Shown here: positions 1 through 25,345 of the stretch, one piece after another | Layout: the number at the start of each line of letters is the position of its first letter | Numbering within the stretch: position 1 is the first letter of the stretch | Assembly (NCBI GenBank): GCA_034717255.1 | Contig: JAYELE010000029.1 | Coordinates: 1 to 25,345, forward strand | Source of the DNA: Patescibacteria group bacterium | GTDB lineage: Bacteria; Patescibacteriota; Minisyncoccia; Minisyncoccales; JAGMDC01 | Direction: 5' to 3' | Length of the DNA: 25,345 nt | Notes under the pieces: generated by a model | The model's database searches: none | What the model was told of the DNA's origin: nothing | The model's input: only the letters and a program-made list of their open reading frames with translations | Position numbers and translations under genes: made by a program

Positions 1-32
1 TTAATTCTTAATTCTTAATTCTTAATTCTTAA
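1..32. repeat. Heptamer tandem repeat (TTAATTC)x4 plus partial, directly upstream of the dnaE start; may extend beyond the window
   Basis: ttaattc ttaattc ttaattc ttaattc ttaa read directly at 1-32. Confidence 0.9.
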
Positions 33-34
33 CT

Positions 35-3000
35 ATGAAATTTACTCACTTGCATGTTCACACGCATTATTCGCTTTTAGACGGCTTGTCAAAAATAGAC
101 GAGCTTTTGGATTACGCGCAAAAATTAAATATGGATTCTATTGCCATCACAGACCACGGAGTATTATACGGAGCCGTAGAATTTTACAAAAAAGCAAAAG
201 CAAAAGGAATAAAACCAATAATTGGATGCGAAGTTTATTGCGCCATAGACAGAATGGAACAATGCAGACCGAATATTGACAATAAAAGATATCATTTAGT
301 TTTATTAGCAAAAAACGAACAAGGATATAAAAACTTGGTTCAATTAGTGACGCAATCGCATCTTAAAGGTTTTTATTACAAACCCCGCGTTGATGAAGCG
401 CTTTTAGAAAAATACAGCGAGGGTCTTGTCGCGTTAAGCGCTTGTATTGGCGGGAAAATACCAAAATTGATTTTATCAAACCAAATTGAGGAAGCCGAAA
501 AAACAGCTTTGAAATACGAAAAAATATACGGAAAAGGAAATTTTTATTTAGAAATTCAACATCATCCTAATTTGCAGGGACAAGACAAAGTTAATGAACA
601 GTTAATCGCGTTTTCAAAAAAATTGGATATCCCATTAGTAGCTACTAATGATTGTCATTATCTGCGAAAAACTGATGATGAAGCGCAAGATATTTTAATG
701 CTTATAAATACTGAAGCAAAAATAGACGACGCAAATAGAAGAACAATGAAAGGAGAAGATTATTCCGTGAAAAGCCAAGAACAAATGATACAGGATTTCG
801 CAAATGTTCCAGAAGCAATAGAAAACACGCAAAAAATTGTTGAAAAATGCGTTTTTGAATTTAAACTTGGAGAAACTAAACTTCCATATTTTGAAACTCC
901 TGATAATCAAAATTCTGATGATTACTTAAAAGAATTATGTGAGCAAGGATTGATAAAAAGATTTGATATTCAAAATTTGGATAATGAAAATCAAAAAAAA
1001 GAAATAATAGATAGATTAAAATACGAACTTTCAATTATTAAACAAACAGGATTTGCCGGCTATTTCTTAATTGTTCAAGATTTCGTGAATTGGGCAAAAA
1101 GCAAACGAATAGCGGTTGGTCCGGGCAGAGGAAGCGCGGCAGGGTCTTTGGTTTCTTATCTTCTCAATATCACGGACATAGACCCGATAAAATACAATTT
1201 GTTGTTTGAAAGATTTTTAAATCCCGAGCGAATTTCAATGCCTGATATAGACCTTGATTTTACTGATTGGAGAAGAGATGAAGTGATAAATTATATAAAA
1301 GAAAAATACGGGCATAACAAAGTCGCGCAAATTATCACTTTTGGAACAATGGCGGCAAGAGCTGTGATAAGAGATGTTGGACGGGCTTTGCGAGAAGATT
1401 ATTCTTTTTGCGACCAATTGGCAAAAATGATTCCGCTTGGATTTGATTTGAACAAAACATTGGAAAAAATAGATGAATTCAAACAAATTTATCAATCAGA
1501 CGAAAGAGCCACAAAAATAATTGATTTTGCCAAACAATTAGAAGGATGCGTTAGACACGCATCAACTCACGCTTGCGGATTAGTAATTTCCAAAGACCCT
1601 TTAACTGATATGGTTCCTTCCCAATATCCGTCTCAAAAAGACCAAAGAATAATAACACAATATGGAATGCGTTCAATTGATGACCTGGGATTATTAAAAA
1701 TGGATTTATTGGGATTAAAAAATCTCACGATTATTGAAGACACGCTTGCGAGAATTTATAAAATCCATAATAAAAACATAATTATAGAAGATATCCCTTT
1801 AGACGACGCAAAAGTATATGAAATTTTGCGAAAAGCAGAAACCACAAGCGTATTCCAGTTGGAATCAGACGGAATGAAAAGATATTTAAAAAAACTTAAA
1901 CCAAGCGAATTTGAGGATATCATCGCTATGGTGTCTTTATACAGACCCGGACCTATGGCGTTTATTCCAGATTATATTAAGGGCAAAGAAAATCCAGCCA
2001 CAATAAAATATCTTCATCCAAAATTAAAACCAATACTGGAAAACACTTACGGAATAATGGTATATCAAGAACAACTAATGAAAATAGCGCGAGACATAGC
2101 CGGGTTTAGTTTGGGAGAAGCTGATATTTTAAGAAAAGCGGTCGGAAAAAAAATAAAAACATTGCTATTAGAGCAAAAAGAAAAATTTATTCAAGGAGCT
2201 TTAGATAATAAAATTGAAAAATCAATTTCCGAAAAAATTTGGGAATGGGTTTTGCCATTCGCGAGTTATGGATTTAACAGAAGTCACGGAGCTTCTTACG
2301 CGCTGATTGCTTACAGAACAGCTTATCTTAAAGCGCATTTTCCAATAGAATTTATGTCTGCCGTGCTCACTTCTGAAAAACAGGATATAGAAAAAATCGC
2401 ATTTTTAATTGAAGAATGTAAAAGAATGGAAATTGAAGTTTTGGGTCCAAACATCAATGAAAGTTTTAAAAATTTCAGTGTTATCCCTAATCAAAATAAA
2501 ATAAGGTTTGGTTTGCTTACCATTAAAAATGTTGGTCAGAACATAGTGGAAGCTATTGTTGAAGAAAGAACTAAAAATGGAAATTTTATTTCCATAACCG
2601 ATTTTATTGAAAGAATTGCGTCAAAAGATCTTAATAAAAGGTCAATGGAAAGTTTGATAAAAACAGGAGCTTTTGACATATTTAAAGAGAGAAACGCGCT
2701 TTTGCAAAATCTTGAAATTCTGTTAGAATTTAATAAAGAAATTCAAAAAAATAAAGCAAGTAATCAAAAAAGTTTATTTGACGCGCTTCCGGAGAACAGT
2801 CAAAAAAACAATATTGAAATTCGCTTGTCCCCTGCTGAGGAAATTTCTAAAAAAGAAAAATTAAATTGGGAAAAAGAACTTTTGGGATTATACATCAGCA
2901 GTCATCCATTAGACGATTATAAAAGCGTTTTTGAAAAAAATTATTTGCCTATATACAAAATTTCTGAAGATATTAAAGGAAAAATAGTAAAAATAGGAGG

Positions 3001-3226
3001 TATTATTTCTTTAATTAAAAAAATCACCACAAAAACAGGCAAACAAATGCTTTTTGTAAAATTAGAAGACCTCACGGGCAAGATTGAATTAGTTGTTTTC
3101 CCAACAGTTCTGCAACGAAATCCAAATATATTCCAAGAAAACAAAATTGTGGCAGTAACTGGAAAAGTTGATAACCGCGACAGCGTTCCTAAAATTCTAT
3201 GCGAATACATTGAGGAAATAGTATAG
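35..3226 (+). CDS. dnaE: DNA polymerase III alpha subunit
   Basis: 1063 aa; PHP motifs HLHVHT..D, AITDHG, GCE, ATNDCHY; GPGRGSAAGS; catalytic PDIDLDF; LLKMDLLGL; C-terminal OB fold; internal clamp-binding-like QKSLF (nt 2765-2779). Confidence 0.98.
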   Translation: MKFTHLHVHTHYSLLDGLSKIDELLDYAQKLNMDSIAITDHGVLYGAVEFYKKAKAKGIKPIIGCEVYCAIDRMEQCRPNIDNKRYHLVLLAKNEQGYKNLVQLVTQSHLKGFYYKPRVDEALLEKYSEGLVALSACIGGKIPKLILSNQIEEAEKTALKYEKIYGKGNFYLEIQHHPNLQGQDKVNEQLIAFSKKLDIPLVATNDCHYLRKTDDEAQDILMLINTEAKIDDANRRTMKGEDYSVKSQEQMIQDFANVPEAIENTQKIVEKCVFEFKLGETKLPYFETPDNQNSDDYLKELCEQGLIKRFDIQNLDNENQKKEIIDRLKYELSIIKQTGFAGYFLIVQDFVNWAKSKRIAVGPGRGSAAGSLVSYLLNITDIDPIKYNLLFERFLNPERISMPDIDLDFTDWRRDEVINYIKEKYGHNKVAQIITFGTMAARAVIRDVGRALREDYSFCDQLAKMIPLGFDLNKTLEKIDEFKQIYQSDERATKIIDFAKQLEGCVRHASTHACGLVISKDPLTDMVPSQYPSQKDQRIITQYGMRSIDDLGLLKMDLLGLKNLTIIEDTLARIYKIHNKNIIIEDIPLDDAKVYEILRKAETTSVFQLESDGMKRYLKKLKPSEFEDIIAMVSLYRPGPMAFIPDYIKGKENPATIKYLHPKLKPILENTYGIMVYQEQLMKIARDIAGFSLGEADILRKAVGKKIKTLLLEQKEKFIQGALDNKIEKSISEKIWEWVLPFASYGFNRSHGASYALIAYRTAYLKAHFPIEFMSAVLTSEKQDIEKIAFLIEECKRMEIEVLGPNINESFKNFSVIPNQNKIRFGLLTIKNVGQNIVEAIVEERTKNGNFISITDFIERIASKDLNKRSMESLIKTGAFDIFKERNALLQNLEILLEFNKEIQKNKASNQKSLFDALPENSQKNNIEIRLSPAEEISKKEKLNWEKELLGLYISSHPLDDYKSVFEKNYLPIYKISEDIKGKIVKIGGIISLIKKITTKTGKQMLFVKLEDLTGKIELVVFPTVLQRNPNIFQENKIVAVTGKVDNRDSVPKILCEYIEEIV

Positions 3227-3250
3227 ACATCAATGCGTTATAATATTATA

Positions 3251-3277
3251 TTGTTGTAATAAAATATAATACAACAA
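3251..3277. repeat. 8-bp inverted repeat in the dnaE-thrS spacer
   Basis: TTGTTGTA (3251-3258) / TACAACAA (3270-3277), 11-nt loop; function unclear. Confidence 0.5.
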
Positions 3278-3283
3278 GAGGGG

Positions 3284-3316
3284 GGGGTGTTTTTTAATTT
3301 TATTATGTATTATAAT
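3284..3316 (+). promoter_or_regulatory. Putative thrS promoter: 18-bp GGGGTGTTTTTTAATTTT motif plus TATAAT
   Basis: Motif 3284-3301 is identical to 5606-5623; TATAAT at 3311-3316, 11 nt before the ATG. Confidence 0.55.
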
Positions 3317-3327
3317 ATCTTTGAATT

Positions 3328-5082
3328 ATGTTAACAAAAATTGAAACAATTAGACATTCATTAGCGCATATTTTGGCTCGCGCTATCAAAGAATTCTATC
3401 CCGAGGTTAAATTTGGCATTGGTCCTGATATTGAAAATGGATTTTATTATGATTTTAGTTTTGCTAAAAACCAAAATTTATCATTACAAGATTTGCCAAA
3501 AATTGAAAAAAAAATGAAACAACTTGTAAAGCAAAATATAAAATTCATTAAAAAACAAGTTTCAACAAATGAAGCGAAAAAAATATTTAAAAATCAACCG
3601 TATAAATTAGAACTGATAAAAGACATAATAATAAAAAACAAAAATAAAAAAATTTATATTTATGAATTTGCTGATTTTATTGACCTTTGCGCGGGTCCTC
3701 ATATAAAATCTACAAAAGACATAAATATAAACGCTTTTAAGTTAAACAGAATTGCAGGAGCTTATTGGAAGGGAGACAAAAAAAATCCAATGCTAACCAG
3801 AATTTACGGAATTGCTTTTGAGGATGAAAAAAAATTAAAAGATTATATTATTCAACAAGAAGAGGCAAAAAAAAGAGACCATCGTATTTTGGGCAAAAAA
3901 TTGGATTTATTTTGTTTTTCCGAGCTTGTGGGCGCGGGATTGCCACTTTACACGCCAAAAGGAACAATCTTAAAAGATATTCTCCAAGACGAACTTTGGC
4001 AAATTTCGCGAAAATTTAATGTTCAAAAAGTTTCCACCCCTCATTTTGCTAAAATCAAACTTTATGAAATATCTGGACATAAAGATAAATTTGGAGACGA
4101 ACTTTTCCATATAAAAGACCATTACAATCAAAATTTTGCGGTAAAACCTGTTCAATGCCCTCATCATAATCAAATTTACGCGTCTCGTTTGCGAAGTTAT
4201 CGCGATTTGCCAATTCGTTATATGGAATCCGGTATGCAATACAGAGACGAAAAACCCGGAGAAATTGGCGGGCTCACCCGCACTCGCGGATTTACAGTTG
4301 AAGACGGACATACTTATTGCGAAATGAACCAAGTTGAAAAAGAAGTAAAAATCCTTGTGAATATCATTAAAAAATTTTATAAAGGATTTGGATTATGGGG
4401 AAACCATTGGGTTTCGCTTTCTGTTCGCGATTACAGTCATCCTGAAAAATACATTGGAGAACCAAAAGATTGGAATAAAGCTGAAAAAATATTACAAAAA
4501 ATTTGTAATGACCTTAAGCTTGACGCAAAAAAAATTGAAGGAGAAGCAGCATTATACGGACCTAAAATAGATTTTATGTTTAAAGACGCGCTTGGAAATG
4601 AACGACAATTAGCCACTGTCCAACTTGATTTTGCGAGCCCAAAACGATTTAATCTTGTCTACACAAATAAAAAAGGCAAAAATGATTTTGTAATAATGAT
4701 ACATCGCGCCATTTTGGGATCTTATGAACGATTTTTAGCGCTTTTAATAGAACATTATGCTGGAGCTTTTCCTTTATGGCTGTCCCCTGTTCAAATATCT
4801 GTAATACCAATTAGCGAAAAAAATAATAAATATGCTAATGAAATTTTTAAACAACTTAATGAAAATGATTTTCGTTGCGAATTAAAAAAAGAAAATGAAA
4901 CACTCGGCAAAAAAATCAGGCAAGCTCAAATAGAAAAAACTCCTTATATTTTAATTGTCGGAGACAAGGAGCAAAAATCAAAAACAATCAGCGTCCGCGA
5001 GCGAAGCAAAGGAGATATTGGAACAATGAAATTAAATAAATTCATTGAGCAAATACAAAAGCAAATCAATGACAGAATTTAG
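3328..5082 (+). CDS. thrS: Threonine--tRNA ligase, short form without N-terminal TGS domain
   Basis: 584 aa; editing-domain HSLAH and DLCAGPH, RIAGAYWKG, RDHRILG, KPVQCPHH (Zn Cys), AALYGPKIDF, HRAILGSYERF, anticodon-binding C-terminus. Confidence 0.97.
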   Translation: MLTKIETIRHSLAHILARAIKEFYPEVKFGIGPDIENGFYYDFSFAKNQNLSLQDLPKIEKKMKQLVKQNIKFIKKQVSTNEAKKIFKNQPYKLELIKDIIIKNKNKKIYIYEFADFIDLCAGPHIKSTKDININAFKLNRIAGAYWKGDKKNPMLTRIYGIAFEDEKKLKDYIIQQEEAKKRDHRILGKKLDLFCFSELVGAGLPLYTPKGTILKDILQDELWQISRKFNVQKVSTPHFAKIKLYEISGHKDKFGDELFHIKDHYNQNFAVKPVQCPHHNQIYASRLRSYRDLPIRYMESGMQYRDEKPGEIGGLTRTRGFTVEDGHTYCEMNQVEKEVKILVNIIKKFYKGFGLWGNHWVSLSVRDYSHPEKYIGEPKDWNKAEKILQKICNDLKLDAKKIEGEAALYGPKIDFMFKDALGNERQLATVQLDFASPKRFNLVYTNKKGKNDFVIMIHRAILGSYERFLALLIEHYAGAFPLWLSPVQISVIPISEKNNKYANEIFKQLNENDFRCELKKENETLGKKIRQAQIEKTPYILIVGDKEQKSKTISVRERSKGDIGTMKLNKFIEQIQKQINDRI

Positions 5083-5084
5083 GT

Positions 5085-5115
5085 AAAAAAAAGAGGATGA
5101 AAGGGTGTTCATCCT
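5085..5115 (-). terminator. Intrinsic terminator overlapping the stop codon of the 5109-5438 orphan
   Basis: Minus strand AGGAUGAA-cacccu-UUCAUCCU followed by C and U8 (plus-strand A8 at 5085-5092). Confidence 0.8.
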
Positions 5116-5438
5116 ACAAAATTTAGATCCTTAACTTCGCATTGCGAAATCTGAAGGATCTCGTAAAAATCCGAATCAGGGATTAACGGTTTATATGTAT
5201 CACCGTCAAATACCCCTATCCCGACTGATGTTATGTTTACAAGTTGGCCAGTAGCAAATTCGATGAATACCTCGTCGTTATCACCTATTTTGGCCTTCAA
5301 GCTCTCCACGAAAACCTCCGCTTTCGCTTTGAGTTTGTTCTCTTCATTCTCCTTTTCCTGGATCTCTATCAACTTTCTTTCAAGAGATTCCAGCGCAGGA
5401 AAATTTTCCTCCTTTGCTATTATTGTTTTTTCTTCCAT
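5109..5438 (-). CDS. Orphan hypothetical protein, 109 aa (N-terminal charged helix, C-terminal beta-rich part)
   Basis: Start re-assigned from GTG 5483 to ATG 5438 because GGAGG (5450-5446) lies 7 nt upstream, with a second GGAGG at 5455-5451; has its own promoter and terminator. Confidence 0.8.
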   Translation of the reverse strand: MEEKTIIAKEENFPALESLERKLIEIQEKENEENKLKAKAEVFVESLKAKIGDNDEVFIEFATGQLVNITSVGIGVFDGDTYKPLIPDSDFYEILQISQCEVKDLNFVG

Positions 5439-5486
5439 AGTATATCCTCCCCTCCGCAATTTGCGCTTTTGATAATATAGCACTAT

Positions 5487-5540
5487 TAGCGAAGAGAAAA
5501 TTAATTAGAAAATAATTTCCAATCAATTTTCTCTCCGCTA
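5487..5540 (-). other. 25-bp RNA hairpin in the 5' leader of the 5109-5438 orphan
   Basis: Arms 5487-5511 and 5516-5540, 4-nt loop; the three DNA mismatches are all G-U pairs on the minus strand. Confidence 0.8.
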
Positions 5541-5550
5541 TATTTTTTAA

Positions 5551-5605
5551 TTGTTAAAGAACTATTAAATCAACTAAAATATAGCATATTCAAGATATTA
5601 GTCAA
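5551..5605 (-). promoter_or_regulatory. Sigma70-type promoter plus boxA-like element (orphan unit 1)
   Basis: TTGACT (5605-5600)-N16 ending TGc-TATATT (5583-5578); 14 nt later AGTTCTTTAACAA (5563-5551). Confidence 0.7.
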
Positions 5606-5637
5606 GGGGTGTTTTTTAATTTTGTATAAGATATAAT
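5606..5637 (+). promoter_or_regulatory. Putative promoter of the 5646 gene: second copy of the 18-bp motif plus TATAAT
   Basis: GGGGTGTTTTTTAATTTT at 5606-5623; TATAAT at 5632-5637, 8 nt before the ATG. Confidence 0.55.
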
Positions 5638-5645
5638 AAATTATT

Positions 5646-7268
5646 ATGCTTTCTCAAGAAACTCAAAATTTAATAGAAAAATACCAATTATCATATAAAT
5701 CATCTCAAATAAAATCTGATGTCCCATTTATCTCGGTTGATGAGGTCGCTTCAAAAGTGGCTGGTTTTTATGAAAAAATAAAAGGAGTAGTTGATTGGAG
5801 AGAAGAACATCTTTTAAGAAAAAGAGCTATAGAAAGAATACTTAAAAGAAAAATGATTTTACAAGAAAAAAACGAAACAATAGCTGAACCATTAGTTTAT
5901 GAACTTATTCGCGGAGGACATTTTTCAAATAACTCTATTCCAGAAACAAAAATTCAAGATATACAAAAAATTCTAAATAAATACTTTTTTATACTGGACA
6001 ACTCTCCTGAAAATATTAAAATAACAAAAAACAAACAGAAAAATAATGGAAAATCTAAAATCCAGGATTGGCTTTTAAACATAGCAAGTTATGAAATAGA
6101 AAAAACATTATCTTCCACTGAAAAACAAGAAGCGTTAACAGAATATATGACTGATTTAATGGAACAAAGAATAAAAATCAGCCAAGGAGCCATAGCTTTT
6201 GACGGAATGACAGAACAAGAAAAAAATATTCAAATATATATTGCCGCGCTCCGCGCTCTGTTAAAATTTGACGAACCAACAATTATTTATTATCTTATAT
6301 TAAAACAATATCCAGAATGGAATAATTTATCTACTGATTCTCCCCTATTATTAGAAATCGCTAAAAAACTTTTTATTATTCAGGAAACTATAATAAAACA
6401 ATTAAAACATCCTTTATCTGAAAATTTTTTTCATATTTGCAAACAATATAACACTTCATATTTGATATTAGACGACATCATTACACAAGACGCGATAAAA
6501 GCAAAAGAAAATTTGGAAAACCCGGAAACATTGGAAAATTTAATAAAAAAATCTTATAGCGTTAAACTAATAAAATTAAAATCAAAAATAAAAAGAGCCG
6601 CATTATACAGCACTATTTCCATTTTTTTGACAAAAATCGGAATTGCTCTTGCAATAGAAGTCCCTGTTGAAAAATATCTCACAGGAGATTTTAATGTCGC
6701 GACTTTATGGATAAATATATTGCTTCCGCCATTTTTAATGCTTTTATTGGTTATCAGCATTAAACCGCCAAAAAAAGAAAATCTTGACAGCGTGATAATG
6801 GAAATTATGAAAATAGTTTATCAAAAACAAAGAAAAAATGTCTACGAAATAAAAGCGCGCAGAAAAAAAACAGGAGTTTTAAATACTATAATTTCTATTA
6901 TTTATTGTCTAACATTTATTGTCTCATTTGTCATAATTTACAAAATTCTTCAATATCTAAATTTCAGCGCTCCTTCTATGGCAATATTTATCTTTTATTT
7001 TTCAATAATTAGCTTTCTGGGAGTAAAAATAAGAGAAAGTAGCAAAGAATTGACTATAAAAAAAGAAAAAGAAACAATAATATTTTTTATACTTGATTTT
7101 TTTACTCTTCCTGTCCTGCAAATGGGAAGATGGTTTTCTAAAGAATTAACAAAATTTAATATAGGGCTTTTCATAACGATTTTAATAGATATGCCATTTT
7201 CCTTTTTTTTAGAATTTTTAGAACAATGGCGATATTTTTTAAAAGAAAAAAAACAAAAAATTCATTAA
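5646..7268 (+). CDS. Hypothetical membrane protein (large soluble N-terminus, about 4-5 C-terminal TM segments)
   Basis: 540-aa ORF with host-like composition; hydrophobic stretches AALYSTISIFLTKIGIALAI, LWINILLPPFLMLLLVISI, IISIIYCLTFIVSFVIIY, MAIFIFYFSIISFLGV; no recognisable catalytic motif. Confidence 0.85.
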   Translation: MLSQETQNLIEKYQLSYKSSQIKSDVPFISVDEVASKVAGFYEKIKGVVDWREEHLLRKRAIERILKRKMILQEKNETIAEPLVYELIRGGHFSNNSIPETKIQDIQKILNKYFFILDNSPENIKITKNKQKNNGKSKIQDWLLNIASYEIEKTLSSTEKQEALTEYMTDLMEQRIKISQGAIAFDGMTEQEKNIQIYIAALRALLKFDEPTIIYYLILKQYPEWNNLSTDSPLLLEIAKKLFIIQETIIKQLKHPLSENFFHICKQYNTSYLILDDIITQDAIKAKENLENPETLENLIKKSYSVKLIKLKSKIKRAALYSTISIFLTKIGIALAIEVPVEKYLTGDFNVATLWINILLPPFLMLLLVISIKPPKKENLDSVIMEIMKIVYQKQRKNVYEIKARRKKTGVLNTIISIIYCLTFIVSFVIIYKILQYLNFSAPSMAIFIFYFSIISFLGVKIRESSKELTIKKEKETIIFFILDFFTLPVLQMGRWFSKELTKFNIGLFITILIDMPFSFFLEFLEQWRYFLKEKKQKIH

Positions 7269-7294
7269 ATTTATAAATATATAAAACATCTTTG

Positions 7295-7303
7295 TTATTC
7301 ACA
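7295..7303 (+). promoter_or_regulatory. DnaA-box consensus match upstream of miaB
   Basis: TTATTCACA fits TTWTNCACA; single copy. Confidence 0.3.
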
Positions 7304-7360
7304 ATTTTCATCTTAAAATCTTTGATTTTTTATCAGAAAAATTATTAAGCAACAGGTCTA

Positions 7361-8731
7361 ATGAAATATTTTATTATAACTTTTGGTTGTCAAATGAATA
7401 AAACCGACTCGGAACGAATTGCCGGATATTTAGAAAAAAATAATTATAATTCTGCCTCAACAATAAATGAGGCAGATTTAATTATTGTTAATATGTGCTC
7501 TGTAAGACAAAGCGCTGTTGATAGAGTATATGGACAAATAAAAAATTTCAAAAAATTAAAACAAAAAAATCCTAAATTAAAAATCATTTTAACAGGATGT
7601 ATTCTAAAACAAGATTTTGAAAAATTAAAACAAAAATATCTTTCAAAAAAAAATCAGGGCTATGATTATATTCTGCCTATCAACTCTTTGCCACGCTGGA
7701 AAAACATTCTTAAACAAAAAAATATGTTTTCGCCAAAAAATTTAATTTACGCAAATTTTCAAAAAATCAATGAAAAATGCAAATTAAACGCAAATTATTT
7801 AAAAATTGCGCCAAAATATAAAACTAAATTTTCCGCTTATGTTCCTATTATCACAGGATGTAATAATTTTTGTTCATATTGCGTAGTCCCTTATACAAGA
7901 AGAAAAGAAATTTCAAGACCCGCAAACGACATTATAAATGAAATAAAAAAACTGATAAAAAATAATTATAAACATATCTGGCTAATAGGAGAAAATGTAA
8001 ATTCTTATTCATATACTGAAAAAAATACAAACAAAAAAATTAATTTTTCAAAATTATTATATATGACAAACCAAATTAAGGGCGATTTTTGGATTAGTTT
8101 TAGTTCTTCGCATCCTAAAGATTTTTCTGACGAATTGATAAAAACAATCGCTGAATGCGACAAAGTCGCAAAATACATAAGTTTGCCTGTCCAATCAGGA
8201 GATGATAAAATTTTAAAAAAAATGAACAGACCTTACACAATAAAACAATATAAAAATATAATTAAAAAAATTCGTGAAAAAATTCCAAGCGTTGTTTTGT
8301 CAACTGACGCCATAATCGGCTTTCCCAAAGAAACAAAAAAACAATTTGAAAATACTATAAAACTTTTCAAAGAGATCAAACCAGATATGGCTTATGTGGC
8401 GCGCTATTCTCCAAGACAAGGAACTCCGGCTTTTAATATGAAAGATAGTGTTTCTCTAAAAGAAAAACAATTAAGAGACAAAAAATTAACTGAAACATTA
8501 AAAAAAATCGCTATCGCGAAAAATAAAAAATATATAGGAAAAATCGCGCGCGTTCTTCCTGAATATGAAAGAAAAGGATATATTATTGGCAAAACAAAAG
8601 AATATAAAACAATTAAATTCAAAATCGCAAATTTCAATCCTCAAAGCGTAATCGGAAAATTCGTAAATGTAAAAATAACAAACGCTATTCCTTGGGGATT
8701 AAAAGGCGAATTAACAAATAACAAATTATAA
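7361..8731 (+). CDS. miaB: tRNA-2-methylthio-N6-dimethylallyladenosine synthase (radical SAM methylthiotransferase)
   Basis: TFGCQMNKTDSE, NMCSVRQSA, radical-SAM CNNFCSYC, LPVQSGDD, DAIIGFP, YSPRQGTPA, C-terminal TRAM-like domain. Confidence 0.93.
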   Translation: MKYFIITFGCQMNKTDSERIAGYLEKNNYNSASTINEADLIIVNMCSVRQSAVDRVYGQIKNFKKLKQKNPKLKIILTGCILKQDFEKLKQKYLSKKNQGYDYILPINSLPRWKNILKQKNMFSPKNLIYANFQKINEKCKLNANYLKIAPKYKTKFSAYVPIITGCNNFCSYCVVPYTRRKEISRPANDIINEIKKLIKNNYKHIWLIGENVNSYSYTEKNTNKKINFSKLLYMTNQIKGDFWISFSSSHPKDFSDELIKTIAECDKVAKYISLPVQSGDDKILKKMNRPYTIKQYKNIIKKIREKIPSVVLSTDAIIGFPKETKKQFENTIKLFKEIKPDMAYVARYSPRQGTPAFNMKDSVSLKEKQLRDKKLTETLKKIAIAKNKKYIGKIARVLPEYERKGYIIGKTKEYKTIKFKIANFNPQSVIGKFVNVKITNAIPWGLKGELTNNKL

Positions 8732-8733
8732 AT

Positions 8734-8759
8734 AAAAAAAGCAGGGGAAAACCTCCTGC
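8734..8759 (-). terminator. Hairpin right after the miaB stop, with U-tract on the minus strand
   Basis: Minus strand GCAGGAGG-UUUU-CCCCUGC then U7 (plus-strand A7 at 8734-8740). Confidence 0.65.
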
Positions 8760-8867
8760 AAATTATTCTGCTTTATTTATCTCAGTTTATTTTATTTATT
8801 TATTTCATGCGAGAATGTATGTGTTTGACCCATACATCATATTTGAGATCATCAATTGAATTAAAAT

Positions 8868-8891
8868 AAAAAAATAGGACATTTCTGTCCT
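8868..8891 (-). terminator. Intrinsic terminator abutting the stop of the 8891-9199 orphan
   Basis: Minus strand AGGACA-GAAA-UGUCCU-A-U7 with a GNRA tetraloop; the 5' arm starts at the last base of the TAA. Confidence 0.8.
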
Positions 8892-9199
8892 TAATTCCTA
8901 TATCGCGCGTACGCTTCAGAAGTCAAATAAAATTTGCCTTCCATCTCTTCTACATCGTCAAGAGAAACCTCTGTGGATTCCCACATAAACTTGGTGGTCT
9001 TTATCTCTCCACGGGTCTCTCTCAGCTTGGCGACCCTTTTGTCTAATTTAACAACAAGAGCCATAAGACATTTGATACTACAAATGTCTGTTTCCTCGTT
9101 GGGTAGGGTTATCATCCCCTTAGTTCTAGTTGCTAAAGAATAGAATCCCAAATCGGGATCTATTGTTTTTCCACAAACATCGCAAATTCTCTTTTGCAT
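8891..9199 (-). CDS. Orphan small Zn-finger protein, 102 aa, TRASH/MYM-like C-x2-C...C-x3-C
   Basis: ICDVCGKTI ... DICSIKCL; start re-assigned to ATG 9199 because AGGAGGT (9213-9207) lies 7 nt upstream. Confidence 0.8.
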   Translation of the reverse strand: MQKRICDVCGKTIDPDLGFYSLATRTKGMITLPNEETDICSIKCLMALVVKLDKRVAKLRETRGEIKTTKFMWESTEVSLDDVEEMEGKFYLTSEAYARYRN

Positions 9200-9220
9200 T
9201 CTTTTCACCTCCTTTTTAAG

Positions 9221-9274
9221 TTATTAAGAGCTACGCTCATAACTAAATACTATCAAAAAATAACATTATGTCAA
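9221..9274 (-). promoter_or_regulatory. Sigma70-type promoter plus boxA-like element (orphan unit 2)
   Basis: TTGACA (9274-9269)-N16 ending TGa-TAGTAT (9252-9247); 14 nt later AGCTCTTAATAA (9232-9221). Confidence 0.75.
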
Positions 9275-9300
9275 ATTAAATAACAACTTTTTTAATTTTC

Positions 9301-9354
9301 TTGACAAAATATATTTTATTGCTATGCTATAAATACTTGAACAGCTCTTAATAA
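9301..9354 (+). promoter_or_regulatory. Sigma70-type promoter plus boxA-like element (orphan unit 3)
   Basis: TTGACA (9301-9306)-N16 ending TGc-TATGCT (9323-9328); 14 nt later AGCTCTTAATAA (9343-9354). Confidence 0.75.
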
Positions 9355-9389
9355 TTGAATAGAGCAAATATAATAGGAGGACAAGAAGA

Positions 9390-10490
9390 ATGTATGAGAT
9401 AAAATTTGATCCGAGAACATTAGAAACCGTTGACGGATCAGATGTGATAAAAAGCATATTAGATGCTTTAAAATATGGAAACATAGAAAGCGTAATAATC
9501 AAAGGAGGATTGGCTCGCTTTATGTTACTTCTCTCTCAAGGAGAAAACCCTGTTTACGAACAGCTAAGGGATATAGACATTGTTTTGCCTTATTATGGCA
9601 ATCTGTTAAACAATGCAGAAAGTTTGATAAACAAAGAAAGCATATTAAGAGAGAGGTTAAGCAATGTGCTAAATTTGGAGACAATATCTCTTGACACAAA
9701 ACCGTTGAGGGTAAAAAGAGATGTTCCCATTACTTCAACATATTTCGGAACAAGAGATTTAACTATTAACCAAACGCTTATGTTTGTTAAAGATAACTCT
9801 TGGCGCATAGGATATTCCAAAAGATGTTGGAGAGATCTTGTCAAAGAACAGGTTGGTATGATTAACCCATTCGGTCCAAGAATGACAAGAATAGACCATG
9901 GAATAAGAATTCCAACTAACAGGGGATTCTACCGCTTAATGAGAGCTTGGGCTCATAAAAAAGTTGAAGCAATTTGGTTGCCAAGATGGCAAATCAAAGC
10001 GCATTTAACTGAAATGAAAAGAATAGGTCAAAAGCCATTAGGCAATTACCTGTCTTTAATAGTCCGCCAATATGAGAATGAAAATCCTGAGATCCAAGAA
10101 CGATGGGTTAAAATTCTCAATGAGCTTGAATTCACAGAACTAACCACATTCAAAGCTCTCATAGACCAAACAAAAAAGGACAAGGAATTTATATTCACGA
10201 ATGAAAAAATTCCTTTTAGGCAAGAACTAATGAGTTTGATCTATGAAATGAAGACGAGACAAGCGAAGAGACAAGCAAGGACAAAAATCAAAAATTTATG
10301 CGATCATAAATGGGAAATTTTTGTTTGTAATGCCTGTGGTAAAGAATGCGTAATGCAAAGATGCGCAAAACCGGGTTGTAAAGCATACAAACTTCCTTGT
10401 GGTATGAATAATCCTGATGATTTGCCATGCAACAGGATATTTATTTCTGGAGATTGGAGTATATCTCCAGAAAATTTTATATATCTATGA
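9390..10490 (+). CDS. Divergent class II (CCA-adding/poly(A) polymerase-like) nucleotidyltransferase with C-terminal Cys-rich domain
   Basis: IIKGGLAR...RDIDIV (GG + DxD, D61/D63), TRDLTINQ (RRDFTINA-like), RDL and RLMRA segments; eight Cys plus His in aa 304-347; AGGAGG SD at 9375-9380. Confidence 0.7.
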   Translation: MYEIKFDPRTLETVDGSDVIKSILDALKYGNIESVIIKGGLARFMLLLSQGENPVYEQLRDIDIVLPYYGNLLNNAESLINKESILRERLSNVLNLETISLDTKPLRVKRDVPITSTYFGTRDLTINQTLMFVKDNSWRIGYSKRCWRDLVKEQVGMINPFGPRMTRIDHGIRIPTNRGFYRLMRAWAHKKVEAIWLPRWQIKAHLTEMKRIGQKPLGNYLSLIVRQYENENPEIQERWVKILNELEFTELTTFKALIDQTKKDKEFIFTNEKIPFRQELMSLIYEMKTRQAKRQARTKIKNLCDHKWEIFVCNACGKECVMQRCAKPGCKAYKLPCGMNNPDDLPCNRIFISGDWSISPENFIYL

Positions 10491-10492
10491 AT

Positions 10493-10518
10493 GGACGAAA
10501 ATCGTCCTTTCTTTTTTT
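10493..10518 (+). terminator. Intrinsic terminator of the nucleotidyltransferase-like gene
   Basis: GGACGA-AAA-UCGUCC followed by UUUCUUUUUUU, starting 2 nt after the TGA. Confidence 0.8.
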
Positions 10519-10519
10519 A

Positions 10520-10550
10520 CAAAAAAAACCGCTTTAAGCGGTTTTTTTTG
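10520..10550. terminator. Bidirectional terminator downstream of rplL
   Basis: Perfect 14-bp inverted repeat CAAAAAAAACCGCT-tta-AGCGGTTTTTTTTG. Confidence 0.9.
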
Positions 10551-10565
10551 TGATATATTTGTAAA

Positions 10566-11048
10566 TTATTTTAATTCAACTTTTGCTCCAGCTGTTTCTA
10601 ATTTCTTTTTAATCTCTTCTGCATCGTCTTTTTTAACATTCTCTTTTACTATTTGAGGAGAATTCATCGCTGAATCAACTATATCTTTTGCTTCTTTCAA
10701 TCCTTTTTCAGTAATATCTCTAACAGCTTTTATAACTTCAATTTTCTTGTCCCCTATTGAAACAAGTTCAATATTAAATACAGATTTTTCTTCAACAGGA
10801 GCTTCTCCAGCAGGAGCAACTCCAGCAACAGCTGTCATAGGAGCCATAGCTGAAACTCCAAATTTCTTTTCTAAAATTTTTACAAGTTCTGATAAATCTA
10901 AAACAGACATTTCTTCAATCCCTTGTACTAATTTTTTAAATTTTTCAGGAACTTCAACTTCTTTTTCTTCTTCCTCTTCCTCTTTTTCTTCTTTTTTTTC
11001 TTCTTCAACTTTTGCTTCTTCTGAAGCTTGATTATTTTCTTTTGCCAT
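10566..11048 (-). CDS. rplL: 50S ribosomal protein L7/L12 with charged N-terminal extension
   Basis: [24 protein letters not shown], Ala-rich hinge, [38 protein letters not shown]. Confidence 0.97.
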
Positions 11049-11065
11049 AATGATTTAATTATTAA

Positions 11066-11214
11066 GCGAAGAAAACAACTTTTAATCAGGCTTTGAAACC
11101 AAAATGGGCAAAACTTTGCTTGGTTTTGTCGCAAAGCGACAAAATTTTGGTTAAAAACAAACGAACTTTTTGCGGAAAAAAGCAAACGACTGATTAAAGG
11201 TTGTATTTCATAGC
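11066..11214. repeat. About 150-bp imperfect palindromic element between rplJ and rplL
   Basis: Outer arms 11071-11089 / 11190-11209 (one G-T, one bulge); inner AACCAAAAT/ATTTTGGTT; central TTTTGTCGC-aaa-GCGACAAAA (11124-11144). Confidence 0.7.
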
Positions 11215-11237
11215 AAAATAATTTATAAAATATTATA

Positions 11238-11756
11238 CTACACTTTAACTTTTGATAAAATATACACTAAACTTTTAATGTTTCCTTCCAATACGCCAAC
11301 AAAATTTGAAACAGGAGCTTTAACGCTTCCAACCAATCTTGCCAAAAGCTCTTGTTTTGAAGGCAATTTAGACATAGCAATAGCGTTATTTGCGTCTAAA
11401 AATTCATTTTCCATTACTCCTCCTAAAATTTTTAAATTCTTGTTATCTCCTGAAAAATCTCCTAAAACTTTAAATGCGGAAACTTCATCTTTATATCCAA
11501 AACCCAAAATAATTTCTCCCTTAAAATCTTTAATTTTTTTGCCAACTTCTAAATTAAAATTTTCAAAAGCCATTCTTATCAATGTTTTTTTTGCGACCTT
11601 TAATTCACAATCCTTTTCTCTCATTTGTTTTCTCAAATCAGTCAAATCATTAACTTTCAAACCTGTAAAATCCGCAAAAATAATACTTTTTTGTTTTTCT
11701 ATATTTTGTTTCAATTCTTTAAGCGTATTTTGCTTTTGTTCTTTTGTCTTTGGCAT
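11238..11756 (-). CDS. rplJ: 50S ribosomal protein L10
   Basis: MPKTKEQK start, FADFTGLKVNDLTDLR, KVAKKTL, ILGGVME, SKLPSKQELLARLVGSVKAP; upstream of rplL. Confidence 0.96.
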   Translation of the reverse strand: MPKTKEQKQNTLKELKQNIEKQKSIIFADFTGLKVNDLTDLRKQMREKDCELKVAKKTLIRMAFENFNLEVGKKIKDFKGEIILGFGYKDEVSAFKVLGDFSGDNKNLKILGGVMENEFLDANNAIAMSKLPSKQELLARLVGSVKAPVSNFVGVLEGNIKSLVYILSKVKV

Positions 11757-11760
11757 AATT

Positions 11761-11858
11761 AAAAAAATCCGCTGACGCAGACAAAAAAATAATATAAAAA
11801 AATTTATTTTTGCCTAAACAGGATTTACTATATAAATATATACCTGCTGTCTTCAGCT
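11761..11858 (-). ncRNA. L10 leader (ribosomal protein autoregulatory RNA)
   Basis: Immediately 5' of rplJ; GAAGACAGCAGG...UAAAUCCUG..AGGC core as in L10_leader; closing helix GCUGA/UCAGC and AGGCAAAAA/UUUUUGUCU stem. Confidence 0.75.
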
Positions 11859-11868
11859 ATTAACCTTT

Positions 11869-11896
11869 AATTTACTTATTTTAACAAATTTGTCAA
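11869..11896 (-). promoter_or_regulatory. Putative rplJL promoter
   Basis: TTGACA (11896-11891)-N16-TAAATT (11874-11869), just upstream of the L10 leader. Confidence 0.55.
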
Positions 11897-11898
11897 AT

Positions 11899-13278
11899 TT
11901 ATTCTCGCTCGTCTAGCGCGACCCAAACAAACTTTTCCTTATATTCTTCTTCACCCGCGCTTTCCAAATCGCAAAATTCTAAAATTTTTAATTTAACTCT
12001 GTCATTTGGATTATATTCCATAATAATTTTTGCTAAAGAGTTTTCCAAAGTAATTTTTTTATCGTCAAATTCTAAAATAATATCCATATCTTTTAATCCG
12101 ATTTTTTCAGCCGCGGACTCGGGAAAAATAGCCGATGTATTTGCGTCTTTTGAAATAATTAAAACTCCATAATCAACAGGAAGCTCATATTGCTCTTGAA
12201 TTTCTTTTGAAACAACAACATAATGAATTCCTAAAAACGGATATACAATTTTCCCCAATGTTTTTATTTGCTCAATATCTTTTTTCGCTTTATTTATAGA
12301 AATGGCAAAGCCGATATTTTCCGCTAAACCTTGCGCCATAGCTGTATTCATTCCTATTACTTCCCCCATTAAATTCAAAAGCGGTCCGCCAGAATTGCCT
12401 TTATTAATTGCCGCGTCTGTTTGGATAACATTTTCTAAAGTTTCAACAAATCCAGCGTCGTTTGAAGCTGTTATGGTTCTTCCTAATCCAGAAACAACGC
12501 CAAGCGAAACAGTATTTTTAAATTGCCCTAACGCATTTCCAATAGCTACAACACTCTGCCCTATTTTCAAAGAAGAAGAATCTCCCAATTTTACAAATGG
12601 AAATTGCTCTGTTATTATTTCGCCTTGCTCGTTAAATATTTTTTTTCCGTCAATTTTAAGCAACGCTATATCTTGCAAAGGATCTTTGCCTAAAATTTCC
12701 GCTGTATATTTTTCTCCATTGTTTGTAAGAATCATATAATCAGCTGTTTCGTCTAAAACCACATGTTTATTTGTCAAAATCATTCCATCTGCGGACACAA
12801 TAAAACCAGAACCTCCTCCTATTTCTTTTTTTTCCATACCCTTTTCGCGATATTGCGGAATTTGAAACAAATCGTCATTAAACGGAGAAAAATAATATTC
12901 CTCTATTATCGGCATATCTTTGGTAATAACTATGTTCACAACAGCTGGAGAATATTTTTCCACCACGCTAATAATCTTTTCTTCTTGTGTTGTTTGCGGA
13001 ATATATTCTTTTTCTGTTATTTTTTCTATAATTGTTTCTTTTTTAATAATTTGTTCCAATGGTTTTTCAATTCCTTTGTCAGAAATATACTTTTTTATTT
13101 CAACATAAAAATAAGCTCCTGAAAGCGCGCCAGCTAAAAAACCGAAAAAGCAAGAAAGAAAAAGTGTTAAAATCAAACTATGAAAAACTTTATTCTTAAA
13201 AAAAATATTTTTCTTTTTTAATTTTTTCTTAGGTTTATTTAATTTTAACAATATTTTATATTCTGGAAGTTTATACAT
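11899..13278 (-). CDS. Membrane-anchored HtrA/DegP-family trypsin-like serine protease with PDZ domain
   Basis: N-terminal TM helix, GGGSGF, LTNKHV, DIALLKI, QTDAAINKGNSGGPL, PFLGI PDZ motif. Confidence 0.93.
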   Translation of the reverse strand: MYKLPEYKILLKLNKPKKKLKKKNIFFKNKVFHSLILTLFLSCFFGFLAGALSGAYFYVEIKKYISDKGIEKPLEQIIKKETIIEKITEKEYIPQTTQEEKIISVVEKYSPAVVNIVITKDMPIIEEYYFSPFNDDLFQIPQYREKGMEKKEIGGGSGFIVSADGMILTNKHVVLDETADYMILTNNGEKYTAEILGKDPLQDIALLKIDGKKIFNEQGEIITEQFPFVKLGDSSSLKIGQSVVAIGNALGQFKNTVSLGVVSGLGRTITASNDAGFVETLENVIQTDAAINKGNSGGPLLNLMGEVIGMNTAMAQGLAENIGFAISINKAKKDIEQIKTLGKIVYPFLGIHYVVVSKEIQEQYELPVDYGVLIISKDANTSAIFPESAAEKIGLKDMDIILEFDDKKITLENSLAKIIMEYNPNDRVKLKILEFCDLESAGEEEYKEKFVWVALDERE

Positions 13279-13300
13279 AATAATATATTATAACCTTATT

Positions 13301-14854
13301 TTAATTTTTAGCAATTTTTTTTCGTACTTTTTCAGTAACGCTAAACCCCATATATTTGCCAAGCATTAAACGAGTTTGCGCGTCAAGCGCTGGCAAAGCT
13401 CCAAAAATTATTAAACTAATTGGAAGAAAAATCCATTGCGTTAATATAAAAAAATTTTCTGATTTAGAAAAATAAAAATTTCGCGAACCAAGAAGCAATG
13501 TGTTTATTATCACAAAAACAACTATACCTATTAAAGTAATTTTCATTATATTCCCGGTAATACTCGGTAAACTGTAAGAAAGCATTGTTTCTCTAAACAC
13601 GCTTCCTCCCAACATTATCGGAAGCCAACCTAAAAATAATATAAGCAAAGCATTGGTCGCCCACGCCCAACATCCTTCTACAAGCAAAAAAGCGTAATGA
13701 AATTTTTTTATAAAAGGAATTTTTTTATTTTTTAAAAACCCGAATAAAAGATAAGGAATTCCTTCACTCCCCCACGCCCATCTTCTTTGTTGTTTATATT
13801 GGCTAATAATTGTGTCTTTTAAGTTTTTTGACAAACAAGAATCCATAGACACTGGATAATGTAAAGGAAATATTTGATAATCTCCGTTATAAAACAAAAA
13901 TGCTTTCCAAAACACTCCCGCATCTTCTGAAACAACATTTGTTTGCCAAAAATTCATTTCATTCAAAGCCTTAAAACTCATAGAATGAGAAGAATAAGTG
14001 ACAATTTTTTCAGGTCTCTGCTGTTGAATCATCTGCCAAAAAACATTGCAAGAAGAAACAACTCTTGAAAAAAATGGAGCTTCTGAAATATTATTCAAAT
14101 ATAAAGGAATTGGCTGAAAACTTGTCAAATAAGGACAAGAACAATTAAACCATTGATAAACAAGAATGGAAAAATATTGAGGAAAAACTTGCGTGTCAAT
14201 ATCAAGACAAGAAACAATAATATCGTTATAAGAAATATTTTCAACATCTATTATTTTTTCTTTTGCTTGTTTTATTGCCCAAGTTTCGTTTGAACCTTTC
14301 CCAGCAAGCTCTCCTTGTATATCTTTTGGATGCGTTGTTATTAAAAATTTATAAAATCTGTCTCCAAATTCGCTCTTTATTTTCTCAGCTATTTCTTTTG
14401 CCGTCTTTCCAGCCCGCTCTTCAATTCCCAGAACCACAATCATTTTTTCTTTTGGATATTGCGTTTTTAGCAATGCTTGAAAACTCTCTCGCGCGACAAC
14501 TATATCCTCTTTATACATAGGAAAAATAATCAGATGAAAAATATTTTTTGATTCAGGAATTAATTTTAATTTTTCATTCCAATCTGTGTTCAAATTTTTT
14601 CGCATTTCTTTATAAGATGAACAAAGACAAAACGAAAAATAAATAGCTCTAAAAAGCCAATATAAACAAAAAATAATAATAAAATAAGCAACAAAAGAAG
14701 GAAAAAACAATGAAAAAATTATTGCGGAAAATAAAGTAGTCCACGCCAAAAAACCGGGAAGTATTTCAAAATACCTATATATTTTTCTTTGCTTTAAATC
14801 TTTAATATCTGTCGCTTTTCCAATATTTATATAATATTTATCATTATTTTTCAT
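13301..14854 (-). CDS. Processive membrane glycosyltransferase family 2
   Basis: AGKGSN, LDID, SEDA and QQRRW (D,D,D,QxxRW signature); N- and C-terminal TM helices. Confidence 0.85.
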   Translation of the reverse strand: MKNNDKYYINIGKATDIKDLKQRKIYRYFEILPGFLAWTTLFSAIIFSLFFPSFVAYFIIIFCLYWLFRAIYFSFCLCSSYKEMRKNLNTDWNEKLKLIPESKNIFHLIIFPMYKEDIVVARESFQALLKTQYPKEKMIVVLGIEERAGKTAKEIAEKIKSEFGDRFYKFLITTHPKDIQGELAGKGSNETWAIKQAKEKIIDVENISYNDIIVSCLDIDTQVFPQYFSILVYQWFNCSCPYLTSFQPIPLYLNNISEAPFFSRVVSSCNVFWQMIQQQRPEKIVTYSSHSMSFKALNEMNFWQTNVVSEDAGVFWKAFLFYNGDYQIFPLHYPVSMDSCLSKNLKDTIISQYKQQRRWAWGSEGIPYLLFGFLKNKKIPFIKKFHYAFLLVEGCWAWATNALLILFLGWLPIMLGGSVFRETMLSYSLPSITGNIMKITLIGIVVFVIINTLLLGSRNFYFSKSENFFILTQWIFLPISLIIFGALPALDAQTRLMLGKYMGFSVTEKVRKKIAKN

Positions 14855-14861
14855 AATATAT

Positions 14862-16382
14862 TCAAGGCATTAAAATTTCTTTTTTCTTTAATTCTATATT
14901 AAAATGCCAAACAATCAAGCATAAAATCAAATAAAAAAATAAAAATTCTTTTGCTGTAATATTAAAATTTACATAAGAATAAGAAAAACAAGAAAATTTT
15001 TCTATTATTAATATCAAATAAGACAACAAAATATAACAAGGAAAAGACAAAATAAAGGCTAAAAATGAAGAAAAAACGCCAAAAAAACTTAATAAAAATC
15101 CAAATATCAAAATAAAAGGCAAAACAGGAATAACCAACATATTTGTAAAAACTCCGACTATTGAAATATATCCAAAATTATAAATCAAAATTGGCAAAGT
15201 AAAAATTTGCGCTGATAAAGACGCGCTCAAAATATTTCTTAAAAATTTTATTGAAATAAACTTAAAACAATTTTCAAAAAACGGGGTTAAATATATTATT
15301 CCCAATACCGCTAAAAATGAAAGTTGAAATCCAATATCGGATTTTAGAAGTAAAGGATTATGAATAAGCATTAAAACTCCCGCAAAAATTAAAGCCCTGT
15401 GAGCTGTTCTTATTCTCCCGATTTTTTGAGCAAATAAGAATATGCCAACCATAATCCCCGCCCTTATCGCTGATGTCTGAAATCCTGTCATTATAATAAA
15501 TAAACTTAATAAAACAGCAGTAAAATAAAACGCTTGCGCGCGCCATAACCCCAATGAAAGAGCCAACAAAGTTAAAACTATCGCTAAAATACCGATATGC
15601 ATCCCTGATATGCATGTGATGTGTCTTAATCCGGTGATATTTAATTTTTGCTTCCATTGCTCTGAAATTCTCGCTTTGTCTCCTAAAATTATTGACCCTA
15701 AAATTAATGATTGAGGAGGAAAAAGATTTTGCTCTATTGAATCTCTCATCTTGTCTTTGAAATCATAAATTTCAAACATTAGCAACGGCATAAATTCAGA
15801 AAAAATATCAGTTTTCTCTTTTTGATTGTCAAGTATTTTAATTTCTGACGCGCGAATTATTGAATAAATTTCATCTTTAGCCAAATAATCTTTATAACTC
15901 GCTAAAAATGAAAAATGAGAATCATCAGGAGTTTTCATTTTGCCGATAATTTTCAATTCATCGTTATATTGAAAATTTTGAAATTTATCCGCGTATATTA
16001 AAACTTTGCCTAAATTTTTATAATTTTTTCCTTGTATTTGACACGGTCTTACAATTAACTTTGTGTAAGTTTCCCTTATATCGGGCTCTGACACTATTTT
16101 TCCAATTAAAATAATTTCTTGATTTGTATTGTTTATTTTTAACAACTCGTTGTTTACGGCTAAAGCATCTGCTTGTTGATGCCGTAAAATTCCTATTGCG
16201 CAAAATATCAAACAAAAACCAATAATCGCTATTTTTTTATATTTCCATAAAACTGAAATCAATAAAATTCCGAATATCAAAATTCCAAATATCGTTATCA
16301 ACCCTAAATTAAAAAAAGAATTAACAAAAATTCCAAAAATAAACGAAACGCAAAAATATAAAAAAACTTGCGAATAATGCAT
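14862..16382 (-). CDS. comEC: ComEC/Rec2 competence protein lacking the C-terminal metallo-beta-lactamase domain
   Basis: N-terminal TMs plus OB-like region, HITCISGMHI, SAIRAGIM, DIGFQLSFLA, SLSAQIFTLP, TNMLVIP. Confidence 0.88.
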   Translation of the reverse strand: MHYSQVFLYFCVSFIFGIFVNSFFNLGLITIFGILIFGILLISVLWKYKKIAIIGFCLIFCAIGILRHQQADALAVNNELLKINNTNQEIILIGKIVSEPDIRETYTKLIVRPCQIQGKNYKNLGKVLIYADKFQNFQYNDELKIIGKMKTPDDSHFSFLASYKDYLAKDEIYSIIRASEIKILDNQKEKTDIFSEFMPLLMFEIYDFKDKMRDSIEQNLFPPQSLILGSIILGDKARISEQWKQKLNITGLRHITCISGMHIGILAIVLTLLALSLGLWRAQAFYFTAVLLSLFIIMTGFQTSAIRAGIMVGIFLFAQKIGRIRTAHRALIFAGVLMLIHNPLLLKSDIGFQLSFLAVLGIIYLTPFFENCFKFISIKFLRNILSASLSAQIFTLPILIYNFGYISIVGVFTNMLVIPVLPFILIFGFLLSFFGVFSSFLAFILSFPCYILLSYLILIIEKFSCFSYSYVNFNITAKEFLFFYLILCLIVWHFNIELKKKEILMP

Positions 16383-16396
16383 ACAAAAATTTTTTA

Positions 16397-17098
16397 TTAT
16401 CTTAATTTGCAGGATTGAAATTTTGGTTTAAGTTTTTCAACAATTTTTTCTAGTGTTTTCGCGTCAAGAATAGGAAGTTTTAATATCTCTTTATCTAAAA
16501 TTTCTTTTTGATTATTAAATTCCTGTAAAGAATAATTAACATTTTTCCCTTGTATCCAATTCCCTATTTCAATTAAATCTCGCTCTTCAATTCCTGGAGC
16601 CACTGTTGTTCTAAATTCAAAATCAATTTTTGAATTTTTCAAAATCTCCACGCTTTCCTCAATTTTTTTAATATCTGCTTTATTTCCAGAATAAAATCCA
16701 TATTTTTCTTTAGTCGCTTTAACATCCATTGCGACAAAATCAATTAAATTTTTTTCTAACAATTCTTTCCACATATTCGGATTGGATCCGTTTGAATCTA
16801 ATTTTACTAAAAATCCCATTTTTTTAATTTTTGTCGCAAAATCTATTAAATCTTTATGTATAGTCGGTTCTCCTCCGCAAATAACGCATGCTTCAAGCAA
16901 CCCTCTTCTCTGCTCTAAAAAATCAAAAAAATCTTTTTCAAAAATTTGATATTTATTTTCTTTTATTCTTTCTTCTAAAACAAGCTCTCCGCTATAACAA
17001 AAAGGACATCTAAAATTACACCCAATAGTAAACACAGTGCAACAAATCTTGCCCGGATAATCAATCAAACTATTCTTTTGCAGTCCTCCTAATAGCAT
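16397..17098 (-). CDS. nrdG: Anaerobic ribonucleotide reductase activating protein (radical SAM)
   Basis: CNFRCPFC, ICGGEPT, KLDSNGS, EFRTT; directly downstream of nrdD. Confidence 0.9.
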   Translation of the reverse strand: MLLGGLQKNSLIDYPGKICCTVFTIGCNFRCPFCYSGELVLEERIKENKYQIFEKDFFDFLEQRRGLLEACVICGGEPTIHKDLIDFATKIKKMGFLVKLDSNGSNPNMWKELLEKNLIDFVAMDVKATKEKYGFYSGNKADIKKIEESVEILKNSKIDFEFRTTVAPGIEERDLIEIGNWIQGKNVNYSLQEFNNQKEILDKEILKLPILDAKTLEKIVEKLKPKFQSCKLR

Positions 17099-17101
17099 AA
17101 T

Positions 17102-19201
17102 TTACACTTTAAAATTTTTTCTTTCTTTAAATTCTTGTTGTTTGCCTGTGTTAAATTGAGACACAGGTCTGAGATAACCAACAACTCTGGTATATACTTC
17201 ACAAGGCTGTTTAACAACGCATTTAGGGCATTCAAAATGTTCTCCCGCAATATACCCATGAACAGGACAAATAGAAAAAACAGGCGTGAAAGTTATATAC
17301 GGCAAATGATATTTTGTGAAAACTTTTTTAATTAAATTTTTAACCGCTTGAATATCAGATATTTTTTCTCCCGCAAAAATATGCAAAACAGTGCCTCCTG
17401 TGTAAGCACATTGAAGGTCGTCTTGCAATTTCAACGCTTCAAAAATATCGTCAGTATAATTAACAGGCAATTGCGTGGAATTTGTATAATACGGCGTTTC
17501 TTTTGTTCCCGCGGTAATAATGTCGGGATATTTTTCTCTATCCGCTTTTGCTTGACGATAACTTGTTCCTTCAGCCGGAGTAGCTTCAAGATTATATAAA
17601 TATCCTGTTTCCTCTTGATATTTAACCAACCTGTCGCGCATAAAATTTAAAATTTCCAACGCAAACTTCTTGCCTCTTCTTGAACCAATGTCTTCTCCTA
17701 TAAAATTCAAAAGCGCTTCATTCATTCCAACTAATCCAATAGTTGAAAAATGATTGCCAAAATAAGAATCTCTTATTTTCTTGATAGAACTTAAATAAAA
17801 TTTTGAATAAGGATATAATCCTTTTTCCATAAAATCTTCAATAGTTTTTCTTTTAATTTCTAAACTTTGTTTCGCCAAATCCATTAAATCGCTTAATTTT
17901 TCAAAAAATTCTTTTTTTGTTTTAGAAACATAACCAATTCTTGGCATATTTATAGTTACAACGCCGATTGACCCTGTTAAAGGAGCTGAACCAAACAATC
18001 CCCCTCCCCGTTTGTAAAGTTCTTTATTGTCTAACCGCAATCTGCAACACATACTTCTAAAATCCTCTGGATTCATATCTGATTCTAAAAAATTCGCAAA
18101 ATAATTTATTCCGTATTTTACCGTCGCTTCCCACATTGGCTCCAAATTTTTATCATCCCATGGAAAATCATTGGTAATATTGATAGTTGGAATAGGAAAA
18201 GTAAAAGGTCTGCCTTTTGCGTCGCCCTCCATCATACATTCATAAAAAGCTTTATTAAAAATACCCATTTCTTCTTGAAACTCGCCATAATTTTCTTTTT
18301 GCGGTTTTCCGCCGATAATCACGGGTATTTTTGACAAAAATGAAGGAACCGCGACATCAATAGAAACATTTAAAAAAGGAGTTTGAAATCCAACTCTTGT
18401 CGGAACCATACAATTATATAAAAATTCTTGCATCGCTTGTTTTGTTTGCGCGTAATTAAGATTATCGTATCTAATAAACGGAGCCAATAAAGTGTCAAAA
18501 TTAGACACAGCTTGAGCTCCGGCGCTCTCTCCTTGAACAGTAAAAAAGAAATTCACTAATTGCCCAAGCGCTGTTCTAAAATGTTTTGGAGGTCTGCTTT
18601 CCAATTTTGACGGCACTCCTCCAAAACCTTTTAATAAAATATCATAAAGATCCCAACCGCAACAATAAGTGCTTATACTTTCCAAATCATGAATATGTAT
18701 TTCTTCTTGTTTAGCGTGTTCGCGAATTTTTCCAGGATAAATTTTATTTAACCAATATTTCTTAGCAACAGACGAAATAACATATTGATTTAATCCTTGC
18801 AAAGAATAAGTCATATTGGCGTTTTCATGCACTTGCCAATCAAGTTCTTGCAAATACTTGTCAACCATTTCAACTGATTCATCAAAAATCATTCCTGTTT
18901 CTCTAATCATTCTTCTTTGTTCGCGATATAAAATATACGCTTTTGCGACTTCAACTAAATCCTCTAAAATTAAAACTTCTTCTATTATGTCTTGAACCTG
19001 TTCCACATTTGGTATTTCATTTCCCTTAAACCTTCTATTTAACAATTTCATCACTTTTTTCAAAAGTTTTTTTGAACATTCTCCGTTATGTTCGCCAATA
19101 GCTGTAATAGCTTTAAAAATAGCGTTCTTAATTTTTTCCGCGTCAAAATCAATAATATCCTGATTTCGTTTTTTAATTTTAGTGATTTTATTTTCTATCA
19201 T
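17102..19201 (-). CDS. nrdD: Class III anaerobic ribonucleoside-triphosphate reductase with ATP cone
   Basis: N-terminal ATP cone (IKKRNQDIIDFDAEKI), YCCGW, SMCCRL, EATPAEG, CPVHG..CPKC, glycyl-radical loop YTRVVGYLRPV. Confidence 0.95.
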   Translation of the reverse strand: MIENKITKIKKRNQDIIDFDAEKIKNAIFKAITAIGEHNGECSKKLLKKVMKLLNRRFKGNEIPNVEQVQDIIEEVLILEDLVEVAKAYILYREQRRMIRETGMIFDESVEMVDKYLQELDWQVHENANMTYSLQGLNQYVISSVAKKYWLNKIYPGKIREHAKQEEIHIHDLESISTYCCGWDLYDILLKGFGGVPSKLESRPPKHFRTALGQLVNFFFTVQGESAGAQAVSNFDTLLAPFIRYDNLNYAQTKQAMQEFLYNCMVPTRVGFQTPFLNVSIDVAVPSFLSKIPVIIGGKPQKENYGEFQEEMGIFNKAFYECMMEGDAKGRPFTFPIPTINITNDFPWDDKNLEPMWEATVKYGINYFANFLESDMNPEDFRSMCCRLRLDNKELYKRGGGLFGSAPLTGSIGVVTINMPRIGYVSKTKKEFFEKLSDLMDLAKQSLEIKRKTIEDFMEKGLYPYSKFYLSSIKKIRDSYFGNHFSTIGLVGMNEALLNFIGEDIGSRRGKKFALEILNFMRDRLVKYQEETGYLYNLEATPAEGTSYRQAKADREKYPDIITAGTKETPYYTNSTQLPVNYTDDIFEALKLQDDLQCAYTGGTVLHIFAGEKISDIQAVKNLIKKVFTKYHLPYITFTPVFSICPVHGYIAGEHFECPKCVVKQPCEVYTRVVGYLRPVSQFNTGKQQEFKERKNFKV

Positions 19202-19323
19202 AGTAAAAAAAATTGCTATTAAAGCATAAATTATATTATTCTGCGTTCTTATTCTATCTTACTCTTTATATCAAAACAGGTCAAATTGCGCACATTCGCA
19301 TTACTCTATTTAAAAAAATAAAG

Positions 19324-19332
19324 TTATCCACA
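19324..19332 (+). promoter_or_regulatory. Perfect DnaA box upstream of nrdD
   Basis: TTATCCACA, about 120 bp upstream of the nrdD start. Confidence 0.5.
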
Positions 19333-19393
19333 AAAATTTTATCTTTTCATGCGCTTAATTTCTTGCTTATCAAAAACAAAATTTGTCAAGCGC

Positions 19394-19436
19394 TTAAAAT
19401 AATATTTTTTGTCTAATTAACTTCTTTTTTTCCTTT
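19394..19436 (-). pseudogene. Detached putative original 3' end of the EndoQ gene (K-E-K-K-K-L-I-R-Q-K-I-L-F-stop)
   Basis: Open frame 19435-19394 ending TAA; joins the EndoQ frame exactly if 19437-19600 is removed. Confidence 0.6.
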
Positions 19437-19598
19437 AGAGAGAACAAAGCAATATCATTTCTACTACAACACGAGAATTTTGGCTACGAATTATTCAGAA
19501 CTCGTTAGCGTATCTTTCAGATATGCTTCCTCTTTCTTCATAATTCTCGCTCAAAATCCTCGTGCCTCGTTACGAAAGCATATTGCATTGTTCTCTCT
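19437..19598. mobile_element. 162-bp MITE-like palindromic element with 19-bp terminal inverted repeats
   Basis: AGAGAGAACAAAGCAATAT (19437-19455) vs 19580-19598, one mismatch; nested inner helices; flanked by TT/TT (or CTTT/CTTT); no transposase in window. Confidence 0.65.
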
Positions 19599-20841
19599 TT
19601 TTAGAAAAAATTTTTATCTTCCCAAATACTCCGTCATATCCCGGCTCAATATTAATATCTCCGTTTCTCGCTTTTATAATTCCTTCCGCTATTTGAGACA
19701 ATGTAGCTGAACACAAATCTGATTGCGAAACATTAAGCAAGATATTAAATTCGTTTTCAAAATTTTTAATTAAATTATTATATTGTTCCGTTACTCTCTT
19801 TGTGGCAACTCCTGTTCCAACGCATTCAGCGATTATTTCTCGCAAAGGAATTAAACTTTTGAAAGGAACAAAATTTTTAGATTTAAATCCTTGCGGTTTA
19901 TCCGATATTTGCTCTACCCTATTCATAACTCCCACTGTCAACGGTTTTCCGCAATTTGGACAAATATTATTATATTTTTTTGATTCATTTGACGATAAAT
20001 TAACATCGCATTGTCTATGTCCGTCATTAAAATACTTGCCTTCTTGAGGATAAAATTCAATAGTATAAAGCAATTCCAAAATGGCCGAGGACTGTCCTTG
20101 ACCAAATCTGCTTTTATTTTTAATAGCTTGCGTAATTGCTTGATAACTAATTTCTTTGCCTTGAAAAACATTTGCTTCTCTGCCTAATTTAGCCGGACTG
20201 TGCGCGTCGCTGTTTGAAAGTAAACAAACATTTCTTATATCTGGAATTCTACAAAGCATTGACGGATCCGCGGACAACCCTGTTTCTACGGCAAAAATAT
20301 ATTTTGTATATTCTTCAAAACACTCTTCCATAGAATCAAATCCTGATTTAGATCCAAATAAACCAAACCATGGGGTCATACAATGAGCTGGAATAACTAA
20401 ACAATCTTTTGAAACATCTAAAACAATTTTTGTTAATTCTTTTGCATCTAATCCTAAAATCGGACGGCCGTCCGCTTTTAAGTTTCCTATTTTTGCCAAC
20501 TTCATATTGATTTTTTCAACAACTGTCAATGACGGAGCTAAAACAATAATATGAATTTTTCTTACTTTTCCAGCTTTTGAATAAATACAACTAATCTCGC
20601 TTGTTAAAATAAATCTTGCGCTTTGTTTATTCGCGTTTTTTTTTAATTTATACAATCCTTGTTCAGCAGGCTCTAATTTTTGTTTTAAATTTTTAAACCA
20701 TTCTGGATGCGTAAAATCCCCTGTCGCTAAAACATTTATTCCTTTAATTCTCGCAAACTCGTCTAAAACCTCCAAATTCATTTGTGGAGAAGTCGCTCGC
20801 GAATATTTAGAATGAATATGAAAATCAACTATGTATTTCAT
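19570..20841 (-). CDS. Endonuclease Q-family PHP-domain DNA repair nuclease
   Basis: DFHIHSKYSRATS, ATGDFTHP, IPAHCMTPW, ETGLSAD, SNSDAHS, YPQEGKYFNDGHRQC, CPNCG, PGYDGVFG. Confidence 0.85.
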   Translation of the reverse strand: MKYIVDFHIHSKYSRATSPQMNLEVLDEFARIKGINVLATGDFTHPEWFKNLKQKLEPAEQGLYKLKKNANKQSARFILTSEISCIYSKAGKVRKIHIIVLAPSLTVVEKINMKLAKIGNLKADGRPILGLDAKELTKIVLDVSKDCLVIPAHCMTPWFGLFGSKSGFDSMEECFEEYTKYIFAVETGLSADPSMLCRIPDIRNVCLLSNSDAHSPAKLGREANVFQGKEISYQAITQAIKNKSRFGQGQSSAILELLYTIEFYPQEGKYFNDGHRQCDVNLSSNESKKYNNICPNCGKPLTVGVMNRVEQISDKPQGFKSKNFVPFKSLIPLREIIAECVGTGVATKRVTEQYNNLIKNFENEFNILLNVSQSDLCSATLSQIAEGIIKARNGDINIEPGYDGVFGKIKIFSKKREQCNMLS

Positions 20842-20846
20842 AAAAA

Positions 20847-22019
20847 TTATTTAATAAAATAAAAAATTTCCAATACAACTCCTAAAATAAAAAATAAAGA
20901 TAAGATATAAAACAATGGATTTATTTTTTGAGAAAATTTTTGTCGCAAAAAAGCTTTATAAAGAAAAATAATAATAATGTATTCAATACCTATAGCAACA
21001 GCGCCTGTTATTCCAATAATAGTAATAAATTCTTTTAATCCTAATAAATATAAAAACAAAGGAAAAAAACAAGCGATGAACCAAGAAATATTTTTACTTA
21101 TTTTAAAATCATAGCATAAAGTTTTTTTCAAAGTCAACCCCAATGCGATAAAAGAAGTAAAACAAGTTATAATTCCAAAAAGAAAACCAAGTTTAATAAC
21201 GCCGTTCCCTAAAATTTGGTTAAAACCGCTCAACGCTTCTTTAGAAGTGTTTATTCCGCAAACTCCAAAAATAATAAATATAAAAAATAAATAAATAACG
21301 CTTGCAAGGAAAATTCCATATGCTTGAACTTTTCTTAAATTTTTCTTTTTTGTTTTCATATCCAAATTTCTATCAGGATAATTATTTATCATCATTTCTT
21401 TTAATTCGGGAACTATCGCAAAACCCCATAAAGAAAAAAGAATAACGCCATAAGGAAGAACTAAAAATTTCAAATCCATTGTTTGAAAATTCGCAAAATT
21501 AATATGAGGAACTGCTTTAAGAAAAAAAAGAAATAAAATAATTAAAAAAACAGCAAAAAAAGCGAGCCCGATTTTAGATATGCTTTTTATTCCTTTAAAA
21601 ATTAAATAAGCTCCAACCGCAAAAAATATTAAAACATAAATTAAAACATCTTCTCCAAAATAAGAACCAAATAAAAATTTTAAAAATTCGCCTCCAACAA
21701 TTAAATAGGAAAGCAATCCCCCAGTCAACACAAACCCTGTTGTAAAAATCGCGATTTTTTTATATTTTTTTCCAAGATATTTTTCAACATAACCGGGCAA
21801 ACGATGAATAGTTTCTGTTTCAGCGCAAATTTTTCCATAAATAAAATGAAGAATAATAGTCACTATTGTAATAATTATAAAATAAAAAACCGTAATAAAA
21901 AATCCCGCTTTTGAGGCAACAAACGGCAAACTGAAAATTCCTACTCCTATAATTGTTCCAAGAAAAACTGATAACGCTTTCAAAAAATAAAGCGTATTTT
22001 TTTGAAAAAAACCAACCAT
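20847..22019 (-). CDS. Amino-acid permease (aromatic amino acid/APC-like)
   Basis: About 11 TM segments; GTIIGVGIFSLPF helix-1 motif; PYGVILFSLWG. Confidence 0.8.
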   Translation of the reverse strand: MVGFFQKNTLYFLKALSVFLGTIIGVGIFSLPFVASKAGFFITVFYFIIITIVTIILHFIYGKICAETETIHRLPGYVEKYLGKKYKKIAIFTTGFVLTGGLLSYLIVGGEFLKFLFGSYFGEDVLIYVLIFFAVGAYLIFKGIKSISKIGLAFFAVFLIILFLFFLKAVPHINFANFQTMDLKFLVLPYGVILFSLWGFAIVPELKEMMINNYPDRNLDMKTKKKNLRKVQAYGIFLASVIYLFFIFIIFGVCGINTSKEALSGFNQILGNGVIKLGFLFGIITCFTSFIALGLTLKKTLCYDFKISKNISWFIACFFPLFLYLLGLKEFITIIGITGAVAIGIEYIIIIFLYKAFLRQKFSQKINPLFYILSLFFILGVVLEIFYFIK

Positions 22020-22025
22020 ATTATA

Positions 22026-23372
22026 TTACGATGCTAATGGGAAAATGATAGTAAATTTTGTTCCAATGCCAGCTATACTTTCTATAAAAATTTTACCATT
22101 CATTTTTTCGCAAATATGCTTACTAATCCATAAACCAAGACCCGTGCCTTGTATATCCGCTGTTTCTCTTGTTTTAACCCGATAAAATCTTTCAAAAAGC
22201 CGTTTCTGCGCTTCAGCTGAAATCCCTAATCCAGTATCTTGAATAGTAATAATACTTTGTTTTTTCGCTGTGTTTACGCGCGCGTTCACTTCTATTTTGC
22301 CTTTTAATGTATATTTTACGGCATTGCCAACAAGATTAGAAACTATTTGCTTAAACCTCATAGGATTAACAAAAATATTCGCTGAATTTTCCGATGCGCT
22401 GAAAATTAAACACAAATCTTTTTCTTCAGCTTTTGGCTTAAATTCTTCAATTACCTCATTCACAAGATTATTAACAGAAACTTTTTTCGCGGTAAAATCC
22501 AATCTGCTCTGTTCAATTCTGGAAACTTCCAAAATATCATACATTAAATCGCTTAAATTTTTTACTGATACTTCTACTCTATAAAAAAGTTTTTTTTGGT
22601 CTTTATTTAATAAAAATTCAATTTCCTCTTTTAATACCGCTGTGTATCCTCTTATGTTTGTAATCGGAGATTGAAGGTCATGAGTAGCCATTCTAATAAA
22701 ATTATCTTTCATTTTATCTATTTCGCTCAATCTTTTTGACAATGCCACATATCCAAAAAGTCGCGTATGTTGGATTATTAAAAATAAACATAAAATAACA
22801 AGGACAATCACTATTAAATAAGCGCGAGAAAGAGAATCTACAAGCAGAGCATCTGCTTGCTCCAAAGACAAAGCCATTGAAACCAATCCTATTTTTTCAT
22901 TGCTTTCTTTAGTGTATATCGGTTTTGTCACTTTCCAAAATCTTATTTCATCTTTAGCAATTAAATTGGCGATGGTCTGATCTTGAGACCAACTTAAAGC
23001 AAGAGAAGGATCAGAAATTATTTTATTATTTTCTTTAATGTCTTGAGACGCGATAATTTCAAATTCTCCTTCGCTATTTTCTTTCATTACTCTTAAATCA
23101 ATTATTTCTGAATTATTTTTTGTGATTTCTTGAATTTTTTGCTGTAAAACATCAGATTCTAAAAAAATATCAGAAACGAAAATACTAAAAACATCTTCAA
23201 CCATCAGCGCTTTTGTTTGCAAATTAATATCAATATTTTTCTGAAAAGACCGCGCCGTAAATAGTGTATTATAAAAAAGAGCTAAAGGAATAACAATAAT
23301 CAACATCAAGGAATATAAAATTCCCGGATATTTTTTAATAAAATCAATAATTTTTTGAAAAAATTTAAGCAT
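22026..23372 (-). CDS. Membrane sensor histidine kinase
   Basis: Two TM helices around an extracytoplasmic domain; ATHDLQSP H-box, NLVGNAVKYT N-box, DTGLGI and GTGLGL G-boxes. Confidence 0.92.
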   Translation of the reverse strand: MLKFFQKIIDFIKKYPGILYSLMLIIVIPLALFYNTLFTARSFQKNIDINLQTKALMVEDVFSIFVSDIFLESDVLQQKIQEITKNNSEIIDLRVMKENSEGEFEIIASQDIKENNKIISDPSLALSWSQDQTIANLIAKDEIRFWKVTKPIYTKESNEKIGLVSMALSLEQADALLVDSLSRAYLIVIVLVILCLFLIIQHTRLFGYVALSKRLSEIDKMKDNFIRMATHDLQSPITNIRGYTAVLKEEIEFLLNKDQKKLFYRVEVSVKNLSDLMYDILEVSRIEQSRLDFTAKKVSVNNLVNEVIEEFKPKAEEKDLCLIFSASENSANIFVNPMRFKQIVSNLVGNAVKYTLKGKIEVNARVNTAKKQSIITIQDTGLGISAEAQKRLFERFYRVKTRETADIQGTGLGLWISKHICEKMNGKIFIESIAGIGTKFTIIFPLAS

Positions 23373-23383
23373 TTTAACGCTAA

Positions 23384-25315
23384 TTAAACAATTTTTTTCT
23401 TTTTAATCAAAATCCCTATGAACGCCAATGAAATTATTACGCTGAAAAATATGATTCCTAATATGGATAAAATAAAATTTCTTTCTAATATCTGAAGCGG
23501 AGAAGATATATCGGCTAATTGCGATGATTCAAAAATTCTAAATACTTTATCCTCGCTTTTTGCGAAAGCAAACGCTTCCGACCTTGCTCCTATTTCTCCT
23601 TTATTGTTGGTAACCGTAACATAAGCCGTGTGTTCCCCGTCTAATAACGGCTTGTCTAAAACATACTCCCAACTGCCGTTTGCGTCGGTTTTAATTGTCA
23701 CCACTGTTGGAATAGAATAAATATATAAAGTTATAAAACTATTAGGAACAGCTTTTCCTTCAAATTTTATTCCTTTTTTATCGTCTGGTAAAATTATTGT
23801 AGCTATACGTTCCACTTTATATACAACAGCTTTTTGCGGTTTAACTTTGCGCGGATTCTGATAAATAATTTTTTTAGACGGACTTGAGCTTAAAATATCA
23901 TAACCTCCAATATATTCTGCTCCGTCTAAAAATCCATCTCCGTCAGTGTCGGGATTTAAAGGATTAGATCCTAATCTAATTTCTTCTCTGTCTGGAAGTC
24001 CGTCATTATCTGAATCTTTGTCAACAAGCTGTTGTTGTTTTTCGGTTTTAATTTCCGCTTTCTTTGAAACTGAAACTTCCATTTTTACAAACTTTTCTTC
24101 AACTTTTTCTTCAACTTTTTCTATTATGTCTGAAATTTTTTCCGCGAGAACAACTGTTGCTGGTTCAGCTGGTTCAGCTGGTTCAGCTGGTTCAGCTGGT
24201 TCAGCTGGTTCAGCTGGTTCAGCTGGTTCAGCTGGTTCAGCTGGTTCAGCTGGTTCTGCTGGTTCAGCTGGTTCTGCTGGTTCTGCTGGTTCTGCTGACG
24301 CGACTACCGCGCTTCGCGTCGCAACTTTTGTTTTATCTTTGCTTTCTTTTTTTTCATCTTCAGCTTCTTTTAATTCTTCATCCAAAACCTTTATTTCTTC
24401 TTCAACTTCCTCTCTCTCTTTCTCATATCCTTTTAATATATCCTCTTTATCTTTTTTTAAAAACGCAATGGAATTTTTCGGAAGTTTTTTTAATTCTTTT
24501 TCTGTTTTTCCAATTTCTTTTTCAATTTCTTTTATTTCTTTTTCGTCTTTTTTTATTTTATGTTTTATCGCGCTTTCTTTTTCTATACTTTCTACTATTT
24601 TCTCTATATATTCATCTATTTCCTTTATTATATCCTCTGTAATCGCATCATCTTCAAATAATATAGATTCTGTAGCTAATGCTTCAACTTCTACAATCGC
24701 TTCTTCTACTACTGTTTCAATTTCTTCCGCAAGTTCTTCACTTTCTATTTTTAGTTCTTCTTCTATAATTTTTATTTCTTCTTCTATTTTTTTAATCTCA
24801 TCATCTAATTCTTCCTCTTCCTCAATATTCCTTTCAATATTATTGTCAATTTCAATACCTATGGTCTCGCTAAAATATTCTCCGTAATCATTGCTAATTT
24901 TAGCAAAAAGATTATATTCGCTATTTGGATTCTTATCGCTGTCAAATTCCAACTCCCACATATCCGCATGTTTCAAAGCGCCGCTTCCTATATAAACATC
25001 CGGGCTGGGAGATGAAAAACGCTGAATATAAAACTCAACGCTATTCGCTGATTCCACTTTTAATTTTATGGTTTTTTCTCCTTTAATTTTAGCTCCATCT
25101 TTCGGATAAATAAAATCAGATTCAGGTGTTATGTCAATATCTTCTGCTTCTTTTTTACCACCCTTGCCTTTAATGTCTTCAATATCGCCGTCATATTCCT
25201 CTGATACGCTAACATCATCATCAATTATTAAATCAGGCCTCACAGCTTGTATATCAAAAACAAACAAACTAAACGCTAAACTAAAAATAACTAAACTAAA
25301 AATAATTTTTTTCAT
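23384..25315 (-). CDS. Secreted, C-terminally anchored acidic surface protein (Ig-like, coiled coil, AEP repeat, TSP3-like Ca-binding repeats, Ig-like, TM)
   Basis: Signal-peptide-like N-terminus; FIYPKDG..VEFY Ig-like start; DSDNDGLPD and DTDGDGFLD motifs; KTDANGSW Ig-like; hydrophobic C-terminus followed by KKKKIV. Confidence 0.8.
   Translation of the reverse strand: MKKIIFSLVIFSLAFSLFVFDIQAVRPDLIIDDDVSVSEEYDGDIEDIKGKGGKKEAEDIDITPESDFIYPKDGAKIKGEKTIKLKVESANSVEFYIQRFSSPSPDVYIGSGALKHADMWELEFDSDKNPNSEYNLFAKISNDYGEYFSETIGIEIDNNIERNIEEEEELDDEIKKIEEEIKIIEEELKIESEELAEEIETVVEEAIVEVEALATESILFEDDAITEDIIKEIDEYIEKIVESIEKESAIKHKIKKDEKEIKEIEKEIGKTEKELKKLPKNSIAFLKKDKEDILKGYEKEREEVEEEIKVLDEELKEAEDEKKESKDKTKVATRSAVVASAEPAEPAEPAEPAEPAEPAEPAEPAEPAEPAEPAEPAEPAEPAEPATVVLAEKISDIIEKVEEKVEEKFVKMEVSVSKKAEIKTEKQQQLVDKDSDNDGLPDREEIRLGSNPLNPDTDGDGFLDGAEYIGGYDILSSSPSKKIIYQNPRKVKPQKAVVYKVERIATIILPDDKKGIKFEGKAVPNSFITLYIYSIPTVVTIKTDANGSWEYVLDKPLLDGEHTAYVTVTNNKGEIGARSEAFAFAKSEDKVFRIFESSQLADISSPLQILERNFILSILGIIFFSVIISLAFIGILIKKKKIV
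24159..24293 (-). repeat. In-frame 9-bp tandem repeat x15 encoding (AEP)15
   Basis: Plus-strand unit GCTGGTTCA x11 and GCTGGTTCT x4. Confidence 0.97.
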
Positions 25316-25345
25316 AAAAGTTTTAAAAAATAAAAAATTTAAATT

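Follow-up and report, generated by a model that had tools for sequence, protein, structure and literature searches.

Three accessory gene units with a common promoter and putative boxA-type leader in a Patescibacteria genome

Results

Three units with the same promoter and box arrangement

The window analysed here, a stretch of 25,345 nucleotides from a Patescibacteria group bacterium, carries three single-gene units in which a strong promoter is followed by a putative boxA-type leader element, a GGAGG and an accessory ORF. We propose, with moderate confidence, that these are independent monocistronic units in which an ordinary strong promoter and a boxA-type box provide Nus-linked expression control, and that the control modules are resident, not portable copies. 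The composite pattern TTGACW-N13-TGN-TANNNT-N14-AGYTCTT matched exactly three times in the window, at 5557-5605(-), 9226-9274(-) and 9301-9349(+), with 0 expected (no match in 100 dinucleotide shuffles), and a pattern scan of the whole 684,716-bp genome returned no fourth match. The base-exact design that an earlier note had described is therefore real, although its promoter half is generic: 95 intergenic TTGACN-N16-18-TANNNT sites occur genome-wide, 34 of them with a 16-nt spacer. Nor is the distance of 14 nt between -10 and box a rule for the box, since the 16S promoter has N12 and two units on contig C1 have N6 and N13. The 12/13-mer box alone, with two mismatches allowed, occurs at chance level (19 in the window, 19.1 expected). 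It is the combination and position of the motifs that are non-random, not the 12/13-mer by itself.

Strict matches to the box number 14 in the genome, and 9 of them are intergenic, though intergenic DNA makes up only about 15% of the genome. Just 8 of the 95 strong promoters genome-wide have G[CT]TCTT downstream, and the box is carried by six of the seven genes that combine a TTGACA promoter with GGAGG. All box copies lie on the coding strand, 5-45 nt downstream of consensus -10 boxes whose transcription starts are predictions only. The distance to the promoter varies, from N5-N15 to 45 nt at C23 and more than 100 nt in 23S leaders. The two units on contig C1 stand in tandem and adjoin an IS200-like transposase gene.

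Gene 1 (P0001, 109 aa; 5109..5438) is a singleton ORF with a coiled-coil N-terminus; like all features of its unit, it lies on the minus strand. Its promoter (5578..5605) consists of TTGACT (5605..5600), a 16-nt spacer ending in TGC, and TATATT (5583..5578). The box AGTTCTTTAACAA (5551..5563) follows 14 nt past the -10 and is a perfect match to the published boxA consensus GYTCTTTAANA (PMC5725501). Between the box and the GGAGG, a leader hairpin with 25-bp arms (5487..5540) is predicted to fold at -44.6 kcal/mol (z = -7.85). The GGAGG region GGAGGGGAGG (5446..5455) is 7 nt upstream of the ATG, and a terminator-like hairpin (5094..5115) overlaps the stop codon. No relative of P0001 was found among 5.8e9 clusters, an exhaustive phmmer search against 1.84e9 representatives gave nothing beyond one marginal repeat match, and the gene was present in 0 of 60 relatives searched. 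A 10-nt near-repeat flanks it (5100-5109 / 5604-5613).

Gene 2 (P0002, 102 aa; 8891..9199, minus strand) codes for a small protein that has, at its N-terminus, a zinc-ribbon-like motif of the form CxxC...C...C. Its promoter (9247..9274, minus strand) reads TTGACA, a 16-nt spacer ending in TGA, and TAGTAT. The box AGCTCTTAATAA (9221..9232, minus strand) again lies 14 nt past the -10. A GAGC upstream of it pairs with the first bases of the box; the small hairpin so formed recurs in L084 and L086 and is not thermodynamically significant. GGAGGTG (9206..9212, minus strand) is 8 nt upstream of the ATG; at this site GGAGGTGAAAAAG is conserved in the leaders of five relatives. The terminator-like hairpin at the stop codon (8876..8891, minus strand) is conserved in L086. 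Among 401 genomes of the order, 3 have a member of the family, to which P0006 (63% identity) can be added, and wherever the gene occurs it is convergent to miaB.

On the plus strand, the gene-3 promoter (9301..9328) is composed of TTGACA, a 16-nt spacer ending in TGC, and TATGCT; like the gene-2 promoter, it is kept in L084 and L086. The box, AGCTCTTAATAA as in gene 2, is prolonged by an extension TTGAATAGAGC (9343..9365 together) that resembles the rrn leaders of the relatives G030, G022 and G028. A GGAGG (9376..9380) precedes the ATG by 9 nt. Gene 3 (P0003, 366 aa; 9390..10490) has a divergent class II (PolyA_pol/CCA-type) nucleotidyltransferase (NTase) head and a Cys/His-rich C-terminal module. 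Just past its stop codon is a terminator-like hairpin (10493..10507), followed by a larger hairpin (10517-10553, both directions) common to gene 3 and rplL. This NTase family occurs in 23 of 401 genomes of the order, and the gene is convergent to rplJ-rplL in 8 genomes from 4 families.

All three genes end convergent to housekeeping genes, namely thrS, miaB and rplL, and none belongs to a family in Pfam, NCBIfam, PHROGs or PADLOC. Their GC3 values (0.418, 0.408 and 0.308 for genes 1 to 3; 98th, 98th and 92nd percentile) exceed the genome mean of 0.227. No integrase or attC was found in the window. The description given in the earlier note, of GC-richer single-gene units at transcription-unit boundaries, each with a GGAGG before the ATG and a terminator at the stop codon, agrees with these data, the terminators being terminator-like hairpins.

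Comparison with rRNA leaders

The genome's own 16S promoter has the structure TTGACA-N16-TATGAT-N12-AGTTCTTTTACAATTGAAT, and its 23S leader contains AGTTCTTATACAAT. The 16S leaders of 20 relatives carry (A)AGTTCTTTGAAAAT downstream of a TTGACA promoter, and five 23S leaders in the family carry AGAAC(T/A)TTGA(C/T)AAT. The same element thus lies upstream of both 16S and 23S in this organism and in its relatives. The box has counterparts in both rRNA leaders of this genome (16S and 23S) and in about 25 of those of relatives in total, which supports the earlier proposal of an rrn-type boxA. We regard it as a putative boxA-type leader element; the case for this is strong in gene 1, good in gene 3 and weak in gene 2.

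The gene-1 box scored 13.0 on a PWM derived from rrn boxes, compared to 12.2 for the genome's own 16S box. An rrn-leader HMM from which this genome had been left out placed it 7th genome-wide, the top match being the genome's own 16S leader. The gene-2 and gene-3 12-mers are one T short of every consensus and are absent from the top 40 HMM matches, with PWM scores of 1.7 and 4.1, respectively. For gene 3, the resemblance is partial: a T is missing, and both the extension and the orthologous boxes are rrn-like, the L084 box, AGTTCCTTAAAATTGAATA, being nearer the rrn form. For gene 2, the place of the box is taken by AGTTTAAG, which lacks the TCTT core, in the G001 and G005 orthologues, and all three close relatives keep a small GAGC-NNN-GCTC stem on the gene-2 side and not the TCTTAA part. 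The sixth position of the box is free (AGYTC-N-TT), which parallels the variation among rrn boxes. The boxA of B. subtilis binds NusB directly, and it is one core position from the lineage box (PMC13753749).

Eleven NTase-family loci have a strict TTGACN-N16-18-TANNNT promoter (12 if G112 is included by eye), and by inspection about 10 of them present a box-like element 5-15 nt past the -10. Five of the 11 reached at least the minimum PWM score of the rrn boxes, compared to two sets of background promoters in which 5 of 95 (p = 9e-4) and 2 of 44 (p = 2e-3) did so, an enrichment that concerns 11 related, and hence not independent, loci. In G006, G050 and G112, the NTase leader has both the box and a long conserved hairpin right after the promoter.

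Nus factors, Rho and the 16S tail

The genome encodes nusB, which the earlier note had proposed to look for, together with S10 (NusE), nusA and two copies of nusG; a SuhB-type protein was not found in it. No box was present upstream of nusB, rpsJ, nusG or nusA in the genome, so that the gamma-proteobacterial pattern of autoregulation is absent here. Profile searches of the genome found neither Rho_RNA_bind nor TIGR00767, and Rho_RNA_bind was found in 0 of the 61 genomes of the order searched. None of the three units has a terminator between box and gene. A Rho-antagonising antitermination system, which would need Rho and Rho-dependent terminators to suppress, is thus not supported. Because Rho was not found in 61 genomes and there is nothing to read through before the gene, the antitermination function that had been attributed to these signals is doubtful; anti-Rho antitermination is unlikely here, and Nus-dependent control of expression is a better guess and the likely outcome. 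Without Rho, the canonical boxA function has no obvious target in this organism.

The 3' tail of the 16S (G000) is GGATCATAACATTT; a CCTCC was absent within 500 nt. The 16S of relatives likewise have no anti-SD, nor any aSD-like match within 1.2 kb, which agrees with published work (PMC9297842). The anti-SD CCUCC that Shine-Dalgarno-led initiation uses is therefore missing from the 16S tail, and the conserved GGAGG has no explanation or known partner in these ribosomes. Of the 'strong SD' of the earlier note, the GGAGG itself stands and its SD function is doubtful.

Resident modules and turnover of the ORFs

The earlier note interpreted the units as standardised, portable cassettes in which promoter, boxA, SD, ORF and terminator move together and are inserted at transcription-unit boundaries. 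Several observations agree with this: each unit is self-contained, the genes are GC3-rich outliers, and contig C1 has its tandem box units beside a transposase gene. In addition, among the three genes only gene 1, a singleton bracketed by a near-repeat, occupies a usually empty slot (between thrS and a membrane gene, empty in 5 of 7 family relatives). Short repeats like this pair nevertheless arise often by chance (8 families in 720 nt). Moreover, the modules are not related by descent: at non-motif positions, identity in the three module pairs is 0.30, 0.32 and 0.49, compared to 0.35 +/- 0.085 for random promoter pairs. The three modules are not copies of one part, and what they have in common is functional motifs and spacing alone.

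Comparison with a close relative, L084, points the same way. There, miaB is 89%, rplL 91% and the control region 81% identical, whereas the NTase is just 46% identical and the ORF at the gene-2 position is unrelated to gene 2. Homology is lost precisely in the stretch from the miaB terminator to the gene-2 ATG (8764-9196), and in L084 and L086 the N16, the N14 and an AGYTC-N-TTA box are retained on both sides. Since the promoter, leader and GGAGG modules are in place while the ORFs differ, the regulatory module is resident and the ORF behind it turns over. This is the opposite of what a promoter-carrying cassette would give. Gene 3 further keeps its place beside rplJ-rplL in four families, and gene 2 is syntenic with miaB in all genomes that have it; of the marks of a mobile cassette, the window shows no integrase or recombination site, and genes 2 and 3 sit at a conserved site in relatives, not at different ones. 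Taken together, this makes movement as portable cassettes highly improbable.

Empty sites in relatives, which the cassette proposal led one to expect, were found for gene 1; genes 2 and 3 lie at conserved miaB and rplL sites. The contrary case, of syntenic and vertically inherited core genes, holds for these two as regards synteny and not as regards core status, both being patchy accessory genes.

Discussion

In the account that we prefer, each unit would be transcribed from the genome's ordinary strong sigma-70-type (extended -10) promoter, and the box, at about +8 of the predicted transcript, would be a copy of the element heading the 16S and 23S precursors of the lineage. NusB-S10 may bind the nascent box RNA and thereby tie the Nus complex to the polymerase transcribing these genes. 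The outcome would be control of expression, not anti-Rho read-through. This control could take the form of repressed translation or of RNA looping, for which suhB, lambda N and a ParE-like toxin gene offer precedents, or of an rRNA-like mode of elongation and folding for structured leaders; when boxA stands in an mRNA leader, translation is repressed even if the SD is about 100 nt away (PMC5725501). The gene-2 and gene-3 modules would be residents of fixed slots (miaB / ... / rplL), conserved in relatives, with ORFs that diverge fast or are replaced, and gene 1 would be a singleton in a thrS / membrane-gene slot that most relatives leave empty.

The box might instead be a lineage-specific leader element unrelated to NusB-S10, such as a signal for processing or stability, a site for some other factor that rRNA leaders have in common with these genes, or an mRNA-stabilising 5'-proximal stem-loop. 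The stem kept without TCTTAA on the gene-2 side of three close relatives would fit this, as would the pairing of box and long hairpin in gene 1 and in three NTase leaders, and the failure to find Rho and SuhB. However, the small hairpins are no stabler than shuffled sequence (z +0.1 to -1.8), the variable distance to the promoter fits an RNA signal and not an element bound to the promoter or the 5' end, and the box is very close to a boxA shown to bind NusB; we consider this alternative fairly unlikely. It is also conceivable that only gene 1 has a true boxA. In that case the AGCTCTTAATAA that genes 2 and 3 have in common would be an A+T-rich stretch, arisen by chance or as a local trait of a single ancient divergent control region, and the three-fold design would be partly coincidence. 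The poor PWM and HMM scores of these two boxes, the chance frequency of the motif with 2 mismatches, the abundance of N16 promoters and the gene-2 orthologues without a TCTT core all lean that way. Yet L084 retains the gene-3 box in a version nearer the rrn form; the box also persists at most promoters of the NTase family in other genera; the gene-3 extension copies the rrn leaders of relatives; the sixth position is free, in parallel with rrn boxes; and six of the seven TTGACA and GGAGG genes carry the box. This explanation appears quite unlikely.

Returning to resident modules under Nus-linked control, a bolder extension can be conceived, very unlikely in our judgement, according to which promoter, boxA and GGAGG would together set apart the expression of accessory genes that turn over fast and are foreign in composition, as a channel of its own in a lineage that has lost Rho and anti-SD. 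The resident promoter/leader modules between housekeeping genes would be fixed 'docks' behind which unrelated ORFs are exchanged precisely at the start codon by integrase-free recombination, and NusB-S10 on the leader, not SD:anti-SD pairing, would govern translation. Independently of this, a boxA-type signal seems to be kept on accessory genes across genera in ultra-small (CPR-type) bacteria that have no anti-SD and in which Rho and SuhB were not detected. If the box recruits NusB-S10, this would reveal a Rho-independent regulatory role of Nus factors and offer a handle on the expression of fast-evolving genes, possibly conflict-related, such as the divergent nucleotidyltransferase. The conserved module and swapped ORF of L084 show, as a clean case from nature, how genes turn over while the control region before them stays fixed.

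Relation to known systems

A signal of this type on protein-coding genes is already known from other bacteria. It has been documented there mainly in gamma-proteobacteria, where its effect ends in Rho-dependent termination. The closest parallel in sequence is the boxA/Nus complex (NusB-S10/NusA/NusG) of rRNA leaders: the sequence class is the same, the element heads the organism's own 16S and 23S, its predicted position in the transcribed leader is in sense, and the Nus factors are encoded. The box here differs in heading short, monocistronic, protein-coding accessory genes, with no terminator to read through, no Rho or SuhB found, and no evident boxB/boxC context. BoxA is also found upstream of CRISPR arrays, according to work cited in PMC13753749, and in the mRNA leaders of suhB and a ParE-like toxin gene (Baniulyte et al. 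2017, PMC5725501). In the latter, as here, a few to about 100 nt separate the box from the ribosome-binding region and targets per genome are few; one proven target is an accessory toxin gene, and gene 1 matches GYTCTTTAANA exactly. The final step in E. coli, Rho-dependent termination, is inapplicable here, however, no Nus-factor gene carries the box, and the targets are GC3-rich orphans in a lineage without anti-SD. The lambda nut sites, boxA followed by a boxB hairpin, recall the leader of gene 1 and those of the NTase genes in G006, G050 and G112, where a long hairpin follows box and promoter; in contrast, no N-like protein is known here, the hairpins have 20-25 bp and not a 5-bp boxB stem with GNRA-like loop, and no downstream terminators are bypassed. 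Integrons and mobile single-gene cassettes, finally, share with these loci unrelated single ORFs in a defined slot and ORF content that differs between close relatives. Unlike them, the present loci have no integrase, attC, attI or common recombination site; the slots lie between housekeeping genes, and the promoter is part of the slot and remains when one ORF gives way to another.

Architecture of the units

The earlier note had described three orphan genes as sharing a promoter and leader design. The composite motif TTGACW-N13-TGN-TANNNT-N14-AGYTCTT indeed matches the window three times, at 5557-5605(-), 9226-9274(-) and 9301-9349(+), ahead of gene 1 (5109-5438(-)), gene 2 (8891-9199(-)) and gene 3 (9390-10490(+)), respectively. 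It had no match in 100 dinucleotide shuffles of the window, and in the whole genome (G000; assembly of 684,716 bp, 29.7% GC, 115 contigs, the window being contig C29) the three window copies were the only ones. The other described features were confirmed as well: a GGAGG precedes the ATGs of genes 1, 2 and 3 by 7, 8 and 9 nt, a terminator-like hairpin is found at each stop codon, the genes converge on thrS, miaB and rplL, respectively, and their GC3 is 0.418, 0.408 and 0.308, compared to a genome mean of 0.227. No convincing Pfam, NCBIfam, PHROGs or PADLOC match was obtained for any of the three proteins.

Self-contained units are to be expected at such places, since a gene antisense to both of its neighbours needs its own promoter and terminator. 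The promoter is not what sets the three units apart: 95 intergenic TTGACN-N16-18-TANNNT promoters were counted in G000, 34 of them with a 16-nt spacer and many with TGN. The special part is the box, that is, the boxA-type leader element. Of the 95 strong promoters, only 8 have G[CT]TCTT in the next 30 nt, and the strict box has 14 matches in G000, 9 of which fall in intergenic DNA, roughly 15% of the genome. Over the 37 non-motif positions, pairwise identity of the three modules (promoter, box leader and GGAGG) was 30%, 32% and 49%, for a promoter-pair background of 35 +/- 8.5%. They were therefore not derived from a single part, and common descent of the modules was rejected on this comparison.

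Further promoter-leader units were encountered elsewhere in G000. Contig C1 has two more promoter-plus-box units in tandem (2290-3250), each with an identical hairpin, GTTCATATCCGATATGAAC, ahead of it, and adjoining an IS200-like (Y1_Tnp) gene at 1083-1841; one drives a 141-aa orphan, and the second has no clear ORF. Strong promoters with a different common leader motif, AGCGCATTAACAAAAGAATA, are located at C62:5631-5690(+) and C104:1190-1250(+), where they drive the GC3-rich genes C62:5710-6642 and C104:1266-2276. An Rfam search of the window and of the relatives' leaders returned nothing relevant except sub-threshold L10 leaders, one of them upstream of rplJ (11752-11874(-), 30.5 bits for a threshold of 44).

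Relation of the box to rRNA leaders

The classical positional criterion for boxA is its occurrence ahead of both 16S and 23S. In G000, the 16S gene is preceded by TTGACA-N16-TATGAT-N12-AGTTCTTTTACAATTGAAT, and AGTTCTTATACAATTAAAT lies upstream of the 23S gene. The 16S leaders of twenty relatives show a TTGACA promoter, then (A)AGTTCTTTGAAAAT, often followed by TGAATAG, and the 23S leaders of five family members contain AGAAC(T/A)TTGA(C/T)AAT. As judged by sequence, the box is the lineage's own rRNA-leader box. A single core position separates it from the B. subtilis boxA, for which NusB binding has been shown (PMC13753749). The 23S leader of every family member (L013:1-185 in G000; L097-L101 in the others) shows the order promoter, terminator-like U-tract hairpin (ATCGCTTT..AAGCGATTTTTT), box, so that the terminator-like structure precedes the boxA. 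The 16S gene of G000 (C79:7214-9074) is 1,861 nt long, of which about 330 nt are insertion.

The three units resemble these rRNA boxes to different degrees. The gene-1 box matches the published boxA consensus, GYTCTTTAANA (PMC5725501); with a PWM built solely from the relatives' rRNA boxes it scored 13.0, compared to 12.2 for the 16S box of G000, and with the corresponding HMM it ranked 7 genome-wide, the top match being the 16S leader of G000 itself. The 12-mers of genes 2 and 3 are one T short, and their PWM scores are poor (1.7 and 4.1). The gene-3 leader nevertheless runs on into TTGAATAGAGC, like the rRNA leaders of three relatives (G030, G022 and G028), and the gene-3 orthologue on L084, a close relative's contig, has AGTTCCTTAAAATTGAATA at the identical N14 position. 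The gene-2 and gene-3 leaders have the form AGYTC-N-TTA in G000, L084 and L086 (a second such contig), the sixth position being free as it is in the rRNA boxes. As far as sequence can tell, the boxA identity proposed earlier thus holds for gene 1, largely for gene 3 and weakly for gene 2. NusB is encoded in G000, together with S10, NusA and two copies of NusG; no gene of the SuhB type was found there.

Distribution of the genes and turnover of the ORFs

The units had been interpreted as portable cassettes inserted at transcription-unit boundaries. This was mostly not borne out: genes 2 and 3 are syntenic with miaB and rplJ-rplL, and the modules are not copies. Gene 2 was found in 3 of 401 genomes, all of one family, and on the metagenomic contig L086, and at every known occurrence it is convergent to miaB. 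The gene-3 family, whose product is a divergent class II nucleotidyltransferase head (NTase), is patchy: by HMM search, it was recovered from 23 of 401 genomes in the order, or from 10 of 246 genera. In eight genomes from four families, and on L084, the gene is convergent to rplJ-rplL.

On L084, identity to G000 is 89% for miaB, 91% for rplL, 85% for the membrane protein and 87% for the flanking DNA, and the divergent control region matches window 9190-9395 at 81% identity, with the two promoters, the two N14 spacings and the two GGAGG motifs all retained. The NTase, however, is only 46% identical to the gene-3 product, and the 121-aa ORF on the opposite side has no similarity to the gene-2 protein or to anything in G000. 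Homology breaks exactly from the miaB terminator to the gene-2 ATG (8764-9196). Since the modules are kept while the ORFs differ, the regulatory module resides at the site and it is the ORF that turns over, the reverse of a cassette carrying its own promoter. The gap between the membrane gene and miaB is another variable slot, as its contents differ: L084 has a DUF5667 gene (829-1530) that is missing from the window (7268 to 7361), and G005, a relative, has about 1 kb of extra DNA (L021 4170-5216).

Gene 1 is a true singleton. In five family relatives, thrS and the membrane gene, which flank its place, are 17-108 nt apart or overlap, and in a further relative, G003, this place holds an unrelated small minus-strand ORF. 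Neither this ORF nor the one opposite the NTase in L084 has similarity to the proteins of genes 1 or 2. The gene-1 unit is bracketed by a 10-nt near-repeat, of a kind that is common by chance. In four brine metagenomes, two alleles of the unit were seen in a ratio of about 1:1, whereas hardly any variation was present in the gene-2/3 region. The two alleles span 5399-5545 (leader and 5' coding part) and have about equal depth in run X1, where they differ by 12 substitutions, small indels and an in-frame 6-nt deletion at 5427. The brine metagenome assemblies break around this unit. The sole match of the gene-1 protein (P0001, residues 41-84), a marginal one, was to a unit repeated eight times in a protein of 4,438 aa, P0007 (E = 6e-6).

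The compositional difference extends to related loci: at 20 of 22 loci, the NTase gene is GC-richer than the remaining locus, and the L084 ORF at the gene-2 place has a GC3 of 0.34, compared to 0.17-0.20 in its flanks. Among strong-promoter genes of G000, median GC3 was 0.38 for box-bearing genes and 0.24 for the others (P ~0.01; n = 6 versus 24), three of the six being genes 1-3 themselves. A high GC3 does not indicate high expression here, rplL being at the 2nd percentile.

Among the NTase-family loci, 11 have a strict TTGACN-N16-18-TANNNT promoter (12 if that of G112, recognized by eye, is included), with a box-like element 5-15 nt past the -10 in about 10 of these. The minimum score of the rRNA PWM was reached at 5 of 11 NTase loci, compared to 5 of 95 and 2 of 44 promoters in two background sets (P ~1e-3, a value that overstates independence, the loci being related). 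A strict box, AGCTCTTAACAA, is also present at C94:6717-6728(-), 37 nt upstream of a canonical PolyA_pol/CCA-type gene (C94:5282-6679), and a box therefore precedes two of the three genes for class II nucleotidyltransferases in G000. Two canonical PF01743 genes rule out gene 3 as the sole CCA-adding enzyme of the genome.

A GGAGG motif without anti-Shine-Dalgarno sequence

The GGAGG had been taken as a strong Shine-Dalgarno (SD) sequence. The motif is real and conserved, but its SD function is doubtful, as the 16S rRNA has no anti-SD. The 16S 3' tail of G000 (contig C79, about 7190-7260) is GGATCATAACATTT, and that of about 15 relatives reads GGATCA(Y)(T/A)ACATTT; CCTCC is absent from the tail in G000 and in relatives across the order (loci L030-L049), and no anti-SD-like sequence was found in the following 1.2 kb. 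Loss of the anti-SD has been published for a Parcubacteria subgroup overlapping the uL1-less lineages (PMC9297842); G000, too, yielded no uL1. Yet a few genes retain the motif in perfect form, GGAGG(TGA), and five leaders on the gene-2 side share a conserved GGAGGTGAAAAAG, among them leaders from genomes with an anti-SD-less 16S. Only about 15 genes of G000 are credibly led by GGAGG; seven of them have a TTGACA promoter, and six of these seven have the box. An in-frame GTG start within GGAGGTG was rejected, the frame being kept only in G000 and G005 and not in L084 or L086.

Possible role of the box and comparison with known systems

The earlier note had attributed an antitermination role to the box. 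An anti-Rho role is unlikely, because Rho was found neither in G000 (two models) nor among 61 genomes of the order, the stretch from box to gene contains no terminator, and the genes are short (0.3-1.1 kb) and end in intrinsic terminators. The best-documented role of boxA on mRNA is translational repression by the Nus complex, at suhB and at a ParE-like toxin gene, and this repression acts via an RNA loop even at about 100 nt from the ribosome-binding site (PMC5725501). That part of the boxA mechanism has no need for Rho, and for these genes we would favour a Nus-dependent control of expression. Alternatively, an rRNA-like mode of elongation and folding might operate at structured leaders, such as those of gene 1, with a 25-bp hairpin (z = -7.9), and of the NTase genes of G006, G050 and G112. 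The latter have a leader of about 170 nt in common (L059:2674-2845(-), L064:2668-2835(-) and L073:2725-2895(-)), with the box at the 5' end, followed by a 20-bp hairpin and two more; six compensatory pairs were counted over the three sequences. This leader, unmatched in Rfam, may represent a new cis-regulatory RNA. A 5' stem-loop stabiliser was rejected for genes 2 and 3, whose hairpins are not significant. Nus autoregulation was ruled out, as the box precedes no Nus-factor gene in G000. A base pairing between the box (CUCUU) and GGAGG, also considered, does not recur in L084, G001 or G005.

The closest known systems to the favoured Nus-dependent control are the rRNA boxA with its Nus complex and the boxA of mRNA leaders, such as those of suhB and the ParE-like toxin gene (PMC5725501); boxA at CRISPR arrays, as cited in PMC13753749, is also near. 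The three units would thus represent a variant of the already known boxA-leader kind, with NusB-S10 binding as a prediction.

Follow-up and report, generated by a model that had tools for sequence, protein, structure and literature searches.

A mobile hairpin repeat inserted at the end of endoQ displaces a conserved, putatively clamp-binding tail in a Patescibacteria bacterium

The window analysed here, a 25,345-nucleotide stretch of DNA from a Patescibacteria group bacterium, carries on its minus strand endoQ, which encodes a homolog of endonuclease Q (a PHP-domain DNA-repair nuclease specific for lesions, nicking 5′ of dU, dI and AP sites), with nrdD as its downstream neighbour (Table 1). 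The host is an ultra-small brine bacterium. An imperfect palindrome overlaps the 3′ end of endoQ, and the final eight codons and the stop of the gene fall within it, giving the present C-terminus ...KIFSKK-REQCNMLS. The original prediction, made from the letters alone, had delimited this 162-bp element, its 19-bp terminal inverted repeats and the residues that it supplies to EndoQ; the sequence, the list of open reading frames and the termini, which differ at one position, agree with that description.

Table 1 Coordinates of the features at the endoQ locus and of the DnaE motif used for comparison.
Feature	Position	Strand	Basis
Inserted palindromic non-coding mobile element, 162 bp	19437..19598	minus (hairpin-favoured; the endoQ sense strand)	termini, fold, empty sites, family HMM
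Left terminal inverted repeat, 19 bp, AGAGAGAACAAAGCAATAT	19437..19455	plus	sequence comparison
Right terminal inverted repeat, 19 bp, one mismatch to left	19580..19598	minus	sequence comparison
Left target-site duplication copy, TTT on the plus strand (TT only if the element is 162 bp)	19434..19436		sequence
Right target-site duplication copy, TTT on the plus strand, overlapping the last base of the repeat terminus	19598..19600		sequence
endoQ, present form, 423 aa	19570..20841	minus	ORF list and sequence
New EndoQ tail REQCNMLS and TAA stop (19570-19572), element-derived, in the 5′ arm of the hairpin	19570..19596	minus	sequence, ORF list, fold
Displaced ancestral tail EKKKLIRQKILF and TAA stop; QKILF codons 19397-19411	19394..19432	minus	translation, family consensus match
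nrdD (anaerobic ribonucleotide reductase), downstream gene	17102..19201	minus	Pfam NRDD, E = 2.4e-196
QKSLF in DnaE of the same genome, usual internal clamp-binding position, in-genome motif comparator	2765..2779	plus	sequence

The encoded enzyme is similar over its full length to PfuEndoQ (PDB 5zb8 and 7k30; 5zb8, E = 1.4e-53, residues 6–412 aligned). All six zinc ligands (H8, H10, E76, H84, H139 and D193 in Pfu numbering, with the metal-ligand residues as named in PMC5961232) are identical in the window protein, and the catalytic residues and PHP nuclease core are intact. The NCBIfam model TIGR00375 is covered in its entirety (E = 1.7e-57) with 195.6 bits against a curated cut-off of 326.6, the window EndoQ being a divergent branch relative to that model; its homologs carry the source annotation endonuclease Q family.

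The region 19425–19610 folds as a single long hairpin of −77.3 kcal/mol, compared with a mean of −35.3 for shuffled sequences (z = −10.2), and none of 200 shuffles folded as well. Folding of the element is better by 13.6 kcal/mol on the minus strand than on the plus strand, and its arms are imperfect, with 73% self-complementarity by BLAST. The boundary is ambiguous within a T/A run, such that 162 bp plus TT, 161 bp plus TTT and 160 bp plus CTTT are equivalent descriptions; the reading with a 3-bp duplication matches the 3-bp AT-rich target duplications that flank other copies of the repeat family described below. An Rfam search of 19200–19800 at E ≤ 1 found no RNA family, intron or ribozyme, returning only a chance sub-threshold match to a snoRNA.

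Beyond the element, 19394–19435 on the minus strand reads in frame 1 as KEKKKLIRQKILF followed by a stop. Deleting 19437–19600, a net 164 bp, had been predicted to restore the endoQ frame into a hidden tail ending in QKILF, and translation bears this out: the gene then reads ...IFSKK-EKKKLIRQKILF and stops, yielding a 427-residue protein equal in length to its closest homolog (P0002). Only a net removal of 164 bp gives back the frame, and the insertion point lies 35 bases upstream of the original end of endoQ. The hidden tail fits the consensus of the homolog family, ...IFSKxExKxxxxQxxLF followed by a stop. This ending is strongly conserved among 119 EndoQ homologs (63–86% identity), 108 of which terminate exactly in Q-x-x-L-F, with Q..[LIMV][FLYW] no more than three residues from the C-terminus in 117. 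The present tail REQCNMLS has no Q-x-x-L-F-type pattern and, among the 120 proteins compared, ends the window protein alone.

Close relatives retain the uninterrupted gene. Just as the original prediction had expected of them, all seven same-family genomes encode QK(T/I)LF followed immediately by the stop, with no element. A syntenic relative (L022/L023; 86% amino-acid identity), which shares the gene order HisK–permease–endoQ–nrdD, lacks exactly the element block, and both flanks align. A contig from another study (X5), about 96% identical, skips 19400–19601 and has instead 39 letters that encode ...GEKKLIRQKILF in frame. These empty sites agree with the proposal that the insertion is recent: it postdates the separation from a lineage whose DNA differs by about 4%. 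It had also been suggested to look for REQCNMLS-like tails in relatives, for conservation of the element in place and for a chimeric assembly. Neither of the first two was found: no homolog has such a tail, and the element is absent from the seven same-family genomes, from L022/L023 and from the X5 contig.

A chimeric or mis-joined palindrome, with the true endoQ uninterrupted, would be a trivial explanation, since amplified or mis-assembled metagenomic DNA can yield palindromes, and the contigs of one assembly (X2) break beside the left junction (19390/19442), possibly a sign of low depth or heterogeneity. The arms here are imperfect, however, unlike those of a perfect palindrome made by artefact; a target duplication is present; and the repeat family has members in 33 other genomes. 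Furthermore, two independent contigs (X1, 6,776 nt, and X3, 723 nt) cross the element with 0 differences and span both junctions. An assembly artefact is accordingly extremely improbable. Two independent brine-sample assemblies carry the element, so that in at least two brine samples it is the allele with the insertion that was assembled; presence and absence were judged from assembled contigs, beside which a minority element-free allele may exist in the source sample.

The element belongs to a family of hairpin repeats (nhmmer, E = 1.1e-38) whose members occur in 34 of 401 genomes from the order, with at least 10 copies in G088, at least 7 in G217 and at least 4 in G197, and 0 hits in controls. 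A first BLAST search against the genome of origin had implied that the element was a lone copy; the core pattern and the family HMM revised this, revealing five further full copies and two half copies, for 6 full and 2 half copies overall. The five other full copies form a different subfamily, 93–98% identical among themselves and about 52% identical to the endoQ copy, whose own subfamily has a single copy in this genome. Across the family, strong compensatory covariation accompanies a strand-specific fold with conserved G–U pairs. Conservation is higher in the internal loops and core than in the termini, which covary between subfamilies. Other copies are intergenic and point either way with respect to the adjacent genes, a mixture that rules out a simple role as a 3′ untranslated region or leader. 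At E ≤ 1 the family HMM did not detect a 150-bp palindrome elsewhere in the window (11066–11214), which was rejected as a member.

Terminal inverted repeats, a target duplication with a corresponding empty site, and dispersed copies, the hallmarks of a MITE, are all present, and the element is a MITE-like non-autonomous transposable repeat of the ERIC/Correia type. A donor or sister copy of its subfamily was found neither in genome_contigs nor in metagenome_contigs. The exact 19-mer terminus occurs 12 times in the former set and 26 times in the latter, always singly, and these are chance matches, because none is a family member by the HMM. Our search for an autonomous element with matching termini found none: the one candidate, a pair of terminus-pattern matches 1.8 kb apart on contig C39, encloses ordinary genes and not an insertion sequence, the interval holding the start of a recombinase-like open reading frame and a 238-residue frame that, read by eye, we take to be uppS. 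A Y1 (IS200-type) transposase was rejected as the mobiliser, as Y1_Tnp, present in the genome of origin and in three of four other genomes searched, went undetected in G088, where copies are most numerous, and the copies have target duplications. Descent from IS200/IS605-type palindromic elements or REPINs was set aside for the 3-bp duplications and the lack of tracking with Y1_Tnp, the strand-specific hairpin being the sole feature that fits.

What the displaced tail did can be approached by comparison. The alignment of the window EndoQ to the PfuEndoQ structure stops at residue 412 (Pfu 383), placing the hidden motif beyond the fold. In PfuEndoQ itself, the region past residue 400 is disordered and not needed for cleavage, and PfuEndoQ(1-400) cuts like the wild type (PMC5961232). 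In archaea, EndoQ attaches to PCNA by a PIP box at its C-terminus with a KD of 55 nM, and C-terminal β-clamp consensus motifs were pointed out in bacterial homologs, the interaction being left untested (Shiraishi et al. 2016, PMC4858679). The hidden QKILF matches the β-clamp-binding pentapeptide pattern (Q-L-[SD]-L-F type, Q-x-x-L-F), and DnaE of the same genome has, as had been predicted, QKSLF at the usual internal clamp-binding position, near residue 914 of a 1,066-residue open frame. We therefore propose that the Q-x-x-L-F tail of EndoQ is a putative tether to the β sliding clamp.

The tail could instead bind a partner other than the clamp, or be structural, in which case the insertion would remove some other function. 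The literature that we consulted holds no binding test of any bacterial EndoQ, and a complex prediction for DnaN (L024:1495-2616:-) with the 13-residue hidden tail, run without controls, scored 0.02 and gives no verdict. Against such a role stand the fit of the motif to the clamp-binding pentapeptide, its place at the extreme C-terminus behind a charged linker, where archaeal EndoQ has its PIP box, and its likeness to the DnaE motif; a non-clamp function seems quite unlikely.

Taken together, the comparisons suggest the following sequence of events. A non-autonomous hairpin-forming repeat inserted in A-rich codons of the lysine-rich linker that precedes the Q-x-x-L-F of EndoQ, duplicating 2–3 bp of target; a preference for A/T runs may be the reason for the choice of site. 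Because the net gain of 164 bp cannot be divided by 3, translation would now enter the element for eight codons and then stop. The 12 residues of the ancestral tail, EKKKLIRQKILF, would remain encoded just downstream, untranslated. EndoQ would thereby lose the short linear motif that putatively tethers it to the β sliding clamp, while the element-bearing enzyme is predicted still to nick DNA at deaminated bases. As the catalytic residues are intact, the likely effect of the insertion would be loss of β-clamp coupling; uncoupling from the clamp is probable on the strength of the motif, the DnaE QKSLF and the archaeal PIP-box precedent (PMC4858679). Overall, we consider insertion of a mobile hairpin that swapped the clamp-type tail of EndoQ the best explanation, with a probability of about 0.8. 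The type of event, a small repeat landing at a gene end, is ordinary and well known.

The original prediction had further speculated that the tail is restored after transcription, either by excision of the hairpin from the mRNA and rejoining of the ends or by ribosomes hopping from the AAG codon at 19599–19597 to that at 19435–19433, and this finds no support. The element does fold better on the endoQ sense strand, the base of the hairpin juxtaposes two identical AAG/AAAG junctions, and the hidden tail is still intact, although an intact tail is uninformative for an event this recent. Matched AAG codons bracketing a structured untranslated gap recall the bypass in T4 gene 60, but the take-off codon is followed by AGA where gene 60 has a stop, the distance to be crossed is 164 nt compared with 50 nt, and neither a nascent-peptide signal nor the bypassed product is in evidence. 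Excision is opposed by the lack of an intron or ribozyme family at E ≤ 1 in Rfam, and the RtcB ligase, required for cutting and rejoining RNA, was not found in the 91%-complete genome. Because the other copies are intergenic in either orientation, the family does not appear shaped for in-frame removal. Either route to the tail is hardly credible; if one did operate, part of the EndoQ would keep QKILF, and the mobile hairpin would be an intervening sequence of a bacterial protein gene that can be removed, possibly depending on conditions.

The insertion could also act chiefly through RNA, the 160-nt hairpin being cut by RNase III, stabilising the mRNA or terminating transcription and thereby changing endoQ or nrdD expression, with tail loss secondary. 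Correia and ERIC repeats are processed within transcripts. The strand-specific fold and conserved G–U pairs of the family, the RNase III encoded in the genome, and the position of the new stop codon within the hairpin stem are all in keeping with this account. Several observations weigh against it, namely the occurrence of copies in both orientations relative to their neighbours, the lack of a U-tract downstream of the hairpin on the sense strand, and the state of the nrdD spacer. From 19393 to the nrdD start, this spacer mostly aligns with that of a relative, apart from small indels and an extra segment of about 32 bp near the start, and the insertion has therefore left it untouched. The conserved hexamers that it contains look promoter-like, although only one of them matches the consensus, weakly, at 9 of 12 positions. 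A chiefly RNA-level effect is unlikely, if not negligibly so, and it is compatible with the explanation by tail loss, not a replacement for it.

The near-invariance of the Q-x-x-L-F end in 119 homologs makes the clamp proposal concrete for a lineage that is uncultured and has very few repair genes. In the window there is a natural allele in which only the EndoQ tail is replaced, and close relatives retain that tail, providing a clean pair for biochemistry as well as for comparison of mutation spectra between populations. Separately, the hairpin-repeat family is documented across an order of ultra-small bacteria, with its structure kept by compensatory changes on one strand, and it bears on repeat mobility and on the reshaping of gene ends in tiny genomes.

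The closest parallels to the element are ERIC/IRU of enterobacteria and Correia/NEMIS of Neisseria, which are likewise imperfect palindromes of about 130–160 bp, bounded by inverted termini, flanked by short AT-rich duplications of the target, non-coding, dispersed mostly in short gene-adjoining spacers, and forming long hairpins once transcribed. The present family differs in having no sequence relation to them (no Rfam match), a host order of ultra-small Patescibacteria-type bacteria, a 3-bp duplication and not TA, termini less conserved than the core, and no cognate transposase found. Rickettsia palindromic elements (RPEs) also lie within coding sequence and add residues to a protein; RPEs are in-frame and read through, whereas the window copy, at 164 bp, shifts the frame and brings its own TAA after eight codons, with loss of the original C-terminus.

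For the protein, the comparison is with ΔPIP mutants of archaeal EndoQ from T. kodakarensis and P. furiosus, members of the same enzyme family in which the clamp-ligand motif also sits at the extreme C-terminus, past the folded domains. Without that motif, the archaeal enzymes keep their basal nuclease activity but neither bind the clamp nor are stimulated by it (PMC4858679). The window differs in that the loss is natural and caused by a mobile element, DnaN takes the place of PCNA as the clamp, the motif is of the five-residue bacterial type (QKILF) and not Qxxhxxaa, and eight foreign residues are added; the loss of clamp binding and stimulation, measured for the archaeal mutants, is one that we infer here. 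On these grounds, the window EndoQ may be viewed as a natural equivalent of the laboratory ΔPIP mutants of archaeal EndoQ.

The window's endoQ lies on the minus strand in the order histidine kinase, Trp/Tyr-type permease, endoQ, nrdD, on contig C29 of a 685-kb genome (115 contigs, 91% complete). Its product aligns with P. furiosus EndoQ, whose structure is solved (E = 1.4e-53, residues 6–412), and the archaeal enzyme's six essential metal ligands (H8, H10, E76, H84, H139 and D193; PMC5961232) are all identical in the alignment. The source labels of EndoQ homologs are Parcubacteria or Patescibacteria, and the window DNA is present in brine metagenome runs. The protein ends in ...KIFSKK-REQCNMLS, and the eight REQCNMLS codons and the TAA stop fall within a 162-bp block (19437–19598) that has 19-bp inverted termini with one mismatch between them and forms a single long imperfect hairpin (−77.3 kcal/mol, z = −10.2 versus shuffles). 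Because frame 1 of the minus strand just past the block (19394–19435) translates as KEKKKLIRQKILF and a stop, a net removal of 164 bp fuses ...IFSKK to EKKKLIRQKILF and a stop, giving 427 aa, the same length as the closest homolog. Sequence, fold and termini thus bear out the original prediction of a 162-bp element with 19-bp terminal inverted repeats that supplies the end of EndoQ, and the proposed 164-bp deletion does restore the frame. Since the junction sits in an A/T run, the window copy alone fits 162 bp plus TT, 161 bp plus TTT and 160 bp plus CTTT equally well.

Of the 119 best homologs (63–86% identity), Q-x-x-L-F is the exact ending of 108, and 117 have Q-x-x-[LIMV]-[FLYW] at most three residues from the end, the most frequent tails being QKTLF, QGTLF and QGILF. 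In this comparison of 120 proteins, REQCNMLS ends the window protein alone. In each of the seven other genomes from the taxonomic family, endoQ is uninterrupted and its stop comes immediately after QK(T/I)LF; the linker consensus ...IFSKxExKxxxxQxxLF matches the hidden tail in length and character. The relatives are thus as had been predicted, and the hidden tail, ending in QKILF, is the ancestral EndoQ tail. In one homolog (P0052; contigs L087 and L088 from two runs, at about 1630–1660), TAA replaces the Q codon, giving ...IPNK-stop-KTLF-stop. Either a point change has caused a second, independent natural loss of the motif, or the two runs share a sequencing error; the case suggests that loss of the tail is occasionally tolerated.

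P0002, the closest full-length relative (86% identity), is found on two contigs with this gene order retained, and in the DNA alignment both flanks match while exactly the 19437–19598 block is absent. From 19393 to the nrdD start, the spacer largely aligns with that of the relative, with small indels and an extra segment of ~32 bp, so the insertion left it untouched. The spacer contains conserved promoter-like hexamers, read from conservation, of which just one matches the consensus, and weakly. The ~32-bp stretch, at about 19205–19240 just upstream of the nrdD start (alignment columns ~419–450), is absent in the 86% relative and forms a second small indel of the spacer. A 352-nt contig from a different study, a volcano metagenome (run X5), shares ~96% identity with the window (9 differences over 241 aligned bases); it omits 19400–19601 and has instead 39 letters coding ...GEKKLIRQKILF in frame with the endoQ body, which makes the insertion younger than ~4% DNA divergence. 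This contig, over 19328–19842, has an apparent T5 versus T4 in the window after QKILF, which would give QKILFLSA and a stop; it is a single contig at 3.7x, and the T5 may be a homopolymer error.

An assembly artefact, the chimera that could have undone the prediction, is excluded at the contig level: a 6,776-nt contig from brine run X1, the probable source sample, and an independent 723-nt contig from another brine sample (X3) each span both junctions with zero differences. Low-depth contigs of a third brine run (X2) break off at 19390 and 19442, reflecting coverage drop-out or heterogeneity. The element is real DNA and, this being a contig-level view, may coexist with a minority element-free allele.

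Family matches occur in 34 of the 401 genomes searched within the order, across many taxonomic families. The family core (query positions about 18–141) is 72–82% identical and the termini are more variable; a 24-nt conserved core pattern matches at least 10, 7 and 4 times in three genomes with the family (reversed-pattern control, 0). By a family HMM, the window's own genome holds six full and two half copies. Five full copies are 93–98% identical to one another, and their common termini begin AGACCTGTTGC. Against these five, the endoQ copy reaches an identity of just about 52%; its nearest relatives are in a genome from another family (74–81%), which makes it an orphan from a different subfamily. 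Many family copies have 3-bp AT-rich direct repeats on either side (AAT, TAT, ATT, ATA), which the 161 bp plus TTT reading of the endoQ copy fits. The other copies sit in short spacers, in both orientations and typically a few to tens of bases away from where a gene starts or stops; the lysine codons of the EndoQ linker, being A-rich, resemble such a spacer, which may explain the choice of target. The family is a useful by-product of the EndoQ analysis.

One half copy ends ...TTATTAAGCAACAGGTCT and adjoins the ATG at 7361 of a 456-aa ORF. On contig C90 of the same genome (locus L045), a repeat copy provides the final five codons (RPIT) and also the stop for a 315-aa ORF, which by eye we take to be ABC-ATPase-like, and stops 7 nt before the ATG of the next gene; this is the second gene end in the genome that runs into a repeat copy. 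The palindrome between rplJ and rplL has no match to the endoQ-element family HMM at E≤1, which agrees with its being a separate family. A search via the termini found no autonomous partner of the element, and Y1 transposases do not track the distribution of copies. Y1-domain frames like those of the window's genome occur in three related genomes; none was found in G088, the genome richest in hairpin repeats.

Coordinates of genes, repeat copies and transposase frames in the window and its genome
Feature	Location	Strand	Details
endoQ	19570..20841	-	423 aa
nrdD	17102..19201	-	
Half copy (one arm) of the five-copy subfamily	7293-7363	-	terminus pattern; family HMM E 0.003
Palindrome	11066-11214		~150 bp
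Repeat copy	C90:3807-3971		
ORF ending in repeat copy	C90:2876-3823		
Y1 (IS200-type) transposase-domain open frames	C1:1317-1547; C19:280-585		213-268 aa

Seventeen copies from 17 genomes, once aligned, give a consensus hairpin of 58 pairs. Standard pairs fill 91% of cells, versus 83% in shuffles and 33–47% with partners slid by 1–3 columns, and 31 pairs show compensatory double changes (shuffle mean 18.5; 0 of 500 shuffles reach 31). Folded alone on both strands, all 17 copies prefer the same strand by 7–26 kcal/mol, a comparison free of the bias that the strand used in prediction brings to the count of 77 G-U versus 28 A-C pairings on the favoured strand. The core and internal loops are more conserved across the order's families than the termini, which differ among subfamilies yet stay complementary. 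The compensatory changes and the shared strand preference therefore show selection on a single-stranded hairpin of one polarity, as RNA or single-stranded DNA. The favoured strand in the window is the endoQ sense strand, so the hairpin should be present in endoQ mRNA, its 5′ arm containing the new stop codon. The genome has an RNase III gene. The hairpin could plausibly influence endoQ expression at the RNA level, which is compatible with loss of the tail. Restoration of the tail by ribosomal bypass or RNA excision, the alternative first raised with the prediction, is very improbable, since the features needed are absent: no stop follows the take-off codon and the gap is 164 nt, while for excision no intron or ribozyme family matched and RtcB was not found in the genome.

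The insertion swaps a 12-residue tail for eight unrelated residues and leaves every folded domain intact. PfuEndoQ(1-400) cleaves as the wild type does (PMC5961232). The C-terminal PIP box of archaeal EndoQ binds PCNA with a KD of 55 nM, and its deletion abolishes binding and stimulation but keeps basal cleavage; the same study pointed out beta-clamp-type motifs at the C-termini of bacterial EndoQ homologs, leaving the interaction untested (PMC4858679). DnaE of the window's genome has, as first reported, QKSLF at the canonical internal clamp-binding position. On these grounds we interpret the allele as a naturally tail-less EndoQ that would be catalytically competent yet have lost recruitment and stimulation by DnaN, the beta sliding clamp; the proposed uncoupling of EndoQ from the clamp is upheld as the likely effect, with binding inferred from the motif and archaeal analogy. 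Replacement of the tail by a repeat is a neat, testable consequence. As an event it belongs to a familiar type, the insertion of a small palindromic repeat at the end of a gene, and the tail has the same C-terminal position as the archaeal PIP box, although there the clamp is PCNA.
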